Positions 1 to 45,244 of a stretch of 45,244 nucleotides of DNA are shown here, one piece after another. The notes beneath the pieces were generated by a model. That model was not told the origin of the DNA and searched no databases. It worked only from the letters and a program-made list of their open reading frames with translations. Location: IMG/VR virus record IMGVR_UViG_3300023283_000169, positions 1-45,244 of that record. One strand, 5' to 3'. The position numbers and the translations under genes were made by a program. Source of the DNA: a virus (Duplodnaviria > Caudoviricetes). Numbering within the stretch: the stretch's first letter is position 1; every line of letters begins with the position of its first letter.

Positions 1-127
1 GGGAAGTTGCCGTGAGGATCCTGGAGTTCCTGGCGCCCTACCTGCTCGTCGCGTCGATCGGGGCCGTGGTGTCGGGGCAGATTGTTCACGATTGTGCCCA
101 GGAGGACCACGCCGACGAGATGGTCAA
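1..127. repeat. Terminal direct repeat, left copy (identical to 45118-45244); circular assembly overlap
   Basis: gggaagttgccgtgaggatc...gagatggtcaa occurs at both ends; 127 nt is a common assembler k-mer; the ORF at 12 is re-entered at 45129. Confidence 0.95.
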
Positions 128-698
128 GCTGCACAACGAAATGGCGCTGAAGGAGGGGACGATACGCACGGAGCTCGGCAACTGGAAGAGCCGTGCGCTG
201 GTAGCGGAGAACAACGAGGCCGTGGCGGAGGCGATGACCTCGATCGCGAGGGAAGACGCTGAGCGGTGGAGGCTCGTCGCCAGGGAGAACCATTCGATCG
301 CGGTGAGCTACCGGAACAGACTCGTGGGCCAGAGTGAGGCGAGGCCCGACGACGCGGGCGGTTCCGTGATCCCGATCGAGCTCGAAGACGGGAGCCTGGT
401 GGTCGAGGGGGAGGTGAGGGTCGGCGGGGTGCTGATCCCCGCCGGATCACCGATCGAGGTGGTCCTGGAAGTGGTGCTGACGGCGCTCGGGATTGACGTG
501 ACGATCTTGGAGGACGAGCAGGGCCTGCCACACGTTCTGGTGTCGACCGACGATCCGCACGTTGAAAACGTGACGATCGAGTCCGTGATTGATCGGAGGC
601 GAACCGGGGTAGACGAGGCACCCGGTCCTTCGAGGGCGAAGTGGTTCGGTATCGGGGTGGGGGCCTTCGCGGTCCTGCAGGCCCTGTTCGGAAACTGA
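12..698 (+). CDS. Membrane-anchored coiled-coil protein at end of lysis cassette (possible spanin-like)
   Basis: N-terminal hydrophobic segment, helical middle, C-terminal hydrophobic segment; GTGA overlap with 44752-45132 across the junction; function inferred from position. Confidence 0.6.
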   Translation: MRILEFLAPYLLVASIGAVVSGQIVHDCAQEDHADEMVKLHNEMALKEGTIRTELGNWKSRALVAENNEAVAEAMTSIAREDAERWRLVARENHSIAVSYRNRLVGQSEARPDDAGGSVIPIELEDGSLVVEGEVRVGGVLIPAGSPIEVVLEVVLTALGIDVTILEDEQGLPHVLVSTDDPHVENVTIESVIDRRRTGVDEAPGPSRAKWFGIGVGAFAVLQALFGN

Positions 699-712
699 GA
701 AGAGGAGGGTTC

Positions 713-1774
713 GTGGGCTTGACGTTGAGAGAGGTTCGCCAGAGGATCCGATGGGGCATCGACCGGATTCAGGGCGCGGTCGCCGAGTTCACGGGCTTCG
801 ACAACCTCGCGCCCTCGGGCGATGCCACGTCCGCGCTCGGACACCTCGTCGAGGCGCGTGACGCGCTGACGGAGATGATCGAGGCGGCCGAGCCCGAGCC
901 CGATCCGATCCCCGAGCCGGAACCCGAGCCTCCCCCGCCGCCGTCCGGCGTTCCCGGCTCCCCCATCCCCGAGATCGCGGCATTGCCGCGCATCTTTGAG
1001 AGCGACTTCTCGGACGGGTGGGAGGCGTGGGCGCCGGGGCTGAACCTGCCGCTCAACTTCGCCGGCAAGGTCATCGACGCGGACGGGACAAGGCTCGGCA
1101 CAATCTTCAATCCCGGCGACAGCTCCGGCGGGATCAAGGACCACCCGCTCGGTTCAGGCAAGGCGTTCCACGCAGTGGCGTTCCCCGGCTCCGGCTCGAA
1201 ACGCGAGCAGAAGACGGGTATCTCGATCTGGCGGCACCCGGTGATGTCTCGGTTCGTCGTGGGCGATCTCGACGCCATCGCGACGAGCCACACGCTGTAT
1301 CTGCCGGAGCGCTTCCCTCGCGACGATGGGCTCCTCATCCAGGTCTGGCAGCCGAAGCTCAGGCCCGGGGGGAGCGGGCAGCCGTGGCAGATCTGGATCG
1401 ACGCACCCTCGATGGAGATCCGGTGGCGCGAGGCGACGCTCGCTAATCAGACGGTCCACCGATCGGGGGTCGCGTGGCCGCTCGGGCGGAAGGTCAACAT
1501 CACCACGCTCTACGCGCTGAGCGAGACGGATGGGCGGGTCTCGTTTTGGGTCACGCCCGAGGGTGACGCCACCCCCATCGCGGAGTTCCACCGCACCGGC
1601 GTCCCTACGCTCACGCACTTCCGCCACCCGGACGTGGACCACGTCGGGTTCTGGCCGTCCCTCCTGATCTACCAGATCGGCCGGCTGGTCCGCGAGGACC
1701 CGCCCGTGATCGTGCCGCTCGAGGGCTGGATGAGCGACTTCGTGTTTTCCGACGCAAGGGAATTGGAGGCGTAA
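713..1774 (+). CDS. Pro/Glu-linker protein with polysaccharide-lyase/concanavalin-like jelly-roll domain
   Basis: GAGGAGG RBS before GTG 713; EPEPDPIPEPEPEPPPPP linker; ESDFSDG, LYLPERF, QVWQ, DGRVSFWV pattern resembles lyase/LamG-type beta sandwiches. Confidence 0.55.
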   Translation: MGLTLREVRQRIRWGIDRIQGAVAEFTGFDNLAPSGDATSALGHLVEARDALTEMIEAAEPEPDPIPEPEPEPPPPPSGVPGSPIPEIAALPRIFESDFSDGWEAWAPGLNLPLNFAGKVIDADGTRLGTIFNPGDSSGGIKDHPLGSGKAFHAVAFPGSGSKREQKTGISIWRHPVMSRFVVGDLDAIATSHTLYLPERFPRDDGLLIQVWQPKLRPGGSGQPWQIWIDAPSMEIRWREATLANQTVHRSGVAWPLGRKVNITTLYALSETDGRVSFWVTPEGDATPIAEFHRTGVPTLTHFRHPDVDHVGFWPSLLIYQIGRLVREDPPVIVPLEGWMSDFVFSDARELEA

Positions 1775-2326
1775 ATGCCGAACGAGATTCACCAGAAGCC
1801 CCAGACGGCGATCGTGGTCGCGGATGCGACCGACTATGCGGGCGACCTCGGCACGCGGACCGACCAGATCGACCTCACGTCTCTCGCTGCGGGTGCCGCG
1901 CGGCAGAGTGACAAGGTCGATCTCGCGATCGCCGCGCCGAATCTGGCCGAGCTCTACGCGGTGTACGCCGCCGTTGAGTTCGCCGTCGCGCCGACGGCGG
2001 GGGAGGTCGTGGACTTCTACGCCGGATTCAGCCCGTCCGCTACACCGGGTACGGCGAATCCGGGCGGACTCTCGGGTGCGGACGGGGCCTACTCGGGCAC
2101 GGCGGGGAGCAGTCTCGATGAGGCGGTCAGACAGCTCGTGTTCATCGGCTCGCTCGTCGCTACGCCCGACGCGACCACGGTCGTACAGTTCCAGTTTTTG
2201 GGCTTCGTCGTCGCCCCGGAACGCTACGTTGCCTTCGTCGCCGACAACAACGCGGACCAGGCGCTCGTCGGCGACGCCGTCGAGATGGGCATCCGCGTCG
2301 TGCCGTACACGCCAGAGGTCCAGTAG
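1775..2326 (+). CDS. Putative virion structural protein (beta-rich)
   Basis: GGAGG RBS; A/V/T/G-rich composition; lies between glycan-binding-like genes. Confidence 0.6.
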   Translation: MPNEIHQKPQTAIVVADATDYAGDLGTRTDQIDLTSLAAGAARQSDKVDLAIAAPNLAELYAVYAAVEFAVAPTAGEVVDFYAGFSPSATPGTANPGGLSGADGAYSGTAGSSLDEAVRQLVFIGSLVATPDATTVVQFQFLGFVVAPERYVAFVADNNADQALVGDAVEMGIRVVPYTPEVQ

Positions 2327-4366
2327 GTGCGTCGCCTCCCCACCGCCCGCTGGTCCGGGCCGCTGCGTCCCGAGACGCATTGGTCGAGGCGCGGGCTGGT
2401 GGGCTGGTGGAAGCATGACGAGCAGGGCGGCCGCACGCTGCGCGACGACAGTGGCCACGGGCACGACGCATCGCTCATCGGGGTTTCGAGTCCCGGCTTT
2501 CTACCCGGCCGGGTGGGCTGGTCGTACGACTACGACGGGATCGACGATCGTGGGGAGGTTCCCGACAATCCCCGCCTGAGCATTACCGGTGCGCTGACGA
2601 TCTCCATGTGGATCTACGTGCGCGGTCAGGACGCGACCCGACACCGGGCGATGCTGGGGAAGTACCGGAACATGTCGGGAGCCACAAACCAGCGGGCCTA
2701 CGAGTGCTACGTACAGGACTCGGGCGATGCGGTCGACGGGCTCGGAATGACGCTCTCCGACACGGGAACGTTCAAGTCTGACGGGGCTCTGGAGACGGGG
2801 CCGAACGTGATCGAGAGAGACAGGTGGCAGCACGCCGCGTTTACGTTCGAGCCGGGTGAGCGGCAGCGCATCTGGGTGAACGGGGAGGTGGTCGCCGAGA
2901 AGACGGCCAACGTCTTGGCCGAGATCGCCGACACTCCCGCCCCGCTGTGGCTCGGGGTCTCGTTCGACACCGGTAAGCCCGGCAACCATTTCTGGGGCAG
3001 GCTCGATGACGTCCGCCTCTACGAACGAGCCCTTTCGCCGTGGGAGATCCGCCAGCTCTACGAGCGGCCGGAAAGTCTCTACGCTCCACAGCTCCTTGAC
3101 GCGTGGCGGCCGACCGGGCAGGATGTCGATGCGACCTGGTCGGTGCAGGCGGTGGCCGCCTGGGCCGGAGCTGGATCTGTCGAGCTCAGCCCCAACCAGC
3201 AGGTCGAGGGCACCGCGACGTTCGTATCCGACGCCATACTGACGCTCGGCGGTTCGATCGCGATGCCCGGCGAGGCCGCGATCGCCCTGTCGACGATCAT
3301 CGACCTGGCGGTCAACGCTTCTCTGGGGGGCGTGGCGTTTGCAACGCTCGTCCCGTCCGTGCTGCTCCCGGCCTCGGCTTCGTTTGCCGCCGCCTCCGGC
3401 CTTTTGATGGGCGCGGAGGTCTCCAGGGACGCCTCGACGGCCATGTTGGGCGAGGTGCTGGTCTCTGCCGATCCAGAGGTGCTTCTAGGGGCCGGTGTGA
3501 GCGTAGTCGGGCTAGCCCTGCTCGACGTAACGACGGAAATCGACAGGCCGGTGGAGATGGCGGTCAGTGGGTCTGCGGTGGTGGTCGCCACCGGAGTAGT
3601 CGACCTGTGGGCAGGGGTTTCGATGGCCGGGATGGCCTCGTGGAGCGCTACGGCAGAGACCGGAACCGGGCACGAGGGCGCGGTAGCGATGGCAGGCGCG
3701 GCCACGTTCTCCGCGGAGGTGGTGGTCGAGAGGGCGGCGAGCATGGAGATGGAAGGGACCGCCGTGTTCGAGAGCGTCACGTCGGTGACGCGCGACGTCA
3801 CGATGGTGACCGTGGCGCTCGCATCGATGAGCGCGGAGGGCACAGCGTCGCTCGGTGCGCGGATGGGGTTCGAGGCCGTGGCCGAGGTTTCGCTGGGGTC
3901 GAGCGTAGAGTTCAGGGCTGCGGCGGTGATCGTGGCAACGGGGTCGCTCACGGGCGCGGCGTCCATCGACGCCGTCGGGTCGTCGAGCATGTCGGGCGTT
4001 GCGACGATGGGCGCTGCCCCGCTGGTCATCCGATCGGTTGCCGCCGCGATGACTGGTCGCACGACGATGGGACTCGATCCCGACGTGACGAAGGGCGCCG
4101 AGATCGGAATGGTTGGAGTCGGCTCGCTGGAAGCGGGGGCCGAAGCCGATCTGAGTGCGGCCTGGAGCTCGATCGGGGCCGGCTCGCTCTCGTCGACCGC
4201 GTCGCTGATGGTGTTCGTCGGGCTGCAGGTCCTCTACGTTGAACGCCTGCTGACGGGCCCGAGGGTGGTCGTCGACGGCGCGGAGGCCGGTCCTCGCGTG
4301 GCGGCGGAGAGGGTGTCCCTGCGGCCCCGGACGAGGATCGACGACTTCAGCACGGAGGGAACATGA
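2327..4366 (+). CDS. LamG/concanavalin-domain protein with long A/S/G/V low-complexity repeat region (putative fibre/adhesin)
   Basis: GLVGWWKHDE..G....D.SG.G, TISMWI, WQHAAFTF, IWVNG, FWGRLDDVRLYERALS..EI.QLY are LamG-like motifs. Confidence 0.8.
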   Translation: MRRLPTARWSGPLRPETHWSRRGLVGWWKHDEQGGRTLRDDSGHGHDASLIGVSSPGFLPGRVGWSYDYDGIDDRGEVPDNPRLSITGALTISMWIYVRGQDATRHRAMLGKYRNMSGATNQRAYECYVQDSGDAVDGLGMTLSDTGTFKSDGALETGPNVIERDRWQHAAFTFEPGERQRIWVNGEVVAEKTANVLAEIADTPAPLWLGVSFDTGKPGNHFWGRLDDVRLYERALSPWEIRQLYERPESLYAPQLLDAWRPTGQDVDATWSVQAVAAWAGAGSVELSPNQQVEGTATFVSDAILTLGGSIAMPGEAAIALSTIIDLAVNASLGGVAFATLVPSVLLPASASFAAASGLLMGAEVSRDASTAMLGEVLVSADPEVLLGAGVSVVGLALLDVTTEIDRPVEMAVSGSAVVVATGVVDLWAGVSMAGMASWSATAETGTGHEGAVAMAGAATFSAEVVVERAASMEMEGTAVFESVTSVTRDVTMVTVALASMSAEGTASLGARMGFEAVAEVSLGSSVEFRAAAVIVATGSLTGAASIDAVGSSSMSGVATMGAAPLVIRSVAAAMTGRTTMGLDPDVTKGAEIGMVGVGSLEAGAEADLSAAWSSIGAGSLSSTASLMVFVGLQVLYVERLLTGPRVVVDGAEAGPRVAAERVSLRPRTRIDDFSTEGT

Positions 4367-4710
4367 CCCCGGTGGACCTGTTCATCGACAACGACAACCT
4401 GCTGGTCCTCGACGGGCTGTGGGACGGGATCGACAAGACAGCGGCGGACCGATGGTTGACGGACGGCGAGGTGGCCGTGACGGTCCGCGTGCTCGATCGG
4501 AACGAGAACGAGCTCGTCGGAGCCACGTGGCCGATCGCGTTCGAGTTCGAGACGGGCTCGAACGGGCGGTGGAGGGCCACGATCCCGGCGGCGGTGAAGA
4601 TCCGGGAGGGCAGGCCGTACGTCCTGGACGTCGCGGTAACGGGCGACGTCGAAGCCAGGGCGCGGATCCCGGCGATCGGTCGTGTGCGAACGCTGGTGAC
4701 GACGAAGTAG
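4363..4710 (+). CDS. Hypothetical protein (possible virion accessory)
   Basis: ATGA overlap with upstream gene; GGAGG RBS. Confidence 0.7.
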   Translation: MTPVDLFIDNDNLLVLDGLWDGIDKTAADRWLTDGEVAVTVRVLDRNENELVGATWPIAFEFETGSNGRWRATIPAAVKIREGRPYVLDVAVTGDVEARARIPAIGRVRTLVTTK

Positions 4711-4748
4711 GGCTGTTCAGGCGTCTCGCATCCTGCTACATTCTCATC

Positions 4749-4994
4749 GTGGCCGGCGACGACGTGTGGGTCCTCCGATCATCGATTGACTTCGGCAAGC
4801 CGGTGTACCATCGGCCCCGGTCGAAGATCGCTCGCACGTCTGACCCGGTCGGGTACATCGTTACCTGCTGCGGCCTGAGCGTTCGGAAGTGGAACGTCCC
4901 CCGCCGCGAGATCGTCGATCACGCGATCGGCCTGCCGCCCAACCTCGCCAGAGAGATCGCCAAGCCCTGCGGAAGGTGCTGGCCCCGCACCTGA
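4749..4994 (+). CDS. Small Cys/His protein (start uncertain)
   Basis: YH...TCCG...PCGRC in the 3' part of ORF 4419-4994; no clear RBS. Confidence 0.4.
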   Translation: MAGDDVWVLRSSIDFGKPVYHRPRSKIARTSDPVGYIVTCCGLSVRKWNVPRREIVDHAIGLPPNLAREIAKPCGRCWPRT

Positions 4995-5061
4995 TCCCCA
5001 CCTGTGTAGCTGGCCCGGCGAAACAGCTCGCGACGTCCACGAAAAAATCTTGCGTAGCCCC

Positions 5062-5090
5062 TTGACACGTATCGCATAATGCAATAAGAT
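5062..5090 (+). promoter_or_regulatory. Sigma70-type promoter P1 with operator TATCGCA-TAA-TGCAATA
   Basis: TTGACA-17 nt-TAAGAT; palindrome 5070-5086. Confidence 0.85.
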
Positions 5091-5135
5091 GATACTATGA
5101 GAGTTCAATCAACAACCGAAACGCGGGAGGACGAA

Positions 5136-5480
5136 ATGAGCGACTCGACGATCAAGGACCTCAAGACGACCCTGACGATCCATGACCTCACGGTCAACGA
5201 GATCAAGCGGGTCTACTCCGGGAGGCCAGGATGCGGGTGTGGGTGCCGGGGAAAGTACTACGACGACGGGCCGATGTTCGCGAAGACGCTTCGGATCCTG
5301 CAGGAGCGGGCCGACGAGATGGAGGAGCCGGGGGGCTTCGGCGACGAGGTCTGCTTCGCGATCGAGGACGAGACCCGGTACCGGTGGTTGTACACCACGA
5401 AGCAGGCGTTACTGCGCCGAGAGAGGGAAGTCCTGGTAGCGCGGATCGCCGAGATCGACGAAGCGGCCGAGCAGCAGTAG
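5136..5480 (+). CDS. Early hypothetical protein with SGRPGCGCGCRGKY motif
   Basis: First gene after P1; AACGCGGGAGG leader/RBS. Confidence 0.8.
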   Translation: MSDSTIKDLKTTLTIHDLTVNEIKRVYSGRPGCGCGCRGKYYDDGPMFAKTLRILQERADEMEEPGGFGDEVCFAIEDETRYRWLYTTKQALLRREREVLVARIAEIDEAAEQQ

Positions 5481-5511
5481 GGCGACACGAACCCAAGCGC
5501 GGGAGTGAACG

Positions 5512-5883
5512 ATGAGCCAGACGAAGGAAGAGGCATTGATAGCGATCGATGTCGCGATCGAGGAGGCCGAGGAAGAGATCGCAGACTTTGCCGACCGGTT
5601 GGCGAGGTCCGAGAACCCGCTGTACGAGATGAAGTGGTCGAACAACGTGTTCGAGGCGGCGGCGAATCTCGACGTGCTACGGCGTTTCCGGAAGGTCGTA
5701 GAGAAGAAGGGGATCGAGGAGGCGCGACTGCACGCGGCGAGATACGCGCTTAGGCACTCGCGTGACGTGGGCGGCTCGTCGAACAGCGTGATCAACCTCG
5801 CCGAGGTGCGGGTCATGGAAGCGACGGGTCGGTTCGCCATGCCCTACGGTTCGGTCGAGCCGTGGGAAGCCCTGACCGGGTAG
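5512..5883 (+). CDS. Early hypothetical protein
   Basis: RBS present; helical, typical codon pattern. Confidence 0.75.
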   Translation: MSQTKEEALIAIDVAIEEAEEEIADFADRLARSENPLYEMKWSNNVFEAAANLDVLRRFRKVVEKKGIEEARLHAARYALRHSRDVGGSSNSVINLAEVRVMEATGRFAMPYGSVEPWEALTG

Positions 5884-5939
5884 CCGGTCGACGAGGAGCC
5901 GCGGGCTAGGCCCGCTGTTCCGTAACGCGGGAGAGAAGA

Positions 5940-6296
5940 ATGGAAGAGACGAGCGGGGCGCCAGGGATCCACGAGGTCATCGGAGCGATCGACCTCGGAG
6001 CATACGACGAGCACGTGGAGAGCCTGTACGCCGCACTGAAAAGGGTGACGCAGAGGCAGAAACGGGAAGCGATGGAAGGCGTGGCGGTGGGCGACCGGGT
6101 GAAGTTCGACGCCGGCACGAGGGGCACACGCTACGGCGTGGTGGAGAAAGTCATGCAAGTGAACGTGTCGGTTCGGGAGGTGGGCTCCGTGGGGGGTGGA
6201 AGGGTGAGGGTCGGCATGACCTGGAGGGTGCCGGCGATGCTTCTAGAAGAGGTCGACGCAGACGAGTGGAGCCGGATCGTCAAGGAGGAGCGATGA
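5940..6296 (+). CDS. Early hypothetical protein, SH3/KOW-like C-terminus
   Basis: VGDRVKF...GVVEKV..VNVSV...WRVPA.LLE pattern. Confidence 0.7.
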   Translation: MEETSGAPGIHEVIGAIDLGAYDEHVESLYAALKRVTQRQKREAMEGVAVGDRVKFDAGTRGTRYGVVEKVMQVNVSVREVGSVGGGRVRVGMTWRVPAMLLEEVDADEWSRIVKEER

Positions 6297-6709
6297 AGAC
6301 GCACGAGGACCGAAGGAAAGAGCTGCAGGGGGTAGCAAACAGTCCGGGCCTGCGGGGGTTCTCGGACTGGTTGCGCTCGAAAGGGTCGACCATCCCCAGA
6401 GGTATGATCGGGTCGGCACAAGGGTGCCCGATGACGAAGTGGCTCCAGAGCGAGGGTCTGGACGTCAGGGAAGTCTGGTACGACGAGGTCGTGTTCGAGG
6501 ACGGCGAGAAGGTGTCGTGGGACGAGATCAGCGTTCCTGTGGGGGACGCCCCGATCCAGAGCATGGCCTCATTCCAGGACCGCGTGGTGGACCGTTTCAC
6601 GAGGCTGTTCGAGATCGCCGAGGGTCACGGTTCGCCCGGGCGGTGGCTTCGGGAGGCGCTGTGGATCGAGGTCGAATGTGAGAACGCATGGCAGAGGAGG
6701 GGGCGATGA
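6293..6709 (+). CDS. Early hypothetical protein
   Basis: AGGAGGAG RBS; ATGA overlaps on both sides. Confidence 0.75.
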   Translation: MKTHEDRRKELQGVANSPGLRGFSDWLRSKGSTIPRGMIGSAQGCPMTKWLQSEGLDVREVWYDEVVFEDGEKVSWDEISVPVGDAPIQSMASFQDRVVDRFTRLFEIAEGHGSPGRWLREALWIEVECENAWQRRGR

Positions 6710-7359
6710 GCAGCACCGTGGGGATCGACATGGCTCGGGAGGGGCCGCGCGGGTGCGGCTGGAGGAGCGCCGGTCAGGAAGGGGTCGGCATCTACCTGAT
6801 GGGCGGACTGCTGGCGGAGCCGTGCGAACGGCTCCCGTTCCCGCTCCACGAGTGCCGGACGTGCGGCGGGGGAATCAAGCCCTCGCGGGGCTGGACGTGG
6901 ATCGAGCCTGACGAGCTGTTCCGGGGAGGGTAGCATCCAAGATGCGACCCGAACGCATTCCCAGGACACGACTGCAACCGGTGCCACATGTGCTGGCCCC
7001 CGACCGGCCGGCACGGGCTGGTCTGGGTCGGGTCGTCGCACTACCCGACCCCCGAGTCTTTCGCCGAGGAGGCCCGCAGGATGGAGATCAGCCGGAAGGT
7101 CGCGGCGTTGCCACGAGGACTGGAGATCGGCGAGACGGTGGTGTACGTCGGCCACCGCGAGTGCAGGATCGAGAACGGAGAGATCGGGCCCGGCGTATTC
7201 ACGGCCTACAAGCCGTCGCGGGTAGACCTGGTGGTCGAGGTGGAGGATCCGGCCGACTTGCCCGCGTACGCCCTGTGGCTCAAGGGCCGGATCGGTGAGC
7301 ACGCCCGGCTCGTGAAGGTCGAGCGAGTCGGCGAGACCGTAGAGATGGACCTGGATTGA
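6706..7359 (+). pseudogene. Cys-rich phage protein interrupted by in-frame TAG at 6931-6933 (pseudogene, readthrough or error)
   Basis: ORFs 6688-6933 and 6988-7359 share a frame and read ...FRGG*HPRCDPNAFPGHDCNRCHMCW... continuously. Confidence 0.7.
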
Positions 7360-7385
7360 CAGAACGGGGGGCGATGGTGTATGTT
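7356..7385 (+). promoter_or_regulatory. Sigma70-type promoter without the operator, upstream of a non-coding region
   Basis: TTGACA (7356)-18 nt-TATGTT (7380). Confidence 0.55.
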
Positions 7386-7391
7386 CCGTCC

Positions 7392-7480
7392 GGCTCCGAG
7401 TTCGGAGACGGACCGGAGTTCATCGTTCCTCACAGGGGTCGGCTTGCTTCCCGCGTTGCGAGTCGGCCCCGCCTTATTTC
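7392..7480 (+). ncRNA. Candidate antisense small RNA
   Basis: 5' hairpin 7394-7407; CATCGTTCCTC 7421-7431; 13-bp stem 7435-7447/7458-7470 with three G.U pairs and loop TTCCCGCGTT; T-rich tail. Confidence 0.5.
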
Positions 7481-7983
7481 AGCTCCTCTCCCGCCCGATC
7501 GGCCCCCGACCCATACACCACCCTTCCCCGCCACGAGCGCGGCCCCCACAGCGAGGCTCTGTTCCCCACGGGACCGCTTCCGGAGCGGCCCCATCCCCAT
7601 ACTTGCCGTCCCGGAGGTCGTGAGTTATTTCTCTCGTGCCCCAAACGCGGGAGTTGGGACACCGTTCTCCTCGCGGCACGTGACGCCGTGCGAACCGACT
7701 CAACGGGATTGGCGACAGCTCCACCGAGAACAAGAATCCGGGCTCTGCTGGGGAGCAACCCGGTGCGACCCCGGTGGAGTCTTCGGCTCTGGACTCGGAG
7801 AGGACCAGGGGTGGCCCCGACACCGCGGGCCACAGAAAAAGGGGAAGCGCGGGCCGGCCGAACGATTGGCGATCCAGTAGGCCTTGCCGCGCTTCCCCAG
7901 GTGGTGCTAGCGTCTTCACCGCTCCGGTGACGACCCTCCGAATATACAGGGTCGCCTAAACCCCCGCCACGTCTCCGCGAAGT

Positions 7984-8038
7984 TTTTCCACAGCCACCCA
8001 CAGTGAATCCACAAAGAGGGCAAGCGGGCGCGTCCACA
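7984..8038 (+). promoter_or_regulatory. DnaA-box-like cluster (candidate origin element)
   Basis: TTTTCCACA (7984-7992) fits TTWTNCACA; CCACA cores at 7988, 7998, 8009, 8034. Confidence 0.35.
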
Positions 8039-8044
8039 AGCGCC

Positions 8045-8073
8045 TTGACGCGCCTCGCAGAATGCGATAAGAT
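8045..8073 (+). promoter_or_regulatory. Promoter P2 with operator CCTCGCA-GAA-TGCGATA
   Basis: TTGACG-17 nt-TAAGAT. Confidence 0.85.
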
Positions 8074-8118
8074 CATACCATGGAAGCACAGCGAGCAAAC
8101 CGAACGCGGGAGGACAAA

Positions 8119-8337
8119 ATGCCCAACACACCGACCATCCCGGTCGAGCTCGTCGTCGAGCGGATCCACGAGCGGGCCAGGGACCCGGCCATCTCCGAAC
8201 CGCAGCGGTGGGCGCTCGAAACCGCCATCGCAATCATCGAGGCCGAGAAACTCGACCCGGAACAGCTACTCCGGTGCTTCTTCGAGCTCGCCGAGGGGTT
8301 CGAGCGGGCTGGCGACATCATCCACCGGGCCTCCTAG
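8119..8337 (+). CDS. Early hypothetical protein
   Basis: AACGCGGGAGG RBS after P2. Confidence 0.75.
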   Translation: MPNTPTIPVELVVERIHERARDPAISEPQRWALETAIAIIEAEKLDPEQLLRCFFELAEGFERAGDIIHRAS

Positions 8338-8383
8338 CGGGGCCCTCCACCGGCGGACCACCGCCGGAACACGAGGAGGAACG

Positions 8384-8578
8384 ATGAGCGGGACGACGGA
8401 AATCGACGCCACGCAAGCCGACGAGTCGTGCCCAGTCTGCGGATCGCGGCTATACGTGGAAGAAGCGTTCACGATCGACGCCTTCCACGAGGAGTGGGTT
8501 TACGGATGTACGGGGTGTGGCCGCTGGTTCGTGCAGGTCGTCTCGGACGAGGGGGCGTCCGAGCTGCGGGGTCAGTAG
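8384..8578 (+). CDS. Small Zn-ribbon protein
   Basis: GAGGAGGAACGATG start; CPVC...CTGC. Confidence 0.75.
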   Translation: MSGTTEIDATQADESCPVCGSRLYVEEAFTIDAFHEEWVYGCTGCGRWFVQVVSDEGASELRGQ

Positions 8579-8607
8579 AGGCCCGGCGGAGACGTAGGTC
8601 CGGTCCC

Positions 8608-8636
8608 TTGACTTCTATCGCAGAATGCGATAAGAT
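8608..8636 (+). promoter_or_regulatory. Promoter P3 with perfect operator TATCGCA-GAA-TGCGATA
   Basis: TTGACT-17 nt-TAAGAT; 32-nt core identical to P4. Confidence 0.9.
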
Positions 8637-8684
8637 GGAATCATGATGGACGAACAGAACACCAACCGAAACGCGGGAGGAGCG

Positions 8685-8918
8685 ATGGAAAAGCAGACCG
8701 TGACGTTCCGGGGTCGGACGTTCGAGGTGCCGAGCCTGAGAGCGGACGACTTCATTCGGGAGCGCGTGCTGGATCCGAACGGGTCCGACATCGACGCGAT
8801 GTTCGTGACGCTGGACGGGCTCGCGGAGCAGGAGGGCTGGTCGAGAGCCGAGCGCGGCGCGATGCTGAACGTGCTCGACGAGAAACTCCCCGACTGGCTC
8901 GCGGTCGTCGGCGACTGA
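8685..8918 (+). CDS. Early hypothetical protein
   Basis: AACGCGGGAGGAG RBS after P3. Confidence 0.75.
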   Translation: MEKQTVTFRGRTFEVPSLRADDFIRERVLDPNGSDIDAMFVTLDGLAEQEGWSRAERGAMLNVLDEKLPDWLAVVGD

Positions 8919-9124
8919 TGGACGGGCGCACGTTCTACCCGTTCCCACGCGGCTACGACGTCCGGGGGCTCGCGAAGCGGTTGAGCGCGATGTTCCCGGC
9001 GGAGTCGGTCGTGTACGGGTCGACACACCACAGCATAATCCTGAAAGCGGACGCGCCGGACCAGCTCGTCCGGCGCGTGGTGCGGGCCCGCCGCGAGGCC
9101 CGAGAAATGGAGGCGCACGGATGA
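8918..9124 (+). CDS. Hypothetical protein
   Basis: TGATG coupling with upstream gene. Confidence 0.7.
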   Translation: MDGRTFYPFPRGYDVRGLAKRLSAMFPAESVVYGSTHHSIILKADAPDQLVRRVVRARREAREMEAHG

Positions 9125-9312
9125 CACGACTCAAGGAGTACGAGCGATGGGAGCCAGCCGAGGAGACCGACGGCGAGCCCTTGATATGTCTACGGTGCGG
9201 GAAGCAAACCGAGGCTCTGATCTGCGATCCAACGGGCGGGCCCGAGATGGTCCTGGGGGAGAGGTGCCGACCGTGCGGGTGGGTCATTCGCTTCGACGGA
9301 GAGGGGGAGTAG
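9121..9312 (+). CDS. Small Zn-ribbon protein
   Basis: CLRC...CRPC; ATGA overlap. Confidence 0.7.
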   Translation: MTRLKEYERWEPAEETDGEPLICLRCGKQTEALICDPTGGPEMVLGERCRPCGWVIRFDGEGE

Positions 9313-9314
9313 AC

Positions 9315-9527
9315 GTGGCGAGAGGGATGCACGCCTCGATCACCGAGGACCGCGTGGTGGACGCGGTGGAGCGCGGGATGTTCGGGCTGGACAACCCAGG
9401 GTTCTGCCTGGCCTGCGGTGAGGAGCAGGGCGGGTGCGAGCCGGACGCCAGGTACTACGAGTGCGAGGGGTGCGGGGAGCGTCAGGTCTTCGGAGCCGAG
9501 GAGGTCCTCCTCATGGTTGCGGTCTGA
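9315..9527 (+). CDS. Small Zn-ribbon protein
   Basis: GFCLACG...EPDA..YECEGCG. Confidence 0.75.
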   Translation: MARGMHASITEDRVVDAVERGMFGLDNPGFCLACGEEQGGCEPDARYYECEGCGERQVFGAEEVLLMVAV

Positions 9528-9569
9528 GCGGGGGGTACGGGGCGCCGCGAAACCACCTTTCCTCCACCC

Positions 9570-9598
9570 TTGACTTCTATCGCAGAATGCGATAAGAT
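9570..9598 (+). promoter_or_regulatory. Promoter P4 with perfect operator
   Basis: TTGACT-17 nt-TAAGAT; TATCGCA-GAA-TGCGATA at 9578-9594. Confidence 0.9.
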
Positions 9599-9643
9599 AG
9601 AAGTATGAGAGTAACGAACCACAACCCAAACGCGGGAGAGAAA

Positions 9644-9883
9644 ATGGCCAAGCCGGACGCACTTCAGCTCGTGGAGCGCGAGGGCGGCCTGTTCGACATC
9701 GTCGACGAGGAGTACAACGTGGTCGTCGAGGGGCCGTTCACGCACGCGAAGCAGGCTCGTGACTGGCTGATCTCGGAGAGCGAGATCGTTCGAAAGGACC
9801 ACTCCAAGCTCATGGACCGGGTGATGGAGATCCGGGCCGAGCTGGTACAGATGGTCGACCTCATCCGGCGGCTCCGGGCCTAA
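9644..9883 (+). CDS. Early hypothetical protein (C-terminal coiled coil)
   Basis: AACGCGGGAG RBS after P4. Confidence 0.75.
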   Translation: MAKPDALQLVEREGGLFDIVDEEYNVVVEGPFTHAKQARDWLISESEIVRKDHSKLMDRVMEIRAELVQMVDLIRRLRA

Positions 9884-9892
9884 CACACCAAC

Positions 9893-9930
9893 GGGTGCCG
9901 GCGGTCGGAGCATCGCCGGCACCCTTCTTC
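9893..9930 (+). terminator. Intrinsic terminator-like hairpin
   Basis: GGGTGCCGGCG/CGCCGGCACCC perfect 11-bp stem followed by TTCTTC. Confidence 0.6.
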
Positions 9931-9945
9931 AACGCGGGAGGAACC

Positions 9946-10140
9946 ATGGAGCAGTTAAGAGAAGCGATGGAGCGGGCAGGATTCAAGGTCAGCGGGCCGA
10001 CGAAGCGAGGAGTCTGCAAAGTCTGTGAGAAGCGGCCGGCGATGTGCGGCACCGGGATGTGCTACACGTACTGCGAGATGAGCCGCGAGATCACGGATCG
10101 ATGCGACCGGGCGTGGGGTGGAGAGCGCAACGGAACGTAA
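9946..10140 (+). CDS. Small Cys-rich protein
   Basis: AACGCGGGAGG RBS; CKVC...C...CYTYC. Confidence 0.7.
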   Translation: MEQLREAMERAGFKVSGPTKRGVCKVCEKRPAMCGTGMCYTYCEMSREITDRCDRAWGGERNGT

Positions 10141-10162
10141 CCTGCAACGAGGGAGAGGTACG

Positions 10163-10396
10163 ATGAGCCTGAAAACGGTGGAGCAGGCGCTGGCCGAGTT
10201 GGGGCTAGCGGACACGAACGCAGAGCGGCTGGCGGCGGTGGCGGCGGACGCGCACCGGCAGGTCTGCAAGATGGACCTGGGCCAGCTGTCGCTCGCGCAC
10301 AAGAACGCGGTGGTCGACGCGTTCGTGATTCTCGCCGAGTTCTACGGCATGCATAACGGGCCGGGGACACGGTTCGAGTTCTTGGAGGACCAATGA
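10163..10396 (+). CDS. Hypothetical protein
   Basis: GGAGAGG RBS; coupled to next gene. Confidence 0.7.
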   Translation: MSLKTVEQALAELGLADTNAERLAAVAADAHRQVCKMDLGQLSLAHKNAVVDAFVILAEFYGMHNGPGTRFEFLEDQ

Positions 10397-10818
10397 AGCG
10401 CGCCCAGATCGACCGCAGCGGGTGGCGGTGTGGTGGGTGGAACAAAGACCGCCACGGAAAGGGTTCGACGCTGCTCAGGAACGAGGAGGGGTACATGTGT
10501 TGTCTCGGGTTCCGGGCCGTCGAAGCGTTCGTCGCGTGCGGGATGGAAGAGCAGCGAGCGCTCCAGATGGTGGAGGGAAAAAAAGAGCCCTACGAGTTCC
10601 TGGAAACGTCTGTGCCCATATCGGACCGTGCGCTGATGGCGCTGGACAAAGTACTGGTTGACGTGTATAGCGGTGACGCCACAGAGTTCGCGTACCGAGC
10701 AATGGAGCTGAACGACGCCGACGGCCTGTCTCGTGATGAGCGCGAGGAAGCGCTCGTCAGGCTCGCGGCGGAGTACGGCGAGGAGTGGGTCTTCGTGGGG
10801 GAGTACTCCGATGGCTGA
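10393..10818 (+). CDS. Hypothetical protein (MCCLG motif)
   Basis: GGAGG RBS; overlaps with flanking genes. Confidence 0.75.
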   Translation: MKRAQIDRSGWRCGGWNKDRHGKGSTLLRNEEGYMCCLGFRAVEAFVACGMEEQRALQMVEGKKEPYEFLETSVPISDRALMALDKVLVDVYSGDATEFAYRAMELNDADGLSRDEREEALVRLAAEYGEEWVFVGEYSDG

Positions 10819-11230
10819 TGCCCGGCGTGGGATGCCCGGCCCGCTCTCCGACGACAGGCTCGACGGGCCCGTAGGGTTCGGGAAGCACCGGACCGAGACG
10901 TGGAACGAGGTCATCGTGAGAGACCCGTCGTACGCCGCGTTTGCGGTGGCGAGCATGGATCGTCTCGACACGGATCTGCGCGAGCAGATTGAGCGCGGGC
11001 TGGAAGACACGTACGCGTCGGTGCTGGAGTGGCCGGTGGGGTTCGGGAAGCATTCCAAGCTGACGTGGGAGGAGGTGATTGACGCGGATCCGGGCTGGAC
11101 GTGGTGGGCGGTGGACGAGGTGGAGAGGCTGGGAGACGAGCTGCGAACCGAGGTGCGGGAAGCCCTGATCGAGGCGGGTCACGAGAACCCGATGGAAGAC
11201 TACAACGACCGCGTCACCCGCGAATGGTGA
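10811..11230 (+). CDS. Protein of two tandem FGKH (DUF3820/ExoX C-terminal-like) domains
   Basis: PVGFGKH..TW.EVI..DP occurs twice. Confidence 0.75.
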   Translation: MADARRGMPGPLSDDRLDGPVGFGKHRTETWNEVIVRDPSYAAFAVASMDRLDTDLREQIERGLEDTYASVLEWPVGFGKHSKLTWEEVIDADPGWTWWAVDEVERLGDELRTEVREALIEAGHENPMEDYNDRVTREW

Positions 11231-11253
11231 GGCGGCAGCACAGAGGAGGAACG

Positions 11254-11583
11254 ATGAGCGCAAAGGAGACGAGTCTACTGGAAGCCCTCAACGAGCACGG
11301 GGACCGGATGAGGGAGTGCGAGGGACACAGGGCGATGTTGGAAAACCTCAAGGTTGACGATTTGCAGATGATGCAGCACGTCGCCATGGCCGTCGTGAAA
11401 GCGAGCGAGGGCGAGGACGTGGATCACGAGATGCAGGTACTGGTCCAGATCATCGTCCTGTCCGCCATGATACTCTCGGGGCTGGCGATCGAGATGTGCC
11501 TCGCGGAATCGCCCGCGCTCGCCGACCTCATCGATGGATCCGGCGGGAACAACGGGCGAGAGCGGAGTGGTCCGCGTGGGTGA
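11254..11583 (+). CDS. Hypothetical protein with hydrophobic segment
   Basis: GAGGAGGAACGATG start. Confidence 0.75.
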   Translation: MSAKETSLLEALNEHGDRMRECEGHRAMLENLKVDDLQMMQHVAMAVVKASEGEDVDHEMQVLVQIIVLSAMILSGLAIEMCLAESPALADLIDGSGGNNGRERSGPRG

Positions 11584-11854
11584 TCCGGGGGCGATCCTAG
11601 AGCGCTGGCGTTCGTGGCTCACGCGGATGCTCCGGCGCGACGACCCCCCCACCCCACCACCACCCCACCCGGAGGGGGAAACAGAGCCCCACGCCTATCT
11701 CTCGACCCTCACGTGCGAGTATTGCGGGGCCCTCGTCCCCCAACGGGAGGCTGGATACGTACGCGGGTACTACGGAGAGCTGCATGTGACGTGCCGGTCT
11801 GGCCCGACTGGACATAGTGTTGCACCTTGCGATAGATTGAAGCCAAGGAGGTAG
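11576..11854 (+). CDS. Hypothetical Pro-rich/Zn-binding protein (start uncertain)
   Basis: CEYC...H.TC; fills the gap between flanking genes. Confidence 0.5.
   Translation: MGDPGAILERWRSWLTRMLRRDDPPTPPPPHPEGETEPHAYLSTLTCEYCGALVPQREAGYVRGYYGELHVTCRSGPTGHSVAPCDRLKPRR
11809..11838 (+). promoter_or_regulatory. Promoter with degenerate operator upstream of HTH gene
   Basis: TGGACA-18 nt-TAGATT with TGTTGCA-CCT-TGCGATA. Confidence 0.6.
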
Positions 11855-11855
11855 T

Positions 11856-12101
11856 ATGGGAGAAACCGAAAGCAACGGACTCGGGGAGCGCATCGATCGC
11901 GTGTACATGGTCCTGCACGATGTCGACGACCCGAACGGCAGCAGAACGTGGTTTGCCGGAGAGGCGGAGACGACCTACAGCACGGTCTGGCGGTGGGTGC
12001 GCGGGGAGGTGGAGCCGAACGCGCTGGCGATGCGGCTGCTCGATCGCCTGGAGAAAAAGGCCGACCGCAAGCTGGCGAGGCAGAAGAAAGCGGAATCGTG
12101 A
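11856..12101 (+). CDS. Cro/XRE-like helix-turn-helix regulator
   Basis: SRTWFAGEAETTYSTVWRWVRGEVEP HTH pattern; AGGAGG RBS. Confidence 0.75.
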   Translation: MGETESNGLGERIDRVYMVLHDVDDPNGSRTWFAGEAETTYSTVWRWVRGEVEPNALAMRLLDRLEKKADRKLARQKKAES

Positions 12102-12116
12102 ACACGAGGAGGAGCG

Positions 12117-13346
12117 ATGACGGAACGCGAGGTGGAAGAAGTCGAGGCGGAGGTCGTGGAGGGTGAAGAGGACGAGGGCGGAACAGTAGAGGCCGGCGTT
12201 TCGCTGACGAGGCGGCGCCCCGCGTCGACCCCGATCAAGCCCGAACCGGTCAGCATGGTCGACTACCTCGACGAGATCGCGTCGGAAGAGGCGATGGAAG
12301 CGCAGGGTCGGCTGAGCAAGGCGTACTCCGACTACTGCCACGCGATCCTCGACGAGAGCGATCAGCAGGAGATCGAGGGTCGGGCGTTCAAGAAGAAGTC
12401 CGCGTGGAGGAAGTTGGGTAGGGCGTTCCAGGTCAGCACCGAAATCATCGACGAGTCGGGATGGTGGGAGGCGGACCCGGACGAGGGGGTCCGCCACTTC
12501 GTCGCGAAGTACGTCGTGAGGGCGACCGCGCCGTGGGGCCAGTACACCGAAGCGGTCGGTTCGTGCTCGACCCGCGAGGATCGGTTCTACTCGACCGGGG
12601 CATCCTGCCCGGAATGCGGTGGGCCGATGTGGGACAACCGCCGGGCGATCACGGGGAAGGACCCGAACGCGCCGGCATGGAAGCGTCAGCTGGCGGCGTT
12701 CACGTGCCGGGACAAGTCGTGCGCGGGCGAGATCGGCGACATGGATCACGAGACGTCGAGGGTTCCGAACCGTTCGGCGAGGGCGAAGGCAGACCACGAC
12801 GTACGGTCCACGGCCCAGACGAGGGCCACCAACCGGGCCATCTCGGACCTGATCGCCGCCGGAGAGGTCAGCGCGGAGGAGGTCGACCAGGGGCCCAACG
12901 GATCCGCGGCGAGCGAAGAGCCGGACGACGCGAAGACGAGCCTGCTGTGGCGGAACGTCGGGTTCGGGAAGCACGCCGCGAAGGCGTGGGGGTGGGTCGT
13001 GAAGAACGACCCCGAGTTCGCGATGAAGGCGGTGAACGAAGGGAAGCTGGAGGGCCAGGAAGCCGACGAGCTGAGGTCCGTGCTCCCGATCACGCAGGCG
13101 TACCGGGACGAGGTCGCGTTGCTCCTCGACACGAGGGTGTTCGAAGACGGAGACGAGAAGCACCAGAAGATGAAGCAATGGTGCGTCGGCGTGGCGTCGG
13201 GAGAGCTGTCCCCGTCGATAAAGAAGGCGCAGGACGCGATCGTGAAGATCGGGATGCTCGAAAGCAAGGAGCCGGAAGAGCCCGAGCCTCAATCCGACGA
13301 CTCGAATGGAGACGATGATGAGTTCGAAGACGAGCTCCCGTTCTGA
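12117..13346 (+). CDS. Putative ssDNA-annealing/recombination protein with Zn ribbon, FGKH domain and SSB-like acidic tail
   Basis: KKSAWRKL...STAQTRATNRAISDL core; CPECGGPMWDNR...C...C; ends DDDEFEDELPF. Confidence 0.6.
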   Translation: MTEREVEEVEAEVVEGEEDEGGTVEAGVSLTRRRPASTPIKPEPVSMVDYLDEIASEEAMEAQGRLSKAYSDYCHAILDESDQQEIEGRAFKKKSAWRKLGRAFQVSTEIIDESGWWEADPDEGVRHFVAKYVVRATAPWGQYTEAVGSCSTREDRFYSTGASCPECGGPMWDNRRAITGKDPNAPAWKRQLAAFTCRDKSCAGEIGDMDHETSRVPNRSARAKADHDVRSTAQTRATNRAISDLIAAGEVSAEEVDQGPNGSAASEEPDDAKTSLLWRNVGFGKHAAKAWGWVVKNDPEFAMKAVNEGKLEGQEADELRSVLPITQAYRDEVALLLDTRVFEDGDEKHQKMKQWCVGVASGELSPSIKKAQDAIVKIGMLESKEPEEPEPQSDDSNGDDDEFEDELPF

Positions 13347-13384
13347 CGAGGCGCCCGACGACGAGCGGGCGTGGACGGGGGACA

Positions 13385-13746
13385 TGGACGAGCTGGTGAA
13401 GACGCTGGAATCCCTCGCGGTCGACGAGGCCGATCTGGCGCACGGGGCGGGACAAGAATCGCCGTATCCGTGGGCGTGGAGGTGGTTGAGCAGGGGCGGG
13501 GTCGCCTCGTGCCGGGTGGTGGGAAAGGGGCCGGAGATGAGGCTGCAGCACAGACTGTCGATCCCGAAGAAAGCGGTCACGTTGAAGCAGAAGGAGGCGT
13601 GGGGAAGAGCGGTGGACCGGTACGAGGAGGCGGCGGGACTCGGGGCGCCGGGATACGCAAGGATGGAGCAGCCCGACGACATGGAAGACCAGGGCAGCGC
13701 CGCGTACTGGACGGAGCATGTACAACCGAAGGGGGCGGAAGAGTGA
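13385..13746 (+). CDS. Hypothetical protein
   Basis: GGGGA before ATG 13385; GTGA overlap with exonuclease. Confidence 0.6.
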
Positions 13747-14489
13747 CCGAGGTGAAGATACGGCTCGAAGACGTTCTGGTGGTCGACGTGGAGACCACGA
13801 GTACCGACGTCACGACCGCGCGGATCGTCGAGATCGGGGCCTGCCGGCTGGACGGAACGGGCGAGGTCTCTCTTCTGGTGCATCCCGGCATCCCCATCCC
13901 GGCGGAGGCGACCGAGGTCCACGGGATCACGAACGAGGACGTGACGCCAGCGCCCGCCTTTGAGGCCATCGCGGGACGCATCCAGAAGTTGATCGACAGA
14001 GCCTCCGCGATCGCCGGCTACAACAGCCGGGACTTCGACTGCGCGGTGCTCGACGCCGAGCTTCGCCGCGCCGGGCGGGCCGGGATCCCGGACGAGCTGC
14101 CCGACCTTGACGCCTTCCGGGTCTGGCAGGCGATTGAGGGACGGACGCTGGCAGACGCGGTCGCACGGTTCGGCAGCCTGGAGGCGAACACGCTGGAGAT
14201 GCACCGGGCGTCGTCCGACGCGCTCGCCACGGCGTCCGTGATCATGGGGATGGCCGACCGGTTCAGGCTCTCGATCGACAGCATGGTAGAGTTGACGCGA
14301 GACGAGAGGGCCGTCGATCGGGCGGGGAAGTTCAGGTACGACGACGATGGCGAGATCGTGTTCGCGTTCGGGAAACACTGCGACCGGCTCGCGAAGCGGC
14401 ACGGGGAGTACCTGCGGTGGATGTTGGGGGCCGACTTCCCGCCGTCGACGAAAGACGTCTGCCGCCGGATCCTGAAAGGGAAGCCGTGA
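13743..14489 (+). CDS. DEDDh 3'-5' exonuclease (DnaQ/ExoX-like) with C-terminal FGKH domain
   Basis: VVDVETT (Exo I), YNSRDFD (Exo II), HRASSD (Exo III). Confidence 0.9.
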   Translation: MTEVKIRLEDVLVVDVETTSTDVTTARIVEIGACRLDGTGEVSLLVHPGIPIPAEATEVHGITNEDVTPAPAFEAIAGRIQKLIDRASAIAGYNSRDFDCAVLDAELRRAGRAGIPDELPDLDAFRVWQAIEGRTLADAVARFGSLEANTLEMHRASSDALATASVIMGMADRFRLSIDSMVELTRDERAVDRAGKFRYDDDGEIVFAFGKHCDRLAKRHGEYLRWMLGADFPPSTKDVCRRILKGKP

Positions 14490-14704
14490 GGTACGGCGGG
14501 CCCGGCCCGGCGCACCGGACGCCAGTGGACCGAAAGAGCTGGGTCGAGGTCGAGTGCGCCTCATGCGGGGACACATTCGAGTCCCCGCCCTCGACCGGAG
14601 AGAACGCGATTTTCCGCTGGTGCCCGGAGTGTCTGGGAAGACAGGCGAACAGGCGGAAAGACCGTGGCGGCGAGTACAGGGCGCCGAAGCCGCTACCGTA
14701 CTGA
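14486..14704 (+). CDS. Small Zn-ribbon protein
   Basis: CASCG...WCPEC; GTGA overlap. Confidence 0.65.
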   Translation: MRYGGPGPAHRTPVDRKSWVEVECASCGDTFESPPSTGENAIFRWCPECLGRQANRRKDRGGEYRAPKPLPY

Positions 14705-14717
14705 ACGAGGAGGAACG

Positions 14718-15455
14718 ATGAAAACGCTGTACGAGATCGAAGACGCGGTAAAGGACCTGCTGATCGAGGCCCGAGCGATCGAGACGGAGATCGAGGAGGC
14801 CGGCGGGGAGGTGGACCCCGCGATGGAGTCCAGGTACGACAGGGTGATGGAGGCGCTCGACAACGCGCTCGGAGAGGGCGAGGAGAAGATCGAGCGGTAC
14901 GTGATGGTGTGGAGGAACCTGATGGCCGAGGCCGAGATCGAGGATCTCCGCACGAAGCAGTACAGCCGCGAGGCGAGCCGGTTCAGGGCGCGGAAGAACC
15001 AGATCCAGAGGCAGGTCGACAACATGAAGTGCAGGGCGGGCCGGGCGATGCATCGGTTCGGCGTCGGCATCGGGAAGAAGCACAACGGCGAGAAGGTGTC
15101 GTTCGCGGTGTACAGGTCGTCGAGGCCGAGTGTGGAGATTTTCGACCACGCCAGGATCCCCAACACACACAAGGGCGTCCGCCTGGTGCTGGACGGGCGG
15201 GTCGGTGAAGACGTGCTCCGGTGGATCGCGAGCCGGTGGAACCTGGCCCATCCCGAAGACGAGCTGGGGCTGGAAGACCTGGCGAACGAGATCCGGGGGT
15301 CGGACGGGGTGAACGAGATCGAAGTGTCCGTCGACACGACATCGGTGCTGGCCGAGCTCCGGGAAAACGGAGACGACCCGAAGACGGTCGGGCGTCACGT
15401 GCTTGACGACTACGGCGTGATCCTGGAATACACCGAATACGTGAGGGACTGGTAG
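14718..15455 (+). CDS. Siphovirus Gp157/Gam-like coiled-coil protein
   Basis: MKTLYEI start; EEKIE.Y..V.RNL; long helical N-half; S.PSVEIFD...IP. Confidence 0.7.
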   Translation: MKTLYEIEDAVKDLLIEARAIETEIEEAGGEVDPAMESRYDRVMEALDNALGEGEEKIERYVMVWRNLMAEAEIEDLRTKQYSREASRFRARKNQIQRQVDNMKCRAGRAMHRFGVGIGKKHNGEKVSFAVYRSSRPSVEIFDHARIPNTHKGVRLVLDGRVGEDVLRWIASRWNLAHPEDELGLEDLANEIRGSDGVNEIEVSVDTTSVLAELRENGDDPKTVGRHVLDDYGVILEYTEYVRDW

Positions 15456-15476
15456 GGCAACCGAGGGGAGGATCGA

Positions 15477-15716
15477 ATGAAGGTCTGCACTTTCGTGAAC
15501 AGCGTACGATGCACGGCGGTGGAGAGGCTGTTTTTCGGGGGCGTGGTGATCACGTTCGAAGACAGCCGGGGCGAGGAGTACTCGCTTTTCCCGCCCCCCA
15601 ACGCTCCACGGCCCAGGGTTGGGGAGGACTATCGCCTCATCCTGACGAACGACGACGGCTTGATCCAGAGGCTGCCCGAAGAGGAGGGGCGACCGATGAG
15701 CGGGGCCGCGCGGTGA
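15477..15716 (+). CDS. Hypothetical protein
   Basis: GGAGG RBS. Confidence 0.65.
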   Translation: MKVCTFVNSVRCTAVERLFFGGVVITFEDSRGEEYSLFPPPNAPRPRVGEDYRLILTNDDGLIQRLPEEEGRPMSGAAR

Positions 15717-15994
15717 GCCCGTCACCGTGGGTCGAGCTCCCGACGGAGCTCAAGGCGATTGTGTTGATCGGGCTGGCGATGGTATTTGGCGCGGTGATCG
15801 CGGGAATCTTTGGTGTGGTGCGAAGGGTGGGGGCCGCACGTTGGATTGCATGCCACCTACCACGAGAGGTCGTCTACTGGTGCCTGGTCCGGGCCGGGGT
15901 CCATGCCAGCACGGGTCGGTGGAGGGAACAGGTTGTTCCGGAGCTGACGCTACACGAGACGATGGAACGGTGGGAGGGGCTCGACGATGAGTGA
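15713..15994 (+). CDS. Small membrane protein
   Basis: One TM (AIVLIGLAMVFGAVIAGIFGVV); GTGA overlap. Confidence 0.65.
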   Translation: MSPSPWVELPTELKAIVLIGLAMVFGAVIAGIFGVVRRVGAARWIACHLPREVVYWCLVRAGVHASTGRWREQVVPELTLHETMERWEGLDDE

Positions 15995-16229
15995 CGACCG
16001 GCTGGAAAAGGTCGAGATCGGGTTCGTGACCTTCTCTCTCTCCCCCTATGGCGACAGGAAGTACAAGGCGACCGTCTGGCCGACCGCTGCTTCCGCGAGG
16101 AGGTATGGAAAACCATTTCGGCTCGCAGTCTCTCTGCCACCAGACGCCCTGGATGAACAGCCCGCCCCAGAGGATCTTGAATACCGTCTTGAACGCGTTG
16201 TGTTCGAGGGGGCCGACGATGAGGAGTAA
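15987..16229 (+). CDS. Hypothetical protein
   Basis: Overlaps upstream stop; GGAGG RBS. Confidence 0.65.
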   Translation: MSDDRLEKVEIGFVTFSLSPYGDRKYKATVWPTAASARRYGKPFRLAVSLPPDALDEQPAPEDLEYRLERVVFEGADDEE

Positions 16230-16261
16230 CGCGATCCCGATGGAGGAGGAAAGGAGGCAGC

Positions 16262-16639
16262 ATGGGTACTGATCTGATTCTGACGCGACGCACGTTCGTG
16301 GGCGGAATGCTGGCAGCGATCGGGTCGCAGGCGATCGACTCACGGGTGGTCCGGTCGATCGGGGGCGCGACGGACAGCGTGGTCCGACCCGTGGCAAACC
16401 GCAAGGATCCGGGAAGCGGCCTGTGGGTCATCGATGGCCACGTGCGAGACATGAGCCTGAGAACGGACCCCGTCGACATCACAACCCGCGACTCGGACTG
16501 GCGAGAGTGGATTCCGGGGCTGGCGAGCATCGAGCTCCGGTTCATTCCCGTGGGCGAGATCATGATGGACATGAACACAATCGAGGAGTGGGCAGCAGCG
16601 GGCCACCCCGCGTCCCTCGTGCTCGGGAAGTGGAGGTAG
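16262..16639 (+). CDS. Twin-arginine-signal-like protein with tail-tube-like segment
   Basis: TRRTFVGG followed by hydrophobic stretch; DPVDITTRDSDWREWIPGL. Confidence 0.7.
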   Translation: MGTDLILTRRTFVGGMLAAIGSQAIDSRVVRSIGGATDSVVRPVANRKDPGSGLWVIDGHVRDMSLRTDPVDITTRDSDWREWIPGLASIELRFIPVGEIMMDMNTIEEWAAAGHPASLVLGKWR

Positions 16640-16651
16640 GGGCACGAAAGC

Positions 16652-16829
16652 AAGCCGAAGTTCTAGATATATCCGAAGGTCTTGAGCGAGCCGAACGCGA
16701 CCAGATGCCCAGATCCGCTGAGCGAGCCGAGAGCCCTTGACCTGTATCGCAACGCGCGACATGTTCAGAGAACGGGACATCCCACGAGGGGACGAGCCGA
16801 CGTAGACGAGGTGCCCATAGCGAACGAGC
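16652..16829 (+). ncRNA. Upstream TIGR-like mini-array (units 16652-16687, 16688-16723, 16794-16829; degenerate 70 nt between)
   Basis: Same 5-9-9-9-4 unit as main array, e.g. gagcc gacgtagac gaggtgccc atagcgaac gagc. Confidence 0.8.
16737..16765 (+). promoter_or_regulatory. Promoter/operator upstream of tas gene
   Basis: cccTTGACC-17 nt-CATGTT with TATCGCA-ACG-CGCGACA; same geometry as P1-P4. Confidence 0.6.
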
Positions 16830-16851
16830 GCAACTCAACCGAGGAGGAACG

Positions 16852-17781
16852 ATGACGGAAAACGCGGAAACGACGACGACCACAGCCTCCAGCCATCTGC
16901 GGTGGCTGGCCGACAACTACGAGCAGAACCAGCGCATGAGGATCCAGGCCGGGGAGCGCATCCGGGCCGTGATCCAGGGACGGGACACCGACCGCGTTGA
17001 CGTGGACGAAGACGAGATCGATGTGGACTCGATCCTCAAGATGATCGTCGAGGGCTCGACGAACGGGGCGACAGCCTACGTCCCCGCGTTCCTGACACGA
17101 TCCTACCGCCTCCACCACGGGGAAGAGCGGGCTTCGTACCGCGACATGATCGTCGCGGTGAAAGACCACCCCGCGTGGCCGTGGCTGGAGAAGGTAAAGG
17201 GGATCGGCCCGACGATGGCGTGCAAGATCCTGTCGAGGCTCGACCTCGATCGGGCAGAATACGCGTCGTCGTTCTGGTCGTACTGCGGCCTGGGCACCGT
17301 ACCCGCCAACAAGTACCGCTGCTCCGAGTGCGGAAGGTCGCGGTCGTTCCCCGTCCGGTACAAGGTGACCGGGAAGCACACGACGCCCGAGGGGGCGAAG
17401 TGTCCAGAGACGATGGAGCTGGTGGCGGGCCCGGACGACGGGGTGCGGTGCGCCCAGCCGCGACCGTCGGCGGGGCAGAAGTCGACGTACGACCAGTACG
17501 CGAAGAAGACCATCTACCTGATCGGAACGCAGTTCCTGAAAGCGAAGGGCGCCTACGCGGACTTCTACCATCGCGAGCGCGAGAAGTACGACGAGAGCCG
17601 GCCCGGGTGGGACAAGGGGAGGAAGCACCTCTCCGCGCTCAGGAAGACGGAAAAGCTATTCCTGTCGCACCTGTACGAGGTGTGGTGCGAGGCGACGGGT
17701 CGGGAGCCCGCGAAGCCGTGGATCGAGGAGTTCGGTAGCGAGGGCCACACGATCATCGACCCCTGGGACATGGTGGGGTAG
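16852..17781 (+). CDS. tasA: TIGR-associated (Tas) Nop-domain protein, TasA-like (IS110/Nop RNA-binding fold, no visible RuvC/HNH), with Zn-ribbon insertion
   Basis: Coiled-coil N-terminus; HP.WPWLEKVKGIGP...KILS; SSFWSYCGL; H..ALRK..KLFLSHLY.VW; no DEDD N-terminal domain; directly abuts the 36-nt array. Confidence 0.85.
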   Translation: MTENAETTTTTASSHLRWLADNYEQNQRMRIQAGERIRAVIQGRDTDRVDVDEDEIDVDSILKMIVEGSTNGATAYVPAFLTRSYRLHHGEERASYRDMIVAVKDHPAWPWLEKVKGIGPTMACKILSRLDLDRAEYASSFWSYCGLGTVPANKYRCSECGRSRSFPVRYKVTGKHTTPEGAKCPETMELVAGPDDGVRCAQPRPSAGQKSTYDQYAKKTIYLIGTQFLKAKGAYADFYHREREKYDESRPGWDKGRKHLSALRKTEKLFLSHLYEVWCEATGREPAKPWIEEFGSEGHTIIDPWDMVG

Positions 17782-18862
17782 AGCCAGCGGCGTCGAGATA
17801 ACCGCATCCGGCAAGCGAGCCGTTGTTCAGGAGGCCCCCGATTCGGCAGAGCGAGCTGCAGCCAACGAGGTACCCCGAGGAGCTGAGTGAGCCGACAGTA
17901 CGGATGTAACTGGTGACGAGAAGCAAGCTGATCGGATCAAGGTAACCGTGGAGCGGGAGGGAGCCGTGGCAAGAAAGGTGACCGACACGACCGAGCGAGC
18001 CGCGGCCCAGAAGATACCCGTGTCCGAGAAGCGAGCCGTCGAATGTGACGTACCCGTCAGTGCAGAGTGAGCTGGGGTGGGACCGGTATCCGAGGGACCA
18101 GAGCGAGCCGAGAGAAACGAGACGACCGTCCGAACGAGGTGAGCCGGGATTGATGAAGTGCCCGATCCACCAGAGCGAGCCGCTGCGCCCGAGGTAACCG
18201 GCCCGCGCAAGCGAGTCGCAAGAACCGAGGTATCCGTTGCAGTCGATCGAGCCGAAAATGAGCAGGCGCCCGTACTCGAAAAGCGAGCCGAAGGAACAGA
18301 TGTGTCCGCTAAAAACGATCGAGCCGCGCCAGTGGAGGTATCCGGCTCGCGGAAGCGAGCCGCCGTCAACGACGTGTCCGAGGAGTTCGATCGAACCGTC
18401 CGTCCGGGAGGTGACGGAAAGTGCAGAGTGAGCCGTGAGTCCCGATGTAACCAGGCAAGGCGAGCGAGCCGAGGGCGGCGATATAACCACGCCACTTGAG
18501 CGAGCCGAGGCATGGTGAAGTGCCCAAAGAAGGAGAGCGAGCTGCCGAATGTCAGGTGACCGTCGGAAAAGAGCGAGCCGGACGATCTGAAGTGGCCGAG
18601 ACTTCAGAGCGAGCCGGAAGTTTTGAGGTGACCGAGAGAGCCGATCGAGCCGTTGGCAAAGACATGACCGTTCCAGAGAAGCGAGACGCGCTCCATGAGG
18701 TGACCGGAGTCCCGGATCGAGTCGCACCTGACAACATACCCGTTGATCCTGAACGAGCCGAAGTTCTCAAGATGACCGCAGGGGTCGAGTGAACCGTGAT
18801 GCACGAGGTACCTGTACGAGTCGAGCGATCCGTCACCAGCAAGGCGCCCGAAGCAACCGAGT
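17781..18862 (+). ncRNA. TIGR (tandem interspaced guide RNA) array, 30 units
   Basis: Parsed by hand: 28 units of 36 nt and 2 of 37 nt; consensus GAGCC-[G+N8]-RANRTRNCC-[G+N8]-RAGC; spacer pairs all different. Confidence 0.9.
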
Positions 18863-18897
18863 AAACGAAAACCCAGGAGCCGAGAAAGGTGGGAGAG

Positions 18898-19134
18898 ATG
18901 GACAGCAAGGAGTCCGGCTTGATAGTAGCGGTCCTGATCGGGGTCATCACCGCGATCGCCGTAGTTGCGGTGACGTTGCTGGTCCGCGAACCGAAAAACA
19001 GTTGCGACGCTCTCGTCACCGCCGTGGCCGAGTCTCCCGCCGACTACTCGCCGGCCCTCATCTCCACGATGCTCGACGGGCTGGGGTGCGAGGAGACCAG
19101 CAACGAATACGCCAACGAGGAGAGGCGACGATGA
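18898..19134 (+). CDS. Small single-TM protein downstream of array
   Basis: GGGAG RBS; hydrophobic LIVAVLIGVITAIAVVAVTLLV; two Cys. Confidence 0.75.
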   Translation: MDSKESGLIVAVLIGVITAIAVVAVTLLVREPKNSCDALVTAVAESPADYSPALISTMLDGLGCEETSNEYANEERRR

Positions 19135-19376
19135 ACGATGGAAGAATCGACGGACCAGCTCTGCTCTCCTAACTGATCGAGCGAAAGCGGGAATGCGAGG
19201 CGGCGATCATGCAGGAGCTGGAGCCGCTGCTCGAAGAGTTTATGGACGACACGGGGGTCGGGATCGCGCGGGTCGAGGTCAGGATGAAAGACGTGACCAG
19301 CCACGAAGATCCATGGATCAGGACCGCCCTGGACAGCATCTCGATCCGCCTGACGGCGTCGCCACTGTACGAGTAG
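19131..19376 (+). pseudogene. Hypothetical gene interrupted by in-frame TAA at 19170-19172
   Basis: ATGA-coupled start; reads MNDGRIDGPALLS*LIERKRECEAAIMQELE...PLYE; an internal ATG at 19209 is an alternative start. Confidence 0.55.
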
Positions 19377-19381
19377 CGGGC

Positions 19382-19410
19382 TTGCGCCTCATTGCAACGT
19401 GCGACAGATT
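19382..19410 (+). promoter_or_regulatory. Promoter with degenerate operator
   Basis: TTGCGC-17 nt-CAGATT with CATTGCA-ACG-TGCGACA. Confidence 0.5.
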
Positions 19411-19496
19411 GCGGGGACGGGGAACGAGGAGTCGATCGCCAACGCGGGTACACGAGAAGACAGCCAGTCGAAAAAACCGGTACCCAGGAGGTGTTC

Positions 19497-19826
19497 GTGG
19501 GCGAGACGAAAGGGATCGACCCGGAGGAATGGCGCCGATCGATGACCGCGCAGCAGCTCGTAGAGTTGAAAGCTGCGGTGAAGAACAGGCTAGGCGTACT
19601 CCAGAAGCTACGCAAGAAGCTGGGAGACGAGGGGTGCAAGACGTCGGACGTGAACCGCAGGATCGCGCTGCTCGACTCGACCGACGAGGACGCCGAACCG
19701 TTCGCCAGTGGGATCGGGCTGTCCCAGATCCTCGATGACCAGATCGACGCCTTCGCGACCGGGTGGGAAGCGGCGGAAGCGACACGGGAACCGGCGGACG
19801 ACAGAGAAGACGACGAGGACGGGTGA
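19497..19826 (+). CDS. Hypothetical helical protein
   Basis: AGGAGG RBS before GTG 19497. Confidence 0.65.
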   Translation: MGETKGIDPEEWRRSMTAQQLVELKAAVKNRLGVLQKLRKKLGDEGCKTSDVNRRIALLDSTDEDAEPFASGIGLSQILDDQIDAFATGWEAAEATREPADDREDDEDG

Positions 19827-20305
19827 CGAAAGCCTCACGCGGCGCCTCCAACGAAAAGATCGCCCTACATCACCCCTCACCCATCACGGAGACGAAAAAG
19901 CCCCACGTAGCCGTCTCTGCCGCCACAGGTCCCGTCATAGCACAGCTTCTCATCCCCTGGGACGTCCTGGTAAGCGACAACGAGCGAACGACGATGCGCG
20001 GGCCCGTCCCGGTCCGCTCCAAGGCATACGTCAGGGGGAAAAGGTGGATCGTGGGTCACGGGCGGTCGATCATGGGCGCCGAGCCGCCGATCGAGGAGCC
20101 TGTTCACGTCGAGATGAGGTTCTTCCCGCCCGACGCCAGGTCGAGGGATCCGCAGAATCTCGTGAAGCAGGTGCTGGACGGGATCAAGGGCGTGCTGGTG
20201 GCCGATGACGACTGGAAGCACGTGCGGAGCTGGCGCGGAGTGACGGTCGAGGTTGACCGCGACGAGCCCCGGCTGGAGCTGGAGATTCGAGAGTTCGGGG
20301 GCTGA
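19823..20305 (+). CDS. rusA: RusA-like Holliday junction resolvase
   Basis: RDPQNLVKQVLDGIKGVLVADDD motif; C-terminal PRLELEI. Confidence 0.85.
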   Translation: MTKASRGASNEKIALHHPSPITETKKPHVAVSAATGPVIAQLLIPWDVLVSDNERTTMRGPVPVRSKAYVRGKRWIVGHGRSIMGAEPPIEEPVHVEMRFFPPDARSRDPQNLVKQVLDGIKGVLVADDDWKHVRSWRGVTVEVDRDEPRLELEIREFGG

Positions 20306-20306
20306 G

Positions 20307-20699
20307 GTGGCGGAAGAGACGTTCGTCTGCGTGAGGTGCGAAGAGAAGATGGTCAGGCCGGGGTTCGTGCTGGTGTGATACGCGGACGGGGTGATGTGCT
20401 ATGATTGTGCGTGGAGGAACGCTCCGACACCATGGGCCAGGGTGAACGTGGAGGGGTTCGAGGGGCTGTGGAAACGAAGACAGATGATCGCCGAACCGGA
20501 AGTGGACGAGGTGGTGGAGGAAGCGAACGACGGGATGATGAGCAGGCTGCACGGGCGACTGCAGGATACGTTGAAATGGTTGTCGGCGATCACGACCAGC
20601 GTGGTCCTGATCGTGATCGTGTGGACCGTGCTCGTCGGGGCTGTTTGGTGGGCGTTCACTGTGCTGAAGTGGTGGTCGGGCTGGGTTGGGGGGCCGTGA
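20307..20699 (+). pseudogene. Zn-finger plus TM protein interrupted by in-frame TGA at 20376-20378
   Basis: Reads MAEETFVCVRCEEKMVRPGFVLV*YADGVMCYDC...; the stop separates two CxxC pairs. Confidence 0.6.
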
Positions 20700-20713
20700 T
20701 CTGATCGGACCTG

Positions 20714-21118
20714 ATGAAGGGAGACGAGGTGGCGGACAACGGCAAGATCATCGACGTGTCGATGAAGATGAGGCCGGCGAAGGGCATGATCGGAATGGCC
20801 CTCGGAGAAAAGGCGCAGCAGGGCCACTTCGGGCCCGCGGCGGACATCCGGGCAAGCCGGAAAGTGCAGGAGGGGATGGCGGTGACGCGAGAGTTGATCC
20901 GGTCCGGCGACATGCCCCGGCTGACGGCGGGGCCGACGTCGTTCAACGGGTACGGGCTCGGGGCGGCGATCGATGTCACGGTGGCGAAGTGCGAGCCGGC
21001 GGACCGGAAGGACGTGGCGGCGTTCGCGGTCGGCGTGATGGCCGCGATGATGGAACGGGAGGTCGAGCTCGCGCGAAAGAAGATGGAAGAGCAGAAGTCG
21101 GCCGCGAGCGAGGAGTAA
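20714..21118 (+). CDS. Hypothetical protein
   Basis: Open frame with typical codon pattern; start may be GTG 20729. Confidence 0.7.
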   Translation: MKGDEVADNGKIIDVSMKMRPAKGMIGMALGEKAQQGHFGPAADIRASRKVQEGMAVTRELIRSGDMPRLTAGPTSFNGYGLGAAIDVTVAKCEPADRKDVAAFAVGVMAAMMEREVELARKKMEEQKSAASEE

Positions 21119-21129
21119 GGGTCGCGGGC

Positions 21130-21258
21130 GTGGTCTTCTGGAGGGCCGTCGCGACGGTCGGAGGGGTCGGTATCGTGACCTGCATCGTGGTTGCGAACCC
21201 GTGGGTTCTCGTGTCCTCGATGGCCCTCCTCCTGGTCGGTGTTCGCGGAATGCAGTAG
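21130..21258 (+). CDS. Very small hydrophobic protein
   Basis: GGAG upstream; almost entirely hydrophobic. Confidence 0.4.
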   Translation: MVFWRAVATVGGVGIVTCIVVANPWVLVSSMALLLVGVRGMQ

Positions 21259-21339
21259 GCCGGACTCGACTGGCGGCTATCGCAGATCGCGACTACATTC
21301 TACCCTCATCCATCCCCCGGACCGGAGGGCGACAGAACG

Positions 21340-21798
21340 ATGGTGGGAGACGAAAGCGCGGGGAGCGAACGCGAGGGACCCCCCAGGATCTACACGAGCA
21401 GCTTCGGCAACCTGAAAAACCTCCTGCACCTGAACCCGGTAGGCATAGCGCGCGGGATCCCGAAATGGTACCGAGGGAGGAACGATCGACGCCTGGCGCC
21501 CTCGTGGGGAATGCTGAAGATGTCGAAGCGCGATTACGACAGGCTGATGTTCGCCATCCTCGAACAGCTTGCGCCAGAACAGATCGCGGACGATCTTGGG
21601 GACCGCGCCGTGATGCTCTGCTGGGAGCCGCCAGGAATCCGGTGCCACCGGCGACTCGTGGCTGAATGGCTCGAAAGCGCGCTGGACATCGTGGTTCCCG
21701 AGGTCGGGTTCGATCGGGACGAGACGCCTGAATATCAAGCCATGCCGAGGAAGGGAGAGCGCCCCCCTGAACCACCCGACCAGCTGGCCATGCTCTGA
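21340..21798 (+). CDS. DUF488-like protein
   Basis: IYTS.F, GIARG.PKW, LAPSW.ML, LCWE....CHRRLVAEWL. Confidence 0.8.
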   Translation: MVGDESAGSEREGPPRIYTSSFGNLKNLLHLNPVGIARGIPKWYRGRNDRRLAPSWGMLKMSKRDYDRLMFAILEQLAPEQIADDLGDRAVMLCWEPPGIRCHRRLVAEWLESALDIVVPEVGFDRDETPEYQAMPRKGERPPEPPDQLAML

Positions 21799-21806
21799 GA
21801 ACCTGT

Positions 21807-21883
21807 TGCGTGGTGGTGTAACGACAACATACCGAGGCTCTGTGCCGGGAGATTTGCGGTTCGAGTCCGCAGCCACGCAGCCA
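21807..21883 (+). tRNA. Atypical/degenerate tRNA-Gln(CTG)
   Basis: Acceptor TGCGTGG/CCACGCA + G + CCA; D stem GTGT/ACAT; T arm TGCGG-TTCGAGT-CCGCA; loop CT-CTG-TG; anticodon stem is disrupted. Confidence 0.7.
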
Positions 21884-21891
21884 ACATCCTG

Positions 21892-23367
21892 ATGCGACAA
21901 CTCGGAAAACTGTTCCTGGGCGCGACGAGCTCCAGCCACCGCCGGTGGTTGGCGTCGGCCCTCGCTCACCTCCGCAAGTCCGGGAAGGCGAAGTCGGTGG
22001 TCGTGCCGTGCTGCGGTGCGTTCGGGCTCGTCCGGGCCGCCATCGAAGGCGGTGTTCCCGTCGAGAAGGTCCACGCCAGCGACATCGGGCTGTTCTCGTC
22101 CATCATCGGGTTCGTCGCCTCCGGGCGGGACCTCAGCGAGATGCCCTTCGAGCCCCACGAGAAAAGCACGATCGGTGGCCACGAGTTCGAGGTTGCCGAG
22201 ATGTGGTCCGGGGCACCGGACGACCTCGCGAGGGGTGCCCGCCTGATGTGGCTCATGAAGCTCGCCCAGCTAAACCCCCAGATCGAGTACGAGCGCATGG
22301 TGTTCGACGAGATCTTCATGGGCCGGGAGGCGTACCAGAAGCAGGCGAGGGACGAGCTCGAAGAGATCACTGCATCGATCCGGGGCCTACGGTACGAGAT
22401 CGCGGACATGGCCCACGTCTACCGGCGTAAGCACCCCGAGGGTAGCGTGCTGCTCATCAACCCGCCGGCGTTCGCGGGTGGGTACGAGAAGATGTTCCCG
22501 ATCGAGCGGATCGGGCGCTGGTCCGTCGAGTTCCAGGAGTGGACAATGGCCAGCTACCACGACGACTACAGGGACACGAAAGCGAGGCACGGCTTCCCGG
22601 TCTTCTGGCTCCGGCACGGAGATACCGACGGGATCCCGAAGGGGGACGCCGTGTTCGCGAAGGAGTACAGCAAGGGGCGCTACAAGTACTGGCTCTGCAC
22701 GCAACCGGAGACGTTGGACGGGTTCGACGGGAAGTTCCAGATCGACCACAACAGCCGTCAGGACGTGGAGCCGTACCGGAACCTGCCGATCTGGAAAGAA
22801 GACGAGGAGATGGACGCGGAGATGCCGGTCCAGATCGTCAGGGTCGAGGAGCGCCACGCGCTGTACTACCGCGACCTCTGGGCCCACCGGCTCGACAACA
22901 CGAAGGCCGAGATGTACTACCTCATCCTGATCGACGGGAAGGTGTTCGGGACGGTCGGGTTCTACTACGCGACCCTCAGGTTCAACCGGGACAACAAGGC
23001 GTTCGAGGTGTTCGGGTTCTCGGCCCCGTCGAAGCGATACCCGAACAACGGGCGGCTCCTGATGCACCTGATCACGATGACCGCGATGAAAGAGCTGCTC
23101 CTCGGCACGATGGGCAAGAACCGGCTGTTCTACCTCGATGGGATCGCCACCACGTGCCTGTCGAAGTACCGGCACGTCAAGCTGAACAGCGGGCTGCTGG
23201 AAGTGACGCACCGGGAGAAGTAGCCCAACGGCATGTACAAGATTCAGTACGCCTGCGAGTTCCGGGAAGAGACCTTTCAGGAGGCCCTCGCCGCGTATCT
23301 CGACGAGTTCGAGGCGGAAAGGGAGGAGTGGAAAAAGCGGCGGGAAGGAGCCAGGACAGAGCAATGA
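21892..23367 (+). CDS. N6-adenine methyltransferase-like plus C-terminal GNAT-like DNA-modification protein; in-frame TAG at 23221-23223
   Basis: VVVPCCGAFG (motif I-like), ASDI, LLINPPAF (motif IV-like); frame continues 47 codons past the TAG to a TGA that overlaps the next ATG. Confidence 0.7.
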
Positions 23368-24299
23368 CGCATCCGAACCTGAAGAAGAGAGAGCGGATCG
23401 CACCCCTCGGCGAGGGCCTGGAGATCTGGCACGTGCATCACGACTGCCTGCGGGAGCAGGACAAGAACGCTCGGGTGATGCCGACCCGGAAGTTCGACCG
23501 CCTGAGCGACAACATCGGGAAGCGCGGCGCACTGGAACAGCTCCCCTACGTCTACAACCCCTCCCCAGACGACCCGGAGACCGAGTTCCAGATCATCTCC
23601 GGCCACCACCGGATCCGCGCCGCCCGCAAAGCACAGATCGAGATGCTGTGCGTGCTCGTGGAGACGCGCGAGATGTCGCGGGACGAGATCACGGCCAAGC
23701 AGCTCGCCCACAACGCCCTCGTAGGGTTCGACGACCCGCAGGTGCTCGCGGAGATGTTCTTCAGCATCGAGGACATCGAGGCGAGGATCGAGACCGGAAT
23801 CGCCGACGAGGACCTGGAGCTCGGTACGCCCGTCGACATCGGCGAGATGTCGTTCGACCTGGACCACGAGATCGTGAACATCGTCTTCGTGAAGAGGGAC
23901 TACGATCGGTTCGAGGAGGTGCTGGAGCTGCTCGAAGCCGACAGTCACGTCGTGGTCGCAGACTACGAGGACTTCGACGGGTTCAAGCGGATCGCGATCG
24001 ACGTGAGCCAGAGGTTCGACGTGAGGAACATCGCCGCGATCGTCGCCAAGATGGTCCGGATCCTGAACGTCCACTACCTCTCCAGGGCCAAGAAGATCGG
24101 GCACGGGGAAGACGAGTGGGTCGAGATCGAGGCGATCGTGGGCTCGCCCAGGATGCCGGTCGGGCCGGCGGGCATCCTCCAACGCGCAGTCACGCACATG
24201 GTCGAGAACGGTGACGTGCGAGACCGGAACGCATGGCAGGCGCTGGAATATCTCGCCGCCGAGTACCTCGCCAGGGTGGGTGAAAAGGCCGAGGAGTGA
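23364..24299 (+). CDS. ParB/Srx N-terminal domain protein
   Basis: NAR.M...FDRL..NI...G, FQIISGHHRIRAA, QLAHNAL.G.DD. Confidence 0.85.
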   Translation: MTHPNLKKRERIAPLGEGLEIWHVHHDCLREQDKNARVMPTRKFDRLSDNIGKRGALEQLPYVYNPSPDDPETEFQIISGHHRIRAARKAQIEMLCVLVETREMSRDEITAKQLAHNALVGFDDPQVLAEMFFSIEDIEARIETGIADEDLELGTPVDIGEMSFDLDHEIVNIVFVKRDYDRFEEVLELLEADSHVVVADYEDFDGFKRIAIDVSQRFDVRNIAAIVAKMVRILNVHYLSRAKKIGHGEDEWVEIEAIVGSPRMPVGPAGILQRAVTHMVENGDVRDRNAWQALEYLAAEYLARVGEKAEE

Positions 24300-24796
24300 A
24301 GACGTGCGGTGACCACGGCGGGACGACCATTCCAGGGAAGCCCTGCTCGCGGAAGTCAGACGGGCTCTGCTACCAGCACGGGGGAGAAGGGAAGTCCGGG
24401 GGACGGCCCAGGGTAACCGGAAACCTCTCCACCGAAGACGGGTCGTTCAGCCAGAAAGACCTCGACAGGATCGAGCGGTACGCCGCCAGCCTAAAAGTGG
24501 AGGAGATCGCCCACTTCTTCGGGATCAGCGAACGGACGCTGTACCGGAGGATCGAGGAAGACCCGCGAGTTATGGCGGCGTATCAAAAGGGTCGAGCCAG
24601 GGCCAAGCTGTCGATCGCCTCGTCGATCATCCAGGACGCCCTCCAGGGGGACAACGCTTGCCGGTTCTTCTGGATGAAGACGCAAGGCGGGTGGCACGAG
24701 ACGAGGCGGAGCGAGGTGACGGGTGCGGACGGTGGACCCGTGGACCTCGCGCCCACGGTCGTCGAGCTCGTCGTTCCCGCCTACGACGACGAGTAG
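24296..24796 (+). CDS. terS: Terminase small subunit
   Basis: HTH EIAHFFGISERTLYR; AY.KGRA; FWMKTQGGW; EVTGADGGP; immediately upstream of TerL. Confidence 0.8.
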   Translation: MKTCGDHGGTTIPGKPCSRKSDGLCYQHGGEGKSGGRPRVTGNLSTEDGSFSQKDLDRIERYAASLKVEEIAHFFGISERTLYRRIEEDPRVMAAYQKGRARAKLSIASSIIQDALQGDNACRFFWMKTQGGWHETRRSEVTGADGGPVDLAPTVVELVVPAYDDE

Positions 24797-24800
24797 TCCG

Positions 24801-26267
24801 GTGTCGGTAGCCACGGTCCGACCCCGTCGAGAAGAGGCGCCGCGCAGGATACGGATCAGCCCGCAGCCGGGCCCGCAGATGGCGTTCTACTGCAGTCGGG
24901 CAGACATCACGATTTACGGCGGCGCGGCGGGGGGCGGGAAGACGTACGGCCTACTGATCGACCCGCTCCGCTTCGTGGTGCCCGGCATGAAGAGCCACAC
25001 GCCAGGGTTCAAGGCCGTCTACATGAGACGCACGTATCCCCGCATCTCAGCCGAGGGTGGGCTGTGGGACGAGTCGAAGGAGATCTACGGCCTCCTGGGT
25101 GGCGACCCGAAGGCCGGCAACTTCCGGTGGGAGTGGCCGAATGACGTGAGGATCCGGTTCTCGCATCTCGGGACGACAGAATCGCTCTACGGGTGGCACG
25201 GGGCCCAGATACCGTTCATAGCGTTCGATCAGCTGGAAGAGTTCGAGGAAGAGCAGTTCTGGTTCATGCTGGCCAGGAACCGCACGGCGATCCCCGTGAA
25301 ACCGTGGATCAAGGCGACCGCGAACCCGAGACCGGGCTGGCTCGCCGATCTGCTCCAGTGGTGGTGGGATCCGGAGACCGGATATGCGATCAAGGAGCGG
25401 AGCGGGAAGGTGCGGTGGTTCGTTCGGCTCATGGACCAGATCCACTGGGCCGACGACCCCGACAGTCTGATGCGCGAGTTCGGGGACAGGATGGTCGAGG
25501 GGGCGCGTCCGAAATCGATGTCGTTCATTCCCGCGAGCGTCTACGACAACAAGGTCTTGATGAAGAGCGATCCGGGTTACGTGTCGAACCTGCAAGCGAT
25601 GTCGCACGTGGAGCAGGAGCGGCTCATCCACGGCAACTGGAAGATCGTTCACACGACAGGGAACGTCTTCCCGCAGAAGGAGTGGGTCTACGAGGACTCG
25701 ACCCCAGGAGCCGCCTGGAGGGTTCGGTACTGGGACGAAGCCTCGCTGGACGAGGCGGGCGACTATACGGCGGGCGTGAAAATGGCGTGGAAAGACGGCG
25801 AGATCTACGTTGAGGACGTCGTACGGGGACAGTGGGCAACGAGAGAGCGGGATCGGATCCAGCGGGAGACAGCAGAGCTGGACGCCAGGGACCGCAATCC
25901 GAACGGCGAGGCCAACACGACCATCCAAATCCACCAACAAGAGCCGGGGTCCAGCGGCAAGGATCGGGCCCGAGCGTTCGTGAAGCTGATGGCCGGGTTT
26001 CCGGTCAAGGTGGACCGTCCCTCGGGGAGCAAGCCCGTACGCGCAGACCCATACTCGGCCCAGCAACAGGGGGGGAATGTCATCCTGGTCAGGGGGCCGT
26101 GGAACCGGGCGTTCGTCTTCGAGCACAGCAACTTTCCCGCAACCGGAGTGAACGACGATCAGGTCGACGCGGCAAGCGGAGCGTTCTCGATGCTCCAGAA
26201 GATCGTGGACAACATCAAGCGGAGCGGCAGTCGGGGGAGCCGGAAAGGGTTCGCCCGGTACACGTAA
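24801..26267 (+). CDS. terL: Terminase large subunit
   Basis: PQPGPQ, Walker A GGAAGGGKT, FDQLEEF, ATANP, RYWD.A, DDQVDA nuclease motif; start approximate. Confidence 0.95.
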   Translation: MSVATVRPRREEAPRRIRISPQPGPQMAFYCSRADITIYGGAAGGGKTYGLLIDPLRFVVPGMKSHTPGFKAVYMRRTYPRISAEGGLWDESKEIYGLLGGDPKAGNFRWEWPNDVRIRFSHLGTTESLYGWHGAQIPFIAFDQLEEFEEEQFWFMLARNRTAIPVKPWIKATANPRPGWLADLLQWWWDPETGYAIKERSGKVRWFVRLMDQIHWADDPDSLMREFGDRMVEGARPKSMSFIPASVYDNKVLMKSDPGYVSNLQAMSHVEQERLIHGNWKIVHTTGNVFPQKEWVYEDSTPGAAWRVRYWDEASLDEAGDYTAGVKMAWKDGEIYVEDVVRGQWATRERDRIQRETAELDARDRNPNGEANTTIQIHQQEPGSSGKDRARAFVKLMAGFPVKVDRPSGSKPVRADPYSAQQQGGNVILVRGPWNRAFVFEHSNFPATGVNDDQVDAASGAFSMLQKIVDNIKRSGSRGSRKGFARYT

Positions 26268-26306
26268 GCCCCGGACCCGACGAAGGGGCGGGAAGGACGG
26301 TAGGAG

Positions 26307-28193
26307 ATGGCCTTGGAGTTTCTCGGGCAGGTCCATCCGGTCTACGCGGCACACGAAGAGCTGTGGCAGAGGAACGAGATCAGGCTGCGCGGCGACGATG
26401 AAGTTCTCGACGAGCTGCGGCAGTTCGATTGGGAGCGCGAGGGCGGCGAGGTGGGTGCCTCCCGGTTCGCGAGCCGGAAGCAGCAGGCGACCTACCTCAA
26501 CTTCCCCGAGATGCTCGCCACGTCGCTCACGGGCCATCTGATGAAATCGAGCCCGCCGGTCGACAAGTCGCTCACGTTCGGCGAGCTCGGCGAGGTAAGA
26601 CGCTCGGAAGATCAGGCGACGCCGTCCTTCGCGGAGCTCGTGTTCTACAACGTTGACGGGGTCGGGAACGACGGAAGCCAGTGGCCCAACTGGTGGACGA
26701 CGGTGACGAAGCGGGCGATGGCGACGGGACACCGCTGGTTATTCGTCGATCAACCCGCGGGGGTAGACGGGGTGGTGACCGTCGAGGACGTCCTAAATGG
26801 CGTCCGACCGTTCCTGGTGGAGTTCTCCCCACTCGACATCGTCAACTGGCATTTCGTGAACGGACAGTTGGTGTTCGCAGTGCTGAAACGTGCGGAGAGG
26901 TCTCCGCTCCTGAACGCGGACGGTGAGCTCGAAGGGAACGACTTCGTCGACCGGTACACGTTGTTCGTTCGGGAGGGGTTCGACGGGCTGGGCGAGCAGT
27001 TCGTGGGCGGCGGGTGGTGGAGGTTCGACGAGGAGTTCGAGCCGCTGCTCGGCGCGGACGGGCAGCCGTTGACCGGAGACTGGTCCTCGTTCGGTGGGGA
27101 AATACCGCTCTGGGCCCACTTCTACGACCGCGACCCCGGCACCAGGACGAAGCCTGCGATGTCGAGGTCCGCGATCACGCACCTCGGACAGGCCGCGATC
27201 GGGTACATGAACCTGGAGTCCGCGTGCGAGTTCGACGCCTGGGATGCCGCGATGTCGATGCTGTTCTTCATCGGGGTCTCGCCAGAGACGTTCAACGAGG
27301 TGACGCAGCAGGCGAGCGGGGGCAGCCGGTGGGTCGGGTTGCGCCACACGACCGTGGAGGGCGGTGTCCTCGACGAAGGGCTCCAGCCGATCATGCCGCA
27401 GATCCACGACGGCTCGACGGGGGCCGTGCCGGCAGGCGTGTTCGAGTCGGCGCTGGACAGGATCGTGGAGAACGCCAGCAGGATGGCGGCGCAGGAGGCG
27501 ACGGGTAGGCCCGAGTCGAGCGGCCTGTCGAAGCGGGCCGGGTTCGGCGACATCAAGGCGCCGCGACTGGCGCTCCTGGCCTCCGAGATGGAGCAGAGCC
27601 AGAACACGGCGATCCGGTGGTTGGAGATGGCGTTCGGGTTCGAGCGTCCGTCGGGCGTGGTGCGGTGGCAGCGGGAGTTCGACTTGCTGTCGCTCTCCGA
27701 CGAGGTGGGCGAGCTGTTCGATCTGGTCGGGAAGGCAGGGGTCCGCTCGGCGCGTCTCGACGCCCGCTCGATCGTGCTGTCGGCTCAGGAGCGCGGTGTG
27801 ATCCTCGACGACGAAGAGGCCGCGATGGTCGAGGACGAGCTGAGCGCGGCGGCGCGGCTCCGGCAGATCCAGGAGATCATCGACTCGATCGGGTTCGTGC
27901 CGGGCCCGGCGAAGGTCGAGACGATCATGCAGGTCCTCGACGCAGCGGGGATCTTCACCGACGAAGAGGGGAACGAGCGACAGGTGAGGGCCCTGGGCGG
28001 CGGGACGGAGCCGACGACGCTCCGCGACGCCGTGCTGGAGGCCGCGAAGACGCTGGCCGAGAGCAGGGACCGGCTGGACGACCTGACCGGGGGTCTGGCG
28101 CCCTTCGGGGGGAGAATCGGCGAGACGGGCGGTAGCGAACCCGGCGGTTCGGGGGCGCCGGGGGAAGAGCCGCCCGCTCCCGATGAGGAGTGA
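26307..28193 (+). CDS. Portal protein
   Basis: 628 aa directly after TerL; RKQQATYLNF, DG.G, P.LV.F.P..I.NW and ESSG.SK motifs. Confidence 0.8.
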   Translation: MALEFLGQVHPVYAAHEELWQRNEIRLRGDDEVLDELRQFDWEREGGEVGASRFASRKQQATYLNFPEMLATSLTGHLMKSSPPVDKSLTFGELGEVRRSEDQATPSFAELVFYNVDGVGNDGSQWPNWWTTVTKRAMATGHRWLFVDQPAGVDGVVTVEDVLNGVRPFLVEFSPLDIVNWHFVNGQLVFAVLKRAERSPLLNADGELEGNDFVDRYTLFVREGFDGLGEQFVGGGWWRFDEEFEPLLGADGQPLTGDWSSFGGEIPLWAHFYDRDPGTRTKPAMSRSAITHLGQAAIGYMNLESACEFDAWDAAMSMLFFIGVSPETFNEVTQQASGGSRWVGLRHTTVEGGVLDEGLQPIMPQIHDGSTGAVPAGVFESALDRIVENASRMAAQEATGRPESSGLSKRAGFGDIKAPRLALLASEMEQSQNTAIRWLEMAFGFERPSGVVRWQREFDLLSLSDEVGELFDLVGKAGVRSARLDARSIVLSAQERGVILDDEEAAMVEDELSAAARLRQIQEIIDSIGFVPGPAKVETIMQVLDAAGIFTDEEGNERQVRALGGGTEPTTLRDAVLEAAKTLAESRDRLDDLTGGLAPFGGRIGETGGSEPGGSGAPGEEPPAPDEE

Positions 28194-28837
28194 CGGACCC
28201 GTGGCACGAGCTCAGGCTGGTAGCGGCTGAAGCCTCCCTGTTCTCGCTGATCGAAGCAGTCGATCGCCTCGAAAGGCAGGTCTCGATGATCTGTCCGTCC
28301 CCGCAAGACCCCGTGCTGGTCGTCGGGGCCGGACGAACCGGTACGAGCGAGGTGGCCCGAGTCCTGGAGGTCGAGCTCGGCGTGGACATGGGCGGGGAGG
28401 GGTTGAGGGCCGACCACGTGCCAAACGGGTGCTACGAGGACCGGCGCCTGACGTCGATCGACATGATGTACGCTCGCGGGGTGCTCGATCGGTCGTCGTG
28501 GAGACGATGGATACGAGCCGAGACCGACGATCGAAGAGGTGCGTGGGGGTACAAGTCGCCGTCGATGCCGCTGAAGGAGTGGATCGAAGAGTTCCCGAAC
28601 GCACGGGTCGTGTGGTGTGTCAGGGACATGGAGCCGACGATCCTGTCGTGGATCAAGACGACCGGGTGCCAGCGGTACGAAGCGCAGAGGGCGATCGAGG
28701 CCCGGCTGGAGAAGATCGGAGGCGCGATCACGCTCCACGTCCCGGCACGATGGAGAACGATCAACATGACCGGCCACGTGGAACCCGACCAGATCAGGCA
28801 GGCCCTCGCGGGCCTGGTCCCCGACCTTGCCGGTTAG
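28190..28837 (+). CDS. Sulfotransferase-family protein
   Basis: VLVVGAGRTGTS (5'-PAPS-binding loop-like), LGVDMG, YED, WGYKSP, VVWCVRD. Confidence 0.75.
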   Translation: MTDPWHELRLVAAEASLFSLIEAVDRLERQVSMICPSPQDPVLVVGAGRTGTSEVARVLEVELGVDMGGEGLRADHVPNGCYEDRRLTSIDMMYARGVLDRSSWRRWIRAETDDRRGAWGYKSPSMPLKEWIEEFPNARVVWCVRDMEPTILSWIKTTGCQRYEAQRAIEARLEKIGGAITLHVPARWRTINMTGHVEPDQIRQALAGLVPDLAG

Positions 28838-29945
28838 TCCGTACAAAGTAGCGCAGCTCCAGGCACGATCGCGGCTGTTCGCGCTCGACGCCGCCGAGGC
28901 CGAGCGGATCCGACGTGCGCTCAACGAGCTCGCCGATGGGCTGGAGCGCGAGATGGCCCGTCGGTTCGGCTCGATCCAGACGGCGCGTGGGCTGGAGTCC
29001 GGTAGGGCGCTGATCGCCGCCCAGGAGATCACGCGCTCGATCATCGACGACTGGGCGAGACAGATGGAGTCGGCGTTCGCCGCAGGTCGGCGCCTCTCGT
29101 TCGAGCAGACCCAGGAGGTATACCGGAGGGCGACCGCAGCGGTAGCCAGGGCCGAGGGTGTCGGGGCGTCGACGTTCGGGCGGATCCTCGTTCCCGACGT
29201 CCGGCTGGCAAACGCGTTCGACGGGGTCGGCGGGGCGCCGACGTGGCGGACGATCCTGCGGGCGCGGGGCGCGAACGCCGCCGAGGAGGCGGCGACGATC
29301 ATGCGGCTCGGGATGTTGGAGGGCGCCCACCCGACGGAGCTGGCCCGGAGGATGCGGTTCTACGTGCAGGGGTCGGAGTCGTTCACGAGCCTGTTCGAGA
29401 CCGTGCCGACCCTGACCGGCGAGGTGTCGAAGATCGACCTGCGGAAGGTGCCGCTCAGCGTTCGAAAGGGCGCGGCGAACATGCGCTTGAACGCCGAGCG
29501 GATCGCGTTCACGGAGTACGGGCACGCCAGACACGAGGTGGAGCTCCAGCACGCGATTCAGGATCCGTTCATCGAAGCGGCGCGGTGGGAGACGTCGCCC
29601 GACCGAGGTCGCGGTCAGGTCCCGGATGAGTGCGACTGGCTCCGGGACGCCGACTTCTTCGAGCTGGGGCCTGGGATCTACCCGGTCGACCAGATCCCCG
29701 CCCTGCCGCATCCGTTCGACCGATGTGAGATCAGCATGGTGCGGAGGAGCGCGGCGGACATCGAGAAGGCGAAGCCGACCGGGACGTTCGCCGCCACGGA
29801 GCCACCGTTCGACACGTCGGGGATGACCGAGAACCGCGTACGGAGGATGGAGAAGCAGGCGAACCGGTCGATCGGGATCGGTCGCGGGGTGCTCGAATCC
29901 GTGCTGAGCGGAGCCTCGCCCGTCAGGGCCTCCGACGTGCTGTAG
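28827..29945 (+). CDS. Minor head morphogenesis protein (Mu gpF/SPP1 gp7-like)
   Basis: NAERIAFTE, DECD, PHPFDRC; position in head module. Confidence 0.75.
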   Translation: MPVSPYKVAQLQARSRLFALDAAEAERIRRALNELADGLEREMARRFGSIQTARGLESGRALIAAQEITRSIIDDWARQMESAFAAGRRLSFEQTQEVYRRATAAVARAEGVGASTFGRILVPDVRLANAFDGVGGAPTWRTILRARGANAAEEAATIMRLGMLEGAHPTELARRMRFYVQGSESFTSLFETVPTLTGEVSKIDLRKVPLSVRKGAANMRLNAERIAFTEYGHARHEVELQHAIQDPFIEAARWETSPDRGRGQVPDECDWLRDADFFELGPGIYPVDQIPALPHPFDRCEISMVRRSAADIEKAKPTGTFAATEPPFDTSGMTENRVRRMEKQANRSIGIGRGVLESVLSGASPVRASDVL

Positions 29946-30063
29946 ACGCGCCGCGTACACGCCGCGCTACGCCCAGAAGCCGCTCGCCCCTCACACCACC
30001 CCTCCCACACTCCCCCGCGCGGCCCACGGCCCCGTTTCCACGGCGCACGCGGGGATTCCAGGG

Positions 30064-30092
30064 TTGACTTCACTGCTACCAGTGGATATGCT
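30064..30092 (+). promoter_or_regulatory. Capsid-operon promoter with a distinct palindrome
   Basis: TTGACT-17 nt-TATGCT; CACTG-CTAC-CAGTG in the spacer. Confidence 0.65.
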
Positions 30093-30238
30093 TGCGGCGA
30101 CCGGGACCACCTTGCACGTCCCACCCCCGTAAGGTTCCCGTCACCTGCGATTCGGAGACGCGGTCGCCGAACGAGCGTCTCATGCGGAAGATGTCGCCGC
30201 CGAAAAGGGCGATCCCAACACAACGAAACGAGGAGGCG

Positions 30239-30991
30239 ATGGCAGAAGGCGATGGCCTTACGCTAGACGCGTTGGTCGAGGGCCTGAAGGAGCACGATCC
30301 GAAGAAGGTGCTGGAATCGCTCCCGCGAGGAGCCGGATCGGTGTACCAGCTGGCCTACGACAAGGGTCACCAGGACGCCGTGGGGAAAGAGCGCTCGATC
30401 CGCGAGCGGGTCGAGAAGGAGCACAACGCCCTCCGGTCCGAACGCGACTCACTGCAGGAAAGGTTGCAGGAGGTCGAGAGCGAGGTGCCCAACGTCGAGA
30501 AGATCAACGAGCAGTGGGAAGAGCGGATCGGTGAGGTTCGGAGCGAGAAGGAGCAGGAGGTTGCCGCCCTCAAGGAGCGGCTCGATGCCGCGGAGTACGG
30601 GAACGCGATCAAGACCCTCGAAGCCAAGATGCTGAAGAAGGGGCTGAAGCCGCTCTACGCACGGGTGAAGGCGAAAGACCTGCGGGAGCGAATCCGGTTC
30701 GACGAGGAGGGCAAGATCCGGGTGTTCCAGAAGGATCGTGAGATCCCGCTGGAGGCGGCACCGAACCAGAGCCCGCTCGACGCGCTCGCGGACGAAGCGT
30801 TCAACGAGGCGGAGGCCGACGAGAAGATGACCGGCGTGAAGTCCGGTCCCGGTCTACGCGACTCGGAAGGTGGACGCGGTGGCGGTCAGGAAGGCGACCG
30901 GTACCAGAAGGCGCGAGAGCGTGGAGAAGAGGCCCAGAAGAACCGACACCGCTCGACGGATTGGCGAGAGGCGGTTGGCGCTGCCGAGTAG
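30239..30991 (+). CDS. Capsid scaffolding protein
   Basis: GAGGAGG RBS; charged coiled coil with Gly-rich C-terminal part; precedes capsid genes. Confidence 0.75.
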   Translation: MAEGDGLTLDALVEGLKEHDPKKVLESLPRGAGSVYQLAYDKGHQDAVGKERSIRERVEKEHNALRSERDSLQERLQEVESEVPNVEKINEQWEERIGEVRSEKEQEVAALKERLDAAEYGNAIKTLEAKMLKKGLKPLYARVKAKDLRERIRFDEEGKIRVFQKDREIPLEAAPNQSPLDALADEAFNEAEADEKMTGVKSGPGLRDSEGGRGGGQEGDRYQKARERGEEAQKNRHRSTDWREAVGAAE

Positions 30992-31026
30992 CGCATCCGG
31001 TCACGTGACCGAAGGGAGACCATGAC

Positions 31027-31431
31027 ATGAGCCCGCTGAGCAGCAAGACGCTCGTCTCGGCCGACTCGCTGTACGACTCCCCGTTCATCAAGCTGATCGC
31101 GACGGGGGTCGTGACGGTGGATGTGAGCGGGTTGACGACGGACGAGGTGGACGCGGACGGGTACATCAAGCCCGGCGTACCGCTGAAATCGGACGGGACG
31201 CTCGTGGCAGCGACGGAGACCGAGATGTTCGGTGTCGTCGTCGAGGCCACGAAGATCCCCGACGCCGATGACAACCTGGCGGCGACGCTCGGCGCGGCCA
31301 CCGATTTCCAGCTCGCCGTGGCGGTCTACGCCGTGGTGAACCGGGCGGTGACCGAAGACATCCTCGGTCGTGTGCTGACGGCGGACGAGCTGACCGCCTT
31401 CGGCAACTCGACCCTCGTGTTGCAGCAGTAA
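31027..31431 (+). CDS. Head decoration protein
   Basis: 134 aa, IKPGVPL motif, between scaffold and capsid. Confidence 0.7.
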   Translation: MSPLSSKTLVSADSLYDSPFIKLIATGVVTVDVSGLTTDEVDADGYIKPGVPLKSDGTLVAATETEMFGVVVEATKIPDADDNLAATLGAATDFQLAVAVYAVVNRAVTEDILGRVLTADELTAFGNSTLVLQQ

Positions 31432-31444
31432 GGGGGGCTGACAG

Positions 31445-32500
31445 ATGAGACAGATCATCGAACAGCTGGAGGGACTGACCCCTGGGCTGCTGACGATCCG
31501 GGCGCAGACGGTGGACCCGTCCGATGACGGGACGCTGATCTGGGCCACGTTCATGCCGAGCGAGCCGACATCCTCGATTCGCGTACAGACGTACACGAAC
31601 GAGCTCTTCCGGCCCACGGCGGATCGCAGAGAGTGGAACCAGCAGGGTCGGCTGATCCCTCGGCGCGTCGGGCCGCTGTCCGAAGTCGAGATGGTCCCGA
31701 TCGAGTCGCGGTTCGCGGTGAACGAGCGTGAGTTCCAGGACCTGATCGAGCGGTTCGGCGGCAACTTCGCCAGGATCGCCGACGAGCTCCAGCTCGACGT
31801 CGAGTCCCGCGTGGACGCTCTCGCGCTGGCCAACTTCAGGCGCATCGAGCTCGACGCCATGACGGCGTGGGCGAACGGTCAGATCATCGCGACCGATCCG
31901 GCGACGGGCGTCCAGCAGACGATGGCGCTGCCGATCGCCGCGACGCGGTACACGACCGCCGCGACGGCGTGGGACGATGGCACCGTGAACGCCTACGACG
32001 AGATGCTGGCGTTCGTGGACAACGCCCAGGAGAACGTCGGTCCGATCGGCGGGCTGATGATGAGGCGAGCCACGGCGAACGCGATCAAGGACGACGCTCC
32101 GAACAACTTCGCCGTGGACGGCGGAGTGCGTTCCCTCGGGGCCGTGATCGAGTCCGCGCGCCGGGACCTCGGGATCGGCGACTTCACGATCGTGGTGAAC
32201 GAGCGGACCGTGGACACGTTCTCGGACGGTGGCGTGACGCACGCCTCGACGAAGACGTGGCCGGCGCAGAAGGTGGCCGCGATCCCCGCCGGAGGCAGGA
32301 TCGGGTCGACCCGGTTCGCGCCGGTGGTCCGTGCGGTCGACATCAGCGCGGCGGAGCCGGACGCGCAGTTCGATCGGAACGGGAACACGGTGTTCCTGGA
32401 GGCCGCAAACGGGTACCGGTCGCTGCACGTGGAGTGCCAGATCAATGCGATGCCGCTGCCGAACGAGCAGGCGGTGTTCGTGATCGACGCTGGCGTGTAA
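31445..32500 (+). CDS. Major capsid protein (lambda gpE-like)
   Basis: 351 aa; RRIEL.AM.A..NGQI, W.D....AY, G.T.F, MP near C-terminus. Confidence 0.85.
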   Translation: MRQIIEQLEGLTPGLLTIRAQTVDPSDDGTLIWATFMPSEPTSSIRVQTYTNELFRPTADRREWNQQGRLIPRRVGPLSEVEMVPIESRFAVNEREFQDLIERFGGNFARIADELQLDVESRVDALALANFRRIELDAMTAWANGQIIATDPATGVQQTMALPIAATRYTTAATAWDDGTVNAYDEMLAFVDNAQENVGPIGGLMMRRATANAIKDDAPNNFAVDGGVRSLGAVIESARRDLGIGDFTIVVNERTVDTFSDGGVTHASTKTWPAQKVAAIPAGGRIGSTRFAPVVRAVDISAAEPDAQFDRNGNTVFLEAANGYRSLHVECQINAMPLPNEQAVFVIDAGV

Positions 32501-32519
32501 CCCTGACGGAGGGGGCCTG

Positions 32520-32783
32520 ATGGCCAAGCAGAACAAGACGATCGTCGGGGCCACGCAGTTCCGGGGGCAGATGTATTTGCCTGGCCAGGAGAAGGACCTG
32601 GAAGCGGCGGCGAAGAAGGCGAAGGCGACGCTGGACTGGGATCGGATCGGCGGGGGCGCACCCCCGGCCCCCGAGCCCGCCCCCGAGCCCGAGCCCGGAG
32701 AAGACGACGTCGAGGGACAGGGCGAAGAGCCCGAGCCCGGAGATGACGAGGAGCCGGAAGAGGAGTCCGGCGGGAAGAAGTAG
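32520..32783 (+). CDS. Small acidic Pro/Glu-rich protein
   Basis: Follows capsid gene; PEPEPGED repeats. Confidence 0.75.
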   Translation: MAKQNKTIVGATQFRGQMYLPGQEKDLEAAAKKAKATLDWDRIGGGAPPAPEPAPEPEPGEDDVEGQGEEPEPGDDEEPEEESGGKK

Positions 32784-32792
32784 CGGTCGAGC

Positions 32793-33524
32793 GTGCTTGA
32801 CACGTCGGCCACGTACGTCGCTCTGGCGGGGGCCATTCGATCGGCCCCCGTCGTGGGCGACTGGTTCCCGACCGCTGGCCGGACGCGCTGGCGGCTGGAG
32901 GCGAACGTCGCGGAGCTCGCGACGTCCGTCGATCTCGCGGTACACATCCGATCCGTAGCCAACCAGACGCCGGTCCTGGTGTTCACGACCCAGGTGACCG
33001 CCGAGGGCTCTTTCGATTGGGACGCCCCCGGCGACTTCGACGTCCAGTCGGGGTCTACGGAAATCCGTGTGGACGTGGACGCCAACGTGGGCCAGTACGT
33101 GCTCGCGGCGTTCCTGATGGGGCCGTTCTTCGACGGGTCGACGGACAGCCCGGACCTGGTCCTGTTGAGCCCGAGGCTGCGGGACTACGACGACGTGCAG
33201 CGGATCGTCCTGGAGGCGGAAGACGATGTGTTGAACCGGCCCGGTCTGGGGATGGACCTGGACGGTCGGCTCACGAACGTCGATATGTCGCTTCCGAGGT
33301 TCGCGGACCAGATGAGAATGGCGATCTCGCGGCAGGCGGAGCACCTGTTCGTGATCGAGCAGATGCGGCTGTCGGGAGAAGAGGAGGACCTGAAGGATCT
33401 GCTGAAAACGGATCGGATCGTGTCGGACGTGGACCGGATCCTCCAGCCGTTCCTGTTGACGGGCGCAGCGGACGACCTGAGCGACGAACCGGTGGAGTGG
33501 GCGCCGTTCGTAGGGCGGGGATGA
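32793..33524 (+). CDS. Putative head-tail adaptor
   Basis: Position; MAISRQAEHLF helix; ILQPFLL near C-terminus. Confidence 0.55.
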   Translation: MLDTSATYVALAGAIRSAPVVGDWFPTAGRTRWRLEANVAELATSVDLAVHIRSVANQTPVLVFTTQVTAEGSFDWDAPGDFDVQSGSTEIRVDVDANVGQYVLAAFLMGPFFDGSTDSPDLVLLSPRLRDYDDVQRIVLEAEDDVLNRPGLGMDLDGRLTNVDMSLPRFADQMRMAISRQAEHLFVIEQMRLSGEEEDLKDLLKTDRIVSDVDRILQPFLLTGAADDLSDEPVEWAPFVGRG

Positions 33525-33982
33525 AGTTCGGGGTGCAGGTCGACGCGAAGGCGGTGGAGAGGCTGTTCGATCAGCTACCAGGGAAGGTGCGCGACTTCCG
33601 GCCCGTGTGGAACGAGCTCAACGGGTTCGTCGAGGACGAGTTCCGGAAACAGTTCAGTACGGCGGGCTCGCACGGAGGGGATCGGTGGAAGCCGCTGGCC
33701 CCGGCGACGGTGAGGAGCCGTCTGAGGAACCGGGGCGGGAATCGGGGAGGCGTGAACCGCCCGCTATGGGACCACGGCGTGCTGAGGGCCTCGCTGGTGG
33801 GTCCCGCGAAGGGGGTCGTGGAGAAGCAGGAGAAGGAATATCGACGTGGGACCCTCGTGCCGTACGCGGCGCCGCAGGACGCGGTCCGTCCGCTGGTTGG
33901 GCCGCGGATGGCGGACCGGATCGCGGCGGAAGCCGAACGGCTCGCGGGAGAGCACGTCCAGCGGAAGATCGACGAGTCGTGA
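33521..33982 (+). CDS. Virion morphogenesis/neck protein (Mu gpG-like)
   Basis: F...G....WKPLAPAT...PL.D.G.LRASL...GT.VPYA. Confidence 0.75.
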   Translation: MKFGVQVDAKAVERLFDQLPGKVRDFRPVWNELNGFVEDEFRKQFSTAGSHGGDRWKPLAPATVRSRLRNRGGNRGGVNRPLWDHGVLRASLVGPAKGVVEKQEKEYRRGTLVPYAAPQDAVRPLVGPRMADRIAAEAERLAGEHVQRKIDES

Positions 33983-34509
33983 TCGCCGAGACGGTCGAGA
34001 TCGTAGCCGCGTGGTTGCGAAGGTCGGACCTGGGGCTGTCCGGCGCGATCGACGAGATCGAGGTGCGGCCCGGCGACCGTCGGCCCTCGTACGACGACGT
34101 GGACGTGCTCACGCGGAGCGACATGTCGCAGGCGTACTGGTTGCAGTCGGGGATCGACCGACCGTCGGTGTTCGTCAGCGCCGGCACGATGACTGTCGCG
34201 ACGCCGACGCACGAGAGGTCTCTCGACGTAGGGAACGTCGAGGTGGCGGTGGGGTGGGTGATCCAGTCGGCGGATTCGGGCGAGGAGTACCGGGAGGCAT
34301 CCTACGTGTCGCGGGCGATCCTGATGTCTCTGAGGGCCCTGATGGCCCAGCACCTGGATCGAGAGGTCAGGGGCGTGCAGTTGATGGAGATCGTCGGGGC
34401 GACAGCGTCGATCGAGGGGAACGAGATCCCGCTGACGTCACGTGAGGCGGAGCCGGGGATCCGGCTCTACACGGTCGAGTTCACCGCCGTGGTCCAAGAC
34501 ACGACGTAG
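33979..34509 (+). CDS. Putative tail terminator/completion protein
   Basis: GTGA overlap; position before tail tube. Confidence 0.55.
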   Translation: MIAETVEIVAAWLRRSDLGLSGAIDEIEVRPGDRRPSYDDVDVLTRSDMSQAYWLQSGIDRPSVFVSAGTMTVATPTHERSLDVGNVEVAVGWVIQSADSGEEYREASYVSRAILMSLRALMAQHLDREVRGVQLMEIVGATASIEGNEIPLTSREAEPGIRLYTVEFTAVVQDTT

Positions 34510-34521
34510 AAAGGGGGTTCG

Positions 34522-34734
34522 ATGGAGGAGTACCCGGAAGAGCAGGGTGCGGAAGAGGAGGCTCCGCCGGAGACGGAGCACGAGGAAGACGTGGCGGGGG
34601 CAGAAGAGCCCGTAAGCGTGCCGGACGAAGCCGACGCGAGGTGGGCGGGGCGTCCCGCATACTCGTGCCCGGACTGCGGCTCGACGTACCTGAACAAGCA
34701 GTCGCGGGACGGCCACAGAAGCGCGATGCACTAA
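34522..34734 (+). CDS. Small acidic protein with C2H2 zinc finger
   Basis: YSCPDCGSTYLNKQSRDGHRSAMH = C-x2-C-x12-H-x4-H. Confidence 0.75.
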   Translation: MEEYPEEQGAEEEAPPETEHEEDVAGAEEPVSVPDEADARWAGRPAYSCPDCGSTYLNKQSRDGHRSAMH

Positions 34735-34752
34735 CGAGGAAAGGAGTAAGAG

Positions 34753-35187
34753 ATGGGCAAGTTCTCGTCCTTCGGGACGCAGCTGACCATCGGCGATGCC
34801 GCGACGCCCACCGAGGCGTTCACGGTGGTGGCCGGGGTCCAGGACATCAGCGGTCCGGGGTTCACCACGGACATCATCGAGGTGACCGCTCACGACTCGC
34901 CGAACGCGTTCGAGGAGTTCGTGGCGGGGATCAAGAGAAGCGGAGAGGTGACGTTCGACCTCGCCCTCGATCCTGCCGACGCGACGCACGATGAGACGAC
35001 GGGACTGTTCGCGTTCTGGCAGGACCGGCTGGCGCACAACATGCAGCTGATCTGGCCGTTCCTGTCGCCGTCGCGACAGATGGACTTCGCCGGGATCGTG
35101 ATCGGGTTCGAGTACACAGCCCCGGTCAGCGGGTTCCTCGGCGCGTCGATCACGATCAAGCCGACCGGAGAGCCGGTCTTCACGTAA
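34753..35187 (+). CDS. Major tail tube protein
   Basis: ISGPG.T.D.IEVT.HDS....EF.AG....GEVTF; ITIKPTGEP. Confidence 0.9.
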   Translation: MGKFSSFGTQLTIGDAATPTEAFTVVAGVQDISGPGFTTDIIEVTAHDSPNAFEEFVAGIKRSGEVTFDLALDPADATHDETTGLFAFWQDRLAHNMQLIWPFLSPSRQMDFAGIVIGFEYTAPVSGFLGASITIKPTGEPVFT

Positions 35188-35204
35188 GCGAGAGGAGGAA
35201 TGGG

Positions 35205-35627
35205 GTGAGCAACAACCCGACAGCGCCCCGGATCGACATCGAGCTCGGCGGCAAGACGCGAACGCTGCTGCTCGACTTCAACGCCCTTGCGGACTTCGAG
35301 GAAGCCACGGGCGTGAACGTTCTGCAGACGGGCTTCGACGAGTTCGGCGCAAGGCACATGCGGGCCCTGATCTGGGCCGGGCTGCTCCACGAGGAGCCGG
35401 ACGTCACGATCCGGCAGGTGGGATCGTGGCTGAGCGGCGCGAACATGAAGTCGATCATGGAGTCCGTGGAGAGGGCCACGAAGGACCACATCAGCGAAGA
35501 GACGGCGGTCGAGATGCCGGTGGGACCCGAGGGTCGCCCTACCGGGCCGGAGGAACCGGCAGAACCGGATGGAAGGGCGCCGACTGGTTCACCGTCTGGA
35601 GCATCGGTCGAATCGACCTTGGACTGA
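35205..35627 (+). CDS. Tail assembly chaperone (gpG-like)
   Basis: IELGGK.R.L..DFNAL..FEE..G; between tube and tape measure. Confidence 0.85.
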   Translation: MSNNPTAPRIDIELGGKTRTLLLDFNALADFEEATGVNVLQTGFDEFGARHMRALIWAGLLHEEPDVTIRQVGSWLSGANMKSIMESVERATKDHISEETAVEMPVGPEGRPTGPEEPAEPDGRAPTGSPSGASVESTLD

Positions 35628-35896
35628 CGGAGCAGGAGTTCTGGAAGACCACACCGCGCCAGTTCCGGTCCATGGTGGACCGGATGCTGGCGACACGTCG
35701 AGCGGAAGACAGGAGGGCCGCGACCATCTGCGCCACGATCCTGAACGCGGCCCCGTTCCGCAAGAAGCACCGGACCTTCAAGGCCGACGACTTCTTGAAG
35801 CGAGAGGCGCCGTCGGGCCCCCAGCCTGACGCGGTCCTACTGCACAAGGCGAAAATGTGGGCGGCTTGGCTGAGCGCCGGGAGGCGTAGTGGCTGA
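35540..35896 (+). CDS. Tail assembly chaperone C-terminal extension (gpT-like, -1 frame; start approximate)
   Basis: LGLTEQEFWKTTPRQF motif in overlapping -1 frame; no own RBS/start seen. Confidence 0.7.
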   Translation, partial: YRAGGTGRTGWKGADWFTVWSIGRIDLGLTEQEFWKTTPRQFRSMVDRMLATRRAEDRRAATICATILNAAPFRKKHRTFKADDFLKREAPSGPQPDAVLLHKAKMWAAWLSAGRRSG

Positions 35897-38800
35897 CAAG
35901 AACATCCTCGTCCGGGTGCTGGGGGACACGAGCGACCTGCAGCAGAAGCTGCGGGCCGCCGGGTCCGACCTGAAAGACGTCGGAGCCAACTTCCAGCAGG
36001 TCGGCTCGGCGATGACGCAGGTGGGGACGCGGATGACCGCCGCGATCACGGTCCCGATCCTGGGCGTGGCCGGAGCGGCGACGAAGATGGGCGCCGACTT
36101 CGAGTCGACGATGACGCAGATCAATACGCTGGTCGGCGTCAACCAGGACCAGGTGAAGTCGTGGAGTCGGGACCTGCTCAAGCTGGGCCCCGAGGTCGGG
36201 AAGTCGCCGAGGGAGCTCGCCGAGGCGCTGTTCTTCGTCACGTCCGCCGGTCTCCGGGGCCAGGAGGCGATCGACACGTTGACGTTCTCGGCGCAGGCCA
36301 GTGCGGTCGGGCTCGGGGAGACGAAGACGGTCGCCGACGCGGTGACGTCGGCCATGAACGCCTACGGTCCGGCGGTCCTCGACGCCGAGAAGGCGACCAA
36401 CATCCTGATCGCCACCGTCCGGGAAGGAAAGACGGAGCCCGAGGACCTCGCCAGCTCGCTCGGCAGGGTCATCCCGCTGGCGAGCCAGATGGGCATCACG
36501 TTCGGCGAGGTCGGTGGCTTCATCGCCACCTTCACGAGGCTCGGTGTGAGCTCACGAGAAGCGGTAACGGGTCTCCGTGCCGCCCTGACGGCGTTCAACA
36601 AGCCGACCCAGGAAGGAATCGACCTCGCCCGCGAGCTCGGGTTCTCGTTCGAGGACCTGCGGCGGAAAGCCGGCGAGGAGGGCCTGGCGAAGACGCTGAT
36701 CGATCTGTTCAACGTGGTCGAGGGCGACACGGAAAAGCTCGTCACGCTGATCCCGCAGGTGCAGGGCCTCACGGGTGTCATGGCGACGGCGGGCGCCCAG
36801 GCCGAGACGTTCAAGGAGATCGAGGCGTCGGTCGGCGGGGAAACGGAGGCGCTCGGCCAGGGCTTCGCTACGACGAGCGAGATCATCACCCAGGCGTGGA
36901 ACAGGATCAAAGCCAGTTTCGAGTCCGGGTTCATCCTGATCTTCGAGGGGATCCGACCGGTCATCGCCCAGGTGACGAAACTGGGGGAGATCGCGGGGCA
37001 GGTTTTCATCAGAATCGCGGAGGGGTTTGCGAACCTGCCCGAAGGGGTGCGGTTCGCGATCGTGGCGCTGGCCGGGCTCCTCGCGGCGATCGGTCCCGTG
37101 GTGACCGTGGCCGGTGTTCTGCTGACGACGATCGGCGCGGTGATCGGCGCGTTCGCGGTCTTCTCGACCGCGGCGGCGGGGGCTGTTCTGCCGGCGATCC
37201 TCGCTCTGGGGGTCACGGTCGGGTTGGTCGTGGCGAAGGTGGCGCTGTTGGCGGGCGCGTTCATTCTGGCGTGGAAGAGGAGCGAGGAGTTCCGTACGCG
37301 CGTCAAGGAGCTGATCGACGAGCTCAAGGAGACGGCGGGACCCGCGATCCGGGACATCACCGAGCTGATGGGCGCCGTGTTCGAGAAGGTGAAGGCGCTG
37401 TGGGAGTTCATCTCGCCGCAGGTCATCGGCGTGGTGACCGCGATGTTCGAGCTCATCATCGGGCGTGTGGTGAACATGGGGAAGATCGTCATCAATGCGG
37501 TGGCCCTGATCGTGAACATCCTGCAGGGGGACTGGGACGAGGCGTGGCAGAACATCCTGGGGATCCTGACCGGGGTGCTGGACCTGGTGGTCGGTGCCGT
37601 GAAGGCCACGCTGAAGCTGATCGAGAACGTGGTGGTGCTCGGGCTGAAGGCGCTCGCCGCGCTCGTCTTTGAGGGCGTGAAGCAAATCCTCCGACCGTTC
37701 GCGTGGCTCAAGGACCAGCTGGTCGACAACTCGATCATCCCGGAGATGGTCGACGCGGTCGGCGAGCAGTTCGAGATCATGCGGGACAAGGCGATCGAGG
37801 AGTCGAAAAAGCTGGCGGCGGGCGTCGAAATCGCGATCCGGGGCGTGCGGCGATCGTTCGAGCAGATGGTTCAGGACGGGCGCCCGGCGATCGAGCAGCT
37901 GGCCGAGGCGTTCGACCGGGCGACGAAGAACATGGCGAGCGGCGTGGGCAACGTGGTGAACAAGGTCGCCGAGTTCTCGGCGATGAGGGGTAGCCTGACG
38001 GAGATCGGCGAGGCGTTCGAGGTGGTGGGCCGGAGCGTGAAGGCGAACGTGACGGACCTCGCGGTGACCGGCTTCAACGCCCTGCGGAAAGCGATGGTCG
38101 AGGGGGTGGCCCAGGCGGAGGAGACGAAGGATGGGCTCTCCGAGCTCGGCGACGAGATCGACGATGGGCGCAAGCAGGTCGCGCAGTACATCGAGGCGCT
38201 GGAGGACACGGCGGCGACGCTGGGCCTGACCGCTGACGAGGCCGACGACTATCGGCTCGCCGTGGACGGCGCGACGCGGGCCGAGATCGAGCACGTGAGG
38301 TCGCTGAGGACGGTGATCCAGGGCTACGAGACCGTCGAGAACAGGATCGAGGAGGCGAAGAAAGACCTGGAGGCGTGGAGGAAGTCCACGGTCGGCGCTA
38401 CAGGCGAGTTCGACGACCTGAAGGGGGTCATGGTCGAGGTCGAAGTCACGATGGACGACGTGGCCGAATCTGCCGCGCATTCGGGCTCCGTGTTCAAGGA
38501 CCTGGACGCGATCACGCAGGGGGCCCTATCCAGCATCGGAGACTCGATCGGTGATCTGAGGTCGCTCGTGAGCGACGCGTTCTCGTCGAGCGGGCAGGGG
38601 ATTCTGAAAACGATCACCGGGTTCGGAGCATCCCTCGCGGCGATGGCCGGCCCGGCGGGCGTGATTTTCAATGCCGTACAGAGCATCGGGAATCTGTTCG
38701 GGATCGACCTGTTCGGTGCGGTGATGAGCGCCCTGAAGAAGATCGGGAGCGCGGTCGGCGGGTTCTTCAAGCGGCTGTTCGGTGGCGGAGACGACCTGAA

Positions 38801-39422
38801 GGGGACCCTGGGCCTGGAGGGCGGGCTGGAAGAGGAGGACATCGTCCGGGTCCAGAGGACGCTGGACCGGAACAGGGACGAGCCGTTCGGTCAGCTGTCC
38901 GACCTGTTGGAGAGGTTGGGCTTGAGCGAAGAGGACCGCACGCTGTTCCTGGCGGAGAAGCTCGCCGAGGGGACGGCGCTCGGGCTGGAGGGCGAGGACA
39001 GCAGGCAGTTCTTCCGGGACGTCATCGAGCAGATCCTGGAGGGCAGAAAGTTCGGAGAGAGGGGCCTGAACGAGATTCTGGGCAAGGTGTTGGACGAGTT
39101 CTTCGTGCCGCCCGAGAAGACGCTGGACGAGCGGATCGACGACTTTTTCGACCGGCAGTTCACGGAGCGTGGTATCGGGCCCGGCACGCCCACAGGTGAC
39201 GGGTCGAACCTGATGTCGTCGCTATCCGCAGACCTGGGTCTCGACGTCGCCGTTGATCCCAGTGTTGCGCTTCGGGTCGAGGTGGAAGGGAAAGAAGTGG
39301 CGAGCGAGATCCCGATTGACCTCACCGGCGTAGTGAACCTCGACGGGCGAAAGGTCGGGGACATGATCGGCAGAAGGATGATCGCAGACGTGTACACGAG
39401 CATTGGACAGATAAACAAGTGA
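35889..39422 (+). CDS. Tape measure protein (TP901-like)
   Basis: 1177 aa; G..MT..IT.PI.G, DFESTM, helical repeats, central hydrophobic region. Confidence 0.95.
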   Translation: MADKNILVRVLGDTSDLQQKLRAAGSDLKDVGANFQQVGSAMTQVGTRMTAAITVPILGVAGAATKMGADFESTMTQINTLVGVNQDQVKSWSRDLLKLGPEVGKSPRELAEALFFVTSAGLRGQEAIDTLTFSAQASAVGLGETKTVADAVTSAMNAYGPAVLDAEKATNILIATVREGKTEPEDLASSLGRVIPLASQMGITFGEVGGFIATFTRLGVSSREAVTGLRAALTAFNKPTQEGIDLARELGFSFEDLRRKAGEEGLAKTLIDLFNVVEGDTEKLVTLIPQVQGLTGVMATAGAQAETFKEIEASVGGETEALGQGFATTSEIITQAWNRIKASFESGFILIFEGIRPVIAQVTKLGEIAGQVFIRIAEGFANLPEGVRFAIVALAGLLAAIGPVVTVAGVLLTTIGAVIGAFAVFSTAAAGAVLPAILALGVTVGLVVAKVALLAGAFILAWKRSEEFRTRVKELIDELKETAGPAIRDITELMGAVFEKVKALWEFISPQVIGVVTAMFELIIGRVVNMGKIVINAVALIVNILQGDWDEAWQNILGILTGVLDLVVGAVKATLKLIENVVVLGLKALAALVFEGVKQILRPFAWLKDQLVDNSIIPEMVDAVGEQFEIMRDKAIEESKKLAAGVEIAIRGVRRSFEQMVQDGRPAIEQLAEAFDRATKNMASGVGNVVNKVAEFSAMRGSLTEIGEAFEVVGRSVKANVTDLAVTGFNALRKAMVEGVAQAEETKDGLSELGDEIDDGRKQVAQYIEALEDTAATLGLTADEADDYRLAVDGATRAEIEHVRSLRTVIQGYETVENRIEEAKKDLEAWRKSTVGATGEFDDLKGVMVEVEVTMDDVAESAAHSGSVFKDLDAITQGALSSIGDSIGDLRSLVSDAFSSSGQGILKTITGFGASLAAMAGPAGVIFNAVQSIGNLFGIDLFGAVMSALKKIGSAVGGFFKRLFGGGDDLKGTLGLEGGLEEEDIVRVQRTLDRNRDEPFGQLSDLLERLGLSEEDRTLFLAEKLAEGTALGLEGEDSRQFFRDVIEQILEGRKFGERGLNEILGKVLDEFFVPPEKTLDERIDDFFDRQFTERGIGPGTPTGDGSNLMSSLSADLGLDVAVDPSVALRVEVEGKEVASEIPIDLTGVVNLDGRKVGDMIGRRMIADVYTSIGQINK

Positions 39423-41983
39423 GCACGATCCAGGTAACCGTGGGGGGGCAGGCCGTATCATACACGCCGGGATCGCTCCGCATCGACCGCAGGGTGAACA
39501 GTCGTTCGACGGGTTCGTTCCGGGCGACCGTGCGGGGCGCGAACGTGTTCGAGTACAGGAACCCGGTCCACGTCTCGGTTGGCGCGAGGACTCTCTTCGA
39601 CGGGTGGCTCGACGCGATCGAGGAAGAGGCGTGGGAGGTCGTCGGCGGGGTGACCGAGGGCCGGTTCCTCTCGATCGACATGGTGGACCACCACTACCTC
39701 GCGGACAAGAGGACGGTGACGGGGGAGTGGGAAGACATGCTGGCGGGAGACATCGTGCGTGGCCTGCTGGCCAGCATCCTGCAGTTCGAGGGCGTGACGG
39801 AAGCGACGATCGAAGACGGGCTGCTGATCGAGCGGTATGTAGCAGACCACCGGCCCGTCAGCGACGTGATCGACGACCTGGCGGGGATGAGCGGGCTGAT
39901 CGCCTTCATCGACTTCAGCAGGGGGCTGCACTTCCGTCGCCGGGACCTCGTCCCGTCGTCCGTGGTCGCAGTCGGATCCGGGATGATCCGTGGGTCGGTG
40001 AAGGTCCGGAGACGGAACCCGTCGTACCGTAATAAGCAGCACGTCGTGGGGGCCGACAAGTCGACAGAAGACCTTGGACGGAAGGCGATGACCGACGGAG
40101 AGCGGGCGAAGTGGGGTGCTTCCGGCCAGCCCGATCTGTGGGGCGCCTTCGAAGACCCGGCCACGAGCACGAAGTACGGCCATCGGTACGAATACACGAT
40201 CGGGTCGAAAGCGTGGAAATCGATCGAGAGCATCGAGGAGACGGACAACCCGGCTGGCTCTGAAAACCGCCAGCGAATGACGTTCGCCGCCGACACGGAG
40301 GTACCGCTCCCGGATGCCGATTGGTACTTCGAGCGGCTAGGGAACGTGATCTGGAGGAACCCGCTCCGCGCCGATCCGACGTTGCCGTATTTCGTAATCC
40401 GGGGAAAGCAGCTCGGTGCCGGATCGACGAACGTGGTTGGATCCGGGGGCGTAAACGACCAGACGTTCTCTGGCAACGGATCGAAGCGGCAGTGGGACAC
40501 GATCAGGCCGTTCGGTGACGTCGAGGTGCCGAGGGTCGAGGTGTTTCGGGACTCCACCAGCGAGTGGACGGTCCAGACGGTCGCCAAGGAGGGTTCGGGC
40601 GAGACCGCCCAGTTCTTCTACGTGCCGTTCGTGAACGTGTTCAGGCAGGACGACGGGGAGACGGTTCTCGGCCTCGCGGACAAGGTTCGGGTGCGGTGGA
40701 TTGAGGAGATGGTGGTGGACGCGGTGTTCACGGACGCCGACGAGATCGCACGGCAGAGGGCGAGGGAGGGTGGAACGACGACCGGGATTGTGGAGGCGGT
40801 GTCGAGCGACTTCGCGGCGGAGACGCTGGGCGAGCTCACTCGGATCGGCCTCGGCGAGCTGAACAAGTGGAGCCACGACACGGTCGAAGTGGAGTACCAG
40901 ACCTGGGACTCGTCCGTGGTGGAGGGTGAGGCGCTGACAATCGACTTGCCGTGGTACGGGATCAGCATGGAGACGTTCCTGGTCGACTGGGTGAGGATGG
41001 AAGACTCTGGTGCGGACGGGGACTTGGACACGAAAGGTGGCCCAGTCCTGATGACGGTCTCGGCAGTGAGGAGCCCCGTGGACGCGGAGCTCGGCGGGGC
41101 ATTCGGGCGCAGCGCGAACCCGGCGACGTTTCCCGACCTGTTCAAGCAGCTCAACGACCCGATTCGGTTGCGGCGCCCGATCGAAGACATTCTGATCATG
41201 GACGTCACGCCGGGGATCGCCGAGGTGAAGATGATCGCCACGGCGACGATGCTTGGAATCGCCACCGTCGAGGCGTCCTCGATCCAGACGCCTGAGCAGC
41301 TGGGGGCGAGGATCTGGGTCGAAGGTGACGACCTCGCGTCTGGCGGAGTGGGGTCGGGAGACGAATGGCCGAGTAGGGTCACGCACGCCGGGGCCCCGGC
41401 GGGGACGACGTCGAAGATGTTCGGTAGCGACACGGTCGTCGAAGACAGCGTTCTGAACGGGCACAACGTCGTCGACTATCCGTCGTGGGATAGCGAGGGC
41501 GGGCACTCGTGGCACGAGTCATGGTTCGACGACGGGGCGGGAGGCTTCACGAGCGACGAGTGGCCGAACGGCCCCACGACGATCATCCTTGTCGCGCGGG
41601 TCGACTTCGATCCTTCGTTCGCCGCTGATGCGTTTCTTGCGTTTACGAACGACGTGTGGATCGAGCTGAACGATGATCTGCCCCGGTGGGACGCCTACGA
41701 TGTAGACGTGACGAGGATCAGCGAGCTGGCGGGGCCGGGGCTCGACCAGTGGGCACTGTTCACCGTGATCCACACAGGTGGTGCCGGGAGCTCCTTCCGG
41801 ATCGACGCGGTGGAGATCGGGACGGCGACCTGGGTCAACAACACGGTCACCGACAGGTTGCAGATCGGCAACTTCGACACCTATGGAGGCCAGATCGCCG
41901 CGATGGCGGCGTGGGACTCGGCGCTCGCGGGGCAGGACCTGATCGACGCGGAGGCGTACTTCCAGGACCGGTTCGCGCTGTAG
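39419..41983 (+). CDS. Tail tip/hub protein with C-terminal LamG-like domain
   Basis: Follows TMP; ID....LHF motif; C-terminal IGN...YGGQIA....WDSAL.......YF..RF. Confidence 0.75.
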   Translation: MSTIQVTVGGQAVSYTPGSLRIDRRVNSRSTGSFRATVRGANVFEYRNPVHVSVGARTLFDGWLDAIEEEAWEVVGGVTEGRFLSIDMVDHHYLADKRTVTGEWEDMLAGDIVRGLLASILQFEGVTEATIEDGLLIERYVADHRPVSDVIDDLAGMSGLIAFIDFSRGLHFRRRDLVPSSVVAVGSGMIRGSVKVRRRNPSYRNKQHVVGADKSTEDLGRKAMTDGERAKWGASGQPDLWGAFEDPATSTKYGHRYEYTIGSKAWKSIESIEETDNPAGSENRQRMTFAADTEVPLPDADWYFERLGNVIWRNPLRADPTLPYFVIRGKQLGAGSTNVVGSGGVNDQTFSGNGSKRQWDTIRPFGDVEVPRVEVFRDSTSEWTVQTVAKEGSGETAQFFYVPFVNVFRQDDGETVLGLADKVRVRWIEEMVVDAVFTDADEIARQRAREGGTTTGIVEAVSSDFAAETLGELTRIGLGELNKWSHDTVEVEYQTWDSSVVEGEALTIDLPWYGISMETFLVDWVRMEDSGADGDLDTKGGPVLMTVSAVRSPVDAELGGAFGRSANPATFPDLFKQLNDPIRLRRPIEDILIMDVTPGIAEVKMIATATMLGIATVEASSIQTPEQLGARIWVEGDDLASGGVGSGDEWPSRVTHAGAPAGTTSKMFGSDTVVEDSVLNGHNVVDYPSWDSEGGHSWHESWFDDGAGGFTSDEWPNGPTTIILVARVDFDPSFAADAFLAFTNDVWIELNDDLPRWDAYDVDVTRISELAGPGLDQWALFTVIHTGGAGSSFRIDAVEIGTATWVNNTVTDRLQIGNFDTYGGQIAAMAAWDSALAGQDLIDAEAYFQDRFAL

Positions 41984-42049
41984 AAACTGAGGGGCGAGGA
42001 AGTAGGGCGACACGATGAACGTCAACGTTAGGAGAAGGAGAGGCGAAAG

Positions 42050-42457
42050 ATGAGCGCGTTTTCCAACTTTCTGGAGCAGGGGATCCGGGACCACTTCATG
42101 AGCCGGACACAGCTCGCGCTGCTGGACACGTTCGTGGCGTTGTACACCGACGATCCGACCGATGCCGACGCCGGCACGGAGGTCTCGGGCGGCGCCTACG
42201 CGAGGCAGCAGGTGAATCAGGACGGAGCGACGGCGCCGTTCTGGGCGGCGGTGGGAACGAGCGGGATGGAGAACGATTCGGACGTGACGTTCCCGCAGGC
42301 AACGGCCTCGTGGGGGACGGTTTCGCACGGCGCTCTGCGCGACGCGGTGACCGCCGGGAACCTGCTGTTCCACGGCACGCTGTCGTCGGCCAAGCCCGTG
42401 GGGAACGGGGACACGCTCCGGTTCGCGGCGGGAGCGATCGACGTTTCGTTCGACTAA
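42050..42457 (+). CDS. Virion structural protein (tail-associated)
   Basis: S.FLE, VALYT.DP.D...GTEVSGGAYARQ, FPQATASWGTV, GNLLF. Confidence 0.85.
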   Translation: MSAFSNFLEQGIRDHFMSRTQLALLDTFVALYTDDPTDADAGTEVSGGAYARQQVNQDGATAPFWAAVGTSGMENDSDVTFPQATASWGTVSHGALRDAVTAGNLLFHGTLSSAKPVGNGDTLRFAAGAIDVSFD

Positions 42458-42481
42458 CCGAAGCGTATCACTCCGGGAGGT

Positions 42482-42829
42482 GTGGTGGTGACGAATGAAG
42501 GCAGAGCGCTCGTGAAGGAGGGGTTCTGGGGCTACCTCATCACCAGCTTTCGTGGGCTGACAGTTCTCGCGACGATGTTCGTGATCGGCCTGACGGCGGG
42601 GCTCGCGCTGGTCGGGTGGTGGACGATTCCCGCTCAGGTACACCTGAACACGGAGAACATCGACATCCTGAACGAGCGGCTGGACACGACGGAAGAGAGG
42701 TCGGCGGCGATCGAGCGAAAGATCGACTACCAGATCTGTTCGCAGTCCCCAAGGCCCAACGCGTACACGCGCTACCTGCTCGGCGTGGACTGCAGCAAGG
42801 TGCCACAGTCCGCTGAGCCCAGCACGTAA
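42482..42829 (+). CDS. Single-TM coiled-coil protein (holin/hemolysin-like candidate)
   Basis: TM followed by short coiled coil; GGGAGG RBS. Confidence 0.6.
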   Translation: MVVTNEGRALVKEGFWGYLITSFRGLTVLATMFVIGLTAGLALVGWWTIPAQVHLNTENIDILNERLDTTEERSAAIERKIDYQICSQSPRPNAYTRYLLGVDCSKVPQSAEPST

Positions 42830-42840
42830 AGGAGGAGGGA

Positions 42841-43788
42841 GTGGTCACAGTCATTGTCGTGTTGACGATCGTTCTGGTCGGGGTCGCGGTGTTCATCGCG
42901 GTGAACAGCCGTGCGGGCCGGTACGACACCGCGGTCGAGTCCGCGTCGCCGGAAGCGGTCCCGTCGACTCACGAACCGTCTGGCAGGCAGATGGAGGCGA
43001 GGATGCTGTCTGTAGAGGACGGGGGAAGCGCGGACCCAGGAGAGGGGTCCGACAGTGACCCGTCCACCGGCCCGGGGCCGGTCGAGCCGACGAAATCGAA
43101 GTCTCGGCTCACGGTCGACGACGAAGCGATGACAGCCACGCTGGAGGTGTGGGGGCTGACGGATGCTGACGACGTGCCGGTCACGGGGTTTCCGGTCCGG
43201 GCCCGGGTCAGGGGGACGACCTTGGCAGAGGGGATCGTCGGGGCCGATGGAAGGTGGTTCGCTGGAGGCATCGAGCTGAAGAAGTGGATGGACAACGGGG
43301 TGATCGTGGTGAAGGTGGGAGGGGTCGAGCTGAAGACCTCGCCCACGATCGTTCTGCCCGGTGACGAGCAGGAGTCACGGCCCGAGACGGACCCGCCGGA
43401 CGGCGTCCTCGTCGTGAACGGCGAGAAGGTCGTATTCGGGACGAGGTCGGTGGTCGGGCCCGTGGAAGACGGATCGATCGTGGAAGTCAGCTACGACATC
43501 ACGCACGACGCCACGGATCTCCGGACGAATCTGCTGATCAGGGGCCATGGCGTGGAGCTCGATCCTACGAGGCCGTCGGTCGACGGAGTGATCTTGGACC
43601 GCCAGCGCCCCGACTACGTTCGGTATCTGGTGGGCCAGCCGCAGACGTTCCACGAGGCCGGCGGAGACAAGGTGCTGTTTCAGGTGCGCGCGGTGGAGCG
43701 CGTCGACAACGACCCCAGGACCGTGAGCGTGGAGCTGCGACCCCCATCCGGAAACATTCTGAGGGCCAGGGTGCGGGTGGGATCATGA
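42841..43788 (+). CDS. Membrane-anchored protein with beta-rich (Ig-like) domains
   Basis: N-terminal TM, S/P/D linker, beta-rich remainder; GGAGGAGG RBS. Confidence 0.7.
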   Translation: MVTVIVVLTIVLVGVAVFIAVNSRAGRYDTAVESASPEAVPSTHEPSGRQMEARMLSVEDGGSADPGEGSDSDPSTGPGPVEPTKSKSRLTVDDEAMTATLEVWGLTDADDVPVTGFPVRARVRGTTLAEGIVGADGRWFAGGIELKKWMDNGVIVVKVGGVELKTSPTIVLPGDEQESRPETDPPDGVLVVNGEKVVFGTRSVVGPVEDGSIVEVSYDITHDATDLRTNLLIRGHGVELDPTRPSVDGVILDRQRPDYVRYLVGQPQTFHEAGGDKVLFQVRAVERVDNDPRTVSVELRPPSGNILRARVRVGS

Positions 43789-44072
43789 GCGCGAGATCCC
43801 AGGCCGTTCGTGTCTTCGCCGCCCTGATGGTGCTGATCGGAGGGTACGGCCTGTCCTGCTGGTACTTCGCGGCGGTGCCGCCGGCATCTGTCTGGCGGAA
43901 CCCGGCCACGGACTTCCTGGTCTGGTCCCCGATGGGATTCGCCGCCGCGCTCCTGGAGAGCTGGTTCGTTTGGGAGGTGTTCTTCCGGAAGTTCCAGGCG
44001 CGAGAGTATCCGGTGCTGAGCGCGGCGGTGTTTGCGAGCGTGATGGTGTTCAACGGGCTGGTGATCGGATGA
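43785..44072 (+). CDS. Three-TM membrane protein (holin candidate)
   Basis: 95 aa with three hydrophobic segments; coupled to endolysin. Confidence 0.6.
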   Translation: MSARSQAVRVFAALMVLIGGYGLSCWYFAAVPPASVWRNPATDFLVWSPMGFAAALLESWFVWEVFFRKFQAREYPVLSAAVFASVMVFNGLVIG

Positions 44073-44755
44073 GTGAAAGCCGTGACCGCGCGGGCCGTAT
44101 CGGAGGGGGTCTGCTGGGATCGATCCTGGAGCTCCTGCTGGGGAAGGACCGCGAACGGTCGGTTCCCATCTGGGTCCGGGTGGTCGTGTTCGTGGTCCTC
44201 GGTGTTGCGAGCCTCGTGCTGTTCAGGATGTCGTTCGGCGCCGAGTTCCCGGACGGATACTGGAAGTGGGGGCGGGAGGTGGTGAAGCAGCAGCAGCGCG
44301 TGTACGGGCTCGCCCACTGGTCGAGCCTGATGCTGGCCCAGGTCGAGCAGGAGTCGGGATGGAGACGATGCCCGACCTCGATCGCCGGGGCTCGCGGGCT
44401 GACGCAGTTCATCCCCTCGACCCAGGTGGCAGTCGAGAGCGCGTCGGGGTTCTTCGGCGACATCTGCGACCCGCTACACGCGGCCCGGCTCCAGGCGTGG
44501 CTGATGAGGGACAACGCGGTCTGGTGCGGCGCCCGGACGAGCGGGTGGCTATCCGTCTGGGCCTGCGCGTTGAGGACGTACAACGGCTCGCGAAGGTCCT
44601 GGGAGCGTGAGTGGGTGGCGTGCGGATCGCCCACGAACACGTTCGACGCGGAGTCGTGCCGCGTGAGGTCCGTCGAGCACCATCGGGAGAACGTAGAATA
44701 CGTGCATCGGATCGTAGCGAGGTGGCCGAAGTACTGGTGGAGGTACGCGCAATGA
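44069..44755 (+). CDS. Lytic transglycosylase (SLT-family) endolysin with N-terminal TM
   Basis: AQVEQESGW, GARGLTQFIPST, YNG, ENVEYV.RI. Confidence 0.9.
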   Translation: MSESRDRAGRIGGGLLGSILELLLGKDRERSVPIWVRVVVFVVLGVASLVLFRMSFGAEFPDGYWKWGREVVKQQQRVYGLAHWSSLMLAQVEQESGWRRCPTSIAGARGLTQFIPSTQVAVESASGFFGDICDPLHAARLQAWLMRDNAVWCGARTSGWLSVWACALRTYNGSRRSWEREWVACGSPTNTFDAESCRVRSVEHHRENVEYVHRIVARWPKYWWRYAQ

Positions 44756-45132
44756 GGTACGAGCGCGTCGAGATCTACGCCGTGAACGTCTGGAGGGCGG
44801 TCGACGTGTTTCTCAACGCTGCGACCTGGGGCGATCGTGGTCAGACGATCAGCGGGAGAGTCGGGGAGAAGGCAAGGCGGGGTCGCCTCTGGGCGAGGGC
44901 CCTGGATCGACTGTTCCTCGGGCACTTCTCGACGACCGTAGAGGAGTCGAGAGGGAAGCAGATCTACGTGTCTTCGCTGGCCGTGTTCTTCGGAGGGGTG
45001 GCGATCCTCGTGGCGGGATACGCCGCCCTGCACTGGCCGGGCGTGACGATGATCGGGTTGATCCTGTATCTCGGCGCCATGTTCGCGGTCGTCGTGGGCG
45101 CCCTGATTCGGAGAGGAGGGAAGTTGCCGTGA
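44752..45132 (+). CDS. Lysis-region membrane protein
   Basis: D..LN....G....TISGR.G motif plus two C-terminal TMs. Confidence 0.7.
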   Translation: MRYERVEIYAVNVWRAVDVFLNAATWGDRGQTISGRVGEKARRGRLWARALDRLFLGHFSTTVEESRGKQIYVSSLAVFFGGVAILVAGYAALHWPGVTMIGLILYLGAMFAVVVGALIRRGGKLP

Positions 45133-45244
45133 GGATCCTGGAGTTCCTGGCGCCCTACCTGCTCGTCGCGTCGATCGGGGCCGTGGTGTCGGGGCAGATT
45201 GTTCACGATTGTGCCCAGGAGGACCACGCCGACGAGATGGTCAA
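45118..45244. repeat. Terminal direct repeat, right copy
   Basis: Identical to 1-127. Confidence 0.95.

Follow-up and report, generated by a model that had tools for sequence, protein, structure and literature searches.

The c4 RNA of phage P1 and the CI RNA of P4 each carry two short seeds and have target copies on either side of the RNA gene, and c4 RNA is processed from a precursor by RNase P. In P1 and P7, c4 is a phage-encoded antisense RNA that acts on phage mRNA and controls its own icd-ant operon (PMC8198154; here and below, statements on cited papers refer to the parts of them that were available). The phage antisense RNAs listed in one review are single-target (PMC12197685), and each of those described in the reviews and papers examined (sar, OOP, aQ, c4 and sas) targets a single message that lies next to it or overlaps it. 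Late phage sRNAs are described, in the available part of PMC4933390, without a target set such as the one reported here, and that of PMC12360218 contains nothing on P4 CI RNA. Repression of many mRNAs at their ribosome-binding sites (RBSs) is described for the host-encoded 6C/B11 RNAs of mycobacteria, which use unpaired pyrimidine-rich segments made of low-complexity C runs (10.1101/2022.10.27.514065). The tigRNAs of TIGR-Tas systems contain two short guide-like segments directed at adjacent halves of one DNA site (PMC12045711; 10.64898/2026.09.09.750476).

A different kind of precedent comes from Cluster K mycobacteriophages, which carry 11-19 copies of the start-associated sequence (SAS) at the starts of non-structural genes; in four phages a single reversed copy lies away from starts, and whether RNA or protein is the SAS binder was left open (PMC3203893; Pope et al. 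2011). The role of SAS was still called unknown in 2024 (PMC11373665; Freeman et al.), and in their available parts neither paper assigns SAS a function or gives the reversed copy an RNA role. RNA-seq of the Cluster K phage Adephagia placed the start of late transcription between genes 92 and 93, a gap that is not among the lysogen-expressed regions described in the part of that study available (PMC11373665). In the literature covered, which held few subscription papers and not the supplements of PMC3203893 and PMC11373665, no title or abstract opening reports an antisense RNA like the one described below or an antisense partner of SAS.

The window analysed here is a whole IMG/VR record of 45,244 nt, which has terminal repeats, yet is rated only 44% complete. 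It derives from a tailed phage of 65% GC with its genes on the + strand. PHROGs and Pfam family searches placed the early/middle genes at ~5.1-21.8 kb and the packaging, structural and lysis genes elsewhere. A palindromic operator is common to the spacers of four early promoters (5062, 8045, 8608 and 9570); with up to 2 mismatches to its consensus, nine operator-like sites were counted, including one before a small HTH-like gene and one before a gene annotated as tas. The HTH-like gene (11856..12101, + strand, 81 aa; window region 11809-12101) has its own promoter with an operator-like site upstream (11818) and is conserved in the nearest relative of the phage, G006:C96. Its product is likely the repressor of the early promoters and a candidate for autoregulation. 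Two further segments stand out. Just before the second early promoter, 7984-8038 holds three TCCACA repeats and the only DnaA-box-like 9-mer of the genome, and may be a replication origin. Just before the terminase gene, 21340-24299 contains DUF488-like, phage DAM-like/GNAT-like and ParB-N genes, possibly a DNA-modification cluster.

The initial annotation had proposed that an operator-less promoter of the form TTGACA-18-TATGTT drives a non-coding RNA in the early region. This sigma70-like promoter is indeed predicted at 7356..7385 on the + strand (10/12 consensus positions, with a non-optimal spacer of 18 nt), and a scan allowing 2 mismatches to the operator consensus found no operator-like site near it. 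Its −35 element and the stop codon of the preceding gene overlap. That gene (6706-7359) belongs to a widespread unnamed family with 162 homologues and is split by an in-frame amber codon (6931-6933) that also occurs in a public contig; it is either broken or read through.

Judged by the promoter spacing, the 5′ end of the RNA would lie at 7392/7393. The predicted fold of the RNA (7392-7478, + strand) consists of a hairpin, a 15-nt linker and a second hairpin. The 5′ hairpin (7393..7419) has a GAGA tetraloop, with a longer alternative if the RNA begins ~9 nt earlier. Seed 1 (7418..7431) lies mostly in the single-stranded linker, and seed 2 (7448..7457) makes up the 10-nt loop on a hairpin of 13 bp, three of them G.U (7435..7470; stem 7435-7447 with 7458-7470). 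Both seeds are predicted to be unpaired, and opening them in the short RNA would cost 0.2 kcal/mol for seed 1 and 0.7 kcal/mol for seed 2. The fold z-score of 7392-7478 was −3.4 on the + strand and +0.9 on the − strand; for the 13-bp stem by itself it was −3.5 versus +0.7, in agreement with the annotated strand specificity of the stem-loop that presents seed 2. Downstream (7471..7602), a short U tract (7474-7479) gives way to the 120-mer with the highest excess of C over G in the whole genome, which suggests that the RNA likely ends here, possibly with the assistance of Rho. A scan for intrinsic terminators, defined by a GC stem, a 3-8-nt loop and no fewer than 5 U among the 8 nt that follow, did not list hairpin 2, whose loop is 10 nt and whose U tract is short. 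DNA contigs repeat the sequence unchanged, although these may be the source sample. The sequencing runs listed for the sequence include no RNA run, a result neutral as to expression.

In a set of genes that we term class 1, seed 1 is complementary to the stretch running from the RBS through the start codon into the first coding bases. Its core (7421-7431) is the exact reverse complement of an 11-mer that has four sense copies, every one at a start on the + strand: 8376..8386 (gene at 8384), 11246..11256 (gene at 11254), 14710..14720 (a Gp157/Gam-like gene) and 16844..16854 (the TasA-type gene at 16852, flanked by TIGR arrays). These are the four starts, tas included, that had been listed for it. 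Matches with one G.U pair, likewise claimed earlier, are present at 6285..6295, 8677 and 12109..12119 on the same strand; the positions 6293, 8685 and 12117 given previously are those of the ATG. Across these seven class-1 tags the variable base is A or G, opposite a U. Seed 1 also pairs partially with the starts at 5512, 6706, 10163 and 19131.

Seed 2 is antisense to the leader of a second class of genes and to the 5′ half of their RBS, pairing with AACGCGGGAG through 9 Watson-Crick pairs and a terminal U.G. As the initial annotation held, this motif precedes six early starts, at a distance of 15-16 nt and always on the + strand. Three of these genes lie behind operator promoters, at 5136 (target 5120..5129), 8119 (8103..8112) and 9644 (9629..9638), and two have internal starts, at 5940 (5924..5933) and 9946 (9931..9940). 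The sixth, at 8685, carries both tags (8670..8687), the one-wobble class-1 copy at 8677 being part of the same start. A seventh, previously overlooked copy on the + strand (7644..7653) lies in a non-coding gap away from any start. A pyrimidine-rich stretch nearby is its predicted pairing partner, and the copy may belong to a second RNA or act as a decoy; the same gap (7620-7910) holds further strong hairpins (7810-7910, z −3.6).

Lists of 30 early/middle and 29 late starts, made by hand after the motifs had been seen, were used to assess the match between the RNA and the starts. At least 9 contiguous Watson-Crick pairs were possible at 12/30 early/middle starts versus 0/29 late starts. The best non-overlapping + strand window reached 5 starts, the best − strand window away from starts reached 9, and a single one of 20,000 dinucleotide shuffles reached the 12 target starts of the real RNA. 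At all four seed settings the RNA region was the top window of the genome (16 vs 12, 12 vs 4, 17 vs 9 and 11 vs 6). With accessibility taken into account and five early starts added, 14/35 early versus 2/29 late starts reached −10 kcal/mol or better (Fisher p 0.003); the class-2 targets at 5136 and 8119 came to only about −8 kcal/mol after opening costs, and this accessibility-aware scan predicted no target site at the start of the HTH gene (11856). The bases RCG, which 16S pairing does not need, precede the ATG at 13/35 early versus 1/29 late starts, and the class-2 core is found at 7/35 versus 0/29. The Markov expectation for both seeds to occur within 100 nt of each other anywhere in the genome was ~2e-5, a value calculated post hoc. 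The feature at 7392-7478 is real and non-random. These statistics lend good support to the annotation of a structured, non-coding RNA on the + strand whose two seeds are accessible and directed at early/middle starts, and its sequence and predicted fold display the hallmarks of a trans-acting antisense sRNA: it is non-coding and structured, with unpaired seeds against several starts.

The complementarity is limited to early/middle starts, and the region has no coding signal. The latter bears on the view that the motifs are merely the leader and start of a translated gene, either on the − strand (47 aa, from 7423) or on the + strand (168 aa, from 7374, with its RBS at 7366), an RBS-like sequence and an ATG being present in both. 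Codon scores were obtained from a model trained on the long genes of the phage, with 42 held-out ORFs as the control. All 9 ORFs over or beside the RNA region scored between −0.20 and −1.06 per codon, the 168-aa frame reaching −0.44, whereas 39 of the 42 held-out ORFs scored −0.07 or higher and the other three were judged to be shadow frames. The 47-aa ORF, which had been named as the case that would overturn the RNA interpretation, was rejected with −1.06 per codon, the worst value of all ORFs tested. A promoter scan returned 7 promoters, none of them on the − strand, and family searches gave no match for the 47-aa ORF (PHROGs, Pfam) or for the frame 7356-7880 (PHROGs). With the fold better than shuffles only on the + strand, translation is a very unlikely explanation of these motifs.

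The promoter spacer contains a target-like copy, a G-rich RBS plus CGATG at 7366..7377 on the + strand, which the initial annotation had overlooked. Pairing between this copy and seed 1 is predicted solely for read-through RNA, in which opening seed 1 would cost 9.8 or 3.3 kcal/mol in the two contexts modelled. Because 7366-7377 would bury seed 1 in the read-through RNA, only an RNA that is started internally or cut free would expose it. Such predicted pairing in cis fits another view, in which the first early operon simply has its 3′ end here, with terminator or processing hairpins, and the distant matches are inert relics of an inverted leader copy. The region does lie directly after the last stop codon of the operon, hairpin 2 is followed by the U tract and the C-rich tract, and five tagged or near-tagged starts are upstream on the same operon. 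However, seed 1 is perfect against four downstream starts but forms three G.U pairs with its cis partner, and both seeds fall exactly at unpaired positions. Moreover, 9 of the 12 best targets are downstream on other transcripts, and no real start has two tags 17 nt apart as the inverted reading has. A mere operon end is rather unlikely.

We favour, with a probability of roughly 55%, a trans-acting antisense RNA of ~85 nt that pairs with the RBS tags of early/middle genes and keeps ribosomes from loading, probably contributing the translational half of the lytic early shut-off. The HTH protein would close the operator-bearing early promoters, and the operator-free promoter at 7356 would keep firing; it may also be freed from the read-through of the upstream operon, the transcript of which would bury seed 1. 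Paired with early/middle mRNAs over their RBS and start codon, the RNA would block 30S loading, a mode of action established for anti-RBS sRNAs such as B11 (10.1101/2022.10.27.514065). As it accumulates, it would outnumber and silence the leftover early mRNAs, including that of tasA, and the repressor and late genes would be spared.

The same RNA and the same pairing could instead serve dormancy or immunity: carrier or lysogenic cells would make the RNA alongside the HTH repressor, and it would silence early genes of the resident or a superinfecting phage, in the manner in which P1 c4 RNA silences ant. A promoter without the early-promoter operator and an HTH gene start free of target sites would suit such a role, and the target-like copies upstream (7366) and downstream (7644) recall the c4 and P4 CI layouts. 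Against this, no integrase family was matched among 71 ORFs (PHROGs) or 50 ORFs (Pfam), though the record is rated 44% complete, and the analogous gap of Adephagia is a late lytic start rather than one of the lysogen-expressed regions described in the available part of PMC11373665. We consider a function in dormancy unlikely.

Host mRNAs with similar RBSs might also be the main targets, in a host shut-off resembling 6C/B11 to which the phage matches are secondary. This would suit the anti-SD-like character of seed 1, and RNAs with C-rich loops are described as repressors of many G-rich RBSs (10.1101/2022.10.27.514065). Against this, the seeds match non-SD bases peculiar to the early starts of this phage, and we consider host mRNAs very unlikely as the principal targets. 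In contrast to the C runs of 6C/B11, the seeds are of mixed sequence, include an anti-start codon and are directed at phage-specific tags; neither the two C-run loops nor the Rfam match that mark 6C/B11 were found. An Rfam scan of 4500-12500 with E values up to 5 returned only atpB (E 3.4), located elsewhere, and neither c4 nor 6C. Whereas c4 controls its own operon, the RNA described here matches a dozen starts dispersed across 14 kb, and no antirepressor family was matched among the ORFs scanned (PHROGs, Pfam).

The gene annotated as tas (16852-17781) showed weak IS110/transposase-family matches and no nuclease-family match. Arrays of 36-nt dual-repeat TIGR units flank it (16640-16860 and 17777-18860), with ~30 units downstream and 3 upstream. 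By its sequence it is a TasA-type (Nop/IS110-like) gene of TIGR-Tas, the gene and its flanking dual-repeat arrays fitting TasA as described (PMC12045711; 10.64898/2026.09.09.750476). Its product carries a zinc-ribbon-like insert, the upstream array is interrupted by an operator-bearing promoter (16737), and none of the spacers of the 31 units (0/31) matched the phage's own genome within 2 mismatches. The possibility that the RNA is itself a tigRNA, on either strand, was rejected: the region is not among the best 80 full-unit scores, and a half-unit resemblance on the − strand ranks 188 with a score of 0.5. Although a TasA-type protein and 36-nt arrays are encoded by the same phage and the RNA likewise has two short guide-like segments, it lacks the edge/loop repeat frame on both strands and lies 9 kb from tas. 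The TIGR arrays here are dual-repeat and the two seeds are not enclosed by one stem; the seeds match separate mRNA starts, not adjacent halves of one DNA site. On sequence grounds the RNA would work like c4 and 6C/B11, yet by the features compared it belongs neither to these families nor to the tigRNAs.

No close relative of the phage was present in the collections searched. In IMG/VR, pattern scans gave 0 loci for both seeds and 0 loci for the operator-leader cassette; queries with single proteins, Tas and the product of the upstream gene, also gave 0 loci. Alignment scans returned 257 loci, all from distant phages, and blastn found no match to the RNA. As no homologue of the RNA was found, it offers no seed/target covariation. 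The nearest relative, G006:C96, has six proteins in common with the phage and a different start tag. Our advance prediction was that it contains a reversed copy of its own tag, whole or in large part. No 15-nt reverse copy was found within 2 mismatches; instead, between its last late gene and its first early promoter lies an intergenic hairpin whose 26-nt loop is CU-rich. With 7 vs 6 starts, this loop took first place at 1 of 4 settings; at two settings it came within the top five and at one outside it, and the hairpin folds no better than shuffles (z −0.7). The prediction was partly borne out, which provides weak, partial support from sequence.

Two unrelated IMG/VR phages, L033 (G001) and L034 (G002), show a comparable arrangement: in each, 5 or 6 starts are tagged, and a hairpin between genes carries at its tip one exact antisense of the phage's own start tag (L033:16350-16420; L034:18860-18925). 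Among the other matches of this first screen, the reversed copies in L129, L048 and L063 were rejected as gene starts on the opposite strand and those in L008 and L146 as coding. L048 and L063 share a start-associated motif containing CCCTACCAC, with 14 copies in L048 and 7 in L063. A controlled screen was then based on 189 loci of at least 7 kb, of which 165 remained without duplicates and 35 had a repeated start 10-mer. It yielded 14 antisense versus 4 decoy matches, 3 versus 0 of them non-coding, numbers that include the already seen L033 and L034 and are too few for significance. The filter would mask the RNA of our own window beneath a 174-aa shadow ORF.

The closest parallel is the reversed SAS of Cluster K. 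In Adephagia it lies in the gap separating gene 92 from gene 93 and forms the 10-nt loop of a long hairpin, a region with matches in 193 phage records. We sampled 24 Cluster K phages, mostly from BLAST matches, so that the sample is not unbiased. The exact 10-nt anti-SAS loop was present in 12/24: in seven at the right-end site, and in five Kratiovirus phages on a different stem, where the hairpin directly precedes the small terminase gene. The hairpin loop thus occupies two alternative sites in the late transcript region (L165:30655-30722; L162:31843-31908; L279:1095-1152). The loop was near-exact in MacnCheese (1/24) and had drifted to another pyrimidine loop in 5/24. It was not found in the remaining 6/24, namely in the whole genomes of Pixie, TM4, Yuna and KiSi and in the two end regions of Hurricane and SirPhilip. 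A search with a stem-plus-loop pattern (0/5) missed Larva, otherwise a true positive, and was not counted as evidence.

The right-end stem covaries among 12 sequences, with 89.7% of cells paired and five pairs showing two-sided changes; its covariation score was reached by 1 of 500 shuffles, although kinship can inflate it. In all 10 genomes that were checked in full, SAS was unchanged. With SAS invariant, seed and target show no covariation, and some lineages can dispense with the loop. Because the loop has drifted or is missing while SAS is invariant, an antisense loop cannot be the sole reason for SAS conservation.

The likeness between the two systems lies in layout. Both have start tags of non-structural genes that reach beyond the RBS, a subset of them behind sigma-type promoters with inverted-repeat operators (for Cluster K, as far as the published parts available describe), and a reversed copy away from starts, single in Cluster K. 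There is no sequence relation, the 13-bp SAS consensus being absent from the starts of our phage. This phage has two tag classes, two seeds and an apparently stand-alone RNA, in contrast to the single loop in the late transcript of Cluster K. By analogy, the Cluster K hairpins favour lytic timing over dormancy, though only indirectly.

We tentatively suggest that unrelated phages may have evolved a tag-and-antitag switch repeatedly, in which private tags at early RBSs and an antisense loop made later would allow a whole class of genes to be silenced without a protein. The RNA described here would be a two-seed version, and the reversed SAS hairpin of Cluster K would be the partner of SAS. If this is correct, a single phage RNA that silences a dozen of the phage's own genes through purpose-built start tags would constitute a new layer of timing, and among the silenced genes would be those of a TIGR-TasA system, itself RNA-guided. 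Through the parallel with Cluster K, the function of SAS, a question dating from 2011, becomes testable with a handful of point mutations in a phage that is grown on M. smegmatis.

Follow-up and report, generated by a model that had tools for sequence, protein, structure and literature searches.

Dual-repeat TIGR-TasA systems are the closest described relatives of the locus that we report here; they, and the other published systems with which we compare it, are cited from partial texts of the papers concerned. Faure et al. 2025 (PMC12045711) describe arrays that lie upstream and/or downstream of tas and that have truncated terminal edges; Xu et al. 2026 (10.64898/2026.09.09.750476) describe arrays on both sides of tas, and TasA as a repressor. 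The latter authors note that sequence alone has not settled whether tas and the guides share a transcript, and they call for start-site mapping. Autoregulation is mentioned in neither partial text; that of Xu et al. is also silent on untranslated regions and on the ribosome, and in that of Faure et al. promoters appear only for constructs. Our literature search, with most subscription journals outside it, returned no report of a native promoter inside a TIGR array, and none of control of tas by a leader unit.

The locus lies in a phage genome (the window, i.e., the whole 45,244-nt stretch of DNA that was analysed) and is of this already known TIGR-TasA kind. As in the published dual-repeat systems (PMC12045711, 10.64898/2026.09.09.750476), a solo Nop-domain protein is accompanied by 36-nt units with the order edge, spacer, loop, spacer; arrays flank tas on both sides, the edge at an array end is truncated, and a phage genome carries the system. 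Unlike those systems, the upstream array contains a member of this phage's own promoter/operator family, the boxes are CCG/AG rather than CCA/UG, and the protein has a zinc-finger-like insertion and a processing loop with W/H, not Y/H. A single genome shows the variant in which a promoter lies within the array. The features are collected in Table 1.

Table 1. Coordinates of the tasA locus and of related promoter/operator sites in the window
Feature	Position	Strand	Remarks
Span with four clean promoter family members (5062, 8045, 8608, 9570)	5062-9598	+	repeat finder, promoter scan
Promoter-like site with operator copy (11818-11834) and Cro/XRE-like HTH gene (11856-12101, 81 aa)	11809-12101	+	candidate cognate regulator
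First edge repeat and unit U1	16649-16688 (unit 16653-16688)	+	24.2 bits
Unit U2, intact, then full edge repeat (16721-16729)	unit 16689-16724	+	22.6 bits
Gap between U2 and U3	16725-16794	+	70 nt; edge remnants at each end, promoter/operator within
Sigma70-type promoter-like site	16737-16765	+	-35 TTGACC (16737-16742), 17-nt spacing, -10 CATGTT (16760-16765)
Operator-like palindrome, 17 bp	16745-16761	.	2 mismatches to TATCGCA-N3-TGCGATA; 12/14 consensus bases
Possible decayed loop repeat, weak	16775-16783	+	in 36-nt register with U1/U2; background fraction 0.025
Unit U3, in predicted tasA leader	16795-16830	+	23.5 bits; 5' edge near-complete, 3' edge truncated
tasA ribosome-binding site (RBS) GAGGAGG	16841-16847	+	10 nt past U3; ATG at 16852
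tasA	16852-17781	+	309-aa Nop-domain protein, no N-terminal nuclease, C/C/H/C insertion
Main dual-repeat TIGR array	17782-18868	+	30 units, 28 with a length of 36 nt and 2 of 37 nt; directly after tasA stop
Sibling promoter/operator-like site	19382-19422	+	closest genomic match to gap promoter, 27/40

Results

TasA and its arrays

The record has identical direct terminal repeats of 127 nt (1-127 and 45118-45244), which probably arose when a circular contig was assembled with overlapping ends, and the plus strand of the window encodes terminase, portal, head and tape measure proteins and RusA. Single-protein viral scans with TasA and with ORF 16262 found no close relative of the phage, and a GenBank phage search returned 3 distant records only. 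Four Longimicrobiales/Longimicrobiaceae MAGs, among the 7 genome loci that we retrieved, carry relatives with 47-52% identity, a hint, and no more than that, of a host in this group. The upstream-array and promoter region is covered with zero differences by a contig of run X1, which may be the source sample and is therefore not independent; the contigs of X2 and X3 stop short of the gap. Another X1 contig (167 nt, depth 2.9) shares the final part of ORF 16262 (16607-16640) and then diverges into other sequence, which weakly hints at insertion of the TIGR locus there. An Rfam search of 15500-20000 gave zero matches.

ORF 16852-17781 encodes a TasA of the dual-repeat TIGR type. The protein matches TaTasR (9MTY; E 6e-13) and TasH (E 0.0012), and its best Tas relatives are about 55% identical. 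The structural model (pLDDT 91.7, from a 70-sequence alignment) has a coiled-coil helix from residue 4, and the top ten matches in a Foldseek search are all TasH/TasR (E 1e-8 to 4e-7). Pfam detected no nuclease family, and there is no N-terminal RuvC or HNH domain. Residues Cys157, Cys160, His176 and Cys184, within a stretch (residues 157-184; 17320-17403) that we take for a zinc-finger-like insertion characteristic of this TasA clade, are invariant in 70/70 aligned relatives; zinc is not mentioned in the partial texts of PMC12045711 and 10.64898/2026.09.09.750476. In some TasA relatives (L002-L004; P0057, P0066), the N-terminal part is a PF03118 domain, known from the C-terminus of RNA polymerase alpha. 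SpTasH alone cuts its precursor by means of Tyr289 and His296, with Arg278 required (PMC13421893). In the corresponding region of our protein, Trp290 stands for Tyr289, His299 comes three residues late, and Cys279 replaces Arg278; the Trp is shared with TaTasR and 14/70 relatives, and the residue at position 279 is Cys in 6/70 and Arg in 63/70. By this analogy, precursor processing by TasA is plausible but not certain.

The downstream array alternates edge and loop repeats, separated by two 9-nt spacers per unit, with a 36-nt period; its two longer units lie at 18394-18430 and 18503-18539. Column counts place CCG and AG (box C/box D) in both edge and loop repeats; divergence of box C/D, with covariation, is allowed in TIGR repeats (PMC12045711). 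We built a unit matrix from 29 of the 30 downstream units, which themselves score 15-28 bits, except for one mis-registered 37-nt unit (-7). U1-U3 score like the units of this array (22.6-24.2 bits, versus a best score of 12.8 bits outside the locus). The three intact units of the preliminary description are thereby upheld, in a register (AGCCG-N9-loop-N9-AGCG) that is one base to the right of the one it gave. Spacers A and B of U1 (16658-16684) are 7/9 identical, so that a target of U1 would be a near-palindrome, and spacer A is also 7/9 identical to spacer A of the unit at 18756; with 12 such pairs among 62 spacers, these likenesses probably reflect chance.

A promoter and operator copy inside the upstream array

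Scored as units, the gap between U2 and U3 yields -24.9 and -13.2 bits. That an operator-bearing promoter lies in it, as had been proposed, is borne out by a promoter matrix whose training set consisted of just the four clean promoters: the site at 16737 is the top non-training site, and its 17.4 bits were reached in 1/200 simulated genomes (p about 0.005). A repeat finder, unprompted, placed the same site in one family (D4) with those four promoters. The palindrome occurs at 10 sites with at most 3 mismatches, versus 0.63 expected, and its combination with the -35 box at 5, versus 0.01; because both patterns were drawn from the very sites that are counted, we regard the held-out matrix as the fair test. 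As far as sequence can tell, the gap site is thus confirmed as a genuine copy of the phage's TTGAC plus 17-bp palindrome promoter. Its -10 box matches TATAAT at only 3/6 positions, and the site is missing from a consensus promoter scan. An A is found 7 nt past the -10 box in 7/9 aligned family sites, from which we infer a start near A16772. The gap site has two mismatches and a -10 box weaker than those of the four early promoters. In this it resembles 11818 and 19390, and the three sites would seem to form a second, weaker promoter class. Further operator-like sites at 4724, 10619 and 21278, the last of which precedes ORF 21340, have 3 mismatches and poor -35 boxes.

A palindrome between the -35 and -10 boxes usually marks a repressor site. 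Directly behind the operator copy at 11818 lies ORF 11856-12101, with its own promoter-like site and RBS. Its nearest Atlas clusters by features are HTH/XRE (0.93-0.95, some without a family), and its structural look-alikes are also HTH/XRE, at TM 0.55-0.69, all below the tool's naming bar; Pfam offers nothing at E≤1, the best match in a PDB search is HigA-2 (E 0.49), and a homologue search found none. We consider this ORF a good, though not proven, candidate for the Cro/XRE-like regulator of the operator family, to be treated as a lead only. The same promoter layout recurs in unrelated phages (10 loci, 0/10 with TIGR units); tandem copies are present in L222/L224 (contigs L058/L059) and L225, where they adjoin genes that are XRE-like by eye.

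On general properties, we liken this family to the lambdoid Cro/cI (XRE) operator-promoters: a 17-bp palindrome overlaps a sigma70-type promoter, several copies show graded match, and a small HTH gene lies behind one copy, a layout also seen in L059/L224 and L225. Unlike the lambdoid arrangement, no divergent cI gene was found in the phage, and one operator copy lies in a guide array, directed at an RNA-guided effector. The earlier suggestion that tas belongs to the phage operator regulon is well supported at the level of sequence, in that the predicted promoter and operator belong to a genome-wide family and the candidate regulator sits behind another operator copy.

With moderate confidence, we favour the following reading: a short upstream TIGR array of three units is split by a copy of the phage promoter/operator, which drives a U3-tasA-array transcript under Cro-like control. 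The gap promoter would start a single transcript near 16772 that contains U3, tasA and the 30-unit downstream array, and the predicted Cro-like protein would turn this promoter down. U1 and U2, which lie 5' of it, would depend entirely on read-through from promoters further upstream. The precursor would be cleaved by TasA to guides of 36 nt, in the manner of other dual-repeat Tas proteins. The gap promoter itself would have arrived as a cassette copied from the promoter family of the phage, in place of about one unit.

Origin of the gap

The origin that we favour, a copied cassette that replaced about one unit with decay of the next, draws on several likenesses. From -35 to +5 (40 nt), the best genomic match of the gap promoter is the sibling promoter at 19382, and its 27/40 identities were reached in 1/200 simulations; the likeness extends beyond the operator into the start region, and the bases that precede the -35 box resemble those at 5056. 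The promoter part of the gap contains no loop remnant (background fraction 0.9996). Because a unit remnant is absent from this part and 19382 is the closest likeness, a copied cassette would fit at least as well as the origin proposed in the preliminary description, in which array units were overwritten. Under overwriting, two units would have turned gradually into promoter and operator as point mutations accumulated and 2 nt were lost.

We consider overwriting rather doubtful, and the weaker of the two origins. What stands of the proposal is a loop-like 9-mer in the left register, together with the edge remnants at each end of the gap, the exact 36 nt from edge end to -10 end (16730-16765), and a gap length that differs from 72 by 2 nt. 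The length of 70 nt had been correctly given; the chance of a length so close to two units is in itself 14%. The 9-mer is the one positive among four register tests (background fractions 0.025 at 16775, 0.35, 0.89 and 0.9996), and the promoter half lacks any unit remnant. Moreover, the sibling at 19382 lies outside any array and matches past the operator to the +1 region, and to reach a 12/14 operator, a -35 box and the correct spacing by drift would take many changes. Separately, edges that lie 36 nt apart (19430 and 19466) downstream of the sibling promoter at 19382 raised the possibility of another decayed mini-array, which we rejected: its score is 3.6, and about 32 such cases are expected per simulated genome.

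Related tas loci

Relatives were gathered by protein-based scans (8 viral, 41 metagenome and 7 genome loci) and by array-pattern scans (33 and 127 loci; flanks may be short in 47 of the 127). After de-duplication, the comparison set held 109 tas genes besides that of the window, each with at least 300 nt upstream. Upstream units are present in 51/109 of these loci, and units on both sides of tas in 35/109; in 41/109, the last unit is at most 45 nt from the called tas start. This last figure is 28/52 in the largest subset, which is biased, having been chosen by a unit plus RBS pattern, and 7/37 in the protein-selected subset, an undercount in which divergent repeats were missed (L021, L022, L025). 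Of 40 loci with a unit near the tas start (window included), 30 have a last unit with a truncated 3' edge. In 14/42 loci, the sequence that best matches Shine-Dalgarno overlaps this last unit; about 8 of these cases are credible by eye, since some start calls are wrong. Given these locus counts and overlaps, we regard it as a trait of the family that a guide unit lies next to the tas RBS. In eight loci (L030, L054, L082, L103, L104, L119, L151 and L166), the tas Shine-Dalgarno sequence lies inside the last unit, formed by the end of spacer B plus the edge, 3-7 nt before the start codon; these are better cases than the window for translational feedback.

A promoter in an array gap is not such a trait: it was found in 0/48 other upstream arrays (20 irregular gaps, 32 gaps of 36-38 nt), by a test that detects only sigma70-like promoters and AGCG/AGCC-type repeats. 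In L166, a promoter match of the same score runs across regular units. IMG/VR scans for unit, edge and TTGAC/TTGMC (33 and 45 loci, overlapping) revealed no promoter-bearing gap with further units behind it; in most of these loci the motif lies inside a regular unit, and in a few, most clearly L080, right past the last edge. In L080 (1872-1960; contig shared with L259), a sigma70-like promoter begins 13 nt past the last edge, compared to 12 in the window, and no units follow. L048 (190-585) presents a promoter, a short array, a terminator-like hairpin with a T run, a second TTGACA promoter and then tas, from which its array and tas appear to be separately promoted. An 88-nt gap in the upstream array of L123 (2340-2430) looks by eye like a leftover tas C-terminus, the remnant of a tandem duplication. 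The promoter inside the upstream array has been found in one genome only and thus shows no sign of conservation.

The leader unit and possible autoregulation

Exactly one intact unit separates the predicted start from the RBS. We see some chance, although a clearly minor one, of feedback through U3: free TasA would bind this unit of the tasA message and then stay by the RBS or alter the 5' end, so lowering tasA translation; guides from the downstream array would compete for TasA and match the protein to guide supply. This mode of control is compatible with the transcript that we propose. SpTasH processes its precursor unaided (PMC13421893), for intragenic guides it has been suggested that maturation and Tas translation are linked (10.64898/2026.09.09.750476), and the Shine-Dalgarno overlaps in relatives point the same way. 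The RBS begins 10 nt past U3, however, and a cut at either edge would leave it on the message; for repression, TasA would thus have to remain on the leader and crowd the ribosome. The truncated 3' edge of U3 could prevent release and may thus favour such retention: minimal arrays needed full edges for processing (PMC12045711). On the other hand, arrays normally end in a truncated 3' edge (PMC12045711), the adjacency of unit and RBS may reflect genome compaction, and the fold of the leader is unremarkable compared to shuffles (z +0.35 to +1.4). The engineered 5' UTR insulator based on Csy4 (Cas6f) likewise places the site of a guide-maturing enzyme 5' of an RBS, and there the cutting insulates rather than represses (PMC8601185). 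Unlike the insulator, the layout here is natural, with the enzyme encoded on the same message and processing predicted. Since edge cuts would leave the RBS on the message, U3 is most likely the ordinary last unit of the upstream array.

Other readings of the locus

It is also conceivable, but improbable, that the gap promoter is weak or dead and that the whole locus is read from upstream (e.g., from 11809), the operator being a relic or a roadblock. The weak -10 box would fit, as would the position of the first edge, 10 nt past the stop codon of the upstream gene; terminator-like sites are absent from the plus strand between 8274 and 22000, and thus from 11809 to the array. However, a decaying promoter would not have retained the -35 box, the 17-nt spacing, A2 and T6 of the -10 box and the +1 purine, all of which are in their places here.

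Finally, the locus resembles CRISPR regulatory mini-arrays (CreA/CreR, crRNA-like RNAs) in having a short array 5' of the effector gene, by its promoter. Those mini-arrays can regulate through partial pairing (10.1101/2023.03.10.532045, 10.1101/2023.03.03.530964), and nuclease-free TasA proteins repress transcription (10.64898/2026.09.09.750476), but it is very improbable that TasA is brought to the DNA of the tas promoter in this manner by a guide from the upstream array: U1, U2 and U3 match 10, 10 and 11 of 18 positions in the promoter region, compared to 9-12 for 28 downstream guides, and among 31 guides none has a genomic site better than 3 mismatches, with shuffled controls alike. No spacer shows the partial complementarity to the effector promoter that typifies CreR, and, unlike in CreA/CreR mini-arrays, the units are intact rather than degenerate. 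Self-targeting as such was also rejected: in a scan of 31/33 guides (all except those of the 37-nt units), which covered both geometries and gaps of 0-2, the best sites have 3-5 mismatches, as they do for 248 shuffled guides.

Discussion

The promoter copy likely ties TIGR-TasA to the gene-control circuit of the phage. The precisely predicted start, the candidate regulator encoded by the phage and the leader with its one unit make both the timing and the self-control of TasA testable. We entertain, as a long shot, a circuit of two layers: the Cro-type operator promoter in the array would time tasA during the infection cycle and split the guides into two expression classes, and the leader unit would let free TasA clamp its message, so matching protein to guide supply. 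If TasA is under an early/middle switch of the phage, this would point to a role during infection. Self-regulation through a leader unit such as U3 is possible at the level of the family; if true, it would be family-wide, because many tas RBSs lie beside or inside a last unit, and control of translation by that unit would be a new mode of feedback for box C/D-type guide systems.

What the first reader, a model, noticed from the sequence alone, without database searches (positions are those of the whole stretch)
17290..17460. Tas protein lacks a visible nuclease and carries a Zn-ribbon insertion in the Nop domain
Seen: no N-terminal DEDD/RuvC motifs and no HNH motif. Directly after YCGL, where IS110 recombinases have the catalytic-Ser loop, there is a ~45-aa insert with C-x2-C-x15-H-x7-C (CSECGRSRSFPVRYKVTGKHTTPEGAKC). 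Inference: a binding-only TasA variant acting as an RNA-guided repressor or a recruiter of a separate effector, with the Zn ribbon as an extra DNA or protein contact. Possible partners in trans include the DEDDh exonuclease, RusA, and the MTase/ParB proteins.
Basis: partly seen in the sequence, partly recalled or inferred. Interest (0 to 1): 0.75.

Follow-up and report, generated by a model that had tools for sequence, protein, structure and literature searches.

The report
Phage TasA with zinc-binding wedge
This phage gene encodes a nuclease-free member (TasA) of the known TIGR-Tas RNA-guided DNA-binding family, next to a 30-unit guide array; it carries an extra, predicted zinc-binding module that marks one branch of the family, and it likely silences genes by binding DNA rather than cutting it.

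Summary
Observation confirmed. ORF 16852-17781 (309 aa) is a Tas protein with no RuvC or HNH domain, in a 45-kb tailed phage, followed by a 30-unit dual-repeat TIGR array. About 48 extra residues with C157-x2-C160-x15-H176-x7-C184 sit in the wedge loop; the four ligands are invariant in 82 of 82 aligned relatives. Lack of a nuclease is the definition of TasA, and repression by TasA is already reported, so that half is known. The insert is absent from five studied Tas proteins. It is present in sequences catalogued by Faure 2025, but is not mentioned in the texts I searched. It marks one clade, is lost repeatedly within it, and unrelated Cys-rich inserts recur at the same site elsewhere. The scan already noted a TasA with a zinc-ribbon wedge on another genome (e1-5911350). 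The proposed partners (exonuclease, RusA, ParB-like) have no linkage support. New here: chromosomal relatives, mostly in Gemmatimonadota, keep the module, lack the guide-processing His and a long array, and often carry one conserved guide unit, sometimes closed by a stem. No target was found. Verdict: new variant of a known kind.

The parts
16852..17781 (+). tasA gene, 309 aa: coiled coil plus Nop domain, no nuclease domain
   Evidence: 9MTY TasR E 6e-13; phrog_4285 E 1e-36; top 10 Foldseek hits all TasH/TasR
17296..17460 (+). extended wedge loop, residues 149-203, predicted beta-ribbon with CCHC ligands C157, C160, H176, C184
17515..17541 (+). Y222...K230, by spacing the aromatic-basic pair of the DNA-unwinding junction (SpTasH W203/K211); mapped by hand
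17608..17655 (+). W253, R257, R264, K268: by spacing the box C contact helix (PlTasA W295, H299, R306, K310); mapped by hand
17719..17748 (+). C-terminal loop W290...H299, likely the guide-processing aromatic/His pair (SpTasH Y289/H296; TaTasR also has Trp)
17778..18859 (+). dual-repeat TIGR array, 30 units (28 of 36 nt, 2 of 37 nt); both repeats begin AG (box D) and end CCG (box C); 9-nt spacers, or 8-nt if the purine-biased last base belongs to the repeat
16649..16830 (+). short upstream array: 2 intact units followed by degenerate ones

Best explanation
This is a phage TIGR-TasA system: a nuclease-free Tas protein that likely dimerises, likely cuts 36-nt guides from the adjacent array, and is predicted to open and hold an ~18-bp DNA target without cleaving it, so that it would block transcription or replication of a competing element or host gene. 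The CCHC insert is a predicted zinc-stiffened beta-ribbon at the tip of the wedge loop, the loop that separates the two DNA strands; being basic, it most likely adds contact to the displaced strand or flanking duplex and so lengthens dwell time in place of the missing nuclease domain. Shown here: gene, array, ligand conservation, fold, absence of a nuclease domain. Taken from other Tas proteins: dimer, processing, target geometry, repression. Inferred: zinc binding and the DNA-contact role.
For: Fold and sequence match TasH/TasR. Array has edge/loop repeats with shared boxes at a 36-nt period, as described in PMC12045711. Junction pair, box C helix and tail His are present. TasA repression and DNA binding are reported. 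The wedge separates the strands in TasR, and insertions in dead RuvC domains extend binding to flanking DNA. The insert has 9 K/R against 6 D/E, mean net charge +3 over 54 sequences, and conserves only the ligands and P/V/G residues, no catalytic set. Model confidence is high across the insert (block pLDDT 91-98). Its best, weak fold matches are zinc fingers of MCM (Z up to 3.7). Only 2 relatives of 542-2000 aa were found, neither with a nuclease of the RuvC/HNH Tas type; both carry LAGLIDADG, one with a Hint domain.
Against: No target found for any of 32 guides: best self-match 3 mismatches of 18; one 17/18 match in 2.3 Mb of fetched loci is near chance (3 of 992 re-paired controls). Repression was shown for a different TasA, not a CCHC one. 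11 of 65 representatives inside the clade lack the module, so it is dispensable in some. In SpTasH the wedge helps dock the nuclease, which favours a protein-docking role. Model coordinates could not be inspected, so ligand geometry and position relative to DNA are unchecked.
Confidence: 0.55

Rival explanations
1. The module is a docking surface for another protein, such as host RNA polymerase or a nuclease supplied in trans, making the system an RNA-guided recruiter or activator.
For: The wedge and beta-hairpin dock HNH in SpTasH. Clade members carry an N-terminal RNA-polymerase alpha-CTD-like domain (P0057). RbpA, an RNA-polymerase-binding protein, recurs among weak fold hits. The module is kept in chromosomal forms beside LytTR regulators.
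Against: No shared neighbour in phage loci. RbpA hits are below significance (TM 0.29-0.41; Z 2.2) and weaker than MCM zinc fingers. Surface positions of the insert vary widely.
Confidence: 0.2
2. The insert is a tolerated, self-folding passenger at an insertion-prone loop tip; the ligands are conserved only because the loop must fold.
For: 13 of 68 representatives outside the clade carry unrelated Cys-rich inserts at the same place and 13 carry long Cys-free ones; 9 short-wedge and 2 Cys-free members sit at several places inside the clade. FpTasA has a Cys-free wedge extension.
Against: Kept in 54 of 65 clade representatives that are under 50% identical to each other, with near-constant spacing; the losses fall mainly among divergent members.
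Confidence: 0.2
3. The insert is a cryptic nuclease or strand-transfer module at the place of the IS110 catalytic loop.
For: Position in the wedge; one invariant His.
Against: The only invariant polar residues in the insert are three Cys and one His, which complete a metal site; no conserved Ser, Asp, Glu or Asn; no nuclease among fold or profile hits.
Confidence: 0.04

Closest known systems
FpTasA, dual-repeat TasA of Flavonifractor plautii (Faure et al. 2025, PMC12045711)
   Same: Solo Nop-domain protein, dual-repeat array with 36-nt period, tail with aromatic residue and His.
   Different: FpTasA's wedge extension has no Cys; here a CCHC module, box C mostly CCG, 30 units.
MbTasA, BlTasA and PlTasA (10.64898/2026.09.09.750476; 10.64898/2026.08.11.744272)
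   Same: No nuclease; DNA binding and, for MbTasA, repression shown; conserved junction pair.
   Different: PlTasA and BlTasA use stem-loop guides; PlTasA has short wedge hairpins and no CCHC. MbTasA and BlTasA sequences not seen.
TaTasR (PDB 9MTY) and SpTasH (9W04)
   Same: Best sequence and fold matches; same coiled-coil/Nop core and similar edge repeat.
   Different: They have N-terminal RuvC or HNH nucleases and 21-23-aa wedges.
IS110 bridge recombinases (IS621, ISCro4)
   Same: Homologous Tnp/Nop domain (Foldseek E 3e-3 to 6e-3).
   Different: No DEDD domain, no conserved serine, and a TIGR array in place of a bridge RNA.

Membership tests
TIGR-TasA (dual-repeat) | Coiled coil plus Nop domain of the Tas family | tested here: met
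TIGR-TasA (dual-repeat) | No N-terminal RuvC or HNH domain | tested here: met
   helix from residue 8
TIGR-TasA (dual-repeat) | Adjacent array of alternating edge and loop repeats with shared box C/D, 8-9-nt spacers, 36-nt period | tested here: met
TIGR-TasA (dual-repeat) | C-terminal Y/H processing pair | tested here: inconclusive
   H299 present; Trp290 replaces Tyr, as in TaTasR, and spacing is 9 rather than 7
TIGR-TasA (dual-repeat) | Array processed to 36-nt tigRNAs bound by the protein | not testable with these tools
   needs RNA data or bench work
TIGR-TasA (dual-repeat) | Guide-directed DNA binding without cleavage | not testable with these tools
   no target found; needs EMSA and cleavage assay
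TasR / TasH nucleases | N-terminal RuvC or HNH domain | tested here: not met
IS110 recombinase | DEDD domain and conserved Tnp serine (PMC11208160) | tested here: not met
Named zinc-finger or zinc-ribbon family (for the insert) | Significant profile or fold match | tested here: inconclusive
   Pfam best E 0.008, none at cut-off; PDB profile hits cover the CxxC part only; Foldseek none at E<=0.001; VIA best Z 3.7

The most novel reading that the evidence does not exclude
The CCHC-wedge clade is a lineage of natural RNA-guided transcription factors that moves between phages and host chromosomes. Phage members, like this one, keep a long reprogrammable array; chromosomal members in Gemmatimonadota have shrunk it to one fixed guide, in one branch independently converted into a stem-loop guide while dropping the processing His, and sit in two-component/TonB-receptor clusters to regulate a conserved target, with the zinc wedge as the contact to DNA or RNA polymerase. 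This would be host domestication of TIGR-Tas and a caught-in-the-act route from dual-repeat to stem-loop (snoRNA-like) guides.
Probability: 0.25. Interest if true: 0.8.

Novelty: new variant of a known kind. Interest (0 to 1): 0.45.

Why it matters
The function of natural TasA proteins and their real targets are open questions in both source papers. A dual-repeat TasA clade with a folded metal-binding wedge departs from the statement that dual-repeat Tas proteins keep a compact core with minimal variation, and gives a natural insertion site for engineering a compact RNA-guided binder. More useful still, the chromosomal relatives with a single conserved guide turn 'what do TasA guides target?' into a one-guide, one-genome question.

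Tried and rejected
Self-targets in the window under six geometries: none better than 3 of 18 or 2 of 16 mismatches. Window guides against all fetched loci: one 17/18 match inside a RimK/GCS2-like gene 3.6 kb from a host tas-like gene (L042); about 0.1 expected from 3 of 992 re-pairings, so only a lead. Targets of the single chromosomal guides: none in their own loci (best 5 mismatches); none with either spacer exact in G004 (44 and 15 sites; best 3 mismatches in the other half); none with spacer B exact in G001 (10 sites); both genomes are fragmented assemblies. Partners by linkage: none. AlgR-like box upstream of chromosomal genes: 11 of 60 non-array loci (one a script artefact) against 0 of 13, about 4.5 expected, often within hairpins; not convincing. 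RbpA likeness: below significance. Promoter/terminator scan: chance level. Sequencing runs: no RNA holder listed. Cultured phages: 86 records match, none over 80% of the query, best 22-28% identity among the 40 listed. Single-protein scan of viral contigs: nothing. The period-36 test missed arrays in six loci (L003, L072, L078-L081) that reading later showed. The Cys counts are circular (loci chosen on the motif) and are not used. No complex prediction was run: no candidate partner emerged. Whether the guides have targets in the public viral or metagenome collections remains untested.

Full report
Setting. The window is a whole virus record of 45,244 bases with direct terminal repeats and encodes terminase, portal, capsid, tail and tape-measure proteins. 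The finding lies in ORF 16852-17781(+), 309 aa, within the replication and early-gene region. Thirty repeat units follow its stop codon (17778-18859; 28 of 36 nt, 2 of 37 nt), and a short degenerate set precedes it. Each unit is edge repeat, spacer, loop repeat, spacer, both repeats beginning AG and ending CCG, which is the dual-repeat TIGR layout of PMC12045711.

Observation. The wedge is 71 aa against mostly 23 aa in short-wedge relatives. A homolog search gave 275 proteins, 120 listed; by eye all 120 show the motif, and the four ligands are invariant in 82 of 82 that I aligned. The model (pLDDT 92.9) starts its coiled coil at residue 8 and builds the insert as beta-strands. The top ten Foldseek hits are TasH and TasR chains, then IS110 recombinases; by sequence 9MTY matches at E 6e-13 with a gap exactly across the insert. 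There is no nuclease domain, and a search for longer relatives found 2 among 2,121 candidates, with LAGLIDADG domains (one also Hint), read as inteins; the tool calls such a blank weak evidence.

What is known. TasA is by definition the solo Nop protein and the commonest effector; its role was suggested to be blocking transcription or replication. A 2026 preprint shows MbTasA binds DNA and represses. The loop is the 'wedge' that separates target strands; in SpTasH it helps dock HNH. None of FpTasA, PlTasA, TaTasR, ParTasR or SpTasH has the CCHC module. The clade is nevertheless in the 2025 data: Table S1 rows of nodes 5186, 15165, 34696 and 788 carry it, and Data S1 holds members with the insert trimmed out. 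'Zinc' occurs 0 times in the main texts of the five TIGR papers searched and 0 times in the four readable supplements of PMC12045711; library searches listed no paper on it. The preprint does measure wedge insertions per clade in figures I could not see, and says dual-repeat proteins vary little.

Distribution. Among the best 150 cluster representatives plus the query, 61 of 151 match the CCHC pattern, 55 are short, 29 long without it, 6 partial. In a tree of the core without the wedge (133 rows kept, 18 dropped for gaps), one clade (support 0.998) holds 54 CCHC, 9 short and 2 long Cys-free rows, with the losses scattered; of the 68 rows outside, 13 carry other Cys-rich inserts (3 were mislabelled CCHC by the loose pattern) and 13 long Cys-free ones. 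So the module is a clade marker at an insertion-prone site. It matches no named family: Pfam below cut-off, profile hits to CxxC only, weak fold hits led by MCM zinc fingers.

Mechanism. Residues mapped by hand from the papers' numbering are present: Y222/K230 at the unwinding junction, W253/R257/R264/K268 on the box C helix, W290/H299 in the tail. The insert conserves ligands and turn residues only and is basic on average. I therefore read it as a zinc-stiffened extension that likely adds DNA contact for a binding-only repressor (0.55); docking of a partner (0.2), tolerated passenger (0.2) and cryptic nuclease (0.04) are the rivals. No target was established.

Relatives in chromosomes. Of 24 genome loci, 17 are titled Gemmatimonadota; in a phylum sample 4 of 251 genomes match, one being the centre genome, so occurrence is patchy. 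A period-36 test split 84 distinct loci into 17 with arrays, 44 without and 23 uninformative; six 'without' proved to have arrays on reading. The tail His is in 16 of 17 array loci and 6 of 47 loci called array-less, and the tails printed show it in those six corrected loci. Of 41 non-array loci with 3 kb or more of flank, 17 hold a LytTR regulator, 13 a TonB-dependent receptor and 26 at least one of these or a LytS-type kinase, against 0 of 5 array loci; six of these loci supplied the queries and many are close kin. A generic box C/D pattern scores 132 hits beside array loci (4.7 in shuffles) and 35 beside the others (12.8). It finds a unit downstream in 17 of 58 non-array loci; one of these is an array duplicate (L067) and one is doubtful (L048). 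L064, L070 and L074 share identical spacers at 67-70% protein identity; a second group shares near-identical spacers at 65-89% and encloses its unit in a 14-pair stem, 98.6% paired, with changes on both sides at 2 pairs (relatedness inflates such tests). Stem-loop systems are reported to lack the Y/H loop and to lie outside the dual-repeat clade, so this looks like an independent conversion. One large Gemmatimonadaceae-type branch shows no unit at all. An outgroup-rooted tree supports the clade (96.8) and nests the array-bearing members among the chromosomal ones (83.6), so direction is unresolved. L040 comes from G005, an unpublished genome; it is one row in A2, the trees and the single-unit count, and no conclusion depends on it.

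Earlier scan notes. e1-5911350 reports a TasA with a zinc-ribbon wedge on another genome and calls such modules common add-ons; my tree agrees for the site but shows this CCHC type is one clade. e1-6230025 and e1-6254336 describe the alpha-CTD fusions, which I also saw.

What I read. PMC12045711: sections 4, 6, 8, 9, passages, Table S1 part 1 and search hits (file cut when stored), Data S1 passages; its supplementary PDF was too large and may show the insert. 10.64898/2026.09.09.750476: abstract, Results parts 1-2 of 3, Discussion, one Methods section, extended legends, passages; supplements closed. 10.64898/2026.08.11.744272: sections 5 and 9, passages. 10.64898/2026.07.30.739400, PMC13421893, PMC11208160, PMC4064291: passages only. 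The paper that first defined the Y/H pair was not seen.

Verdict. Real feature; member of dual-repeat TasA on every sequence feature tested; new variant through the CCHC wedge. Interest 0.45, carried largely by the single-guide chromosomal relatives.

Noticed in passing
L064:1412-1443, L070:1734-1765, L074:3167-3198: A single guide unit right after the stop codon with identical spacers in three loci whose proteins are 67-70% identical; in L070 and L074 a hairpin follows.
   Followed up: partly
L046:6800-6890 and L088, L091-L093, L109, L113, L126-L130, L134, L050: One guide unit enclosed in a long stem, beside Tas proteins that lack the processing His: an apparent dual-repeat to stem-loop conversion.
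   Followed up: partly
L036, L037, L039, L043, L045, L047, L049: Array-less tas-like genes in Gemmatimonadota contigs lie beside LytTR response regulators, LytS-type kinases, S41 peptidases or TonB-dependent receptors.
   Followed up: partly
L037:2477 and L039:6872: Near-identical spacer pairs in two different Gemmatimonadota genomes, one just upstream of the gene and one 3.5 kb downstream.
   Followed up: no
L043, L047, L094-L125 branch: A large Gemmatimonadaceae-type branch keeps the CCHC module and RNA-contact residues but shows no guide unit nearby.
   Followed up: partly
P0127, P0267: CCHC-clade TasA proteins of 680 and 809 aa with LAGLIDADG (and, in P0127, Hint) domains, likely inteins.
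   Followed up: partly
L001-L003 (P0057, P0066, P0106): Phage members of the clade with an N-terminal RNA-polymerase alpha-CTD-like domain (Pfam hit in P0057 and P0066; P0106 similar by eye).
   Followed up: partly
window 17922-17957 and L042:10501-10518: One window guide matches 17 of 18 bases inside a RimK/GCS2-like gene 3.6 kb from a host tas-like gene; near chance level.
   Followed up: partly
window 17778-18859: The last base of both spacers is nearly always a purine (G 18 and 20 of 27), so repeats may be 10 nt and spacers 8 nt as in SpTIGR. Box C ends in G here and in most clade arrays, alongside Arg257 where other Tas proteins have His.
   Followed up: partly
P0188, P0198, P0199, P0205, P0215, P0218, P0230, P0234, P0247, P0250, P0262, P0266: Unrelated Cys-rich inserts at the same wedge tip in other Tas lineages.
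   Followed up: partly
L072, L078, L079, L080, L081: Arrays whose loop repeats differ from the rest of the clade and that the period test missed.
   Followed up: no
window 21340-24299: Three-gene block before the terminase (phrog_2450, phrog_7858, and phrog_7405 with weak ParB/methyltransferase hits), possibly a DNA-modification module; not linked to tas in relatives.
   Followed up: no
Mycobacterium cluster phages such as Bethlehem (H6-H40): 79 mycobacteriophage records hold a distant, short-wedge Tas-like gene annotated as transposase or hypothetical.
   Followed up: no
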